A DNA stretch of 64,000 nt from the NCBI GenBank assembly GCA_030390025.1, contig CM059432.1, positions 42,162,001 through 42,226,000 on the forward strand. Reading direction: 5' to 3'. This stretch comes from Squalus acanthias (taxonomy: Eukaryota). Shown here one piece after another: positions 1 to 64,000 of the stretch (position 1 is the first letter of the stretch; the number at the start of each line of letters is the position of its first letter). The position numbers were made by a program, and so were the translations under genes. Under the pieces are notes generated by a model, which did no database searches, had not been told where the DNA came from, and worked only from the letters and a program-made list of their open reading frames with translations.

Positions 1-149
1 AAACTCCTGAAAGCAAAATCTCTGCACAAAATGGTGTCAGCAAGAGCCTTTCCCTTAGGCAAGGAAGCAGGTGTGAGGTGTGAGTATTTATGTGATTTCT
101 TTCAACTGTCAATGTTCAACTCACACTATGGCCACTCAGCTCTTGCCTT

Positions 150-411
150 GCTTTCACAGGCGAGGTTCAGGAAACCCGTGAATCCCGTGCACAGCCAGTA
201 AAAGCTGCAACATTAGGTTGAAAAGCCTGTTAATAATCTGTTAATGAGCTCTTAAATACTTTAAGTAGGTCGCCTGCCTCTCCCGAGCAGGTCTCTGACG
301 CGCGGAAGTCAATGGGGTGAAGTCGGCTTCCCGCTTCGCTGTCATTTTCAGCGCTTTTAACTGCCCACCCACTCGCAAACCTGCACTCATTTCAAAGGAA
401 AAATTCTGGCC
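150..411. mobile_element. Right end of a Harbinger-type element/MITE (left part unresolved)
   Basis: Ends GGAAAAATTCTGGCC|TAA, like the other Harbinger termini in the window; GC-rich subterminal region. Confidence 0.45.
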
Positions 412-456
412 TAAATTTCATCCTGAGAAAGTGCCTGGGGAAGGGAGAGACACCAT

Positions 457-1208
457 GGCCTAAAAATTCAGTTGCTTTGCGCAAAGCAACTAGCAACTAG
501 TGCCTGGGCGCGGCACCACCAATGCCTCCCACAAAATTCAGCAGGAGATTAGTGGCGGCGGTAACCATTAGCACCCCGCAGCGCTGCACCGCCGGCGATG
601 ACATCATCGCCGTGCGCAGCGCCCCGCTCGCGCAACGGCCACGATCTTCGGTAGCGCCCCCTGACTTACCGCCGGATGCTATGTCCAACAGGGTCAGGGG
701 GGCTTACCTGCGGCCGGGGCGGCGCAAATTAAACGTGAAGTTGCCTGGTGGCCATTTTTGTTGCTGGCCACCTGCCAGCACCTGCCCCCATTGTCGTCCC
801 CGGCCTCCTGAGCAGCCCCCCTCCCCCCACCCCGCGGAGTGCCGGCTGCGCTCGGTGAGCCTGGCACTTCTCTTGAGCGCCGGGCTCTTTTGCCGGCACT
901 CTGATCCCTGGTGGCCCAGCTGGGCCCCGGGTCGCGCTGCGCAAGGCCCCTCCCCTTTAAGAAGGGGAGGAAGGCTTGCAGTAGTGTGGCGTGATTTGCC
1001 GCAGCGCATGGTGCTGCGGCACGTAGCGCCACGATATTCACTCGCAGTGCCCCAAGAGGGCGGTGGGGCGCTTCCAGTAGCTCCCCGCCTCCCTCTTGTG
1101 GCGCTACCGATGAATTTCGGCCGCGGGGGCGCTAATTTTTTCAGGGCGCTAAAAGTAGCAGCCCAGTGAAGTTAGCGCCCTAAAGGGGGCATGACCCAAT
1201 TTTCCCCC
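457..1208. mobile_element. Harbinger-type MITE (GC-rich)
   Basis: CAT|GGCCTAAAAATT ... AATTTTCCCCC|CAT; internal similarity to 36004-36762 (shared CCCCTTTAAG-AAGGG and TTAGCGCC motifs). Confidence 0.7.
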
Positions 1209-1362
1209 CATTACTTGAATTATTTCTAACTTTTTCTGATTAATTAAATCTCAAATTTAAATATAACATCATGTTACAGTCTCACCTTGTGGCTGGGATG
1301 TAAATATTAGGTGACACTGTAAGAGGTAATAGTTTTTGAATATTGGAACTTAGAATGTCATA

Positions 1363-1465
1363 GGGGTCGATTTTAATTGTTCCTACTGGGCAGGAAATGG
1401 GCAGGAGCGGGTCGGTTGCCTTTTTTACACCCCGATTAATTTTCCTTTCAATTAAAATCGACTCC
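1363..1465. mobile_element. 103-bp mini-MITE, Harbinger type
   Basis: 17-bp TIR GGGGTCGATTTTAATTG / CAATTAAAATCGACTCC (1 mismatch), ATA on both flanks. Confidence 0.8.
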
Positions 1466-1945
1466 ATAGAATATTACAGCACAGAAACAGGCTATTTGGT
1501 CCATCAAGCTTGTGCTTGTATTTTACTCCACATAAACCACCTAGTCTAATCCCACTCTCCTCTCCATACCCTTTAATAATCCTCTTTTCAAGCAACTATC
1601 TAATTATCTTTTAAAAGAATTTATGGACTTTGCTTCAACAACATTTTATGGCAGAGAATTATTTCAAATTCTAATTTACCCCTACCATTTGATTCCTGCT
1701 CTCTAACCATCTCTCTATCCATGTGGCTACATTCGTTTTAATTCTTTGTACTATAAGTCTTTTATATAGTACCGTATCAAATGCTTTTTGAAAATTCATC
1801 TCCTTTATCTATCCTCTCTGCTATTTCTTCAAGGAATTGTATAGGGTTGTTAAGCATGACATGCATTTTAGAATTTTGTTCTGACTGCCATGATTAACTC
1901 ATGTCTCTCCAAGTTCCTAGTAATTCCATTCTGTATTATAGACTA
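1466..1945 (-). mobile_element. Old CR1 LINE fragments (3' tail plus RT remnant)
   Basis: ATAGAATATTACAGCACAGAAACAGGC resembles the reverse complement of the CR1 3' UTRs elsewhere in the window; minus-strand remnant of the DFQKAFD motif near 1770-1795. Confidence 0.55.
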
Positions 1946-1949
1946 TATT

Positions 1950-3128
1950 GTCTCTGGATTTTCCTGGTAAAATTTGCTTGCTTTTGAGGAGGTCTGGTGA
2001 GGAAAAGGGGCAGAGGCCTTCCACCAAACCCCTACCCCAAAAATGGCCGCTTCAAATTCCATCTGCTGACCCTGCTATTACTCGGATATACCTGCCCCGA
2101 ACCCGTACCAGCACATGTAGATGAAGGCTGCGGTGCATGGTTTAGTACTCCGCACTATTTTTCTGTCTTTGCACTGATTTCCCATTCTCAGAAAACAAAA
2201 CCTGTGTAAAAGGGGTGGTGTTGGGACCAGTACAGTGTCACAGAGGTGTGAAAAGATGGTGAAGGCCAGAGGTCATTGCAAACAGAGTTCTTGCAGAAGT
2301 TTGAAAGAAAATATTTGCATTTATAAATCATCTTTCATGACCTCAGAATGCTCCAAAGCACTTCACAGCCAATGAAATACATTTAAAGTGTAGTCACTGC
2401 TGTAATGTAGGGAAATGCAGCAGCCAATTTGCACACAAGATCCCACAAACAGCAGTGATACAAATGACTAGATAATTTGTTTTCTTAGTGATGTTGGTTG
2501 AGGGATAAATGATAATAGATCTCCCGTGACATCGGTCATGACAAATCACAGGATATTCTGTTTTATAATGATAGCCTCATTCTGCTTTCTTCCATCCTCT
2601 CCTCTATATCCTCACCCTCCTCATAACACAGGAAGAAGGGTATTCCGACTGGGAAATCCATTACTTTTCCCAAAATGTTTTAATTTTATTTTAGTGTTCA
2701 CTCCTAAGTTCTGTATTGTTAATTACCCAAGATGTAAGATGGCTCCAAAAATCACAGCCCCTCTCAGTCTGTAAATAGTCCTGAAGGTTTAAAGCATTGC
2801 CTGAAGCTATGGCCTACATTCTGCTCTCCTGGACACCATACTGGCCTCATGCTGCCACCTTTGTAGTGTCTGTTTTCTGGGGATGGTATGGGGCAGAAAC
2901 CAAGAAAATAGTGCGGTCAAGTAAACCACGCCCACCAGTCTCTATCTACATGTGGTAGAGTGGGTTCAGGGTGGGTGACCTCATTGACTGGCAGGTTCAC
3001 TGGAAGAAAGTTTTTACTGGCTCTTTTTGGTGCATGGTTTCAGCAGGATACCTCCTCACCTCATTTTCCTTAGTTTACCACCACAATGTCGCTGGAAAAT
3101 GGGTGATTTTACTGTAGAAAATCCAGGC
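1950..3128. mobile_element. Two inverted copies (or long arms) of a Harbinger-type MITE, about 1950-2215 and 2812-3128
   Basis: 2090-2162 (CCCGAACCC..CACATGTAGATG..GGTTTA..CCGCACTATTTT) is a degenerate reverse complement of 2906-2980; terminus AAAATCCAGGCC at 3128. Confidence 0.55.
2303..2510 (-). mobile_element. SacSINE1/DeuSINE 3' fragment
   Basis: Aligns by eye to 27307-27505 (CAAAGCACTTCACAGCCAATGAA, GCAGCCAATTTGCACAC, GAGGGATAAAT). Confidence 0.8.
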
Positions 3129-3539
3129 CGTTGGGTTTGGATCAATATCCCCTGCATGTAAGCTACTTTTAGCTTCATCCCTCTACAAATTTTCCAGCTA
3201 TCATGATGGTGAAGAGTAAGCAGTTTATTATATATGGATATTGATAAAGTATAATGATAAAAGTATTTAATTTCGTTTTAAGTTTTTTAAAAACTTCTTA
3301 TGCACCGATTACTAGTTGAGTGACATTCTCAGATTTCAGGCAGCTTAGTGGAGTGGGACAGTGTACAGCCTCATACAGGAAGTGTATGATGAATCCGTTT
3401 GATCCCTAGTGATACAGATTTGGGTCTACGGCAGATACCTTCTTGGATTCAGTGGCATTAGTCGCTCCCTTCAGTGGTCCGAGCATCTTACTTTTATGAG
3501 CGTTGACTCACACTCATATATCTGCTCAAGTGGAGAATG

Positions 3540-3610
3540 AACACCAACACGCACTGGTTGGGCGGAATGGCCTGTTTCCATGTAGTAATTTCTATGTAAT
3601 TCAATGTATT
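3540..3610 (+). mobile_element. CR1-type 3' tail fragment
   Basis: TTGGGCGGAATGGCCTGTTTCCATG followed by TTCTATGTAATTCAATGT tail. Confidence 0.6.
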
Positions 3611-4929
3611 CAGTATTGTCCCAGTCAAACTGGAACATGTCACCATCATAACATAAGAAGAAAATTTAGATAACTTTATCTCACCCATTCAGGTTAGTAT
3701 TCATCCTTAGTTCACTCTTCCTTTAGCAGAAATCATTCTCACCTAGATGATGTGATTCTCACATGATGTTATTGAAGAATCCATGCAAAATAATTAAAAA
3801 TCAACACCCTGCTAATGGATCATGCTTTTGCAAGCATTTGAAAAGTAATTTAATTAGTGGATTGTTGAATTATTTTTTCTAATAATTTATGTGCAGGTGT
3901 AAATATCTATTAAGAGGTAGAAATATGACAGACATATTTTTCCCCTTGGCATGAACACAATTTGATACATTTAGTTGAGAGTACATATGTATAACCCTGA
4001 GTTCCGAACTAACACGGTGAGCGTTAAAAATGAACTGTACCATTAATTTGTAAAGTACGTGATGCCTTCCACTTCATGCAATTAAAATAATCCCTTTTAT
4101 GTTTCTGTGACCTTTGCTACTTGAGTGTGCTGATATCATAGAGTTGTCTTCATATAATGCTTTTTTGCACACATGTGCACTGGCATCAGCATTATTGGCA
4201 TCTGATTGTTATCAATGTGTCCCTTGGCTTGTTTAAAATACCATTGTTACATTGTCTACTTAACAAGGAAGCAGAATATCATCTTTGTGCCATGATGGGA
4301 ACCCCTTAACAATACTGCTGAGTTTACTTTAAAATTAGCATCTTTTCCTGTATTCAGTTTTAATTCTTGTCATAATGAAAATTGAAAGGTCGAAGCACCT
4401 ATACAGTCCCTACCCATATTTGGATGTGGGTTAGCCAAGCAATGACATGCAATTGTCAGAGAAATGTGAGGGAATAAACAATTACTTTGTTGCCTAACAA
4501 ATTGAAGGAGTCGGTTAAAGTATAGGAATTATTTATTATCCAAGGCACTCTTGACGAAAACAAAGCAATTGTGATTATAATACATTATAAGAACTAATGG
4601 AATTAAATTGCACTATGCAATATTTGCACAAAAAATTCACCTTATAATGGATTCACTTTATAGTGTTTGAAAAACTGAGGGCTTAAAATAAGATTTGTTT
4701 GTGCTATAAGTGGACTAAATAAATAGGCTAGCATCTCTAGTAAAATAGCTAATGTCTCTACTAAAATAGCAGACAGAAATGTCCTCTGAATGTATTAAAG
4801 GGATGATTCCGTGAGCCCAGCAAAAATTGAGTCAGAGTTGCTGAGCTACCATGATTCATCATACAATTAGAGAGAGAAGCTGGTCTTACCAAATTCAGTG
4901 AGGTCAGCTCATTAGAATAATTAGAATGG

Positions 4930-5190
4930 GCTCCCTGAACACTATCCGTGAACACAGGGAACATAATGAATGAAAGGAGTAGGGAATCATGAGAAGCAAC
5001 CCTTTCCACACACATAGCTGGTTGCTTTGGCTGCATTGAAGAGCAGCTATGGAAGGTCAACAATAGACAATCGGCAGAACTGTCCCCTTTGATGGTGTCT
5101 GTTTGGATGTTCTGCTGGAAGAGGTTCAGCAGAGGAAGGTAATTTGAGGATGAGGGTAATCCTCCTCCTCTGCCACAATGTGCAGCAAAC
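4930..5190 (-). pseudogene. Highly decayed Harbinger transposase remnant (tentative)
   Basis: Minus-strand MCVERVASHDSLLL resembles [17 protein letters not shown] at 49513, and DYPHPQI resembles RYPQHRV at 48990. Confidence 0.3.
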
Positions 5191-7231
5191 ATGGCACGAG
5201 GTAGTTGATAGAGTGATCACTCTTCATGTTTGTGGATCATGGTAGCAGATGATTAAGGTGCTAATATAAAGCTTCCCACAGTTTGACACCTCAAATTAAG
5301 TTTATATCTGTAGTATGTGTGCCACAAGCATTCTGCGCCAAACATGGTGCAGCATCAGTGAAGGAAAATGGGAAACGCTGGCACAACTTTACAACTTTCA
5401 CTCATGCAATTCCATGTCCATACTCAGGACAACAACCCCATGCCATCAAAAAGTAGGTGTGCCCTGAACCTTCTCAGGTTGTTGCTTCATTTCATATGAA
5501 AAGTAATGAAAATGTTTCCCCCAGCAATGAAGGCGTCTGTCACTTGTTTTATACCATGTAGAGAGGAGACTGATTGATGTCACCAGTGATATAAAAAATT
5601 AAAGCTATGGTAGCCTTCACAGCCACAGGCAGGACCATCCCTGTGAAAGATCTTGGTGGTGGGGGTAGTGGCTGGGCTCAAGGAGGCGTAACTCCACGGC
5701 ATCCTCCCTTGTAAAAGCATATCTGGTGAAGGCAGGTCCCGTCAGATACTCCCAGAAAGCTATAGCTAGCTCTGAAGACCTGACTCCTATGAAAAAGCCC
5801 AAGTGGACATCCACTTCCCTGAGAGCCACCTGCCTTTCTTCTTTCTGCTTTCTGCATGAACTCCACTTCCTGTTAGAAATCCAGCATTGCCAATGGAATG
5901 CACAAGAGCATTCCCATGTTGAACACTGATTGCTGCTAATGAAGCAGCTGCTGCCAGCAACAGTACTGTCGAGAAAGGTATCTGAAAATGAGACCTTTAA
6001 TGCAAAAATGCAAAAACAAAACCAGCAGCTCAAAAGATAAAGAAAAGTGCAATAACTTTAAATGGAATATTAAACTGTCAATCACACCTTTAAGAATAAA
6101 ACTACTACTGGTCAGAGCATAAAGTCCAAATAGCTCCTGTTTTATATGAGCAAACAGGTGCTATTGGGATATTGGCATGGGACCAAGTTACACATAGGAT
6201 TGCCTAAAATTAAGAGGGCTATCGAGGCTCTCACATGCTCTGTGCGAGGCCGCCGAAAATTTGAAGCCGGCTGAATTTGATGCTCCATGAATTAGGCATT
6301 TGGGTCGACTTGCCCAATTCAGTGAGGCACATTCCTCTTATCGTGCACCATTGCTGAATTGGCCCTCCCTACTCGTCAGCTTGTAGGCCCGGAATTTTTG
6401 ATTGTAATGACGGCAAAACTATCAGCGTTCACCGTCATTACTCTGTGAAACTGACAGCAACTTCTGGTGTCCCGCACATGCGCAGTTAAACGCGAAAATC
6501 CAGAGGTTGCTGTCAGTAATTTCCTGCTGCTCTACAGGGTATGCTATTGAAGTCCTCGCAGATGGAAATCTTAGAAATCACTTGAATTGACGTGAACTTC
6601 CACTTTTTACACTCTAATCTCGCTGTAAAAACCCCCAAAAAGTTAAACCTTGTTGAATGAGGTGTAACTGGGTTTTTAACAGTGTACTAAGCTTAATTAC
6701 AGCTGAACAATCTCTATTGCCCTGAAAAACTAATTTTATATTTGTGGAATATCAAACTTCTCCATTATGATAAAAATTCCATACATTTTTTAAAGATTAA
6801 AAATTATTTTTTCCAAGTTTGTTTATGATATTTCAGCTTGTATCTTAATCCCATGTGTATGCCCCAATCTTTATTTCGCTCCCTGTAAAATTATTAGAAA
6901 GTGAAGGATAACCAGTGCTTTTTACTTCCTGGTTTGTTGTCTGGGAGAATTCTTCAATATGATTGGCTGCTTAGCCTGCTTGCTGACATCACTGTTGTTG
7001 GACACCGGAGATCTCCTATCTTTTTTTTAATTTGTTCCTGGGATATGGGCGTCACTGGCAAGGCCAGCATTTATTGCCCATCCCTAATTGCCCTTGAGAA
7101 GGTGGTGGTCTTGAACCGCAGCAGTCCCTGTGGTGAAGGTACTCCCACAGTGCTGTTAGGGAAGGAGTTCAAGGATTTTGACCCAGCGATGATGAAGGAA
7201 AGGCGATATATTTCCAAGTCAGGATGGTATG

Positions 7232-8919
7232 TGTAAGGGTTTTGCCTTGTGTGGCTCTGTGCTCAGCCTGGGTGCTAGTGCGAGGTTAGGCCTTGTTGCC
7301 TGTTCTGGTCTCCAGCCAGTCTGGGAGCACTAGACACCTATGAGTGGTTCGACCCACTCGCCCTTACGGTTCTGACACTGGACTTAGATGCGAGAGCAAT
7401 AATGGAGAGAAAACTCAGGTAGACCTGGTTGAATGGTACGAAATGGAAAATCTTTATTGCATATTATTCAAGATTACGAAATACATGTCATAAGCACAGA
7501 TTAATGACAGTACAATCTTACACGCAGCTATGTAACTAATTTTAGGGAAACGAGGAACGAACGACACATCGTAAATGGGGGCACACATTACAGTTATCCT
7601 TAAAACTTAAACCCTCCCCTATCAATACCTGCTCTAAACTAGATTTGTAGGATCGAGACTCATGCTCACCACTCGTGATAACTCGGAGAATTCCGAAAAC
7701 TCTGCTCGGATGTTTTTACCGCAGCACCTGATCACCCACGTGTTGATCAGGGGTCTCTGTACCCCACTTGTTTACTCGTTTCTGCTCCGGCTAGCAGGCT
7801 GGATCGTCTGCTGTCATGAAGATCTGTGTTGTCCTCGGAGTTCCGACACGACTCGAAAAATAGTCTTCCTGTGCCCTCGCCCTGATGCGATAAAACTCGA
7901 AGAATAGTCTTCCGATGCCAGTTCTGTAGAACTCAAAAGATAGTCTTCCTGGGCAAGGAAAGTGTCTATTCGACCTACAGGCGCGGTCGGGGCTTACTGA
8001 CCGTGGCGATACGTATGGTCGTCTTCTTCTCTTCTCATCTCATCTCATCTCATCTCATCTCATCTCATCTCGTCTCGGGCCTTTGGTCCCAACACCGTTT
8101 ACCGACTTCTCGGGATGGTGTGCCCGTTTCAAGGCTTCACAGCCCAGTTCCACACAGATCTTCGCGGCAAGCCACGAGGCTGATCCTGGCGGATCAGAAA
8201 GTTCAACAGTCTTTCAGCAAGTCAAACAGCAAGAGCTGCAAGAGGCAGAGGCACGATGCAAGCGGCAAGAGGCAGGAGAATAAGAGAAAGATGGACGGTT
8301 GTAGCTTACAGTTATAGTGCGAAAACTCTTCTTTTCCCGCCCAACCTTAATGTCTTTTCTTTTGTTAGGGTTTTGGCGCTCAAATTTCTTGTATAGGGTG
8401 ATCTCCGTTTTAATGGGTTTCGGGGATACTCGTAACTGTCTGAGTACCTGTTAATACTTCTCCCATTGTGTAACCGGTCAGTATTCTCCCTGGAGGGGTT
8501 TTGGGGCTTCCAAATGTTTTCTGTAACTACCCGCAAACGGCTCTCTCATCGTAGAGTCGTGGGGATTTTGCATATTAATGTCTTTGGATGGGTTCTTGAT
8601 CGCTTGGTACAATAGCGCTTATTCGCACCTGGGAGACCGATTTCAGTATTTATGTGTATACTGCAAACCCATAATGTCTCGTGTATTATCTCAAATGTGC
8701 TGAGTCTTGATCGATCTCGCACAAATGTTTATTGGAACGCCATCTTGTCTGCTTATCGAAAAGTCTAGAATGTTCTGCCACGAGGCGTGGCGGCCATTTT
8801 ACAGGCTGCTTGTGTCCACTTTGAAAACCTGACAGCATTCTGCTGAAATAAAGCTGTTTGAACGAAACTATGTGTTTTCTCCTTATTTATAAAATCGCGA
8901 TTATATTGCGAATTCTACA
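7232..8919 (-). mobile_element. Solo LTR (1688 bp)
   Basis: TGTAAG...TTCTACA termini, 4-bp TSD TATG (7228-7231 / 8920-8923); removal restores the LINE sequence seen at 25921-25947. Strand inferred from a minus-strand AATAAA near 7455. Confidence 0.85.
8030..8072 (+). repeat. (TCTCA)n microsatellite inside LTR
   Basis: Direct pentamer repeats. Confidence 0.95.
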
Positions 8920-9892
8920 TATGTGACTTGGAGGGGAACTTGGAGGTGATGGTGTTCCCATGCGCCTGCTGCTCTTGTCCTTCTAGGTGGTAGAGGTCAT
9001 GGGTTTGGGAGGTGCTGTCGAAGAAGCCTTGGCGAGTTGCTGCAGAGTATCTTGTAGATGGTACACACTGCACCATGGTGCGCCAGTGGTGGAGGGAGTA
9101 AATGCTTAAGGTGGTGGATGGGGTGCCAATCAAGTGGGTTGCTTTGTCCTGGATGGTGTCAAGCTTTTTGAGTGTTGTTAGACCTGCACTCATCCAGGCA
9201 AGTGGAGAGTATTCCATCAAACTCCTGACTTGTGCCTTGTAGATGGGGAGTCAGGAGGTGAGACACTCGCTGCAGAATACCTAGCCTCTGACCTGTTCTT
9301 GTAGCCACAGAGGTGGCGCCAGAATGAAATTAGAGTTGGGAAAGGTGAAATCCACACCACAGAGATTGCTAGATCTTTGTGGGCGGCTTTCTTCGAGGTC
9401 AGCAGCGAGCGCCATCCTTTCGCCGTTGACCGCACAATCCAGGCCAATATCTATGATAGTTACTTCAAGCCTTATGTTACTTTTACAGTAAATGAAATAC
9501 TATTCAAAATGCTGCATACTTAAAAATGTAAAACTTTTCTAGTGACAATGCATATAAAACTAAATTCTATTCGAACACATTTAAATTTATAGAAATATTC
9601 AATACATTATTTAGACATTCAATAGGTAATTTTCTGACTTCAGGCATCCAACAGGGAGCCTCAACCGCTGCGAGCACATATCAGAAATTCAGGTGTGCAC
9701 CAGTAAACAACATTGAAAATGACCATTTCATGGTCTGCTGTTGATAGAACATGATCATGAAAATTTCTGTCTCATTTGTGGAAAATGCAAAGGTTTCCAT
9801 GCCAGCAATATTTCAATACTGAACGTGGATTTATTCTAAATCCTGAAATCCAGGGCAGAGCAACTACATAATTTTAAAATTTGTAGCAATCA

Positions 9893-10823
9893 TGCAGACT
9901 GACGATACCCATCTTCACCTCACCACCACCTCTTTCAACCCCTCCACTCTCTCTAAATTGTCAGACTGCTTGTTTGACATCCAGTACTGGATGAGCAGAC
10001 ATTTCCTCCAACTAAATATTGGGAAGACCGAAGTCATTGTCTTCAGTCCCCGCCACAAACTCTATTCCCTAGCCCCCAACTCCATCCCTCTCCCTGGCAA
10101 CTGTCTGTGGCTGAACCAGACTGTTCGCAACCTTGGTGTCGTATTTGACCCTGAGATGAGCTTCTGATCACATATCCATGCAATCACTAAGACTGCCTAT
10201 TTCTACCTCCGTAACATCATCCGACTCCACCCCTGTCTCAGCTCAGCTGCTGCTGGAACCCTCATCCATGCCTTTGTTACCTCTAGACTTGACTATTCCA
10301 CGCACACCTGGCCGGCCTCCCATCTTCCACCCTCCATAAACTTGAGCTCATCCAAAACTCTGCTGCCCGTAACTTGCACCAAGTCCCATTCACCCATTAG
10401 CCCTGTGCTCGCTGACCTATATTGGCTCCCGGTTAAGCAACGCCTCAATTTGTTTTCAAATCCCTCCATGATCTCGCCCTTCCGTATCTCTGTAACCTCC
10501 TCCAGCCCTACAACCCGCCGAGATATCTGCACACCAACAATTCTGGGCTCTTGCACATTCACGATTTTAATCGCTCCACCATTGGCGGCTGTGTCTTCAG
10601 CTCCTAAGCTCTGAAGTTCCCTCCCTAAACCTCTCCATCTCTCTACCTCTTTTTCCTCCTTTAAGACGCTCCTTAAAAACTACCTCTTTGACCAAGCTTT
10701 TGGTCATCTGCCCTAATATCTCTTTATATGGCTCAGTGTCAAATTTTATTTGATAATGCTTCTGTGAAGCACCTTGGGATGTTTTACTATGATAAAGGCA
10801 CTATATAAATGCAAGATGTTGTT
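9893..10823 (+). mobile_element. L2 LINE 3' portion
   Basis: DDTHL..DCLFDIQYWMSRHFLQLNIGKTE..VRNLGVVFD, LIHAFVTSRLDY, HISPVLADLYWLPV-like motifs; tail ATAAATGCAAGATGTTGTT. Confidence 0.9.
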
Positions 10824-11844
10824 CTGAAAAGAAAACAAAAAATAATTGGAATAACAACCAGGTTTTTGTGCCTATCATTAAGTCGTGTCGGTAAAGTTTT
10901 CAGAACAAAAAAAAAGAAAGGACACGTGGAGCTAATAGTGTGGCCCAGACGTTGCACCACTGGGCAGACGCTATATGCACCCGCGCATGAATGGGCTGAC
11001 CCTGTCACATAATGAGAGGTCAGACTATTTGCATAATTTAATGGCTCTGGGTGCGTCTCTCACGACATGCTGGAAATGCTAGGGCTGCACTATTGGGTGC
11101 CAGTAGCCAGTGGAAAGCTGCTAGCTGTCTGTTTTAGGCCAGGCAGTTTCTTGGTGTGGGGGAGGGGGCATCAGGGAGAGGATGGGAAGGGTGGTGGAAT
11201 ACTGAACATTGGGAAAACCAGTGCCAGGACACTGAGGAAAAGGGAAATAGGACACCACACCAAACATTTAAAAAAAATGCAGGTTAAGCTTGTGGTGTAC
11301 AAAACTGTGTCCAAATAGTTTTCCTTCAATGGTTCAGAGTTTCTATGCATGCAATGCAAGGGCTCTCTTTGGCCTACGTATGAGATACTGAACCAAGCTG
11401 TGAGGTGAATTTGTGTTAAAAAAAAGTGGAAGGCAGAGAGAGGACACCAACCTATTCCAATCTCTTACTCAGCACGCTGGAGGCCATTGGTCTCATTATA
11501 GGTGCATCATCTGGGTTAATCAGTTGGTGATGAGTAAGCTTTAACACGGCATTAGACTTGGAGCTCTAGAGCACCAAGATGTATGGTACATCACAAACTG
11601 TCTTACAATAGGTCTTTCTACCATGCTGATAACAAATATCTGTAAAATGACTTATGAGGAAATTCTGAGGCTTAGAATGACAGCTATTGAAAAGTGTTGC
11701 CAGAAGGCCAGCTACATTCTTTGCTCATCCACCCTGAAGAGTTTGCTCATCCACAGGCAGCAAGAACCTCATACCTGTTGGATAAGGGCCGAGGCTTCTC
11801 CAGCACTGCACCTGGGGTCCTCTTACCTGCCTGAGTCACAGTCA

Positions 11845-12110
11845 CACCCTCCTGTCCCTGACCACTTACCAGATCTGTACCACTGCCTTACCTAAGGGGT
11901 GACTGCCTCCTGGATCAATGTGTCCAGGTAATTCTCCCCCTCTCTGATGCCCCGCAATATCTGCACCTCGGACTCCAGCTCAACAACTCTGAGCTGAAGT
12001 TCCTCGATGCAGACACTTACTGCAGACGTGGTTGTCTGGGATCGCGATGCTCTCCACAAACTCTCACATGCTGTAGTTACAGCACACCACCTGCACTGCC
12101 ATCCCTACAT
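11845..12110 (-). mobile_element. CR1 ORF1 N-terminal (zinc finger/leucine zipper) fragment
   Basis: Minus strand reads AVQVVCCNYSM..PDNHVCSKCL..VVELESEVQILRGIREGENYLD, typical of CR1 ORF1. Confidence 0.7.
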
Positions 12111-13024
12111 AACCTTGTTTTATTTATTTACTTAATTAAGAGTTTGTGTATTTAATTAACTTAGCTTATAGTTTCGTTTTTTAACTAATTACTAGATCTA
12201 GTTTAAGTTAAAAGGTTGCTACGCAAGATAAGGGCTCATGGGGTTGGGGGTAATATACTAGCATGGATTAAGGATTGGTGAACAGATAGAAAACAGAGAG
12301 TAGGGATACAAGGGTCATTTTCAGGTTGGCAGGCTGTAACTAGTGGGATGCTGTAAGATTCAGTACTTGGGCCTCAGCTATTTACAATCTATATTAACAA
12401 CTTAGATGAAGGGACCGAGTGTAATGTATGCAAGTTTTTGCTGATGACACAAAGCTATGTGGGAAAGCAAACTGTGAGGAGGACACAAAGGGATATAGGT
12501 TAAGTGAGTGGGCAATAAGGTGGCAAGTGGAGTATAATGTGGGGAAATGTGAAGTTATTCACTTTGGTAGGAAGAATAGAAAAACAGAATAATTTTTAAA
12601 TGGTGAGAAACTATTAAATGTTGGTTTCCAAAGAGATTTAGGTGTCCTCATACAAGAAACACAGAGAGTTAGCATGCAGGTACCGCAAGCAAATAGGAAG
12701 GCAAAAGGCATTTTGGCCTTTATTGCAAGGGGGTTGGAGTTCAAGGGCTCGATTTTGCCAGTGGGGACGGGCTGGGGCGTGTCAGGTGGTCATCGTGTCA
12801 GGATCCTGACTCTGATGTGAAGTGGGACAAAAGTGTGATTTTGCCCGAATTGGGCACTTGATTTCCAGCGTGTGGAAAACCCTGGCCCAATGAGCCTTTT
12901 CATACAGAAAGTCGCCTCTGATGACATCATCAATGCTGCTGGCTTTAAGGCCTGCAAGCAGTCTTGCTTCTTTTTCAGCCTTTAAACTTTATGTCCATTG
13001 TTCTGAGTGCTTCCTTCAGCAATT

Positions 13025-14986
13025 ATGTCCACCAGTAGAACAAAGTGTGCTCCAAGATTCGATGAGGCCTCCCTCCAAGCTCTGGTGGAGGGAGCAAGAG
13101 CAAATAAGGAGGTGCTCTTCCCTTCCTCAGGGAGGAAAAAGGCTCCCCAGCAGACTAAAGCTGTGTGGCTGCAAATGGCCCAAGAGGTAAATGCAATTTC
13201 TATGTGCAGCAGAACCTGGCTACAGAGCAGGAAGAGGTTTTATGACCTTCTCCGCACAGGAAACGTAAGTATGACATTCACATCACCCTCAATCTGATCC
13301 CCATCGCCTCTCCTCACCAGCACTCTGCTTTGCCAACCTTTTCCTCCACATCCCACTTGACCCTTACATCCCTGCATCCTTACCCATTCCCTCTCTCTCT
13401 ATGGTCACATTCCATTAACTATTCGACCATGCAGCCTTCACACTCCCTATCACTGTGATGCAATGACAACAACTTACAACACACAGGGAGGGCCCTTTGT
13501 CTTTTTCTAAGCATTTATGCTATGGATTCTCTACACTCACTCCTTCATTCTCACTCAAACTCCACTTGTGTCCCTCATTGCAGTAAAAGAGAGCCCACAA
13601 TAAGAGGGAAAGAGCGAGGACAGGAGGAGGGCCACCCTCAGTAGCCCAGCTCACCACTTTGGAGGAGGCGGCCCTGGAGATCGCCGGAGTGGAGGACGAT
13701 TCACAAGTGGGGGATGGACAGACAGGGCATCACAGCAAGCTGGTGACAGAATAGTTTTGCATCTCTCTCATTGACATTGCATGAGTGACTGATAATGATT
13801 CTGATGCTCTAACAGATTGACTTATGATCATCTGCACAATTCAATGTGCATGCAACCTTGACCTCACATCTCTAACTCTTTCCTTTACTCCCCCACAGGA
13901 CCATCGAGAGCCCCCGTCCCCACTGTTCAGGAGGAACAGCCTGAGCCTCAAGACTCCTCAGAGGAAGCTGCAACCTCTGAGGGCGCAGCGTCAGCAGAAT
14001 TCAGCGCACCCAGCACCAGCGCAGGCACTCACACCTCGGTGGGACCTTCGGGTGATAGAATAGTGTTGTCACCTGGTGTATCACAGATCACAGGTGAGCA
14101 TCAGCAGATGGTGGAGACAGGGACAGCAGTGGAGAGTCCTTGTCGGAGGGCGCAAGACTCTGCCAGCTCGGCTCAGCTGCATGTTGACTCTGTGCCTCCG
14201 GGTCCATCCAGAAGGAGAGCGGTGCTGGAACTCCAGGAACAGGTGCAGGAGTCTCTGGCAGGTTTTGTCTCCAGGGTCACTGCAAGTGTTGAGTGAATGG
14301 AGGAGTCCATCGCGAACATAAGCAGAGCCTTTGTGGAGGCATTGGCGCATGAACGCATCACCATGGAAAGGATGGCAACCTCTGTGGAAAGGATGGCTAC
14401 CTCCGTGGTAAGGCTGGCTACCATAGAGGAGAGGATGGCTACGGTAGAGGAGAGGATGGCAATGGCCATGGAGGAGCTTAGTCGCCAGGGTATTGAAAAC
14501 ATGGTCATTGTTCAGAATAGACTGACTTCTCTTGAGCATAGAAACCAGACCTTCATGGAAGTCCTCTGGAGTAGGACTTCCAGTGCAGAAATGGGTCCTT
14601 ATGGCACCCATGAAGTGCAGCAAGGTGCTGTCAAGCCACTTGCTAGCTCTGAAGTGGGGCTGACCCATGAGAGGGATGTTAGTGGCAGACAACAAGGAAG
14701 TGGGGGCTCCTCTCCAAGCGCTCACATGACCATGCCACTGCAAAGCCCTTGTTCAGAGCCCCACCAGAGTCTTCACCCAACTGAGATGGGCGTCTCAGCC
14801 CCTGCACAGCCGCAGGAGCAGCAGACTGTTGCCGAGCCCTCACAGGTTCGCAACCCCAGAGGATGGCCGCCAAAGGTGTCGAGACAGGAGCAGTAAGAAA
14901 GTGAGCAAGGGGCCTCCACATCTGCTGAAGCCACAGGGAAAGCACCACGTAGGAGCACGCATAAGAGGAAGATAAAGCACAAGTAG
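13025..14986 (+). pseudogene. Harbinger Myb/SANT-like DNA-binding plus coiled-coil protein, 3 exons (13025-13264, 13584-~13742, 13899-14986), disrupted
   Basis: APRFDEASLQALVEG..AVWLQMAQEVNA..RTWLQSRKRFYDL; donor GTAAGT at 13265; acceptor TTGCAG; exon 2 KRAHNKRERARTGGGPP; heptad repeats MERMATS/VERMATS. Stops at 13584, 14294 and 14894. Confidence 0.85.
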
Positions 14987-15244
14987 TCACAAGGGTAGTC
15001 ATTTGGGTGTTCTGTTGTATTGATTTTTGACAAGCCATCCTTGAATTGTTATGATAAACAGATTTGATGGCAAACTGTTGAAGTTGTGGCCTGTGTCATT
15101 TCGCAAATGGAACTTCCACATTGAGGGCTTAGGGTGACTTGCATTTGTCAGTATGGTGGTCAGAGTGATAGGATTCCGTAGGTTCTTGTCCATTGTCGAT
15201 GCTCTGGTAAGAAGGTGCGAGGGAAAAGTGTTTGATTGTGCATG

Positions 15245-15467
15245 CTAAGCAAATCTGGCCAACATGAGTGCGTCCCTTGCATCCCGGGCAGCAATGTGGT
15301 CGCGCGCTGGCGCCTTCTGGCCTGTGCATCTTCAGGTGGGTGAGCAGCAGCTTGGCGCTCCTGTTGTTGTTCTGCTGTTGGTGGTGCTGTTGTTCAGGGT
15401 TCTGCTGCTGCGGCTGGTCTTCGTCTGAATCTGATGTTCAGGAGGAAAGGAAATAAATGGTTCCCAT
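15245..15467 (-). pseudogene. Harbinger transposase with internal deletion (N-terminus fused to last ~18 codons)
   Basis: MGTIYFLSS*TSDSDEDQPQQQN matches MGAIYTLSPWSSELEDDHPQQQN (48820); ARDHIAARDARDALMLARFA* matches the C-terminus at 49994-50056. Confidence 0.85.
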
Positions 15468-16224
15468 GCTTTTGGTATATACCTCAGTTGAGGAAGCGCT
15501 CAGTCAAGGTGGGGAGAGGGGTTTCCCAGGAGGTTCACACTGGAGATGGGTGTCAGGCTCCAAACTTCCACAACAATGAGTAGGCCTGCTAAAAGTTCCC
15601 CCAGACCTGAGACAACAAAGTTCTGCCACCTGCAAATGATCATTGGTGAAAACTCCTTTTTAATGGTGGAGCTGCAGCTGTTAGTAAGCAATCCACTTGT
15701 GAGGCCGCCAGGATTAACTGGCGTGTTCCAAAGGAGACGTGCAGGACGGGGGAAATGTGTTAAAATCAGAAAAGCCTCTCAAAATGGGATTATAGAGGCA
15801 ATTAATTGGTTGTTAAGGGCCTTAAGGGCCTATCCCGCCTCTTGGAGGCGGGATGGAAACGGGGTCTGAAACCACGAATGTGGGAAAATTGCTCAGAGGC
15901 GGGATGGAGGCGGGATCGGACCCACCCGCCAGTTTTTGCGATTTTGACAACTCACACGCCTCCAAACCTGCCTCCTCGAACATGGTAAAATCGAGCCCCA
16001 AGAGTAAGGAACTCTTGCTTTGGTGAGGCCACACCTGGACTACTGTGCACAGTTTTGGTCTCCTTCTCTGAGGAAGGATATATTTGCTTTAGAGGCGGTG
16101 CAAAGAAGGTTCACTAGATTAATTCCTGGGATGAGAGGGTTGTCGTATGAGGAGAGAGTGAGTAGATTGGGCCTATACTCTCTGGAGTTTAGAAGAATGA
16201 GAGGTGATCGCATTGAAACATATA

Positions 16225-17830
16225 AGCTCCAACTTAGCACAGGGCTTTGTGAAGAACTTGGAGCCCATCCTTTCAAACATGGAACGGGTGATCACCTCCA
16301 TCAGCACACCTGTGGAACCCACCATGATGCAGCGTCTGATGGCCGATGTCACAGCTTCCACTGCAGCACAAGTAGCTTCCATCAAAGGTCTGACTGCTGC
16401 ATTGAAATCTCAGACTGCTGCCTTGCAAGCTCAGACTGCTGCCATTGTAGCTATGGATACCACTGTTCAAAGGACCTTCCAGGGCACCAGAGCGGTTCAT
16501 CAAACTGTTCTCCAAATGATCAACAGGACTGGTGAAGGCGCTGCCCCGGGAGAGTGGCAGTTGCTTCATAGAGCACAAACCTGCTGTCCTCTCTCAGGAT
16601 GACAGCATTCCTGCTCCCACCCATGCCACTCGACCTTGCTGTTGCCTGTCAGCCAGCCAGCCCAGACTCCTACAGCCCAGGCCGAGATGGTGCAGTATGA
16701 AGCCGGGCCCTCTAGGCCCAGAGCTACTTGAGGTCATCCTCCAAGGCCATCTGCAGTCTCCTCAATTGAAGGTCAGCAGCCTTCCACCACCCATGCTGCA
16801 GCCACTGGGGAAGCACCTCGTAGCAACACTAGGAAAGGTAAAGGCACATGGAAGACAGGCACTAAGGGAATGCACAAGGTTGATTAGTTTCATTTGTATG
16901 TATTATTTAATGAGTGAATTTATAAAATTGGATTTGAATTTGTATTTCTTGGTGGTTTGTATTTTTATGTTGTCAGAATGAGGATGATGTGATGGTCAGA
17001 GATAGAGGAAAGGTAAGGTGTGTGGGACTGTTGGTTAATGGGGAGGTGTGGTTGAGGTTACAGGTGTTGCTCATGAATAATCTGACCATGTAGAGCCCAG
17101 GCAGATAGGGGCTGTCTACGTTATAGCCTCCCTTCCTCTTCTTGTTCCTCCACTTCCTCTTGCACTTCCTGTTCCTCCACTTCCTCTTGCACTTTGTCCT
17201 CCTCCTCCACTTTCTCTCCCTCCTCCTCCTCCATCTTCTAGCAGCTTGTCCTGCTCTGCATTGCCTCTCTTCATTCTCCCAGTCATGTTCAATTTTTGAA
17301 GGAAGCCCTACCAGGCCACCCATGTCTGGAAGCAACTTCTTTTAGCACGATATTTTCTATGTCAAAAACATACTGCAAAACCAGCCAGACCACTCCCTGT
17401 AGATGAATTAAACTTTCACCACGTATAGGAAACCTCCAAAAAAGTGTACAATTGCTCCAGCAGCCAGGAGAAATAATCCAGCAACTAACCTGTAAATACT
17501 GCATGATCCCTTTAAATAGCGCTGGTGGGGGCTCCTTCATTCTGTTTAATGTTATGTTCAGCTGAGTGAGGTTAAGTCCGTGCGTTGGCTGGATTTTGTA
17601 TCTGGAAAATGGCAGTGGTGGCTTCAAATCAGTGTTGCATACTGATTTGCGTCATGATTTCACTGCATGCTGCTGGTGATCAATAGTCGCGCGCACAAAC
17701 CCCTTTACCAAGATGGCATCCTGCGCACTTCCCGTCGGAAGAGTGCGCGCACATCTCGGACCTCATTTTTGAGTCTTAGTTGGCTGCATAGCACCTAAAA
17801 GACGTGCGCTACACGGCCCAATTTAGCCCC
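16225..17830. mobile_element. Truncated Harbinger element of another family: Myb-gene C-terminal exon (+, to ~16885), core-deleted transposase (-, 17058-17323), right terminus
   Basis: Coiled-coil-like ALKSQTAALQAQTAA peptide; C-terminal GCCACTGGGGAAGCACCTCGTAG similar to 14930 region; acidic transposase tail on minus strand; ends CCAATTTAGCCCC. Confidence 0.7.
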
Positions 17831-18359
17831 CTACAAGTTTAGGTTGGTGCACCAAAGCTAAGCTTGTGTAGTTTAAGTCAGATGTCAACGTCTGAGCTGA
17901 CTCTGAAGTGAAACAACTTAAGACTGCCTCCTTAAGGGAGTCTCACTCCACTTTGCTCCGTTGTCAGATTGGGCCCTGACACTGGATCCAAGATGCGTAA
18001 TATATATATATATATAACTGCAGCATCAGCGCTAAGCAAAACTGCTTCGCACTGCCGCTACAGATGAAGTTTAAATGCACTCTTTGAGAAATAATCAAAA
18101 GGGGTCATTCTGTAATTCAGTGCTCACAGCGAATACGTCTTCAGAAATTGTTGATGCACCAAATCACAGAAACATGCCTAAAGAGTACCAGAATGGCTCT
18201 ATGAGTAGGCATGAACCCAAGATATTTATTGAGGTCCATGTTAGCCTCATACAATCAGCATTTATTTGTATGTGCCTGACTTTTTGTTCTCTATATTAGT
18301 GAAGATTTACAATTTGCAAACTGATATATATATGCCTTCCTCCAGTTAGTTACTGAGCT

Positions 18360-19545
18360 CATATGGGCAAGTGTGAGGTCATCCATTTTGGACCTAAGAA
18401 AGATAAATCAGAGTATTTTCTAAATGGTGAAAAACTAGGAACTGGAGAATTAGGAGTCCAAGTACACAAATCATTTAAAGCTAGTAGACAGGTACAAAAA
18501 GCAATCAAAAAGACTAATGGAATCTTTGCCTTTATCTCAAGGGGGCTGGAATACAAAGGGGAGGAAGTGATGCTTCAGTTGTATAGATCCTTGGTCAGAC
18601 CCCATGTGGAGCACTGTATTCCATTTTGAACCGCACTTCAGGAAGGATATGTTGACCTTGGAGGGGATACAGCGCAGATTCACCAGAATGATATAGGGGC
18701 TTAAATGATTAAATTATGAGGCTAGATTGCATAATATTGGCTTGTATTCCCTTGAGTTTAGAAGTTTGAGGGGTGATCTAATTGAGGTGTTTAAAATTAT
18801 TAAGTGATTCAATCGGATTTGCCTGTTAAAATGAGGCCAATCACTTACCCCCTCTGATCCCGCTGTGTTCCGATCTTAACCTGCTCTTAGGAGCAGGCGA
18901 GCGGGATACCTGCAGAAAGGAAGCAGGGTCCTTCTTTAAATATGCGAATCGGGTCTAATGATGTCATCGGTACCCGATCTGCAGTTTTAGCTGAAGGCTT
19001 GAGCGAGGAAGAAGTGAAGGCTTCCTTATCAGACCAACTCTGTCGGGAGCTGAATTGTGGGCCAGAAGCGGCAGGTAAGTTTAAAACATGTTTTTCTTTT
19101 AGGTTTCCTTGTGTGCCAGGTGTTCCTTTGCCCCGGGCTACCCTGCCTCCCCCCTCATCACAACCAGAGAATTCCCTCTCAACTGACTGCCGGGGACCGT
19201 TCTCACAGGTGCCTGGCTGCAGCCTCCTTTAGCTGAATTCCCACTCTTGCCCACCAACCAGGTAGTGGGTCTGGCCGGGTTCGGGTGGGAGTTGGAGAAA
19301 ATTTATTGCAATGACGCCCGGGCCTCCACATCCCTGGACTTGCTGGTTGTGCAGTCCACTTTGGGGCTTGCACGCACCCTACCCACCCTCCCTTTATAAT
19401 CGGGCCAGAGAAACTATTTCCTCGAGTGGGGGAATCCAGAACAAGGGGGCATATCTTAAAATTAGATCTTAGCCGTTTCGGAGTGAAATCAGGAAGCACT
19501 TTTTCACACAAATCGTAGTGGAAATCTACTACTCTTTCCCCAGGT
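18360..19545 (+). mobile_element. CR1 ORF2 C-terminal fragment interrupted by MITE (~18812-19406)
   Basis: KCEVIHFG..LQLYRSLVRPHVEHC; resumes at 19407 with AGAGAAACTATTTCCTC..TTTTTCACACAAA. Confidence 0.85.
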
Positions 19546-19752
19546 TCCAAAGTTTGAAAGGACACAATACATCACCTAGTGTTATTTTTAATCTTTAATA
19601 TCGATATGGAAGACATCCCTGATTGCATTCTTTGTCAATATTTGTATGCTCAGGAGATAATGATTTATTAGAAAACTGACAAATTAAAACCATTTGCGAT
19701 CAATTTCCTTCCCTGACTTACAATTCCGGCCTCTCAGTTGTCATGACTCAAA

Positions 19753-20587
19753 GGGCTGGATTTTCATGGGGAAGATGGGTTGGGGGTGTGGGGGGTGGGT
19801 CTCCGATACAGGCGGGAAACCTGGGAGAACGGGTTTCCTGCAGGCCCTGCCGACATTAATGGCAGGGCCTGACTTGCATCTGAAGCCTCTGTTTCCCGCC
19901 CGCAGCCAGCCAGTTGGAGAGGCTGGCTGGCTGGGAGCGGGTAGGCCTGTGGCACTAGGCTGCACAGAGGAAGGAGGGTGGGATTGAGTGGGGGCCGGTG
20001 CCGGCCTCCGGAGGACTGGGGGTGGGGGGGTGGTGGAAGCAAGAGATCGGGGCCGTCGAGGGACCGGGGGAGAGGGAAGCTAGAGATCGGGGCTGTCGAG
20101 GGACCGGGGGAGAGGCAAGAGATCGGGACTGACCACCAGAGGATCGGGTCGGCCTCAGGATCATCGGTGGGGGTGGGGGGGGTTGTTCGGGAAGGCAATC
20201 GAAGGCCTCGTGAGGGGGTCTCCGACCGCGGGGGTTTGTCAGGTAGCGACCCTGGATCCAGGAGGTTAGTGTAAAGGCACTTACCTCCTGGGTGCAGCAG
20301 TCCCCACCCTGCTGTAACTGCCAGGTTTTACGAAGTGTGCAAAACCTGACCAGATGCAGTTAAAAACAAGATAGAGGTTAAAGAAGAGGCTTCCAGCCTC
20401 ATTATAATATTGAAATTGATGTCCCGCCTCCTGGGAGCGGTTTGGCTGCCCACCTCCGTCCCGCTCCCCCCTTCCCGCCTCCGTTAAAACTGGAAGTGGA
20501 CGAGTTGAGGTCGGTAGTCCGATTTTTAACAATTTAACTACCCCCACACTCCAAACCCACCTGTTTTTCCAGGTAAAAATTCCACCC
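19753..20587. mobile_element. Harbinger-type MITE (G-rich)
   Basis: AAA|GGGCTGGATTTTCATGG ... GTAAAAATTCCACCC|AAA. Confidence 0.8.
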
Positions 20588-20644
20588 AAAGTCTTACAAA
20601 TTGAAAGATGTGAACCTTTTATTTTGTATTCCGCTTATTCCACA

Positions 20645-20875
20645 ATGGAAGGCATAGTAGGCACCATGCTTTGGAATTCCCTTCCTAAACCTCATTTCCT
20701 CGCCATTTCCCTCGCCTCCTTTAAAATCTTTCTTTGACAAAACCTTTGGTCACCCTTCCTAATCTCTCCTGCTTGGCTCAAAGCCATTTTTTTCCCCCTT
20801 ATCTCTCTGTGAAGCACCTTGACACATTTTTCTACATTAAAGGCAGTATATAAATGCAAAATGTTGCTGTTGTTT
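20645..20875 (+). mobile_element. L2 3' end fragment
   Basis: TGGAATTCCCTTCCTAAACC..TGTGAAGCACCTTG..ATATAAATGCAA tail, as at 10610-10823. Confidence 0.75.
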
Positions 20876-21379
20876 TTGTCATGGTAATTCTGGAACTAAT
20901 AATGGATAGAATGCATCTAAAGTGCTGCTGTGTTATTGGTGTCAGGGCTCTGTATTATGGGGCACAGAGGCCTGAAACATATTCTGCATAGCACTGCAAT
21001 GTGACAGTGCTTGGAGCCCTTTAATGTTATTGAGGGGAATCCCCCATAATGCCACCCGGAGGCCTCAGCAGCCTCCAATAGGCTGAGCATCCAATGACCG
21101 CTACGAGCGGGGTTAGTTTCCTTCAGTTGGGTCCTTGTTGTCAAAGGTACATAGCTCTTTTTTCTGTATCTCCTAGCAACTCACTGTGTCGGTACTGTGT
21201 TGATCTTGTTGGACAAAAATAATTAGGGAAATTTCTTTGAGCCTTCACTGCAGCTATTATCTGTGATTATTTTGAAGCTATTATTGATCTAATTTCCATG
21301 CAACTATGGAGCAGCAGCAGACAGGCACATATTCACCTTAGGCCATCCATTCAAACATGTCCCTGTGTGATCATACAGG

Positions 21380-21945
21380 TGTACGGGGCCAGGCTCTTGT
21401 TTTGGACCCAAAGACATCTACCTGAGCAGATTAAGATTCCTGAAAGACATCACAGCAAGACTATGTACAAATCTGCAGTTAGACTTCAAACCCATTCGAG
21501 CACAGGGACAACTTTGTCAGTGGCTGTCAAAGTAGCTGGATTGAATATTTATGTGGTAGGCTCCTTCCAGGCAACTGTGGGAGATCTCTGTCACATCTCC
21601 CAATGTTCTGTGCATACTTACATCAAACAGATCATTGCTCCATTGTTTACAAAGCCAGTGAAGTCATCAATTTCCCTCTGTATAGGAGCCAGCAGTAAGA
21701 AAGAGCCTCCACTTCCACAGTGTGGCAGGATTCCCATAAGTGCAGTGCATAATTGATTGCACTCATATGGCCATATGTGCCCCTACCCCAATGCAGCTCA
21801 GTTAATGAATAGAAAGGAAACTACTCTTGAATGTATAGGTTTGCCTGCAACCAAAGGTACAAAATTATGCATGTCAGTGCTCATTACTGTGGCAGTGCTC
21901 ATGATTTCTTCATTCTGCACCATTCAACAATGCCAGCATTATTTG
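21380..21945 (+). pseudogene. Decayed Harbinger (HARBI1-like) transposase
   Basis: LSVAVKVAGLNIYVVGSFQATVGDLCHISQCSVHTYIKQI and GFP*VQCIIDCTH align with the 49150-49410 transposase; truncated by L2. Confidence 0.8.
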
Positions 21946-22537
21946 AACAACAACAACAACTTGTATTTATATAGCGCCTTTAACGTAATAAAACGTCCCA
22001 AGGTGCTTCACAGGAGCATTATCAAACAAAATTTGACACCGAGCCACATAAGGAGATATTAGGGCAGATGACCAAATTCTTGGTCAAAGAGTGTCTTAAA
22101 GGAGGAAAGAGAGGTAGAGAGGCGGAGGGAATTCCAGAGTTTAGGACCTTGGTAGCTGAAGGCACAGCCACCAATGGTTGAGCGATTATCAGGGATTCTG
22201 AAGAGGCCAGAATTAGAGGAGCGTAGATATCTCGGAAGGTTGTGGGGCTCTAGGAGATTACAGAGATAGGAAGGGGTGAGGCCTTGGAGGGATTTGAAAA
22301 CAAGGATGAGAATTTTGAAATCGAGACGTTTCTTAAACGGGAACCAATGTAGGTCAGCGAGCACAGGGTGATGGTGAACGGGACTTGGTGCGAGTTAGGA
22401 CACGGGCAGCAGAGTTTTGGATGACCTCGAGTTTATGGAGGGTAAAACGTGGGAGGCCGGCCAGGAGTGCATTGGAATAGTCAAGTCTAGAGGTAACAAA
22501 GGGATAGATGAGGGTTTCAGCAGCAGGTTAGCTGAAG
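21946..22537 (-). mobile_element. L2 3' portion
   Basis: LADLHWFPFKKRLDFKILILVFKSLQGLTPSYL..FSYQGPKLWNS; (AAC)n tail at 21947. Confidence 0.9.
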
Positions 22538-22554
22538 AACCAAAAGGAGTCCAG

Positions 22555-22890
22555 TTGAGAAAAGAGCCACAGCCTGTTTAGTCTTTCCTGATAAGTATAT
22601 CCTCTCAGTTCTGGTATCATCCTTATGAATCTTTTTTGCACTTTCTCCAGTGCCTCTATATCCTTTTTATAATATGGAGACCAGAACTGTGTGATCTAAC
22701 CAAGGTTCAATACAAATTTAACATAATGCCTCTGCTTTTAAATTCTATCCCACTAGAAATGAACCCCAGTGCCTAGTATGCTTTTTCTATGGCCTTATTA
22801 ACCTGGGTCGCTACTTTTAGTGATTTGAGTATCTGTACTTCTAGATCTCTTTGCTCCTCTACTACATTTAGACTCTTATTATCCAAGTTG
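22555..22890 (-). mobile_element. CR1 ORF2 fragment
   Basis: Minus strand: LYXTLVRSHTVLVS..IEALEKVQKRFIRMIP-like CR1 RT C-terminus. Confidence 0.7.
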
Positions 22891-22893
22891 TAC

Positions 22894-25800
22894 GGTAGCA
22901 TAGTGGTTATGTTACTGGACTAGTAATCCAGAGGTCCTGGACAAGAGTTCAAATCCCACTTCATGGCAGCTGGGGGAATTTAAATTCAGTTAACTAAATA
23001 AATCTGGAATTAAAAAGTTAGTGTTAGTGTTAGTGTTAGTAATAGTGATCATGAAACTACCAAATTGTTGTAATAAACCCAACTGGTTCACTTATGTCCA
23101 TTACCTGGTCTGTGACTTCAGACCCACAGCAATGTGAAATGGCCTAGCAAGCCACTCAGTTGTATCAAACCACTACTAAAAATAAGACAGATCAACCTAG
23201 GCACTGGAATCAAATATCACACCCTGTCAACCCTGCAAAGTCCTACTTGACCTTGTCCTCACTGGGAATTGGGAGAGCTGACCCACAGACTAGTCAAGCA
23301 ACAGCCTGACATAGGGCTGGATTTTCTCAGCCCCATGGAGGTGGGACTGCCAGTAAAGTGGGGGCGGATGGCAAACCCGCCTTTTTGCCAGGAGGCGGAA
23401 AGATGTGCTGCTTCGGGTCCTGTCTCCTGGAAGCGGGACAGGGATTAAATCCTTTTAACTGCTTGTTAACAGGTAGTTAACAGGCAGGAAAAAGGATTAG
23501 TGGCATTTTGCCTTCTCAGGTGAAGGCTTCCCGACCTGGGAGAATCCCATCGGGTTGGAGGAGACGTGAAGGAGGTCTGCGGGGGCACCTGGAAGTAAGA
23601 TGTAGAGGTGAGTGATGGGTGCAAGTGTGGAGTGGTAAGTATGTAAGGTGAGTGATAAGTGTTTAAAAATGTTCACTTACCTTGTTTTCTTCCTACAGCC
23701 TTCATCCACCCTGGATCGGGAGACCCGACATCTTCCTTGTCAATTTCACAGACTGACTGTTGGGTCTTCCGAACCAACAGCCATCTGAAATCGACAAAGT
23801 TGAAAGGTTTGATGAGTCCTGAACACAAAGGCTCATCAAACTACAGAGAATGTCAGTGTTTGACAGCTTCACAGAGCTGTCAAACGCTGACATTTCTTCT
23901 TTCAAGAAGTCTTGACAGATAACACGTCAGACGTTGATGTGCTCTGTCAGTGACTTCCTCTCTAATTGGCCTGCTGAGCCCGCAGGGCGGGCTTAACAAG
24001 GTCAATCAGGGGAAAATCCCTCTGGTTGGTCAGACGATGATGGAGGCGGGACATTGACATGACAAGCAGATTCAGAACAGAACTAGCAGTGAAAACTGGG
24101 CATCCATGAGGCGCTGTGGACCATCAGCAGCAGCAGAATTGTATTCCATCGCAATCTGTAACGTCATGGCCCAGCATATCCCTCACTCTACCATTACTAT
24201 CAAGCCAGGGAACCAACCCTGCTTCAATGAGGAGTGCAGAAGAGCATGCCAGGAGCAGCACCAGGCATACCTAAAAATGAGTGCCAACCTGGTGAAGCTA
24301 CAACATGCATGCTAAACAGCAGAAGCCGCATGCTATAGACAGAGCTAAGCGATCCCATAACCAACGGATTAGTCCTGCCACATCCATTCATGAATGGTGG
24401 TGGACAATTAACTAACGGGAGGAGGAGGCTCCATGAACATTTCCATCCTCAATGATGGCGGAGCCCGGCACGTGAGTGCAAAAGACAAGGCTGAGGCGTT
24501 TGCAAACAGAGGTGCCGAGTGGATGACCCAGCTTGCCCTCCTCCTGAGGTCCACACCATCACAGTCTTCAGCCAATTCGATTCATTCCACGTGATATCAA
24601 GAAACGACTGAGCGCTCTGGATACTGCATAGGCTATGGGCCCCGACAACATCCCAGCTGCAGAACTAGCTGCGCCTCTAGCCAAGCTGTTCCAGTAGAGC
24701 TACAACCCTGGCATCTACCCGACAGAGTGTAAAATTGTCCAGGTATGTCCTATCCGCAAAACGCAGGACAAATCCAATCTGACCAATTACCGCCCCATCA
24801 GTCTACTGTCAATCATCAGCAAAGTGATAGAAGGTGTCATCGACAGTGCTATCAAGTGGCTGTTAGCCACCAATAACTTACTCACCGATACTTAGTTTGG
24901 GTTCTGCCAGGACCACACAGCTCCAGACCTCATTACAGCCTTGGTTAAAACATGAACAAAAGAGCTGAATTCCAGAGGTGAGGTGAGAGTGACTGCCCTT
25001 GACATCAAGGCAGCATTTGACCAAGTGTGGCATCAAGCAGCCCTGGTAAAATTGAAGTCAATGAGAATCATGAGGAAAACTCTCCACTGGCTGGAGTCAT
25101 ACCTAGCACAAAGAAGATGGTTGTGGTTGTTGGAGGCCAATCACCGCAGCCCCAGGACATCGCTGCAGGAGTTCCTCAGGGCAGTGTCCTAGGCCCAACC
25201 ATCTTTAGCTGCTTCATCAATGACCTTCCCTCCATCATAAGGTCATAAATGGGGATGATTGTTATAGTGTTCAGTTCGATTCGCAACTCCTCCGATAATG
25301 AAGCAGTCCATGCCCGCATACAGACCTGGACAACATTCAGTCTTGGGCTGATAAGTGGCAAGTAACTTTCACGCCACAAAAATGCCAAGCAATGACCATC
25401 TCCAACAAGAGAGAGTCTAACCACCTCCCCTTGACATTCAATGGCATTACCATCACCAAATCCCCCACCATCAGCATCTTGGGAGTCACCATTGACAGGA
25501 AACTTAACTGGACCAGCCACATAAATACTGTGGTTACAAGAGCAGGTCAGGGGCTGGGTATTCTGTGGTGAGTGACTCACCTCCTGACTCCCCAAATCCT
25601 TTCCACCTTTTACAAGGCACAAGTCAGGAGTATGATGGAGTGCTCTCGACTTGCCTGGATGAGTGCAGCTCCAAATACACTCAAGAATCTCAATACCATC
25701 CAGGACAAAGCAGCTCACTTTATTGACATCCCATCCACCACATTAAACATTCACTCCCTCCACCACCGGCGCACTGTGTCTGCAGTGTGTACCTTCTACA

Positions 25801-26143
25801 AGATGCACTACAGCAACTTGCCAAGGCTTCTTCGACAGCACCTCCCAAACCCATGACCTCTACCACCTAGAAGGACAAGGGCAGCAGGCACATGGGAACA
25901 CCACCATCTCCAAGTTCCCATCCAAGTCACACACTATCCTGACTTGGAAATATATTGCCGTTCTTTCATCGTCAGTGGATCAAAATCCTGGACTCGTACC
26001 CTAACAGCACTGTGGGAGTAACTTCACCATACGCACTGTAGCGGATCAAGAAGGCAGCTCACCACCACCTTCTCAAGGGCAACTAGGGATGGGCAATAAA
26101 TGCTGGCATTGCCAGTGACGTCCACATCCCATGAATGAATGAA
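22894..26143 (+). mobile_element. CR1-group LINE family B, near full length, with tRNA-like 5' head; EN start 23269-23313, RT region 24066-25990, disrupted
   Basis: A box TAGCATAGTGG, B box GTTCAAATC; LGELTHRLVKQQPDI (APE N-terminus); NYRPISLLSIISKV, ALDIKAAFDQVWH, GVPQGSVLGPTIFSCFINDLP; 3' end GGGCAATAAATGCTGG..(ATGA)n. Confidence 0.8.
23314..24060. mobile_element. Harbinger-type MITE inserted in the LINE endonuclease region (right end lost)
   Basis: ATA|GGGCTGGATTTTCTC terminus; subterminal GGGCTTAACAAG..AATCAG also seen at 53442. Confidence 0.7.
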
Positions 26144-26229
26144 AACAATATTGGCTGCACAATGAAAGAGCAGAAAGAAAAGTATCGGGATACGAGAGAT
26201 TTTCTTGGGCTGTAAGGTCTAATGAATTT

Positions 26230-26575
26230 ATCTTGTGTTTAAATCCCTTCATGGGCTTGCCCCTCCCTATCTCTGTAACCTTTTCCAGCGTTACAACCCT
26301 CTGAGAACTCTTCCTCCAGATCAGGTCTCTTGTGTAATCCCTACCATTGGTGGCCATGGCTTTCGTCGTCTCTAGAATTCCCTTCTCCACCTTGCCACCT
26401 CCCTTCCCTTCCCTCGTTTAAGGTGCTCCTTAGAACCCATCTCTTTGTCCAAGCTTTTAGTCACCCCTCCTAATATCTCAATTTTTGACTCAATGGCGTC
26501 TTTTGTCTGATTAAGCTTCTGTGAAACCTTGGGATGGTTTAAAAGCACTATATAAATGCAAGCTCTTGTTGTTGA
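26230..26575 (+). mobile_element. L2 3' end
   Basis: AAATCCCTTCATGG..CTCTGTAACC..TATATAAATGCAAG..GTTGTT, as in the other L2 copies. Confidence 0.8.
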
Positions 26576-26779
26576 GTGGCGATCCAGAGATATCCTTATT
26601 CGGATAGTTGTCATTTACTATACACATAAATTCTCTGGACTTAGCAAATGAGAGAACAATATCAAGATTGGTAGGTGACACTAACAGGGTAAATGGCAAA
26701 TTGTGAAGACTACAGAAGGAGTTAGGCAGGGTGATAGGATAGGCAAACAGATTGGGAGAGGCCGTTAATGTAGAAAAAT

Positions 26780-26955
26780 ATTAACTTAGGAACAGGAGTA
26801 GGTTATTCAGCCCCTCAGACCTGTTCTGCCATTCAATTAGATCATGGCTGATCTTAACTTTATCCACCCACCTTACTTCCGTAACTCTTAATACCCTCGC
26901 CTAACGAAGATCTATCAATCTCAGTTTTGACATTTTCAGTTGACCTAGCCTCAAG
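26780..26955 (-). mobile_element. CR1 3' end
   Basis: AGGAACAGGAGTAGG..CCATTCAATTAGATCATGGCTGATC. Confidence 0.8.
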
Positions 26956-27306
26956 TCGTACACTTTGGAAGAAATAAAAGTGAAAAGAACTGCTCCTTAA
27001 GTTGTAAGATTTAAATTGGCGTATAGGAGCTGAGGGACTTGGGGGGCAGATAGGCTGGCCATTAAAGATGGCAGCTAAGCCATTAAGGCTAAATAAAGGC
27101 AAATAGAATCATTGATGTTGTATCATGAGGCATAGCCCCGATACTTACTCCAGGCCGGGAAGAGAGCGGGGAGAGAATTTTCAGACGGTAAACCCAGAAG
27201 TATGGGTTTCCCGCATGTCTTGCCGTTAAGTTTTTTCAACAGGTTTCCCACCCGACAGCCAGCCAGATTGACGCCTGTTGGGCAGGAAAGCAGTCGGGGA
27301 GCAGAT

Positions 27307-27767
27307 AAAGAAAGAAAGACATGTATTTATATAGTGCCTTTCATGACCACCAGACGTCTCAAAGCGCTTTACAGCCAATGAAGTACTTTTGAAGTGGAGT
27401 CACTATTGTAATGTGGGAAACGTGGCAGCCAATTTGCACACAGCAAGCAGCAACGTGATAATGACCAGATAATCTGTTTTTGTTATGTTGATTGAGGGAT
27501 AAATATTGACCAGGACACCGGGGATTACTCCGTAACTCTCCTTCAAAATAGTGCCATGGGATCTTTAACGTCCACCTGAGAGAACAGACGGGGCCTTGGT
27601 TTAACATCTCATCCGAAAGACAGCACCTCCGACAGTGCAGCACTCCCTCAGCACTGCACTGGAGTGTCAGCCTAGATTTATGTGCTCAAGTCCCTGGAGT
27701 GGGACTATGAACCCACAACCTTCTGGCTCAGAGGCGAGTGTGCTACCTACTGAGCCACAGCTGACAC
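27307..27767 (-). mobile_element. Full-length SacSINE1-like DeuSINE (tRNA head)
   Basis: Minus strand GTGTCAGCTGTGGCTCAGTAGGTAGC (A box)..GGGTTCA (B box)..Deu core AAAGATCCCATGGCACTATTT; (TTTC)n tail. Confidence 0.9.
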
Positions 27768-28149
27768 AGATGTCAAATAAGTCTGAAATCACAGGGGAAG
27801 GATGGGGTCTGACATCACCGGGGGTTGGGAGGGGGAGGGGAGGGGGGGTTCGGACACCACGGGGGAGGTTGGACATCGCATTGGGAGCTGGACATCGTGG
27901 GGGGGTCGGCCATTGCGAGGGGTCGGACATCGGGGAGTCTGACATCGGGTGGTCTGACATTGAGGGGGATCGGACATCGCCCGGGGTGGTCGGGACATTG
28001 AGGCGGGGATGGACCTCGTGGGGGGGTGGAAGTGAATTGGACATTGCAGGGGGCGAATTGGACATCGCGAGGGGTTGAATCAGACATTATAGAGGGTGGG
28101 GTGGGTCGGACATCGCGGGGTTGGGTGTCGGCCGATCGCAGGGGTCCGA

Positions 28150-28310
28150 TCATGTGGAGGTAAGCTTGTTAGAAACATAGAAACATAGAAAAATAGGAGC
28201 AGGAGTAGGCCATTCGGCCCTTCGAGCCTGCTCCGCCATTCAATATGATCATGGCTGATCCTCTATCTCAATACCATATTCCCGCTCTCTCCCCATACCC
28301 CTTGATGCCT
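28150..28310 (-). mobile_element. CR1 3' end with (TTCTATGT)n tail
   Basis: AGAAACATAGAAACATAGAA..GGAGCAGGAGTAGGCCATTCGGCCC. Confidence 0.9.
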
Positions 28311-29139
28311 TGTTGGATTGGGGGAAACACTCCTGCTCCTCTTGGCCCACAACCAGTGCAATAAAGACACTTACCTCATGAAGCCAGCCTTTCTCGCCTC
28401 CTTTTACGTGCCGTGATTCATGAGGGCCGGGAATCCTTTCCTCCATGAGTTAAAGATAAAATTACAGTTGAAATGGAGGCACACGGGCTCCTTAAAAGAT
28501 TTTAGTAACTGACCCGCATGCTGAGAGTTGGTTGGTGTAACCGCCCCCACCCAATCTCCCTCCATTAAAACGGGAAGTTGACGGGTTGGGGTCGGGTTTG
28601 CCTTTACACATACCTCCTGGATCCAGTGTCTCTGCCTAACCCATCCACTGCGATCGGAGACCCCTCCACGAGGGCTCCGATCCGCTCACCCTCCCCCCCC
28701 CCCCGCCACCCCCCTCCCCAGGCCTCCGATCCCCCTCATGAGGTCTCCCACCCCCATGCTCCTCCGGCCCTCCGGTGATGCTCCAGACCCAACCTTTGTG
28801 CTCCTCCTGGACAGCGTGCTCCTCCCGGCCCTTTGATGATGCTCTGGACCCCCCCTGCCCCGTGCTAATCTGCCACTCTCCTACCCCCCGACCACCCCCT
28901 GGCCCCACGCGATCCCTCACTCTCTCCTCTGTGTGGCCTAGTTTCCCATGTAAATCAGGCCCTGCTGTTAAATTCGGCAGGGCCTGTGGGAAACCCGTTC
29001 CCTGCAGGAAACCCGTTCTCCCGGGTTTCCCGACTGCTTCTGAGCCCCCTTGCTCCCAGCCCACCAAACTATTAAAATTCAGGCCATAGATTCACTACAC
29101 AGCTATCAAGGATGGGAGGTTACAGTTTTGAAATGGATT

Positions 29140-29480
29140 TTTGCACTGGAACTGAGAAGATTAAGGGGTAGATCTGATAGAGTTCTTCAAGGTTATGATA
29201 AGGTAAATAGTGATGAATTGTTTCCACTGGTCAGTGAGATAGTGATGAGAATTTTAAGATAATCAAAAATAAATGAAAGGGGAGGATAGAAAAAAATCTT
29301 TTCACAGAGGATGGTTAGTAGGTGGAATTCAGCCAAAAGCCATTATTGAAGCAGAGTGCATACATTCCTTTAAAAGGGAATTTGATAGTTGCTTGAAAAG
29401 AAAAATATTAAAGGGCATAGGGAAGAAGTGAAAGTTTGGAACTGGCCTATTTCTGTGCTGTAACAGTCTATGATTCCATG
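29140..29480 (+). mobile_element. Old CR1 3' fragment
   Basis: FALELRRLRG..LFPLV..TTTTCACAGAG..TGGAATTC; degenerate tail. Confidence 0.7.
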
Positions 29481-29874
29481 CTCTAGTAAAATAATTAGCC
29501 TGGATTTTCTAATCAACATTATTTTAATATTGGTGGTAAGAGTTACCACTGTCATTAAAATAACAAAGGTCGGAGAATCTAAGTTAGCGCTTTGCTGTAA
29601 TCCTTGCCCTTTGGATTCATTGCCTGGCTGTTAACATTTATGTTACTATTCATGTCTTTCCGATCCATAACAAACTAAATGCTCCTTGTTTGATCTACAG
29701 TTCAGCTTTGTATAATAAAAAAAAGGTTGGCACATTTTCATGTTCTGAAACAACATGTGACAATTTCATTTAGTGAATTCTAGATCATATCATTTATTCT
29801 TTATGCTTGTTAATCACACATGGCATTGCACATAGGGAGTCGAAACCAAATGTAGGAATTAGGCCAAGCAGGTT

Positions 29875-30200
29875 TGGAGGGTGGGGGGATAATTGGACCT
29901 ATGAGGGACATGGGGAAGGAGGAGCAGAGGAGACTGATGGAAAGGAGGAATAGGGAGGGTATGGAGGGAGAGGGTAGGGGGAATGAGCAGAGAGGAGGGA
30001 GAGGCAGAGTGGAGACAGATGCGGAAGGTAAATGGGGAAAGGTGTATGGGGAGATGGATGGGGAGAGAGGAGAGGGAAAAAAGGAAGGGAACAAGAGGAA
30101 GAGGGGGAATGGGGAAGGGATGTGGACAGGGAGAACTAAGGCAGGGAAACTACCTAAAGTGGGATGGGGGGGGGGGGGAATGGGGGAAGGAGGAGCTCCC
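29875..30200 (+). repeat. Polypurine (G/A-rich) low-complexity tract
   Basis: About 320 bp dominated by G/A, including a long G run at 30166-30178. Confidence 0.85.
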
Positions 30201-31478
30201 TCTCCGGCAGTCCTGAAAATGGCGGGGTGGAGACATGGAAGGGTGGGCACTGGAGTCCAGGGCAGATATTGCAGCTCAGTCCCCTCTGAAATTCCTAAGG
30301 ATCCATCCATGGCCCCCTCCTCTTCATTTATGTGCTTTCCTTCTGTGGATTCATCCATAGACATCGAGTCATCTTCCACATGTATGCCTTTCCACCACTT
30401 TCCTTGATCGCACGACATTCTTCATGCTATCAGACAGCCTCTGTTGCATTAAGCCATGCATGAACCATCATTTCCTATAATTGAACATCGGGAAGAATGG
30501 AAATATAATTTTCTGCCCTTGCCAAATCTCTGCACCCTTACCAATCACTCCATCCCTCTCCCTGGCTGCATTGAGAGAAACTTGGGCATTCAGTTCAACC
30601 CAGAACTAAAGTTCAAACCCCACATCCTATCCAACAGCATGACAGTTTTTTTTCATTTTGCATTCTGCAAATGAACTGACCAAGAATTACGGCAGTGCCA
30701 GCATGCAGGGATCAGCAGGTGATGTACTGGATGAATAAAGCATCATTGAGGCAACAGGCAGTTTTTAATATTGAATTGCAGTTCGCATGTGAAATATTAA
30801 TATTGGAACATTCAAGTGTATATTTCCAATCTATTAGATTCACATAACATAGACTTATGAATGCATAACATGTTGTCCAAATAGCAATATTGTGCATAGG
30901 AGGATCTCCTTTATACTATTGATTGAATAGTTGAGAAGATAAGCATATGTGTTGAGTCCAAAATCTAAGGCCACAGTTATATAACACTAGTGGTCTGAAA
31001 TTAGTAGGTTTAGGAATTTAAGTGCAGGTTGCAAGTCCTGAGTTATACTGTGGGCTATGCCTGACTGCAACTCACAATTTGTCTGTCAGGAGAGTGCTTA
31101 CAGGCATGCACAGATATCTGTTGCCCTGGCAGCAATTTTTTAAGTTAAGAAAGCAGTGTCAACTTTCTTCTAACATTAGAAAGGATCAAGAAAGTACCCA
31201 GGGGATTTAATGGGCCACCTGAGCACCTTCTAAGCTCAGCTTCATACTGGACTGGAGTGAAACTCATTGCAAAGTGATTTCAGTGTGAGACAGATTCCTA
31301 GAGATGCTCTCACATCTCCTGACTTTAGAGCAGTCAGGAGTTAGATTGGAACCTAACTCAGGGGTTATACTGTCAGATTTACATCTATGTGCACCTGAAT
31401 CCATTTTGCACCGACGTTAAACTTGGTGTATAACTGCAGCTTTGGAATTGCATAATGATATTAATTACTTTATAAAAT

Positions 31479-32005
31479 AGCCACACTATAGGAAGGATGT
31501 GATTGCATTGGAGAGGGTGCAGAGGAGATTCACCAGGATGTTACCTGGGCTGGAGCGTTTCAGCTATGAAGAGAGACTGGAAAGGCTGGGGTTGTTTTCC
31601 TTAGAGCAGAGAAGGCTGAGGGGGGACCTGATTGAGGTGTACAAAATTATGAGGGGCATAGATAGGGTAGATAGAAAGGAACTTTTCCCCTTAGTAGAGG
31701 GGTCAATAACCAGGGGGCATAGTTTCAAGGTAAGGGGCAGGAGGTTTAGAGGGGATTTGAGGAAAAACTTTTTCACCCAGAGAGTGGTTGGAATCTGGAA
31801 CTCACTGCCTGAAAGGGTGGTAGAGGCAGGAACCCTCACAACATTCAAGAAGAATTTAATTGAGCACTTGAAACGCCATAGCATACAAGGCTACGGACCA
31901 AGTGCTGGAAAATGGGATTAGAATAGACAGGGCTTGATGGCCGGCGCGGACACGATGGGCCGAAGGGCCACTTTCTGTGCTGTATAACTCTATGACTCTA
32001 TGACT
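31479..32005 (+). mobile_element. Young CR1 3' end (open ORF2 C-terminus)
   Basis: ALERVQRRFTRMLPGL..NFFTQRVVGIWNSLP..GYGPSAGKWD*; (ACTCTATG)n tail. Confidence 0.95.
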
Positions 32006-32152
32006 AAAAATATATTTTAAGTCCAGATTAAAAGGAAATGATGATTATGGAATTCCACAGTATACTGTAAATCCAGAGTAACCTAAAACCTAAAGTAGCA
32101 GAACAATGAAGAAAAACCTGAAGAAAAACATTTTCTGGGTTATTTCTTGTTC

Positions 32153-32245
32153 AGTCTAATGAAGGGTCCCTTTCAAAACATAAATCTGTTTTTCTTTTTC
32201 AGATGCTGACTAACCTGTTCTGTATTTCCAGCATTTTATGTTTAT
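32153..32245 (+). mobile_element. Penelope-like terminal remnant
   Basis: CTAATGAAGGGTC..CAAAAC..CAGATGCTGAC..TATTTCCAGCATTTT; homologous to 33788-33880. Confidence 0.6.
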
Positions 32246-33277
32246 CTTTTCCCTTTATTTTTACATACCACTGGTTGTAGTTCATTGGTCGACTGTTGGG
32301 TCTTCAAACACCTGAAAGCAAAGCTTACCGTACCCTTGATCTACTGATTATAGTGCTGATCTTATTCGTTCCAGATGATTATTTTTTCCACAAGGAAACT
32401 GTAGTCAGCTAACTGAATTACATGGAAACCATGACCTATAGAGGTACTTTATAGGTCAAATGTTACACATGATATATAGGACAAATAAGTTCCTCATACA
32501 GCAATCCAAAATCCATCCTGAAGTAATCATTTGATAGTAACAGCATGAAGTATTCTAGGGGGTCATACAGCAGTGGAAGTGAATTCACACAGATTTAGTA
32601 AAGTATTAACAATGAAATAATCTAAATGTACTGGAATTAATGTATTAGAATACAATTTTTTTGAGGATTACTGCACAACTATAAACTGACAGCAGTTTAG
32701 ATGGTACAATAAGTTATTTGCATTTGCATTCACATTCCATGAATAATCAAATCCATATGGAACCATTTTTTTTAGAAGGGCTGCATTTATGTTGTTTTAA
32801 CCTTGTATAAAGGTCACAGTCACATCTCCGTTAGATCCAGAGTTTGACTCCAGCAATTTGCAACCTTTCTGAAACAGCTGTGTGGGCCCGTTGCTAGGCA
32901 ATGAGACACTTACTTCTGTATCTACTGATTAAACAGAATAGTGTAAATGTTCCCTGTAGAAACCAATAAATGTAGGCACTAATGTTTTTCATGTTCAGCA
33001 ATAGAAACAAAAAAGTCAATTAACAATCCATTAAGATATAAAGGGGAAGGGGGAAGCAAAGAAGAAAAAGGCAAAATTGTTTGGTTTAGTTTGGCTTAAC
33101 CCTTTTACCGCTGACGCTCGCAACCATTATGGGTGACATAATTCTTCGTTAGATTAAATGAATGCTTGTTCCTGTTTTTCCTTGAATACCTTATCTAATT
33201 CAATGGTGTTGAACCAGTAAAAGCAAAGGCAATAGGTGACTGCTAATTATTATATGTACATAAGTTCAGGCTTACCA

Positions 33278-33560
33278 TCATAGAATCATAGAAATTTACA
33301 GCACAGAAGGAGGCCATTCGGCCCCTTGTGTCTGCGCTGGTCGAAAAAGAGCTGTCCAGCCTAATCCCACTTTCCAGCTCTTGGTCCGTAGCCTTGCAGG
33401 TTATGACACTACAAGTGCATATCCAAGTATTTTTTAAATGCGATGAGGGTTTCTGCCTCTACCACCCTTTCAGGCAGTGAGTTCCAGATTCCCACCGCCC
33501 TCTGGGTGAAAACATTTCTCCTCAACTCCCCTCTAATCCTTCTATCAATTACTTCAAATC
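33278..33560 (-). mobile_element. CR1 3' end, 5'-truncated
   Basis: TCATAGAATCATAGAA tail..CACCCAGAGGGCGGTGGGAATCTGGAACTC on minus strand; same family as 31479-32005. Confidence 0.9.
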
Positions 33561-33717
33561 CATATGGAACCATTTTTTTTAGAAGGGCCGCATTTATGTT
33601 GTTTTAACCTTGTATAAAGGTCACAGTCACATCTCTGTTAGATCCAGAGTTTGACTAGTGTAAATTTTATAATTATATTGAAATAGAAACTGAAAGAAAC
33701 ATAGCTTACAAAATCAT

Positions 33718-33880
33718 AAACAGACAGCATCATGTTTCAGATATAGACACTTTGTTAGAATGTTGAAGGTATATACCCTTCTTCAGGTTCTTATGAAGGG
33801 TCTATACCCAAAACTTTAGCCTGTTTATAGATACTGATCGACCTGCAGTGCATTTCCAGCATTTTCTGTTTTTATTTCAG
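33718..33880 (+). mobile_element. Penelope-like remnant with inverted terminal segment
   Basis: 33718-33760 is an imperfect inverse of 33788-33827; tail CATTTCCAGCATTTTCTGTTTTTATTTCAG. Confidence 0.6.
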
Positions 33881-34382
33881 GTATGTATAGTTTCAGAAAA
33901 TAAAAGCTGATAAATACTTTTATATTTAATTACTGGGTCTGCTTATTCCTGGAAAATTACTGTGCACTAAAACTCATTAATGCCCTTTGGTAACATCGCA
34001 AGACATTATTACCATTCTGTGAGAATCAGCACAAATAGGACTTAAAGCACACTAACAAAGCAACATAAGTTACAAACAATAGTAAATTCTAAGGAGTTAA
34101 CCCGACGGGAAAATGACAGGTTCAGATGGGCTGCCCAGTTTATACCTGCCTGATTTTACTTTCCATTGACCGTTTGGCCTTGACTTTACCCCTCCTCCCC
34201 CGATGGGCAGTAAAGGGTCAGACAAGGAGTTTAAATCCTAAAAATCGAGATCTCGCCTCCAAGCCGCTGCATTCCCAACCGCTGTAATATTTATGGTAAT
34301 GCTTCAGGCCCTGGACGAGGCTCCCGCTAAAAGCATTTTTTCAAAATTATAATGGTTATAAGAGGGCACATAATAAAAGAAT

Positions 34383-35100
34383 GGCTCAAAAATTCCTGTA
34401 ACTGCTCAACAAATGCATGGCAAGTTGCTGGAAGTGTGAGATTGATTTGGCGCGGCAACCTCTACAGGGCATCTGGGGTCTGAGTGAGCAGGGCAAGCAA
34501 CTGTGTATCTCCTTAACCAATCCGATTGAAGGATTGTGAAATGAACAGCGCAAGGTATGAACAAGGAAGTGTAAATTAGAGTGGGTGAGTTCAATGTCAA
34601 ATCAGGTACAGAAAGAGAAATAAAGAGAGGGAAAGAAAGAATGGATTAAAGAGAGAGAAAAAAGAGACAGAAAGAAAAAGTAAAAAAACCATTTTGATTA
34701 AATTTTTTGTTTAAATCTTCAACAACTCAAATCTGAAGGAATGAGACTCCACGCTTGTAATAGTTAATTTTCAGTGTCAGAGAACTGGCAGTACTTAACA
34801 CATATCACATCATTACTTAGACTTGAAATGGCGTGACTTATCTATTTGTGCTGAGTTTACTTCATATCTACTGTGCAAGTATAGGAACTTCACGTCGCTC
34901 AATGAATTTGAATGGTGAGGCAGACAGCGAGATGCTGTTTTCGCAAAGCTAATGGTGGAGTGGCACATCTCCGACAATAACTTTTCAATTTCTCCATTTA
35001 ATCACGTATCTTCCCTTGCCTGAAGTTGCTGTGGCATTTGCACATAAATAACGCCGAGCGCTATTAGCCGCAACGTTATTTTGACAACAATTTTGGGGTC
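34383..35100. mobile_element. Harbinger-type MITE (AT-rich family)
   Basis: GGCTCAAAAATT ... AATTTTGGGGTC termini; homologous to 6386-9445. Confidence 0.65.
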
Positions 35101-35420
35101 ATTGTTTTCACTAGTTGATGAATTTGTAGCAAGTGGGCATTGATTCAGAATTAGCATTCAAAGAACAAAGGCTGACGTTAGAAGAAATCTTTTTACACAG
35201 ATTATTATTAGATTCCGAATTACATTACCACAAGTGGCTATTGAGCAGACTATAACATCATTTAAAGGGAATTGAATAAATATTTGAAAAGGAAGAATAT
35301 AAAAGGATTACAGGGAAAGGGCAGGGAAATAGGATTAGAGTAGATAGCTGCAGTTCAAGACCTAGCAGAGGCACAGGATCAAATAGCCTCCTTCTGTACT
35401 GTAAAATCTGAAGTCTAAAT
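35101..35420 (+). mobile_element. Old CR1 3' fragment
   Basis: TTGTTTTCACTAG..AGAAATCTTTTTACACAG..AAATAGCCTCCTTCTGTACTGTAA. Confidence 0.65.
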
Positions 35421-35679
35421 GGTTTATGATTCCCAGATTAATCTTTCACTCCTTGTCACAATTCAAGATTTTTGATAATTTTTTTCTTCAAGTAAAGGAC
35501 TTGTTAATAAGCTATGTCTAGGTGTTGTGTTTTAAAGCAAAGTGAATTTGCTGTTTAAAAAAAAAACAGGCTGCAGGCATTGAAGATGCATATTAAAGCC
35601 AGATGAGTCAGTGTGTGAAATGTTGCCGCTTACAGTCTATTTCAAACTGATACAATGAAAGCTAATTGTCTTACCCCAA

Positions 35680-35757
35680 GCTAGGATGTCCTTTTCTCAT
35701 TTTGAGAATAGAAGGCGAGCTAGGATGTCCTTTTCTCATTTTGAGAATAGAAGGCGA
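35680..35757 (+). repeat. Perfect 39-bp tandem duplication
   Basis: GCTAGGATGTCCTTTTCTCATTTTGAGAATAGAAGGCGA x2. Confidence 0.95.
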
Positions 35758-36003
35758 TGATTTCTTTAAAACCACACCCGAAGGATAGGGGGGAGAGGTA
35801 GCTGGTTTCACTGACTGGCCTACTGTTGAATCACTGCTGTACACAAGAGAATACCTCAAATAGACCTAAAACTTGTAACACTCCGGATAATCAGGATAAT
35901 ATTCATAATGCAACCTCTGTTATATGGATCAATTTCTTGCAATACAGAGTCAAGTAATTCTATCCATCAAGTTTGCATCGGTATTTTTTTCACAAGACAC
36001 CTA

Positions 36004-36762
36004 GGGCTAGAAATTCGGCTGCTTTGCGCCTCCCGTTAGCGCCTGCAGGGGGTGCTAACGGGGCGCTAAGGGGTTACTGGCCGGGCACGGCGAAATCAGC
36101 GATGCACGCGATCTTCCCTGGCGATTTTGCGCTGGCGCTAAGACTTACCGCCTCGCTCTGTTGCGCCCCGTAGATCGTGACGTCATCCGGTGCGCAGCAC
36201 GCCGTTATCACCCCAGATCTTAAATTTGTTTCTGCCACCTGCAGCATCGCCGGGCAACAACAACGGCAGCTGCAGGAAGTGTTGTCACCGTGGATGGCCG
36301 CTTGGGGAGCGCTAATTAAAGGCAGTGGTGGCCAGGTAGGGCAAAATTTATTTATGTCCCCATTCTGGTGTTTTTTGATTTTTTTTGTACCCAGCAATTG
36401 CTTAGCCCTGCACTCTCTTAGAGTGCTTGGGGCTGCAATGCGCGTATCGCAGGTGCCATCGCCCAACAGACACAGCCTGAGGATTCCTTCAACGCAGCAT
36501 TGGCCCTTCCCTTTAAGGAAGGGAAGGAGCCTGTAAAACTGGCAGCGCTGCACAGAACATTGTTCAGCGCTCTGCCGCTACCGCCCCCTCACTCCCTTTA
36601 GCGCTCTAAGGGAAGTGGTAGTGCTTGATCTAGCACTCCACTTCCCTCTTAGAGCGCTAAAGCGGAAGTTCCCGGCAGATTCAAATGTTTTTCGCCCGGC
36701 GATACTTTTGTGCTCCCGCAAAAGTTATCACCCCAAATGGGGCGCTACACAATTTCTAGCTC
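36004..36762. mobile_element. Harbinger-type MITE
   Basis: CTA|GGGCTAGAAATT ... AATTTCTAGCTC|CTA. Confidence 0.85.
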
Positions 36763-36968
36763 CTAGTCTGGCAGAGTCAACACTGATTTATGAAAGGGAA
36801 ATCATGTTTGACAAATCTAATAGAGTTTTTAGAGGTTATAACTAGCAGGGTAAATAAGGAGAACCAGTGGATGTGGTGTATTTGGATTTTCAGAACGCAT
36901 TCAATAAGGTGCCACACAAGAGGATATTACACAAAATTAGGGCTCATGGGATTGAGGATAATATATTA

Positions 36969-37109
36969 CATAGGAAATACAGCACAGAAACAGACCATTC
37001 GGCCCAATCAGTCCATGCCGGAAAACATTCAAGCCAGGTATGAGTTAAACATACAATCTTTTGATCTGTAGTCAGATGTGTTATCCATTGCGCCACTGGC
37101 CCAGGCTTC
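36969..37109 (-). mobile_element. tRNA-Arg/CR1-tail chimeric retroposon (SINE-like)
   Basis: Minus strand: GAAGCCT + 73-nt tRNA + AATGTTTT + CR1-type tail (GGGCCGAATGGTCTGTTTCTGTGCTGTATTTCCTATG); removal restores ATATATTA|GCATGGATTGAG of the host CR1. Confidence 0.8.
37030..37102 (-). pseudogene. tRNA-Arg(ACG) pseudogene (anticodon now ACA)
   Basis: GGGCCAGTGGCGCAATGGATAACACATCTGACTACAGATCAAAAGATTGTATGTTTAACTCATACCTGGCTTG is colinear with vertebrate tRNA-Arg(ACG); several changes at CpG sites; B box broken. Confidence 0.9.
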
Positions 37110-38226
37110 GCATGGATTGAGGATTGGTTAACGGACAGAAAACAGAGAGTAGGAATAAATGGGTCATTTTCGGGCTGGCAGACTGTAACTAGTGGGGTAC
37201 CACAAGGATCGGTACTTGGACCTCAGCTATTTACAATCGAGTGTAATGTATCCAAGTTTGTAGACGATACAAAGATAGGTGGGAAAGTAAGTTGTGAGGA
37301 GGATGCAAAGAAGTTCCAAAGGGATAGTGACAGGTTAAGTGAGTGGGCAAGAACATAGCAGATGGAATATAATGTGGAGAAATGTGAAGTTATCAACTTT
37401 GGTCGGAAAAATAGAAAAACTAAATATTTTTAAATGGTGAGATATTGAGAAATATTGGTATTCAGAGGGAGCTGGGTGTCCTTGTATGTAAATCACTGAA
37501 AGGTGTAAAGACCTTTTTTCTGACCTCTTTAATTATTTTAATGGTTATCATAAATCTGTGTCCTTTGATACTGTCTCACTGACCACAGTAAACAATCTGT
37601 TACTATTTACCTTATCATAATCCCTCAACATCTTGAATATTACGTTTGTGCACAAAAGAATACATGAAAATAGAGTCCTTTACCACATAATTAAACAGAG
37701 AAAATAAACATTTCCATTGAAAAAACAATATTTCGTTTTTAAAATGTGATTCCTGAATATGTTCTCCATAGACCACAATAATTTAATAACACAGGAACTT
37801 AGACCAAATAGATTGGAAAATTGATTAGAATTTTGCTGATGTTGATGCCATATGGCTCTTTTGAAATCTCTACTGGACAGGCTTCATTGATTCAATGGAA
37901 ACTTAGCGCTCTAATTTGCTTTTGATATCAACAGCTCTGTCAGTCTGTCTTTATTTTGAAGTAAGCACAAGAGAAATTCTTTCTAAGATCCTTTTTCTCC
38001 AATATATGGAAGGAGAATTCTTTGGCTAGCGTATATACCTTTGGCTCTTTGGCTCTTTGCTGCACTCTATGGTCATGATTAACTGTGGCAAAGACTACAA
38101 GCAGGTGACCTACTACCAGGTTTCTTCCAATGCAACATTTGAGCCAGCTGCAAGACTTCATGAAAGTTTGGTTTTCATTTGCAACCCACCCACTCCTCAG
38201 TGCAGCATGGACTGACCTGTGTGCAG

Positions 38227-38775
38227 TGGGGAGTTAACATTCTTGCTCCAGCCTACTCACCCGATCCCCGCTGGCCTTGTGCCACATGGCATTTTAACAA
38301 AAGCATTCTTACCAGCCAGCAAGACTCTTGCACCAGGCAGGCTAGGGTCTCATTGAAATTTAAAAGTCGGGGTCTGGTGACATCACTCAGACCCAACACT
38401 ATTTTCACTTTAGAGAGCCGTGTTCGGCGCCTGGTACCAGCCTTGCCAGGAGCATCGGGCGCGAAGGAGCATCAGGCCCAAAAGGGGACCGAAAAGGTAA
38501 GTCATTTATTTGAAAAAGTTTCCTTAAGGATAGCTAAGGTCCTGGGCTCCCCTCTCCTGTCATCGCTTATCCCCCCCATCACTTACCTGACTGCCGGGGA
38601 TGGTTCCCACAGGTACTTGGCTGTTGCCTCCAGCAGGCCCTTGCCTGGCTCCCACTAGCTGGCCTGATGTCATTGATGCCGGGTATGGCTCGAGTCTGAC
38701 CTGGCATATTTAAACAAAGCCTGGGAATTAAAATGGCCTGATGCTCACCCCACGGCCCCAGTTAAAATTGGTGCT
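38227..38775. mobile_element. Decayed Harbinger-type MITE
   Basis: Shares motifs with 18812-19406 (TGACATCA..GACCC, GACTGCCGGGGA); ends TTAAAATTGG. Confidence 0.5.
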
Positions 38776-39479
38776 TTAATCTTTGAATCTCATCTTCATC
38801 TCTGTTACTGATAAAAGAACTTAATATTAATTAGTTTCAGTCATTAATTCTGCAATGCAATTGGAAAAAAAAGGATATAATTTCTATTTAATATCAAAAT
38901 CTAGGAATTTGTCAACAACACATTGATGTTTACAGAGGGGTAAATTTTTGTTTTCACTGAATGGACAGTAATCTGGTGGAGTGGATAGCCCACTCGTTAT
39001 AAGACCTTTTATTCCATTTGATCCACTCCCCACCAGTTTACCACCCATGAAGATGAAAATTTATTCATAGTGTTCCAAAATTGGTCACTAAATTTATCAG
39101 ATTTGGTTTCCTGTAGACACCTGATTTTAGTTGTTTCTGGCTTCATAAATACATCAGGACATTTCAGAGTAAGTCAAAATTTTGATATTTATTGTCAAAA
39201 GTTGAAATCTATTGTTAACAAAAACTGTTGGACAATGCATTTGTTATAGGAAAATGGATTATAATAATGACATTTTGCATTTATCAAGCTTTACTTGCCT
39301 GTTTTATGCAGCATGATCCAATTTCTAGTCCACCATCTCTGTCCTCTTCAGTAGAGCTGTGATATCAGTTGTTTCCTGGACTGTCCTTTCCCCTTGCTCC
39401 AGCTCTCCTGTGCTCTGTGAATGACCCTGTGCAGACCCTCTGACTCACTATCTATTCTACCCAGGGTGCTGATTTCTGT

Positions 39480-41838
<2,359 letters not shown>

Positions 41839-44800
41839 TAATTACTCATTTACGTTGTCTTCTCTTTTCAATCTTGATGGTGCTCTTCACCACAGGCCTT
41901 ACCCTAGCTACTGTATGAAAGCCACCAATTATTTAAATCTTTAAGGCATTGAAAGGCTTTTCGTCCTCCATCGTTGTACTCTGTTGTTGAATAACTATAT
42001 TCACAAAAACAATAAAAGGAGCAAAAAAGAGGGCACCTATTCCTCTTACATTAAGTTATTTATTGTGTCTCCCTCTTTAAACTTTTTGACTTAAATTAAC
42101 AGAGAAGATTTTCATGAAAGAACTAAAATTGATAGATCCCCTATGGAAAGACTAAAGCAGTTAATCTATTTTATTGCTCCATGGTTCAGATAGCAAACTG
42201 AAGATTTATTAAGTCCACTGTAAGATATGAGCTTGTAGGTAGGACTGGTGTGATAATGCATATGATTAAATAGCATCATGTGGAAAAACTGCACCATTAG
42301 CATTGTTATTAGGGGCAATAGACCCACAAAATATTCACAATAAATAGAACTTAAAAAAATTCAAAGTCATTATTATTGTCCAAAACACTGGAAAACTTTA
42401 CTCTCATCTTCCAAGTGTGAGTTGTATACAGATCCAATGGTTAAAGCGACAAACTAAATCTGGTTTTATTCTCTGGTTAAAAAGTATTTAAAATAATATT
42501 CCACGTATTCCATTTTATCAATCCGTTTTGCTACATGTTCCTTTAAAATGCAAATCTAGTGCTCAGCTCATGTGGTGATTATTCAATTAAAACTGATCGT
42601 AGGAATGTACAATTTGAAAACCTGCATGCAGCTCTGTCACAGCACTGACAGAAAGGATGCTTGTAACATATATAATGCTGGTTAATGACCAGCACTGAGA
42701 TTTATGACATGGGCCTCGTGGGATGGGATACCCAGGTGCAAGAATGCCCCCCTGGCTTGGGAATTAGAGCAACAATCCAACATTGCTTAATAAATATAGT
42801 TTAGGAAAGGGGTGTTTGTTTTTTGCTCTTATAAATCCTTTTTGATTTGTCAATCTGCTGTTAATATTTGTCGAAGTAGTCAGTTCAATGGAGATGCCAG
42901 CGAATGAAGGAGATTCTCTAGGAGTTGGGTAATCATTGGGAAAGTGATGAAAGGAAGTTTCAAGTATGATCAAAACCTGACAGGATCACATATATGAGTG
43001 ACCACGTACCAGACCTTGACAAATTACCGTTAGTCAGACACTGTTTATTTGAATAGTTCACAAGACATCCCTATTTGGGTAAGTGAATAATTCAGATAAC
43101 TGCTTAGCCTAGGAATTCAATGGTGCCCTGTCGTCTTTTCTTCCTAATCGCCTTCAGTCCCGATCGCCTTCCTTCCTGAGCGCCTTCCCCCTTAAGCACT
43201 TACTTGAGGCCGTTGCCGGCAATGCGGCGGCCTGAAATTCCAATCCTCTTCACCAGCGAGCTGCCTGCCATGCCCAGCAGCTGACCACAGCTCGCCAGTC
43301 TTATTTAAATTAAGCTCGAGGGCCAATATTGAATGCGCTTCAGCTATACCTGTTTAGGTGCAGGGATCATTCCCTGCACCCAGTTCTAGGCCAGAGTGTG
43401 TTAATTCCAATGCCATACTGCATTAGATTATATCAATTCAGCGCAGAAACTAATATAGAGAGCTGTGAAATAATTGTACATGCCTGGTATGCAAGGACAT
43501 TCAGCTGACTTGATAAATGGATCAATTTGCATAAGAGAGGTTTGAATACTTGGTTTATAACTGTATCCTTATTTAAAACAGATGTAGAAAGAGACAAGTA
43601 CTGCAGTCTCTTAAGAGACAAGCAGTCCGATAGTCATCTAGTTAAAATGGGCGAGCTGCCTGTTGAGCCATGACAGGCATCACTAGCTCACCCAAATAGG
43701 ACCAGGCCCAATTTCGGGCTCGCCTCGGGCCACTTAATTCGGGCACACACTCGCCATTTTTTACCCCACAGAGTAAAACTGTAGGATAACCTTCTTTAGT
43801 TTTTTTCTGGTTTCCTCTCCGAAGGAACTGATGCAGATTTAGCCACAGTATAGCTAAGCAAGATAATATCGCAGTAAGGGATATTTTTCATGTCTCGCTA
43901 TGACATAACATCAGTTTACCCGATAATTTAAAGTTGTGTGTAAGTCAGCTTTAAGAGAACATGGTTAAATTCTCCATCAATTCCAATTTCATCCTGTCGC
44001 AATAATGTGAGCATATCATGTTTTGACTGTAACGATGGAACACGCAAACAGTGGGCTTGGGATCACAAACATCAATCCATTTTTCCACTGTGGCACTAAC
44101 TTCAAAGTTCCCTTAATGTTTCAATGTGACCTGCCACTTCAGGGTTTTGATAGAACAGCATTCAATTTGTATCAGGCAACGCAATAAAGGTCTGGACAAG
44201 AATGATAAATGTCTTTGCTTATGATTCACTAACAACTCAAAATTTTACTCCTCATCTTTCCTTTCAAAGAGTAATGTAACTACTGATAGGATGAAGAGTG
44301 TAAAGTAGTAACAGAAGCCAGTTTGCACTTTGATATAATTTTCTTTGCCTCTGTCCCTACTAGTACGTGGTCCCCATGGTAATTACCTCTGATGGAATGT
44401 GACAGATCAACATCACCTGTGACATTTGCTTTTAGGAAGATGATTTCTGTAGCCGCCAGTGCATTGAGCCAAATACCCAAATGTCATCACTGGCAGCACT
44501 CCCTAATATTGTTGTATTAGAGATGAGGTCTTGGTCTCCATCCAAGAGTTTATAATATTTCCACTACGCATTTTATCACACATCCCCCACTGTCACTGAA
44601 ATCTTCCTAGCTGGCAGGTTTACAGTAGACCATCATTAATCTTAACTATGCTGCAGCAGTAGGGCGACAGATGATTTATCGCACTCGCCGTTCTGCAGGA
44701 CCCAGGTGAATAGCACTCAGCTGTACTTACTGCATTGGGTTACATTACCATCATTGACCCGTCTTACAGTGCAACCATTTATGTTTATTTTGTTGGATTT

Positions 44801-46867
44801 TTTTTTTCCAGGCGTTCAATTACACAGTTTATGATCATTTAGCAACGTTGTTTCTATCTAAAACGTGCTGATGAGCAAATAGTATTTACCCTTTCACCAG
44901 CAAGGGCCAGTTGGCAAGGGTGGAATCCTAGTAGATTTTGGAGAAATGAGATAAAGTATACAACCAGCTGTGCTCTTTGAAAATAAAATACCTTTCTGCA
45001 GTTTTACAGGAATATAATTATGTTTTTAATATCAGGTGGGGTACATTGATATTAATTTGAGCAGAAAGCCGAGTGGACGGGTCCATAATATTTGTATTCT
45101 TTATCCATAGCTTTTTCATTGTTTTATTTTCTTAGATTTTTTGTCACATGTCCCCAATTCTAAGTAGCATGCCAACCAGGGGAGCTCACTGCTTGACTTA
45201 GTTACGGAACACAAGCAGCACGTAAAAATAGAGCTGGGCTTTGTGAACCATGCAGGAAAAAAACTCACTCGAGCATGCTGTAATGCTGAAGGTTATTTGT
45301 AATGGGTATCCAATACAAATATAGAATCTAATCTGTAATTTTTTTCCCTTCTCTTTCCTATTCAAGCAACTCCCTTTCAAACGATTTATTTGGCAACGGT
45401 AAGGCAGTTTGAGGTTCAAAATCACCATCTCCGTGTACTTCGTGTTAGTTATAGGCAATGTTACTGTTGCATTTTTAGGTTTTTATAGGTGATATTTTCC
45501 TCAGATTGAGTGCCACAGACCACTCTCTAACGTGTGGCTCCAGTCCAACATTTCTTTACCAACCTTTTACCTGCTCAGTGCCGAGCTAAATGTAGCGAGT
45601 CCTGGAGTCGAACAGAGAACCCTTATCACTGTGCATGGCTGACTGGATATTCCATGTGCCGCCATGGGATTCTTTTCACTTCACTAGGCACAAGAATAAA
45701 CACTGTCAAGTGTAGCTTTTAGTGTATAAACTACTAGACAGATTAATTGAACAGTAAACAAATAAATGAATGGTACCAAGAACAAACAATAGTTTTACAG
45801 TAATTATATACTTAACAAACTCGCTTCTCTGCGCTAACATTCAGTATAAAACTGAAACCTTAAAACATGGCCTCTGATTAGTTTCACGTGCTACCACAGT
45901 CCCTGCCTTATCCCAATCTCTGGTGGCTTCAGATTGACTTGCCTGAGAGAAAGTCAGCCTCAGATGAACCATGCAAAATCTTCTGAAGATATATAACAAC
46001 TTGCATTTGTATAGCGCCTTTAATGTAGTAAAACGTCCCAAGGCGTATTAAAACATGAATCTTTCATAACTACATTAGGTGGTCAGCCATTCACAGGATT
46101 CAAAATGGTGTTTATCCACACAAATACAGCTGCCAGTCAAACATAAATATCAAAAAGGTCGACGGGATAAGGGTCTTGGAATTGAATGGTTTGGACCCCC
46201 CCCCCTCCCCTCAATTTAGATCAAACTATATCTACCTGATCACTAATGTAACAAAGCTATTGTCACCTATTTGCAACAGTATTTTGGAACACAATGGAGG
46301 GGGCAATCTGTCACACAATTTCCAGTTATATATGCATGTCCCATTGATACCCATATAGACAACCTGTCAAGGTCCTGAGTTGTGTATTGAATAGGCTAGC
46401 CACGTTCTGTAAATGGACCTAGATTTTTAACCTTGCATGTACCATGGCCAGCAAGACAGATAACATAATCCATCATAGTCAAAACATTACATTTTGGCAA
46501 AGCTACTGGGAAATAAATTGTTACAACAGAGAGTTTAAGGCACTAACCTTTTGTTGATGGCCACAATTCCACCAAGGTTTTCCTCGAGGTTCACTCTCAG
46601 GAATGTTGCAACATACTGTGCAGTGAAGCTATGAGACACGAGACTACGTACAGTGAATTCCTGATTTAAGATATGCTTCAGTGGATAGTTGCCAAGTAGA
46701 GACCAGGCATTTCTCTGCATGAAGAGAAAATAAAAATAAAACAAAATTTCAGTAGTCACTTTTCACTCTCTGTATGGGTGCAGGAATAACCCTCCCTCCT
46801 ATAGCATTATCTTGCCTCCTGTTGCTGGGTAGAAAGAAAAAGAGTGAGAACAGCACTGAATCCCAGC

Positions 46868-47530
46868 TATTCACGACCCTCTGAGAGAAGAAATTCCTCT
46901 TCATCTCCGTCTTAAATGGGTGACCCCTTATTCTGAAACTATGCCCCTAGTTCTAGATACCCCCACTAGGGGAAACATCCTCTCAGCATCCACCCTGTCA
47001 ATCCTCCTCAGAATCTTATATGTTTCAATAAGATCACCTCTCATTCTTCTAAACTCCAATGAGTATAGTCCCAACCTGCTCAACCTTTCGTCATACGTCA
47101 ACCCCTTCATCCCAGGAATCAACCTAGTGAACCTTCTCTGTACTGCCTCCAATGCAAGTATATCCTTCCTTAAATATGGAGAGCACATCTGTACACAGTA
47201 CTCCAGGTGCGGTCTCACCAGCACCCTGTAAAGTTGCATCAAAACTTCCCTACTTTTATACTCCATACCCCTTGCAATAAAGGCCAACATTCCATTAGCC
47301 TAGGTGGAATTCTCTACCCCAGAGAGCTGTGGAGGCGGAGTCATTGAATATATTCAAGGCGGAGATTGACAGACATTTGAACTACAAGGGAGTCAAGGGG
47401 TATGGGGAGAGAGCGGGAAAGTGGTGTTGAGGCCAAGATTGGATCAGCCATGATCTTATTGAATGGCGGAGCAGGCTCGAGGGGCCGATTGGCCTACTCC
47501 TGCTCCTGTTTCTTATGTTCTTATGTTCTA
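46868..47530. mobile_element. CR1 with 5' inversion (- 46868-47300; + 47303-47530)
   Basis: Minus part runs from MLAFIARG to FFSQRVVN; plus part continues with WNSLPQRAVEAE to a (TTCTTATG)n tail. Confidence 0.9.
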
Positions 47531-48819
47531 AAGTAACAGCCCATAACAACATAAGGAAGCTTGACAACAGCCCACTCCTTTCACAGTTCCTCCACCATAT
47601 TAGGTGGTCAGCCATTCACAGGATTCACAATGGTGCTTGCCCACACAAATACAGCTGCCAGTCAAACATAAATATCTATACTCTTTTCCTAACTCCCATG
47701 TGAATGAACCAGATCTAGATGGATCTCTATAATCCCCAATGCCTTTTATCAACAGATATTGATCCAGTGCCTTTATAATCACCTGATTGAGAATTATCTA
47801 CTTTTTCTGGTAGCATGTTTAATAAAATCCAGTAAACCGGGGGAAATATTATTTTAATCTCTGATATTGTGTGAGGCTAGTGAATTTTTCAATTGCTTTT
47901 TCAGTTGCAGGATAAAAAATGACAATTTGAAAAATCACATAATATAAAGATGTGTGATTATTTGCTGTGGCTGAAGAATGTGAGAAAGGATCCCCTTTAC
48001 TGATTACCAAATCAGCACCACAACTACCCTTTCTTCAAAGTACAGTAAAAATATTGATGATATACTGTTCAGATTGGTACATCACCATATAAACAATCAA
48101 GTTATTGGTCCACTAGCACCATTACCATATAATTGCTTCTATCTCCTCCACGGTGCTACAGAGCAATAATCTGTATCCTCAAAAAGACATGGCAGTACAT
48201 CAGGAGAACCCCTGCAGAAGTTCTACCCCTGTACATTTTGTCCACTGTTAAATTGCATTAACACCATGGACCACTTATAGGCCACGATTTTGCCGGCGCT
48301 CAGAGGGCGGGTTCGGAGGCGGGTCCGCTGTCAAAATTGCAATGATTGATGGCGGGTTGGAAACCCGCTGCGAACCCACCTCCATGTAAGTTTCCAAAGT
48401 GTCGGCTCTGCGATTTCAGAACAGACCCGACACCAAGCGGTGGGGGAGGCATTTAGGATACTTAACTGCTTATTAACTGCTTGTTAAAGACTATTTTGCC
48501 AGCCTTTTTCTATTTTCCCACATTTTCAACGGGGTTCGCGTCATTCGGAGGTCACGTCAGGTAAGTATGTCGGGAGGTCAATCGAGCTGAATAGTTCCCA
48601 GCTGCAACTGCAGTATAAAATCTAACCTTCCACATCTGTTCAGTTTGCAATGTCAGAAGTTGCTGATGTCAGGATTGTGAAGACACATTTGATCTGTATT
48701 GAGGCTCTAAGTGTGTGTTGTAAACTCTATATGCACAGTCACCTCCTTGGAATAGCCTCTCTCCCCAGTGACTGATTGCTTCTACCATCTCATCCTTAAC
48801 TGCCATATATAACAGCAGA

Positions 48820-50056
48820 ATGGGAGCGATTTATACTCTCTCACCCTGGTCCTCAGAATTGGAAGATGATCATCCGCAGCAGCAGAACCAGGCACACCAG
48901 CAGCACCAACAACAAGAGCGACAACCTTCTCCTCAGCCACCTGATGCTGCACAGGGCAGAGGCCATCAGTGTAAGGCTGCACCTCGCCGCAGGAGATACC
49001 CCCAACACAGGGTTTACAGGCAGAGGGTGAGCTTCCTCAACATGACTGAGCAGCAGTGCCAAAGGAGGCTGAAACTATCGTGAAAAGTAGTCGCAGATAT
49101 TTGCACAATGCTCGATCAAGACCTGTAGCCCAGAGGAGCGAGTGGACACGCCTTACCAGTGGCTGTCAAAGTCACCACCGCCCTCAACTTCTTTGCGTCA
49201 GGTTCCTTCCAGGGATCAGCAGCAGACATTAGCAGCATCTCCCAGTCGGCCACCCACAGATACATCACGCAGATCACCGATGCCCTCTTTGAAAAGTCCG
49301 CAAATTACATCCATTTTTCCACTGATGAAGCCAATGTTACCGAGCGGGCGCTCGGCTTTGTCAATCTGGCTGGCTTCCCACGGGTGAAGGGCGTCATCAA
49401 CTGCACACATGTGGCCACTAGGGCGCTCCATCAGAACCCAGCAGCATTTGTAAACCGCAAGGGCTTCCACTCCCTTAACGTGCAGCTGGTCTGCAACCAT
49501 AGGAAGAGCATCATGCATGTGTGCGTGAGATTCCCTGGCAGCAGCCTTGACTCTTACATCCTGCGCCAGTCCACTGTCCCTCAACTCTTCGCACTGCCAA
49601 ACGAACTTTCCGGCTGGCTCCTTGGAGACAAGGGCTATCCCCTGAAGACGTGACTAATGACACCGTTGAGGAGGCCATCAAACGAGTCTGAGGAGCGTTA
49701 CAATCAAAGCCACATTTCCACCAGAAGTCTCATAGCGCAAACAATAGGGTTGCTCAAAATGCGCTTCAGATGCCTGGACAGATCTGGTACGCACTTCAGT
49801 ACACACCAGCTAGGGTCTCGAGAATCGTTATTGTCTGCTGCACCCTGCACAACATCGCACTGCAGCGAGGATTAGCGCTGCATGAGGAAGAAGGTGCAGA
49901 GTGCACAGCCTCTTCAGAGGAGGAGGAGGAGGAGGAGCAGAATGAGGTTCAGCAAGAGGAAGACCTGGAGGAGGCACTGACCCAGTGCGACTAGCATGCG
50001 AGCATATTGCTGCCCGTGATGCCTGTGATGGCCTAATCAATGCCAGATTCATGTAA
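48820..50056 (+). pseudogene. Harbinger DDE transposase (HARBI1-like), disrupted
   Basis: [71 protein letters not shown]. Stops at 49081, 49126 and 49651; frameshift near 49786. Confidence 0.95.
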
Positions 50057-51164
50057 CTTTATGCAGCACAGACATGTGGCTGCCACATACACATGAAGGT
50101 TGGCATGACCCCATTTCAACACCATAGAGCATCTCTACAATTAACTGTTCAATCCTTGCACTGTCACCACCATTGCTGGACAGTAAAGGCGCCCTTACCC
50201 TTGCCTGTACCACCTCAATTTGTGACCAAATATATGGCAACAACATCAATCATTCACAAAACATTACTTTATTACAACAAAATAAAAGAACTGAAACTTA
50301 ACATTCATTTATAGCAAATCACCCAATGACTACCCTAGTGACTATTTATGTGTGAACTTTCTTTTACGCGTGCTTCTACGAGGTGCTACCCCTGTGGCTT
50401 CACCAGATGTAGAGGCAGGGTGCTCACTTCCCGTTGCGCCTGCTTAGACGCCTTTGGCGGTCGTCCTATGGGTTTTGGAGCCTTTGAGGGCCCCGCCAAA
50501 GTCTGCTCCTCCTGCGGCTGTGCAGGGGCAGACTCGGCCATCACTGTTCGGGGAGGCATATAGGGCTCTGACTGAGGGGTTGGCAAGGGGGGGAAGTTGG
50601 AGCGCTTGGAGAGGAGCCCCCACTTCCATGTCCCCTCCCATGGGCCACCCGCACTTCTCTGCTAGCAAGTAGCTGGAGAGCACCTTGCTGCACATCAGTG
50701 GGGCCATGAGGACCCATTTCTGTGCTGACATTCCTCATAACAAGGACGTCCATCAACCTCTGGTTTCTCTCCTCAATAGATGCCCATCTATTTAGAAATG
50801 TTACCATGTTCTCCTGAGTCTGGCAATTTATGTCCTCCATGGAGGTTGCCATCCTTTCCATGGCAGAACCTACAGTTGCCAGTGCGTACGCCATGGCATT
50901 GCTCATATTTGAGATGGACTTCTCCATTCTCTGCACACTCGCAGTCACCGTGGTTGCAAACCCTATCAGAGCCACCTGAACTTGTTCCTGAAGCTCCAGG
51001 AGCGCCCTCTTCCTGGATGGCCCCCGAGACTTAGCGTCAGCATGCAGCTCAGCAGAGGTAGGAGACTCTGACGAGAAGTCTCCACTGCTATCTCTGTCTC
51101 CACCATCTGATCTTGCTCACTTGTGACTTGTGATACATCAGGTGACAACACTACTCTTTCTCGC

Positions 51165-51644
51165 TGTAAGCATCAACACAGGCCCCAAGAATTTTTTTTG
51201 TATCGGACATTTTGAATGACTGTTACTGCTGATTTGACCAGCAGCCTGTTTGGAGAAGATGGGAGGGGCCCAGGTGTTTGTGATGGACAGGAAATTCCAG
51301 CCAGGCCTACAAACTAATTATGGGAGAATGTCTGGGCAGACAGGATTCTCCAATGGGTCTGGGTAGGTGACTCATACGGCGACGAGCACCTCGATGAGAT
51401 AGCCCCGAAAGGCGGGAACCGGACAAAAGAGGGCCATTGTAAATGAATGGGAAGCCACTTAACCCAGGATCAGGTGAGAAGTGTGGCCCATCATCTGCCA
51501 TTAACACCAGCACCTAGATGGGATAGCCCCGAAAGGCGGGAAACCAGACAAAGAAGACAAAGAAGGGTGATTAAAAAGACATAACTGCAACTACACAGAC
51601 CTGAGAATGAACTTTTAGGGTATACAGAGAAGGCAGCTTTGGCC

Positions 51645-51682
<38 letters not shown>

Positions 51683-52254
51683 TGCTCTAAACCACCATGA
51701 GCGACAAGAGCCTTGCCTTGCTCTTCGACTGTAGGAACGAACCTCGAAACTGGGACTTGGATACTGCATCAGCGATACTGAACCAGGAGACACGTTCTAC
51801 ACAGGGAAGCAGCGAGCAAGAAAACGGACAATTGGGGTGAGCATTGTCCAAGCCCACGCATCCTTAAGACCACCAGTACTGTGTGAGGGGGTGTTGTGTG
51901 TCCCAACCAATCCAGAGGGGCTTAGTGGGGAGGTTCTGTGTGTATTATATAGTGTATGTTCCGGGGTTTGTGGGACAAGTCCATGTTATACTCTGTATAG
52001 CAACACAATGTGATTTTAGGCGTCTTAACACGAGACAGGGGCCTGTTCGACGGGCCAAGTTGTATTGTTGTACTGTTTGTTTTACGCCACCAGGCATTTT
52101 ACGTACTGGAGGCGGGTGTGTGTGTTAACCTTATTAAACACCATACGGTTGAGTCTGAAAAGCTTGTCTGTGTCCCAATCCTGTTCACCATAATTCCTGT
52201 CGTATAGAACTAAGTAGGAGAGGTGATTCGAACCACCAAGGCAAACCACCTACA
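51165..52254 (+). mobile_element. Solo LTR (1090 bp)
   Basis: TGTAAG...CCTACA, TSD TCGC (51161-64 / 52255-58); candidate TATA-like TATTATAT ~51944 and ATTAAA ~52133; removal restores Myb exon 3. Confidence 0.9.
51648..51679 (+). repeat. (CT)n microsatellite
   Basis: Direct dinucleotide run. Confidence 0.95.
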
Positions 52255-53767
52255 TCGCATAGGACCCACCAAGGTGTGCATCTCTGCACTGGTGCTGGGT
52301 GGCTCATTTCTGCTGACACTGCTCCCTCAGAGGCTGGAGGATCCTCTGAGGAGTGCTCCTGCTCTTCCTCCTGGACAGTAGGGGGCCGGGCTCTTGATGG
52401 TCCTGTGGGAGAGTAAAGACATGAGTTAGACATGTGATATGTAGATTGCAGACACATCCCATTGTGCACATGATGAGCATTCAATTTCTATTGACATCAG
52501 ATTCCAATCGAGTCACTCATGATTGCAAAATAAGATGTCTGGAAAATAATTGAACATTAGAACAGGTTGTTCTAATGAGCCTCTCTCTCTCCGTCCCCCA
52601 CTTCAGGCTGGTCAACTACTCCTGCGATGTCCAGAGCTGCCTCCTCAGTGCTGGTGAGCTCAGTCAGCGATGGTACTCCTCCTCCTGTTCTCTCCCTCGC
52701 CCTCTTATTGTGGGCTCTTTTCCTGCAATGAGGGAAAGAAGTGTAGTTTTAGTGAGAGTGATGGAATGAGTGTAAAGAATGGATAGGATAGATGTTTAGA
52801 GGGAGACTATGATGGAGTGGGGTGCCAATACCAAGTTGCCTCCTTTTGAGTTGTTAGTTGTTGTCATTGCATAACATTGAGGGTGAGTGTGAGGGGTGCA
52901 TAGTAAGGTGGGGATGTGATTCTGTAGATAGGGAGACAGGGATGCGTGATGGTGCTAGGGATGTTGGGGTGAGTTAGGATGTGCAGGAGTAGGGATGGCA
53001 ATGCAGAGTGATAGGGATGTGATGACAGCCACAGCAGAATTAAGGTAAGTGTGCTTTTATACTCACTTTTTCTGAACGCAGGAGATCATTGAACCTCTTC
53101 CTACATTGCACCCAGGTGCGAACAACAACAGGCCTTGCAGTGACCTCCTCAGCTATTTGCAGCCAGGCTGCCTTGGTCTGGTGAGGAGGTCTCCTCCTTC
53201 CATTCCCAGGGAATAGAGCTTCCCTGCGTCCTCTGACTCCCTCCACAAGAACATGGAGGGAGTCATCGTTGAAGCGCGGCGCAGCCCTCTGTCTCTTGCA
53301 ATCAAGCAGCACTCAGGAGTGTGGAAGTAGAAGTGAGAGCAAATGGGGACATGGCCCCCTTAAATACAACGGCAGCAAACGCGTCCTCAGAGGAGCTGAA
53401 CAGACCCGCACCTAGTGATTGGCCCGTGAAACGTGCACCGAGGGCTTAACAAGCCCAATCAGCGGAAAATTGTTTGACCAGAGCGGCTGCAGCCGGGAGC
53501 GGGACCGGAACCCGTCAACTACCTCTCCCGCCGCGAACCCGCCTCAGCTGGGAAAATCCAGCCCTTATAGTGAGGGTTCAGTGCTGCTAAAACTTAGCCT
53601 AGGTTTTAACACGAAAATGTTGTAGTATGTAATGTAATCTAACTTCTCTGAAGACAACCTTCACAATCATACTAACTTACTTCTTCCCCTCACAAACACA
53701 GTCATAAAGAACTATAGTTTATGATATGATTGATCTAATTTTCACCTGCTAGAACAGATACAATTAA

Positions 53768-53897
53768 TGTTGCGGAGATGCCGGCGTTGGACTGGGGTGG
53801 ACAAAAATGAGAAGTCGCACAACACCAGGTTATAGTCCAACAGATTTATTTAAAATTACAAGCTTTCGGAGCTATCGATCGCCCCTTCTTCAGGTAA
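53768..53897 (-). mobile_element. Penelope-like terminal repeat remnant
   Basis: Minus strand CTGAAGAAGG..CCGAAAGCTT..AATAAATCTGTTGGACTATAACCTGGTGTTGTG..CCCCAGTCCAACGCCGGCATCTCC. Confidence 0.7.
53856..53897 (-). ncRNA. Minimal type I hammerhead ribozyme motif
   Basis: UUAC-CUGAAGA-A-GGGGC(GAUCGAUA)GCUCC-GAAA-GCUU-GUAA: core boxes, 5-bp stem II, 4-bp stem I, palindromic AAGCUU in place of stem III. Confidence 0.65.
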
Positions 53898-54405
53898 AGT
53901 TACTATGAGTGAATCTACAAAAATTCACAGAATATAAACACAGAAAAAATGCAGAGATACAATCTTTCCTTACATCAAAGACACACCAAGAGCACACCAA
54001 GATACAATTAAAACAGCAAAGTTAAACTGAAGACAGAAAGCATAGTCTGTGCTGGAATTGGCAAACTACCAACCATTTCCTTTTGGTGAAAGGATCCAAC
54101 TGCATCCTTTGAAAACAACTGAGATTTATTTTGTACAATCAAAGTCCTGTGGGTTTCCTCTCCCAGACAAAATGTTTTTGTCTCCTGGGAAAATGGTGGA
54201 GATGTTGTTTACTCACTATCTTCCTGATTTTATTTGTAAGGTGAACTGTGGTAAATTTCTGCAATGATGAATGAAATGAAAAATAGATCAAAATGCACAA
54301 AGCAAAAGAATTATAACTACCGAGAACAAGAAAATATTCTGAATATTCGACATGCTGAGATTTACATTGTTTAAATTATATCCTGTATATATTTTACATT
54401 ATTAT

Positions 54406-54830
54406 GGCCCTGAAATCCCTGGGAGCCAACTCTGCTGGCGCAAGTGCAGCAGAGCAGTGCCCTCTTCCACTGTAGCCCGGGGATGGAATCATTTGAATGA
54501 CTGAGGTGGGCTGTCTGTGTATGCAAGGTGCATTAGCGGCTCCAGCCCTGAAATGCCAGCTGGGATATTGAAGCGGCACCATGCCAATATAACGGCAGGC
54601 AGGAGGCCCAGCAAGGCCCTGAAGAAATTTTATTCTTCACCCCTTCTGCTCCCAATGGAGTACATGGGCCTCTTTGGGCAAGTAGTTGATCCAACTTGTA
54701 AAGGGCAGAATTCCCAGGGTAGTCCAAGAACTCCCCAGATACACATTTCTGATATGGTGGCTAGGTGGAAGATCTGCTCCTTACTGGAATTTAAAGGGCC
54801 ACAGTAAATGTGGCAGAATCCAGGCAAAAC
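54406..54830. mobile_element. Decayed Harbinger-type MITE
   Basis: Starts TAT|GGCCCTGAAATCCC; right end unclear. Confidence 0.4.
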
Positions 54831-55119
54831 TGCGTTCCACCTCTGGCCTCAGGCAAAACTGTATATACACCAGGATCATCTTGGACAGCAGGAACAACTC
54901 TAGGTACTTGCTTTTTCATGACCAACTACCTCTTTAAACCCCTCTCCCCCAACCCCTCCACCTTAATGTCAAACACCAAATGTGAGGAGCTTAAAGATTT
55001 CTTCACCTCTAAGATTGTGACCATCACCAGAGCTGCTCTTGCTCCATACTCAGCTTCTTCCTGCCTAAGTCCTCAAACTCCCTCAGTTTTTCATCAACTC
55101 TAGCCCTGAACATTTGTTG

Positions 55120-55668
55120 TTTTTCCCAAAGCCTCTCCACCACATACAAAGCACAGTTCAAGAGTGTGATGGAATCCTTCCCATTTGCAATGGGTGTAAT
55201 TGCAGTAACACTCAAGACGCTCATCATCATCCAGAATAAAGCAGTCCACTTGATCAGCACTTCATCCACTAGCCTAAATATTCACTCCCTCCACCACCGG
55301 CATAGCATGGCTGCAGTGTGTACTATCTATAAGATTCACTGCCGCAAGTTGCCGAGGTTTCTTCGGCAGCACCTCCCAACCTGTGATCTCCACCACCTAG
55401 AAGGACAGGGCAGCAGGTGCATGGGAGCACCATCACCTCCAAGTTCCCTTCCAAATCATACACCACCCTGACTTAGACTTATATTGTCATCCCTTTGTCT
55501 TTACTGGGTCAAAGTCTTGGAACTCTCTACCTAACAGCATTGTGGGAGCACCTTCACCACATGCACTACCGATTCAAGTGGAAGGCCTTGTAACGGAAAC
55601 TAGGAATGAGCAATAAATGCAGCATTTCCAGTGACATTCACACCCAAGAATGAAGAAAAATAAAAAAA
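55120..55668 (+). mobile_element. LINE family B 3' end nested in L2
   Basis: IQNKAVHLI..LNIHSLHHRHSMAAVCTIYKIHC; 3' GAGCAATAAATGC..AATGAAGAAAA. Confidence 0.85.
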
Positions 55669-56071
55669 TCTCCCCTTCCTTCACCCCACCCTTTCCAAAT
55701 TGATCTCATCTGTGAGACTCACCTCCTGCTCCCTCAATCTTCTCTCCACACAACCTCTAATAACTCAACTCCTTTTCTAACAACGTGCTAGCTGCCTTTG
55801 TCAATGGTGATCTTTGCTCAGGCCCATCTTTCTCCCCTTCAAGATTGTTGTCATTTCACCAAAATCAAAAAAAAAACATCCTTGACCCATCTGCCCTCTC
55901 CATCTACCATTCCATCTCTAACCTCCCTTTCCTCACTAAGATTCTTGAACTTGTTGTGGCCTCCAGCTCTGTGGCCATTACTACTGAAACCCCCTGCTCA
56001 AATTACTCCAGACTGGCTTCCGCTCTTTCCATAGCACCAAACCAACCATGGTCAAAGTCATGAATGACATT

Positions 56072-56316
56072 GTCTTCACCCAGAGAGTGGTGAACCTGTG
56101 GAATTCTCTACCACAGAAGACAGTTGAGTCCAATTCATTAAATATATTCAAGAAGGAGTTCAATATATTTCTTAAGGTTAAGGGGATCAAGGGATATGGG
56201 GAGAAAGCAGGGACAGGGTACTGAATTTGGATGATCAGCCATGATCGCATTGAATGGCGGAGCAGGCTCGAGGGGCCGAATGGCCTACTCCTGCTCCTAT
56301 CTTCTATGTTTCTATG
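56072..56316 (+). mobile_element. CR1 3' end nested in L2
   Basis: TTCACCCAGAGAGTGGTGAACCTGTGGAATTC..(TTCTATGT)n; very similar to 60266-60520. Confidence 0.95.
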
Positions 56317-58186
56317 GTGTATTATCCCTCCTCATGCTCTTCAACCTTTCTGCTGCATTCCACACAGTATAATGTGTCATCCTCCTCAAGCAGCTCTCCT
56401 CTATTGTCCAGCTCAATGGAATTGCCCTTTCATGGCCCCATTCCTATGAACACAGCCAGTGAATTCCAAGCAATGGCTTCTCTTCTATCTCCCATGTTGT
56501 CATTTACAGAGTCCCCCAAGGATTTATCCTCAGCTCCCCCACTTCCTTATCTACATGCTGCCCCTCAGCAACATTAAACACAGGCATGGGGTCAGCTTCC
56601 ACATGCATTCTGATGATATCCAACTCTACATCTCCATCACTTTTCTTAACCACTCCACCATCCCCATGCTGTCAGGCTGCTTATTTGATATCATGTCCTA
56701 GATGAGTCAGAAACTTTCTGCAGCTCAGCATCAGGAAGATTGAAGCCATTGGAGATGCAGTGTGTTGGAGCAACAATGTCATGGAGTGGTGGAATGCAAG
56801 TTTATTTTTCAAAACGATTTAACCCTAAACTTAGCTGTGCTATTTGCAGCAGATGGCAAGTAATATTTGCCACAAGATGGAGGGAATATCAGAAGGAGAT
56901 TGCTCGTTGTTGCTCTCTTATATCATTGCAGCTGGCTCAGAGCATTGCTGGGAATCAATTTCTTCTCGGCAGACTACTGATGGCCCAAAAAAAACACGGG
57001 GGAACTGAAGAGAAACAGGAAGTCTCAGAACGCTCCAGAAAATGCACATTCTGCTGAGTTCTGCTCTTTTGGCAAAATAAAGATATTATTTTTCAGGATT
57101 AACTTGTGAAATTGAGGAGATCACCTTTAATTGATCCCCACCTATCTGAAACCTTGTCAATATTTTCTGACACAAATGAAAAATGTAATATTCAAGGTGG
57201 AAGAAAGGTAAATAAAATATGGCACAAAATTCTTTTTTCCAGTTCATTGATCAGTAATTGTATATTTGAGGTTATCTGGCAAAACAGAGCCTGAAATCAT
57301 TATAATTAAACAAAAAAAACCCCAAGGATGAAGCCAAAAAGTTGGAACCAAACCATTTTCTAAGCCTAGCAGAAAAGGTTTGAACTTACAGAAGGAATTA
57401 TTAAACACAGTAGTTAATTAAAACAGGCTGTTTCAGTTGGCTGACTACTGGGCATTAATTCCCAGCAGAGTTCTGTGCATTGATAATTTAAATATAAAAA
57501 TGGCTGTATTTTTAAATGGGACCACAAAGTATGGAAGTCTGAACTATCAATTATTGACTGCAGTATAGGAATGCATCTGCTCTGTGTTGGAATAAAGGAC
57601 CTCAAGCTAATTAAACTCTGCATCAATTCTATCTGTCCCTTAGTCCAGCATGGAACATTTGTATTCTTACACAATAGCCATAATAATGAAATATGAAGGC
57701 ATGCATTATACGGAAATCAATTATTAATATTAATGCATGAATGGTTTTTGTAAGCCTATGGCAACAAATCATGTAAAAGTAAATCCTCTCAGTCTATCAC
57801 TGTATGAATTCACTTAGTGGCAACACTAAGGAGAGAGCAGAGATGATTCTAGCTCTTCCCCTGTGAATTGACTCCTGACCACCCCCTCCCTCTGTTTGCC
57901 TCTCTTCTCGGCTTAAGCTAAATTTAACACTGCACTGAGCTCTGATATTAATACAGAATTTAACACTTTGTTGTATTCTGCTTTATACATTACATACATT
58001 GGTAGTTTGCAGTTAATCCAAGAACCCATCATATCCGCATCAAAAGTAATTGATTAAATGTAAGGAACCTTAAATGTTATAAAAGCAAGAGAATTTTGTA
58101 ATTTGTCTGACATTCTGAAGCTCTTCATTGTGTGTGTGTGTTGAAAGGTGCTGAAGTGCGATGAGGCAAATCTTAGTTTTCATGGT

Positions 58187-59870
58187 ATACAGAAATACGA
58201 GAAAACCAAGGGTGTGGCGAGAATGAGGAACTTAAAGAAATTATTATTAGTAAAAAAACAGTACTAGCAAAATTAACGGGACTAAAAGTCGATAAATCCC
58301 AAGGACCGGATGACCTACATCCGAGGGTTTTGAAAGAGGTGGCCATTGGGATAGTGGATGCATTGGTTGTCATCTTCCAAAATTCTATAGATTCTGGAAT
58401 GGTTCCTGCAGATTGGAGGATAGCAAATGTAACCCCGCTATTTAAGAAAGGAGGGAGAGAGAAAACGGGGAACTACAGACCTGTTAGCCTCACATCAGTA
58501 GTTGGGAAAATGCTGGAATCTATTATAAAGGATGCAATAACTGGGCACTTAGAAACTAATAGTAAGATTGGGCAGAGTCAACATGGATTTATGAAAGGGA
58601 AATCCTGTTTGACAAACCTATTGGAGTTCTTTGAGGATGTAACTAGTGGAGTAGACAAAGGGGAACTGGTAGATGTGGTGTATCTGGATTTTCAGAAGGC
58701 CTTCGATAAAGTCCCACACAAGAGGTTGGTGAAAAAAATTAGGGCGCATGGAATTGTGAGTAATATACTAGCATGGATTGAGAATTGGTTAACAGACAGA
58801 AAACAAAGAGTAGGGATAAACGGGTCTTTTTCAGAATGGCAGGCTGTGATTAGTGGGGTACCATAAGGATCAGTTCTTGGGCCCCAGCTATTCACAATCT
58901 ATATCAATGATTTGGATGAGGGGACTAAATGTAACATTTCCAAATTTGCTGATGACACAAAGCTAGGTGGCAGTGTCAGTTGCGAAGAGGATGTGAAGAG
59001 GCTTCAAGGGGATCTTGACAGGCTCAGTGAGTGGGCGAGAACATGGCAGATAGAATATAATGTGGATAAATGTGAAGTTATCCACTTTGGTAGAAAAAAC
59101 AGAAAGGCAGAGTATTTGCTAAATGGTGAAAGATTGGGGAATGCAGATGCTCAAAGGGACTTGGGTGTCCTTGTACATGAGTCACTGAAAGTGAATGTGC
59201 AGGTGCAGCAAGCCATTAGGAAGGCAAATGGTATGCTGGCCTTTATTACAAGAGGATTTGAGTGCAGGAGTAAAGAAGTCTTACTCCAATTATATAGGGC
59301 CTTGGTGAGACCACACCTGGAGTACTGTGTACAATTTTGGTCTCCTTACCTAAGGAAGGATATACTTGCCATACGAAGGTTCACGAGATTGATTCCTGGG
59401 ATGGTGGAACTGTCGTATGAGAAGAGATTGAGTAAACTAGGCCTGTATTCTCTTGAATTCAGAAGAATGAGAGGGGATCTCATTGAAGCATACAAAATTA
59501 TTACAGGGCTTGATAGGGTGAATGCTGGGAGGATGTTTCCCTTGGCTGGGGAGTCTAGAACCAGGGGCCACAGCCTCAGGATAAAGGGTAGGCCATTCAG
59601 GACTGAGACGAGAAGAAATTTCTTCACACAGAGGGTGGTGAATCTTTGGAATTGTCTACCCCAGAGGGCTGTGGAGGCTCAGTTATTGGGTATACTCAAA
59701 ACAGAAGTCGATAGATTTCTGACTAGTAAAGGCATCAAGGGATATGGCGATAGGGCCAGTGAATGAAGTTGAGGCAGAAGATCAGCCATGATCTCATTGA
59801 ATGGCGGAGCAGGCTCGAAGGGCCGAATGGCCTATGCCTGCTCCTATTTCTTATGTTTTTATGTTCTTAC
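58187..59870 (+). mobile_element. CR1 LINE, 1.7-kb 3' portion with nearly intact RT
   Basis: KSQGPDDLHPRVLKE..NYRPVSLTSVVGK..YLDFQKAFDKVPH..GVP*GSVLGP..FADDTKL..; stop at 58864; CTTATG tail. Confidence 0.95.
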
Positions 59871-60217
59871 AACAACAAGAAGAAGAACAACAACAACTGT
59901 AACTAGTCTTTCTGGATTGTTTCCATAAATCTGCGAGTTTTTCATTGGTAATTTTCAAGCCACTTTCCTCACTTTTGATTTGTACATTTCCTACCTCTTC
60001 ATTTCTGATTGGCTCAAAGTAATTACCAGCAAATCAGCAAAAAAAGATAACATGCGGCATTACAGGAAGTAAGTGTTGCACATCAGGAAGCTGTAAGATA
60101 TTTAATATATAACGAATGTATCTCTTGTGGCATTGCTCATGGTAAGTTGTAACATATGGGGGCTGATTTTCATTTGTAACATAGGTTGGGCGGGCAGTGG
60201 ATGGCACCTGCCTGATG

Positions 60218-62365
60218 ATTTTGATGGGTCTTCTTAAATATTGGAGGTGAGCTGCTGGCGCTAATCATAGAAACATAGAAACATAGAAGATAGGAGCAGG
60301 AGTAGGCCATTCGGCCCCTCGAGCCTGCTCCGCCATTCGATGAGATCATGGCTGATCATTCAAACTCAGTACCCTGTACCTGCCTTCTCCCCATATCCCT
60401 TGATACCTTTAGCCTTAAGAAATATATCTAACTCCTTCTTGAATATATTTACTGACTTGGCCTCAACTGCCTTCTGTGGTAGAGAATTCCACAGGTTCAC
60501 CACTCTCTGGGTGAAGAAATTCCTCCTCATTTCTGTCCTAAATGGCTTACCCCTTATCTTTAGACTGTGACCTCTTGTTCTGGACTCACCCGCCATCGGG
60601 AACATCCTTCCTGATCCAGTCTGTCTAGCCCTGTTAGAATTTTATAAGTTTCAATGAGATCTCCTCTCATTCTTCTAAACTCCAGCGAGTATAAGCCCAA
60701 TCGACCCAATCTCTCCTCGTACGTCATTCCTGCCATCCCAGGTATCAGTCTGGTGAATCTTCGCTGCACAGCCTCCATGGCAAGAACATCCTTCCTCAGA
60801 TAAGGCGACCAAAACTGCACACAATACTCAAGGTGTGGTCTCACCAAGGCCCTGTACAGCTGCAGCAAGACATCCTTGTTCCTGTACTCAAACCCTCTCA
60901 CTACGAAGGCCAACATACCATTTGCCTTCTTAACCGCCTGCTGAACCTGCATGCTTACCTTCAGCGACTGGTGCACAAGGACACCCAGGTCTCGTTGCAC
61001 TTCCGCTTCTCCCAATCTATTGCCGTTCAGATAATAATCTGCCTTTCTGTTGCTTATTGGCAGCTCACTGATTGGGAGTGCAGGAAATCTAGCAATCCTT
61101 CCTTCTCCGCTTCACAAACATCTCCATAATCACAATAGGACATTGTGCTACATCTCCATCTACTTGCACTTACACACCCAACACCTGCAACAACCCTAAC
61201 AACTTCTTCTCCTTCTTGCCCACACCTGCTACTTCTTCCTCTCATCAGGCACACTATGTTAAGCTTCCTCAGGCACCATCATACCCCTTCAATAGGGCAC
61301 ACTCTTCTTGCAGGAGAAGCTGGTGCACAATTGGAGGGACACCTCAAGAACAGGAAGAGGTCCCGCCAGGTTGCAAACATTGACTCCAATGGAGGACACG
61401 ACCATCACTGTCATTGGCAGATGGAGGATACACCGCACTGAAGATGGCGAGGCTGGTGGCCACACACGGAAGAGTATTTGGGTATTTTTCCTTCTGTTTC
61501 TCTTTCCACAACCCTCTAGCTCACACACTCACGCACACAGCATGACAACTTGGGACTTCATTGCACTGTCACTCATCTGCTACTGCTTACCCATGCCATT
61601 ACGTGCTAACCCATGTCCCTCTGCCCTTTTTCTAGGTTTTTCAGATGACTTCGGCCCTGCAGCTGCACAGATAGATGAACACAACCACAACATGTCAGAG
61701 AATGCATTGGAGCACACTACCAACTTGTGTGGAGTTCTGGCACATGACATCAACACTCTGCAGCCAACCATGGAGTGTGTGGTCACCTCAATGGACACTG
61801 TAGCTGTGCACCCACCTGCAGGAGTCTGTGGCGCCAGTAACAGCATCTCTCAGGGATGCTCAAACTAGGGTCATGTAGGCTCCGGCTCCACCATCTCTTC
61901 TGCCTTGGACAGGCTGGGAGACCGAATGGATAGAGGCTTCAATCGCATCACAGATATCCTGCAATCTTCTCTGCAGATCGGTGGGAGTGCAGTTGTGCAA
62001 TGGTGGGAGTGCCTATAGCAGGAGCAGTTGTGCAATGGGAGTGGAATATGTTGCGCTGTCTCAGGAAGACAGCACCCTCGGTGCCCCTTCAACCAATACC
62101 AGAGAGCCAGCTGGGCCGCAATGCTCCAGCATTTGCCAAGTTGCAACAGTCTGCAGCCAGGCTTACTGACCACAAGCATCTCAAGAGCCTTTGTCTGAGC
62201 CACAGCAGCCTTCCACCCCGCAAACTGAAGCCACTGGGGGAGATCCTCATCGGAATAGTAGAGCAGGTAAGAAAGCACTTAAGAAAGGCACTCTGGATTC
62301 ATACCTGGGTGATAATTAATTTGCAGGCATTAGTGTAAGCCAGTAAAATGATAAATGATAAATCT
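60218..62365 (+). mobile_element. Decayed Harbinger with Myb exon 2 (61313-~61474) and exon 3 (from ~61637), CR1 nested
   Basis: Terminus [49 protein letters not shown]-terminal GAAGCCACTGGGGGA motif as in other copies. Confidence 0.7.
60266..61052 (-). mobile_element. Young CR1 3' portion
   Basis: QRDLGVLVHQSLK..LVRPHLEYCVQFWSP..NFFTQRVVNLWNSLP; (TTCTATGT)n tail; one frameshift. Confidence 0.95.
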
Positions 62366-62977
62366 GCTGTACATGGACCATGTACAGCAGGCACCTCAAA
62401 GCACTGGAGAGGTACCACCAATGCTGCCTCCACAAGATCCTGCAAATCCATTGGCAGGATAGGCGTACCAACGTCAGTGTTCTCGCTCAGGCCAACATCC
62501 CCAGCATCGAAGCTTTGACCACGCTCAATCAGCTCCGATGGACGGGTCACATTGTCCGCATGCCCGATACGAGACTCCCAAAACAAGTGCTCTACTCGGA
62601 GCTCTGACACGACAAGAGAGCCCCAGGTGGGCAGAGGAAACGCTTCAAGGACACCCTCCAAGCCTCCTTGAAAAAGTGCAACATCCCCACTGACACCTGG
62701 GAATCCCTGGCCCAAAAGTGGAGGAGAAGCATCCGGGAAGGTGCCGAACACCTCGAGTATCTTCGCCGGGAGCAAGCGGAAGCCAAGCACAAGCAGCGCA
62801 AGGAGCGCTCGTCAACCCAAGCACCCCACCCACCTGCCCCTTCATCCACCGTCTGCCACACCTGTGACAGAGACTGTAGGTCCCGCATTGGACTCATCAG
62901 TCACCTGAGAAATCATTTTTAATGTGGAAGCAAGTCATCCTCGGTTCCGAGGGACTGCCTCAGAAGAAGAAGAAGAA
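62366..62977 (+). mobile_element. RTE-clade LINE 3' end
   Basis: RHLKALERYHQ..QLRWTGHIVRMPDTRLPKQVLYSEL..GGQRKRFKDTL..CHTCDRDCRSRIGLISHLRNH; (AGA)n tail; AAATCT on both sides as possible TSD. Confidence 0.9.
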
Positions 62978-62989
62978 ATCTTTGTGTGC

Positions 62990-63617
62990 TGTAGGACATG
63001 CAGAATTAAACCTCGCTCCGTCCAACAGGTTATAGAGTTCGGACTTGAGACTTATGAGAAATTACACGAGACACACGGGTTCTGATTTTAACCTTTTATT
63101 GTTCCAAAGACAGATTCAAAACCCCAACCACTATTCGAGCAGTACACCAATAATGTTACAAGAAATCATACATACAACCACTCACAGATGATCAGTCCAG
63201 CATTGATTGTAGGCTACTTACTTTCGACTGCAGCTCTTCGTCTTTCGACTGCAGCGCTTTGAGTTGGGTTGACCAGCCAGGCCCCTCCTTCTGACTGCAA
63301 TGCCGATATTTTTAGTCACTGGTTTTTTTATACAGTTTTCCTTGCCTTTTTCAGTAAATCAATCATTCAGAGATTGTGAGATGTTCCTTTAATGTTCGAC
63401 CTAAGTTGTTTGAGCTGTCAAACTTTCACACTCACACATCCTGTGTGGTTATCCGTTAGTTGCCTTTATCAAAGCCCAAAATTATTCATTCACTCATAAA
63501 AGTTTACAAAAGCGGCAGAAAACCACTTGGTCACATTTCACATATTACGTTGCATCCTGTATTTCAGAACTTCAAAGGTTTGACTCCTCCCCTTCAGCCA
63601 CCAAAAGTCATTCTACA
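62990..63617 (-). mobile_element. Putative solo LTR (628 bp)
   Basis: TGTAG...CTACA inverted termini, minus-strand AATAAA ~63095; flanks (GTGC / ACTT) do not form a TSD. Confidence 0.4.
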
Positions 63618-63648
63618 ACTTTGTGGCCTGTTTTGTTGTAGACACAAA

Positions 63649-64000
63649 GGGCTGGATTTTCATTGACCCGTGGAGGTGGGTTTGGAGGCGTGTGGGAGGT
63701 TAAAATTGCGAAAACTGGTGGGCGGGCACAAGCCCGCCTCCATCCCGCCTCCACGCAATTTTCATTAAATCGTGTCTGCTGGTCCCGACTCTGTCCCGCC
63801 TCTAAGAGGCGGGATAGGCTGTTAAGGCCCTTAACAAGCACTAAATTGCCTCTATAATACCATTTTGAAAGGCCTTTGTGATTTTAACCCTTTTTCTACG
63901 TGAAGCACGCCTGTTCTGAACCACGAATGTGAAACCTGGCGGGCGGACATTTGGTTGGCTGGCTGGCTGGCTGGCTGGCTGGATGACATATCTGGGAGTG
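63649..64000. mobile_element. Terminus of another Harbinger related to 12745-15998, running off the window
   Basis: AAA|GGGCTGGATTTTC; 63660-63890 is the reverse complement of 15760-15998. Confidence 0.9.
63951..63982 (+). repeat. (GGCT)n microsatellite
   Basis: Direct tetramer repeats. Confidence 0.9.

Follow-up and report, generated by a model that had tools for sequence, protein, structure and literature searches.

Within the 64,000-bp stretch of the Squalus acanthias genome analysed here (hereafter the window; forward-strand positions 42,162,001 to 42,226,000 of contig CM059432.1, assembly GCA_030390025.1), a LINE with a reverse transcriptase (RT) is preceded by a tRNA-like sequence carrying the A and B boxes of a Pol III promoter. 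This arrangement raises the question of whether the tRNA-like head belongs to the LINE and, if so, which polymerase makes the coding RNA. The standard view assigns LINEs to Pol II and SINEs to Pol III, partly on the grounds that transcripts of Pol III are short, lack a cap and terminate at runs of T. The element in the window is a dead copy of an elasmobranch Zenon LINE. Judging from the sequences of this copy and its relatives, we consider it probable that the parent element, a 3.3-kb LINE with a single ORF and a tRNA-derived, A- and B-box-bearing 5′ end of its own, would have been transcribed from end to end by Pol III.

The tRNA-derived head, which is the 5′ end of the family, occupies 22888–22955 (A box 22896–22906, hairpin 22915–22931, B box 22947–22955), and all parts of the element lie on the forward strand. 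The preliminary description had correctly placed the A box, the AGT-centred hairpin and the B box, each of which occurs once in the window, but had begun the element at 22894; the start of the family corresponds to a position six bases earlier, about 22888. The remaining 5′ UTR (22956–23182) corresponds to consensus positions of about 84–345 and is common to the head-plus-tail SINEs considered below. It is followed by the decayed start of the single ORF (23183–23314), comprising an Arg-rich N-terminal extension and the first endonuclease motif, LGELTHRLVKQQPDI, at 23269–23313, 313 bp past the B box and with RT and tail downstream. An unrelated interspersed repeat of 753 bp, not derived from the element and without match to the consensus, lies at 23315–24067; it is related to copies at L024 (72%), L109 (88%) and L076, as well as L021 and L152, and contains two hairpins of 20–23 bp and five runs of four or more T. 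The rest of the ORF (linker, RT and C-terminal domain) extends over 24068–26086 with its stop at 26084–26086, and the 3′ UTR (26087–26145), also common to the SINEs, holds a predicted stem-loop, AATAAA and a decayed A-rich tail. The window copy thus aligned to the family consensus at 6–526 and 1150–3311 only, with the 753-bp repeat in place of the ∼620 nt between (consensus 527–1149, most of the APE endonuclease). An APE start some 330 bp past the head, with RT and tail beyond it, was therefore rightly recognized at the outset, but the uninterrupted succession of head, APE and RT was not upheld. The RT frame of the copy is broken by stops and frameshifts, its identity to the consensus over 24068–26145 is 88%, and its divergence outside CpG sites is 7%, versus ∼4% for family copies.

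Other repeats are present in the window. Three additional pieces of this family's 3′ region were found at 8922–9310, 7022–7233 and 55125–55660, and L2-type fragments at 22059–22394 and 9928–10311 (L2 yielded 8,030 candidates in the genome). A canonical CR1 lies at 58228–59499; its family has been active recently, since 39 other scored copies were 98–99% identical over 401 bp. A minus-strand tRNA-Cys called by ARAGORN at 37029–37103 adjoins a CR1 RT fragment (37098–37409) and is probably a false call derived from a repeat.

Copies of the family were collected from the 3.7-Gb genome in two ways. A search with the head of the window copy returned 4,088 candidates, of which 40 were scored and 30 fetched. 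A search with APE only, which avoids selecting for the head, returned 3,580 candidates, of which 40 were scored and all 39 non-query matches used; the matches are the top-scoring members of a single family, so that a diverged sister family bearing a different 5′ end would lie outside the reach of this sample. Among the 29 non-self loci selected by head, five continued into APE and RT, 22 were head-plus-tail elements of ∼380–500 bp and two were heads interrupted by other sequence. Among the APE-selected copies, 35 of 39 entered the head and 14 reached the tRNA start (positions 1–14), while the other four stopped at consensus 384–412; the end points were staggered, as in LINE 5′ truncation. No ORF1 was shared upstream of these 39 copies (five had an upstream open frame of at least 150 codons), nor was a shared alternative 5′ end found among them. 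The single shared flank adjacent to a junction, in the pair L032/L088, does not represent a common 5′ end, because the head of L032 resumes upstream of it.

The tRNA head is thus almost certainly the LINE's own 5′ end. The initial proposal of an autonomous element made of a tRNA-derived 5′ UTR and a single ORF, without ORF1, was supported by these copies, and the check for full-length copies with a different 5′ UTR or an ORF1 revealed none that was shared among the 39. An independent SINE inserted upstream of a 5′-truncated LINE, whose true form would have another 5′ UTR or an ORF1, is scarcely credible and was effectively refuted by the APE-selected sample. It would agree with the excess of SINE over LINE copies among head matches and with the variants enriched in the SINE sample that the window head carries at consensus 90, 172 and 193 (and, judged by eye, at position 5); that sample is biased towards the window copy, as the latter was the query of the head search. 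Against it, the window head is collinear into the start of the ORF (consensus 6–526), past the point at which the SINEs end (347 or less), nearly all APE-selected copies possess the head, the L032/L088 flank is no common 5′ end, and published full-length consensuses begin with the same sequence.

Forty copies gave a majority consensus 3,311 nt in length, with one open frame (331–3249; 973 codons) encoding APE and RT. Pfam recognized Exo_endo_phos on an intact natural copy, L089, and RVT_1 on another, L085 (PF03372/PF14529 and PF00078). The copies fall into subfamilies of 23 and 17, whose consensuses are set apart by 27 synonymous codon changes and 16 non-synonymous ones, and headed elements therefore kept making working protein. 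In a coding-frame comparison the N-terminal extension showed only five changes. The 3′ ends were A-rich in most of the 47 that could be anchored, in keeping with the poly-A tail of the Zenon clade, and AATAAA stands ∼40 nt ahead of the tail. A flanking repeat of 7–9 nt was found in 6 of 31 copies, versus 3% of mismatched pairs, and the claim that target-site duplications are absent was discarded as an overstatement. Among protein matches to the element, the best-named came from a shark. One gene model of a shark (P0003), with the annotation aldo-keto reductase, contains ∼220 residues of the Zenon ORF in frame, which is either exonisation or an annotation artefact.

The element has the organization of the Zenon clade, with APE and then RT in one ORF, no ORF1 and a UTR of ∼330 nt ahead of the ORF. 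In a quick RT tree (47 rows, midpoint root, without a named Repbase Zenon), it fell in a clade (SH-aLRT 99) with proteins of Colias (butterfly), Hydra and Scylla (crab), apart from both the CR1 and the L2 of the same genome; the RT phylogeny called for at the outset thus placed it outside the two. Its RT is 32% identical to that of the genome's CR1, and the esterase ORF1 of canonical vertebrate CR1, or clustering with esterase-encoding CR1, was not found. No RT relative was found in viral contigs. Non-LTR retrotransposon ORFs within prokaryotic genome records (L251–L263) most likely represent host contamination of the assemblies. Zenon has been reported in five elasmobranchs, always lacking ORF1 and with a poly-A tail, and all Zenon elements surveyed lack ORF1 (PMC13343379); the absence of ORF1, which had been thought unusual, is therefore a published feature. 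To judge by eye, the first ∼340 nt of the published SquAca_Zenon-1 (3,314 nt versus 3,311 nt here) equal our consensus but for about five positions, and over their first 400 nt seven elasmobranch consensuses from five species (SquAca_Zenon-1, -2 and -3 and the Zenon-1 of CarCar, ScyCan, RhiTyp and HypSab) all begin with the head, which was not seen by eye in the first 400 nt of the hagfish and coelacanth consensuses (PMC13343379). The main text of that report contains no occurrence of tRNA, Pol III or promoter and does not describe the head, terminator avoidance, the missing AUG or partner SINEs for elasmobranch Zenon, and the preprint likewise makes no mention of tRNA, Pol III or a promoter (PMC13343379). 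Nor is the head described as part of a LINE in the accessible parts of PMC4824008, PMC5499810 and PMC7245038. The loss of ORF1 is thus known, and the head is present in public data, yet undescribed within the literature covered.

The A box begins ∼9 nt from the family 5′ end, as in tRNA genes, and the family head has two tandem hairpins resembling anticodon arms, the second of which is mostly lost from the window copy. An Rfam tRNA match to 22889–22944 was weak (21.8 bits, E 0.064, under the gathering score), ARAGORN called no tRNA at the head, and Rfam found neither a ribozyme nor another family on an intact 5′ UTR. The head was initially termed Thr-like; the AGT-centred hairpin is there, but tRNA-Thr(AGT) is not favoured, matching 49 of 74 positions versus 50 of 73 for tRNA-Gln, the two types compared. 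The genome harbors long tandem arrays of tRNA-Gln (unit ∼1.19 kb) and tRNA-Thr(AGT) (unit ∼2.06 kb), located in G000 at C21:3342186-3501089 and on C26, C27, C460 and C603. With a tRNA-derived head bearing both boxes (at Rfam scores under the gathering cut-off) the element resembles SINE2; the 380–500 bp head-plus-tail copies are also short, non-coding and non-autonomous like SINE2 elements, and the 3.3-kb element is not.

A recent horizontal transfer into sharks, of the head alone or of the entire element, with a cnidarian or another invertebrate as donor, is very unlikely. Elasmobranch Zenons do cluster with elements of crustaceans, and not with the Zenons of hagfish or coelacanth (PMC13343379), and a short head-like motif occurs in the head of a bivalve CORE-SINE; against a recent arrival, the nearest non-shark RT is only 51–52% identical and Hydra proteins 41–43%, head homology was absent from 80 related metagenome loci, and the family is present across sharks and rays. 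The suggestion of a cnidarian source accordingly found no support in the RT identities or those loci, and an ancient transfer could still have taken place. A 24-nt motif of the head was absent from contigs of prokaryotic genomes and from viral contigs, collections that say little about an animal repeat.

SINEs uniting this head and tail, anticipated in the preliminary description, do exist and made up 22 of the 29 head-selected loci. At least four recurrent junction classes were recognized, joining consensus positions of about 334–347 to 3171–3175 (nine copies), 301 to 3207–3209 (three), 329 to 3217 (two) and 323–334 to 3237–3241 (three), and similar joints were seen in contigs of all four sequence runs examined, from four organisms. 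SINE and LINE heads are equally diverged (4.8% and 4.6%). A single SINE origin was not rejected (p-AU 0.18) in a head-plus-tail tree that was mostly without resolution (1 of 39 branches starred), and the shorter junction classes nest inside the longest; the SINEs are therefore either deletions of the LINE or descendants of an older Zenon-tailed SINE that gave the LINE its head. Zenon tails are also used by bivalve SINEs (PMC11481361). In a comparison with the known SINE superfamilies (Deu, CORE, V, Meta and UCON3), which are defined by a conserved central domain, short body motifs had no match in the searchable hagfish and MetaSINE supplements.

The minimal terminators of Pol III, TTTT (T4) and TVTTT, are excluded from Pol III transcripts (PMC8466645), and neither occurs on the sense (non-template) strand of the consensus, as expected of a Pol III unit. 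That strand (3,311 nt) has no T4 and seven T3 runs, versus 17 A4 runs. Consensuses of CR1 (3,068 nt) and L2 (2,887 nt), built from 30 copies each in the same genome, have seven T4 each and 37 and 35 T3 runs, respectively. TTTT, TVTTT, TTVTT and TTTVT combined occurred 2 times on the sense strand and 69 times on the antisense strand, as against 46 times in CR1 and 51 in L2. Terminator-like pentamers amounted to 0.6 per kb, versus 5.2 expected from T content alone, 15–18 in the genome's CR1 and L2, and at least 10.6 in each of the 64 related ORFs; one of these, with an equal T fraction, has 16 pentamers per kb. These controls came from 93 related loci in metagenome and genome contigs, 64 of which had an open frame of at least 500 codons (about 8 of the 64 in the Zenon clade), and T4 was present in all of the first 60. 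A sense strand without TTTT and nearly devoid of terminator-like pentamers is the new observation of this study.

Codon choice followed the same pattern. At third positions synonymous for T and C, the fraction of T fell from 0.41 to 0.29, 0.12 and 0 as the resulting run lengthened from one to four (Fisher p = 0.0006), with an odds ratio of 0.24 that lay below all 60 control ORFs (lowest 0.38). Pooled controls were flat, CR1 fell less (0.68 to 0.44), and A, C and G showed no comparable steady fall with run length. Absence of T4 is kept in both subfamily consensuses; taken by itself it fell short of significance under the strictest nulls (P = 0.105 by codon permutation, 0.148 by dinucleotide shuffle) and had P = 0.007 under a null of four-fold sites, with only two sites at which a synonymous change could create T4. 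At the tail junction, runs of at least four T were found in 4 of 40 copies versus none of 44 at a matched site inside the element, a marginal difference (p = 0.047; 29 of 69 ends were unclassifiable) that may faintly hint at a terminal terminator. TT and T3, neither of which stops Pol III, are likewise reduced, and a broader avoidance of U would therefore fit as well. Several crab-type Zenon proteins, the nearest clade, are likewise poor in Phe (2.1–2.4% versus 1.8% here), and T-poverty may therefore predate the head. Low Phe content was dropped as proof of selection; 10 of 17 conserved Phe columns are kept, and their loss does not exceed that of Leu or Val columns. A scan for A and B boxes upstream of the 64 control ORFs found no pair, the 5′ end being missing from many of these contigs.

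No AUG stands ahead of the endonuclease in the consensus frame, whose first Met is residue 287, beyond that domain. The 5′ UTR contains eight upstream ATGs and terminates in a Met-Ala-stop that is in frame with APE in 18 of 24 cases and is followed by a second stop. A hidden subfamily starting at AUG was considered and set aside; a few copies had a sense codon at the first stop, but both subfamily consensuses keep the two in-frame stops. An out-of-frame ATG begins a frame of 48 codons that spans the start of APE (consensus 358–504; decayed in the window, at about 23190–23293) in 10 of 29 copies and, by eye in the first 400 nt, in the published consensuses of five species (PMC13343379); it is a possible signal for frameshifting or re-initiation.

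We favour Pol III because the 5′ end is at tRNA +1, the A and B boxes are present, and T4 and near-T4 motifs are lost in a strand-specific manner. TFIIIC would bind the two boxes, Pol III would start at tRNA +1 and, meeting no terminator in the body, would continue for about 3.3 kb until it reached a T-run at or beyond the 3′ end. The uncapped RNA would be translated without scanning to a first AUG, through a non-AUG start, re-initiation or a frameshift, and the protein would copy its own RNA by target-primed reverse transcription. The head-plus-tail SINEs (about 380–500 bp) would likely share promoter and enzyme with the LINE, and a single capture, from a SINE or a tRNA-derived RNA, probably supplied the head before sharks and rays separated. 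That Pol III has run this coding LINE since before that split, from a captured SINE promoter and by way of a terminator-purged, uncapped, AUG-less mRNA of 3.3 kb, with SINEs arising by internal deletion, appears to us evenly balanced between true and false. Two further considerations count against Pol III: translation of an uncapped RNA with eight upstream ATGs has to be accounted for, and the strategy is fragile, as one mutation to T creating a T4 would cripple a master copy.

It is possible, though we doubt it, that the captured SINE head serves as a 5′ UTR and that Pol II, using promoters in the head or its flanks, makes the full-length coding RNA. Avoidance of U-runs might then guard against RT drop-off, premature polyadenylation or cryptic splicing, or be an older trait of the Zenon subclade, explanations to which we attach a similarly low probability. 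LINEs are regarded as products of Pol II (PMC5786205) and capped RNA is easily translated, but the eight upstream ATGs and the lack of an in-frame AUG argue against ordinary cap scanning. The AATAAA ahead of the tail suits Pol II; this signal can also direct polyadenylation of tRNA-derived SINE RNAs (PMC8466645). Depletion of TT and T3 along with T4, and the occurrence of Phe-poor sister proteins, would likewise suit Pol II, but no such depletion is seen in the CR1 or L2 of the same genome or in the 64 related ORFs, the depleted motifs are known Pol III terminators, and the 5′ end is located at tRNA +1.

If transcription by Pol III is correct, the RNA would be a natural Pol III messenger, and the first for a self-copying LINE. 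Its cap- and AUG-independent translation would be directly testable with a reporter built on the consensus, and a one-step route from LINE to SINE would erase the boundary between the two. The density of terminator pentamers offers a sequence signature with which repeat libraries can be screened for other cases.

In the literature covered, which lies outside Repbase Reports and the subscription journals, we found no description of an autonomous LINE that is tRNA-headed or driven by Pol III, and the closest known systems each share part of the arrangement. T+ tRNA-derived SINEs (B2, Dip and Ves) have a tRNA head that carries A and B boxes, an AATAAA close to the 3′ end and an A tail, sometimes preceded by a T-run; unlike the Zenon element, with its 973-codon ORF under constraint, they are short, non-coding and non-autonomous (PMC8466645). 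SacSINE1 and CmiSINE are tRNA-headed SINEs of cartilaginous fishes, but are described as having a Deu or CORE body and an L2-derived tail rather than a Zenon tail (PMC5499810). RTE-1_DAn and the elements related to it are LINEs with a tRNA-like sequence matching many SINE2 elements, but belong to the RTE clade and are known here from a description that gives neither the position nor the promoter role of that sequence (PMC5786205). The head-plus-tail copies have counterparts in bipartite non-autonomous LINEs and in LINE-bodied SINEs (RTE, Ingi, Vingi and R2), which are likewise short and combine a LINE's 5′ end with its 3′ end, but those described in the accessible part of PMC5786205 come from four clades only, with none lacking an ORF in the CR1 group. 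Moreover, their tRNA head was added later, whereas the autonomous Zenon partner already carries it (PMC5786205).

Follow-up and report, generated by a model that had tools for sequence, protein, structure and literature searches.

SINEs are widely assumed to be born from a tRNA joined to a LINE tail, but with stringent LINEs, CR1 among them, the first products are seldom found before they amplify. In 2004, Schmitz reportedly described mammalian retropseudogenes that L1 had made from precursor tRNAs, without a LINE tail (the tailless class); a precursor template is said to imply nuclear recruitment. Chimeras of U6 RNA and LINEs are known as U6-L1, U6-L2, U6-RTE, and one unresolved U6-CR1 case (PMC4476161, PMC6789731), and those with L2- and RTE-clade LINEs are covered in the available parts of PMC4476161. 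In such chimeras, a full-length sense Pol III RNA ending in about four T is placed on a truncated LINE 3′ end in one insertion. As far as the available part of PMC6789731 describes them, U6/L1 junctions occur throughout L1 and at no motif. Human tRNA/LINE-1 chimeras, with the tRNA co-inserted 5′ of the LINE, are rare (21 loci), and are mostly antisense halves with 9–19-bp duplications that were read as twin priming (PMC13174262, available part). The stringent non-LTR reverse transcriptase of R2 makes end-to-end template jumps to tRNA and U12, including in vivo jumps from the RNA 5′ end onto the 3′ end of mature, CCA-bearing tRNA-Lys and tRNA-Gly (PMC3414825, available part). The bird SINEs TguSINE1 and PittSINE are amplified families with common tail diagnostics in which a tRNA head sits directly on a CR1 tail with a hairpin and a microsatellite; their proposed origin is a tRNA-CR1 chimera made by template switch (PMC5729268, available part). 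HE1, SacSINE1, and the CmiSINEs of cartilaginous fish have a tRNA-derived head, a LINE-related tail, a body domain (V, Deu, or CORE), and high copy numbers (PMC3747384, PMC5499810, available parts). The word "tRNA" is absent from the main text of PMC13343379.

A 141-bp insert in the window (the whole 64,000-nt stretch of Squalus acanthias DNA analyzed) joins an apparent tRNA-Arg(ACG) precursor to a CR1 tail, and two further tRNA/CR1 chimeras in the assembly use the same tail base. As in U6/L1 chimeras, a full-length small RNA and a truncated LINE share one orientation, with the RNA on the 5′ side. Unlike in those, the small RNA is an unprocessed tRNA, the LINE is CR1, and the truncation point does not vary (three of three at one base among the 31 positions searched). 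The heads are full-length, sense, and followed by a trailer, unlike most human tRNA/LINE-1 chimeras; the jump proposed here starts from a 3′ hairpin and ends on a precursor, unlike that of R2. The direct placement of a tRNA head on a hairpin-bearing CR1 tail is shared with TguSINE1 and PittSINE, but the chimeras described here are independent single copies with a terminator before the tail. The pre-tRNA retropseudogenes share the precursor template, but are driven by L1 and carry no LINE tail. The insert has no body, which sets it apart from the cartilaginous fish SINEs as they are described. In the literature outside subscription papers, repeat databases, and supplements, no description was found of pre-tRNA/CR1 chimeras that recur with their junction fixed at the hairpin base. 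The features of the locus are as follows.

36969–37109, minus strand: whole insert (141 bp), made of leader, tRNA head, trailer, and CR1 tail.
37103–37109, minus strand: 7-nt leader, resembling but not identical to the eight bases upstream of the array tRNA-Arg(ACG) gene.
37030–37102, minus strand: 73-nt tRNA-Arg(ACG)-derived head, full-length, without CCA, CpG-decayed.
37022–37029, minus strand: 8-nt pre-tRNA trailer with four T (T4, a Pol III terminator) at its end; six of eight positions equal those of the array gene's trailer.
36969–37021, minus strand: CR1 tail, the final 53 nt of the LINE family, with a hairpin and the start of the terminal repeat, beginning at the shared junction base.
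36980–37020, minus strand: predicted 3′ hairpin in the tail, with a 9-bp lower stem, an internal loop, and a 6-bp upper stem.
36965–36968, minus strand: 4-nt microhomology (TAAT) between the CR1 terminal repeat and the target, the likely priming site.
36769–36968, plus strand: left side of the host CR1 ORF2 fragment, 81% identical to the copy at 58571–58770; RVT_1 profile 71–97.
37110–37503, plus strand: right side of the host CR1 ORF2 fragment, colinear with uninterrupted copies; RVT_1 profile 101–135.

The sequence-only reading had described a four-module minus-strand insert within a CR1, and every module is where it was placed: the trailer (37029–37022) ends in four T, and the CR1-type tail, put at about 50 nt, measures 53 nt (37021–36969). 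The host is a plus-strand CR1 ORF2 fragment (36769–37503), older than the tail donor and of another family; the RVT_1 profile matches on its two sides are under the Pfam cut-off. Excising 36969–37109 restores the reverse-transcriptase frame of the host, gap-free at the site against two uninterrupted copies in the window, and the same comparison shows neither a target duplication nor a deletion. A blunt join is one known target-site outcome, and CR1-type duplications peak at only 3–5 bp (PMC4245944, available part). Because the family's terminal repeat goes on with TAAT in 28 of 30 loci, the Arg locus among them, and the target has the same letters, the tail's right end can be placed only to within 4 nt or a little more. 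Public contigs from four sequencing runs over 36600–37040 were mostly CR1 paralogues, with the last bin covered in X1 only. Among the matches listed, no contig piece spans the junction and no run is an RNA run. The Arg locus is almost certainly inert.

The head matches Rfam RF00005 over the whole model (1–71 of 71) with 37.5 bits (gathering threshold 29, E = 4.6e-06). It had been called a complete tRNA-Arg(ACG)-like sequence without CCA; its length and the missing CCA stand, and the sequence is now seen to be decayed: it departs from the intact array gene at 9 of 73 positions, and CpG sites account for 6 of these changes. Among them are changes in the anticodon and at the two CpG bases within the B box. 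The head lacks the intact anticodon, stems, and B box of a functional tRNA-Arg(ACG) gene. ARAGORN calls it tRNA-Cys because of this decay, which reached the anticodon. The other changes are one unpaired stem change and a paired 52/62 change, which leaves the T stem able to pair and may have been inherited from a parent gene that was itself a variant. CpG sites are altered at five of six positions in the head and at neither of two in the tail (P 0.11). Non-CpG divergence is alike in both (3/61 and 3/49), as one event would predict.

Intact tRNA-Arg(ACG) genes lie in 1235-bp Arg-Met-Ala tandem arrays on contigs C50, C462, C463, and C8 of the 3.7-Gb assembly. Leader and trailer of the insert together equal those of the array gene at 10 of 15 positions (P 0.001–0.004), and the similarity ends at the expected start and end of the Pol III primary transcript; the leader alone is not significant (4/7 ungapped, P 0.07–0.13). 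A search for a tRNA-Arg(ACG) locus with the exact flanks of the insert had been suggested as a check. Pattern searches of the assembly found only the similar flanks of the array genes, with no gene carrying the exact leader and none carrying the 52/62 T-stem pair. The exact trailer has five matches in the assembly, one an array variant and three without a tRNA, and none is a gene with that trailer. The parent gene would thus appear to be lost, diverged, or unassembled, which leaves a gap in the argument. The DNA searches for the array genes and for the tail scored 40 of 1077 and 40 of 1453 candidates, which are not copy numbers. At least 28 units of the array lie on C50, with an Ala anticodon that differs by unit (TGC, CGC). 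The 1235-bp arrays, with tRNA-Arg(ACG), tRNA-Met, and tRNA-Ala (loci L002–L030 and L096), are long on C50, C462, and C463, and also lie at 36.0 and 37.47 Mb of C8. A second array with a period of about 1.25 kb (L136:7444-9395, G000:C8 at about 37.41 Mb) encodes tRNA-Ala(AGC), with weaker Thr(AGT) and Arg(CCT) calls.

The tail comes from the very 3′ end of a LINE that is abundant in the assembly, with 29 other loci at 93–96% identity among the matches listed. Most of these run upstream into a common 3′ UTR, and in four (L036, L040, L041, and L045) ORF2 lies directly upstream; these ORF2 remnants are 40–56% identical to that of the host CR1. We take the donor to be a CR1 from its ORF2 motifs. 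About three long copies in 200 kb suggest that the donor family has tens of thousands of copies. The 5′ arm of the predicted hairpin begins at the second base of the tail, which places the junction one base before it. The same fold is predicted in all three chimeras (z −1.75, −2.89, and −1.31), and across 30 tails only one-sided changes occur in the hairpin. Support for the predicted hairpin is modest. In related zebrafish LINEs, such a 3′ hairpin is bound by the ORF2 protein and required for retrotransposition (PMC4176376, available part).

The second chimera has a full tRNA-Ala(AGC) with an 11-nt trailer ending in T4 (L102:1421-1560, G000:C9:60928899, plus strand; Rfam 41.4 bits). The third carries a full tRNA-Glu(CTC), whose 8-nt trailer likewise ends in T4 (L107:1463-1598, G000:C10:14580851, minus strand; Rfam 46.2 bits). 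The Arg, Ala, and Glu units abut the identical CR1 tail nucleotide, one base before the 3′ hairpin, and none of the three tRNAs carries an added CCA. Their tails have no private substitution in common, which argues for three independent events. The sequence upstream of the Ala and Glu heads contains nothing from the donor family, and at the Arg head the host closes without a scar, so the tRNAs did not land inside longer family copies. The Glu unit is flanked by a 5-nt repeat, which may be a target duplication and would leave an 8-nt leader; the Ala unit has only chance-level 4-mers. No parents of the Ala and Glu trailers were found, and the 20 10-kb stretches examined around the C8 arrays gave only tRNA-Ala(AGC) genes that are 83–84% identical to the Ala head and have a different trailer. 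One further candidate was rejected: at L103/L057 (G000:C2975:8018), T4 from the CR1 endonuclease region meets the same tail base without a tRNA, where 0.7 such cases are expected by chance. Its downstream side is no obvious continuation of the host.

The choice offered by the sequence-only reading, a one-off chimera or a minimal SINE, missed a third possibility: with Ala and Glu at the same base, the Arg insert appears to be no lone accident and to belong to a recurrent, site-specific class of chimera. The finding of no exact-flank gene and no second Arg copy had been set down in advance as a sign of two independent adjacent insertions. Both absences were found, but the conclusion does not follow, because two other tRNAs share this tail and its junction base.

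An assembly pattern search for T4 directly before the first tail base gave 3 matches, and 16 with at most one mismatch. Four of the 16 have a perfect T4, three of them with tRNAs and the fourth in line with chance; at the remaining 12, the junction is free of tRNA sequence. A control scan of 31 junction positions, from 8 nt inside to 22 nt before the tail base, used T3 and a relaxed B box and gave exactly three matches (Arg, Ala, and Glu), all at the same base. The chance of one base for all three is about 0.001 if positions are equally likely, a figure that rests on n = 3, with two of the chimeras first found via a pattern fixed at the shared base, and that becomes less extreme should the hairpin base be a 10-fold hotspot for all copies. 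There may also be chimeras with longer tails, whose junctions would lie more than 22 nt upstream.

Simulations that assume exhaustive pattern scans and random flanks translate the 12 independent non-tRNA matches (L115 and L116 counted once) into about 150–275 plain copies for each position at the hairpin base, compared with about 16–27 for each position elsewhere. At the hairpin-base rate, the B-box and 31-position scans were expected to give about 11–12 chance matches, and 1 was observed. Plain tail-only copies thus appear, in this model, to pile up about 10-fold at the hairpin base. Of 29 tails, two begin no more than 2 nt away from it; the query favored one of the two. Stopping or cutting thus seems to be common at the hairpin base in general, with a pre-tRNA picked up in roughly 1–2% of events there; if so, the specificity lies with the hairpin and not with the tRNAs. 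L115 and L116 (G000:C3773:220007 and 221719) are a tail-only copy starting from the hairpin base that was duplicated with its flanks, 1.7 kb apart and 85% alike.

The insert had been put forward as a candidate nascent SINE, for which many copies of the junction were expected. The Arg junction, the leader, and the decayed head each occur once in pattern scans of the 3.7-Gb assembly. The junction pattern gave 52 matches, of which only the insert's own locus is true (30 checked by BLAST for the head, 22 by the printed match); the other 51 are mostly another repeat, with a few plain tails. Most of them (L062–L091) belong to an old, diverged dispersed repeat, which we take to resemble a Deu-type SINE body. 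The decayed-head pattern found no second Arg copy in the assembly, and a B box plus tail pattern found the own locus and one chance match without a tRNA (L099). The insert shares with SINE2 elements a tRNA-derived head and a 3′ tail common with a partner LINE. It lacks their many dispersed head-tail copies and, judged from its sequence, Pol III read-through from head into tail. The B box of the head carries two changes, and T4, a Pol III terminator (PMC4494074, available part), separates head and tail. A transcript of the unit would stop there without the recognition tail, which would make the unit a dead end. By these scans, the Arg insert is not a SINE family, and no described SINE family matching it was found in the literature outside repeat databases. 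A body-less tRNA plus CR1 SINE is an already known kind of element (TguSINE1 and PittSINE; PMC5729268, available part).

The junctions are probably best explained by a CR1 reverse transcriptase that halts where the 3′ hairpin of its own RNA begins, at the 5′ base, and from there switches to the U tail of a tRNA that has yet to be processed. Priming would occur on the CR1 terminal repeat through the 4-nt match observed at the target. The predicted hairpin would then be copied, perhaps while bound by the ORF2 protein, as reported for related LINEs (PMC4176376, available part). One base past the hairpin, where the junction is seen three times and simulation places the pile-up, cDNA synthesis would halt or the RNA would end. 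An end-to-end jump without microhomology would take the enzyme to the UUUU end of a nuclear pre-tRNA, which would be copied to its 5′ end, and the product would be joined bluntly to the target, as observed at the Arg locus. The result would have SINE architecture and be a dead end, with Pol III expected to stop at T4; it would later decay as methylated DNA, in keeping with the CpG pattern. The earlier proposal that a precursor tRNA was copied after the CR1 reverse transcriptase had started holds for the joining of precursor and tail in one event, given the flanks (10/15), the transcript-like ends, and the divergence. For the joining itself, a jump and an RNA ligation are inseparable from DNA alone. 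Also counting against the jump are the small sample of three, the lack of an exact parent gene in the assembly, the lack of a target duplication around head and tail at the Arg locus, and the uneven CpG decay of head and tail.

Under ligation, a cut at the hairpin base would release the end of the CR1 RNA, an RtcB-type reaction would join it to the pre-tRNA U tail before reverse transcription, and the chimeric RNA would then be inserted normally; this route has been shown for U6/L1 (PMC6789731, available part). It is the main rival account, though an unlikely one. The fixed junction fits cleavage by a nuclease, as does the apparent excess of tail-only copies at this base, but no U6 or other Rfam RNA lies next to the tail in the 17 loci scanned. 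Pol III primary transcripts have a 3′-OH end bound by La, which counts against ligation. The orientation, the full-length small RNA, exactly four T, and the lack of microhomology are all as in U6/L1 chimeras; RtcB, however, requires a 2′,3′-cyclic phosphate, and U6/L1 junctions are scattered along L1, unlike the fixed CR1 junction (PMC6789731, available part).

Two other accounts fit poorly. It is improbable that a short CR1 copy received tRNA-gene DNA or a retrocopy at its 5′ edge, independently or during repair, even with the target duplication absent at the Arg locus, no exact-flank gene in the assembly, Arg arrays 4.7–6.2 Mb away on the same contig, and extra 5′ nucleotides common in fish L2 inserts (PMC4245944, available part). 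The insert ends coincide with primary-transcript ends within the 1235-bp array unit, three isotypes share one orientation and one base, and the host rejoins without a spacer. Slightly more improbable still is a low-copy, body-less SINE lineage with a minimal tail and swapped tRNA heads, as proposed for TguSINE1 and PittSINE. In birds, head swapping did leave different heads on one identical junction, with the hairpin tail complete (PMC5729268, available part). Here, each head was found once in assembly pattern scans, T4 separates head from tail, and the tails have no common diagnostic change, against four common to the bird SINEs in the same source.

With stopping and jumping at the hairpin as the preferred reading, the three chimeras likely show how SINE-like hybrids arise, while they themselves look like dead ends. 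They make this step of SINE birth testable, with a predicted start of CR1-SINE tails and with precursor, not mature, tRNA as the substrate; a further prediction is that the inherited T4 terminator eliminates most newborn units. A broader idea, held tentatively and at somewhat less than even confidence, is that the CR1 3′ hairpin has a stop or cut point built into its 5′ base, from which the reverse transcriptase passes time and again to Pol III primary transcripts. If true, ready-made units of a tRNA head and a minimal recognition tail would arise with a fixed junction, one weakened terminator from an active SINE. Body-less CR1 SINEs would be able to arise from them directly, and identical tail starts could occur under different heads without a common SINE ancestor.

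Rfam microRNA matches near 36600 and in L114 are under their cut-offs and were rejected. A GC-rich repeat at window positions 36005–36765 adjoins the left end of the host CR1 and has internal palindromes, including perfect 15-bp arms at 36596–36662. Parts of it are multi-copy in public contigs, and its end-to-end similarity, seen by eye, suggests a putative non-autonomous DNA transposon. Window positions 35679–35756 hold a perfect 39-bp tandem duplication.
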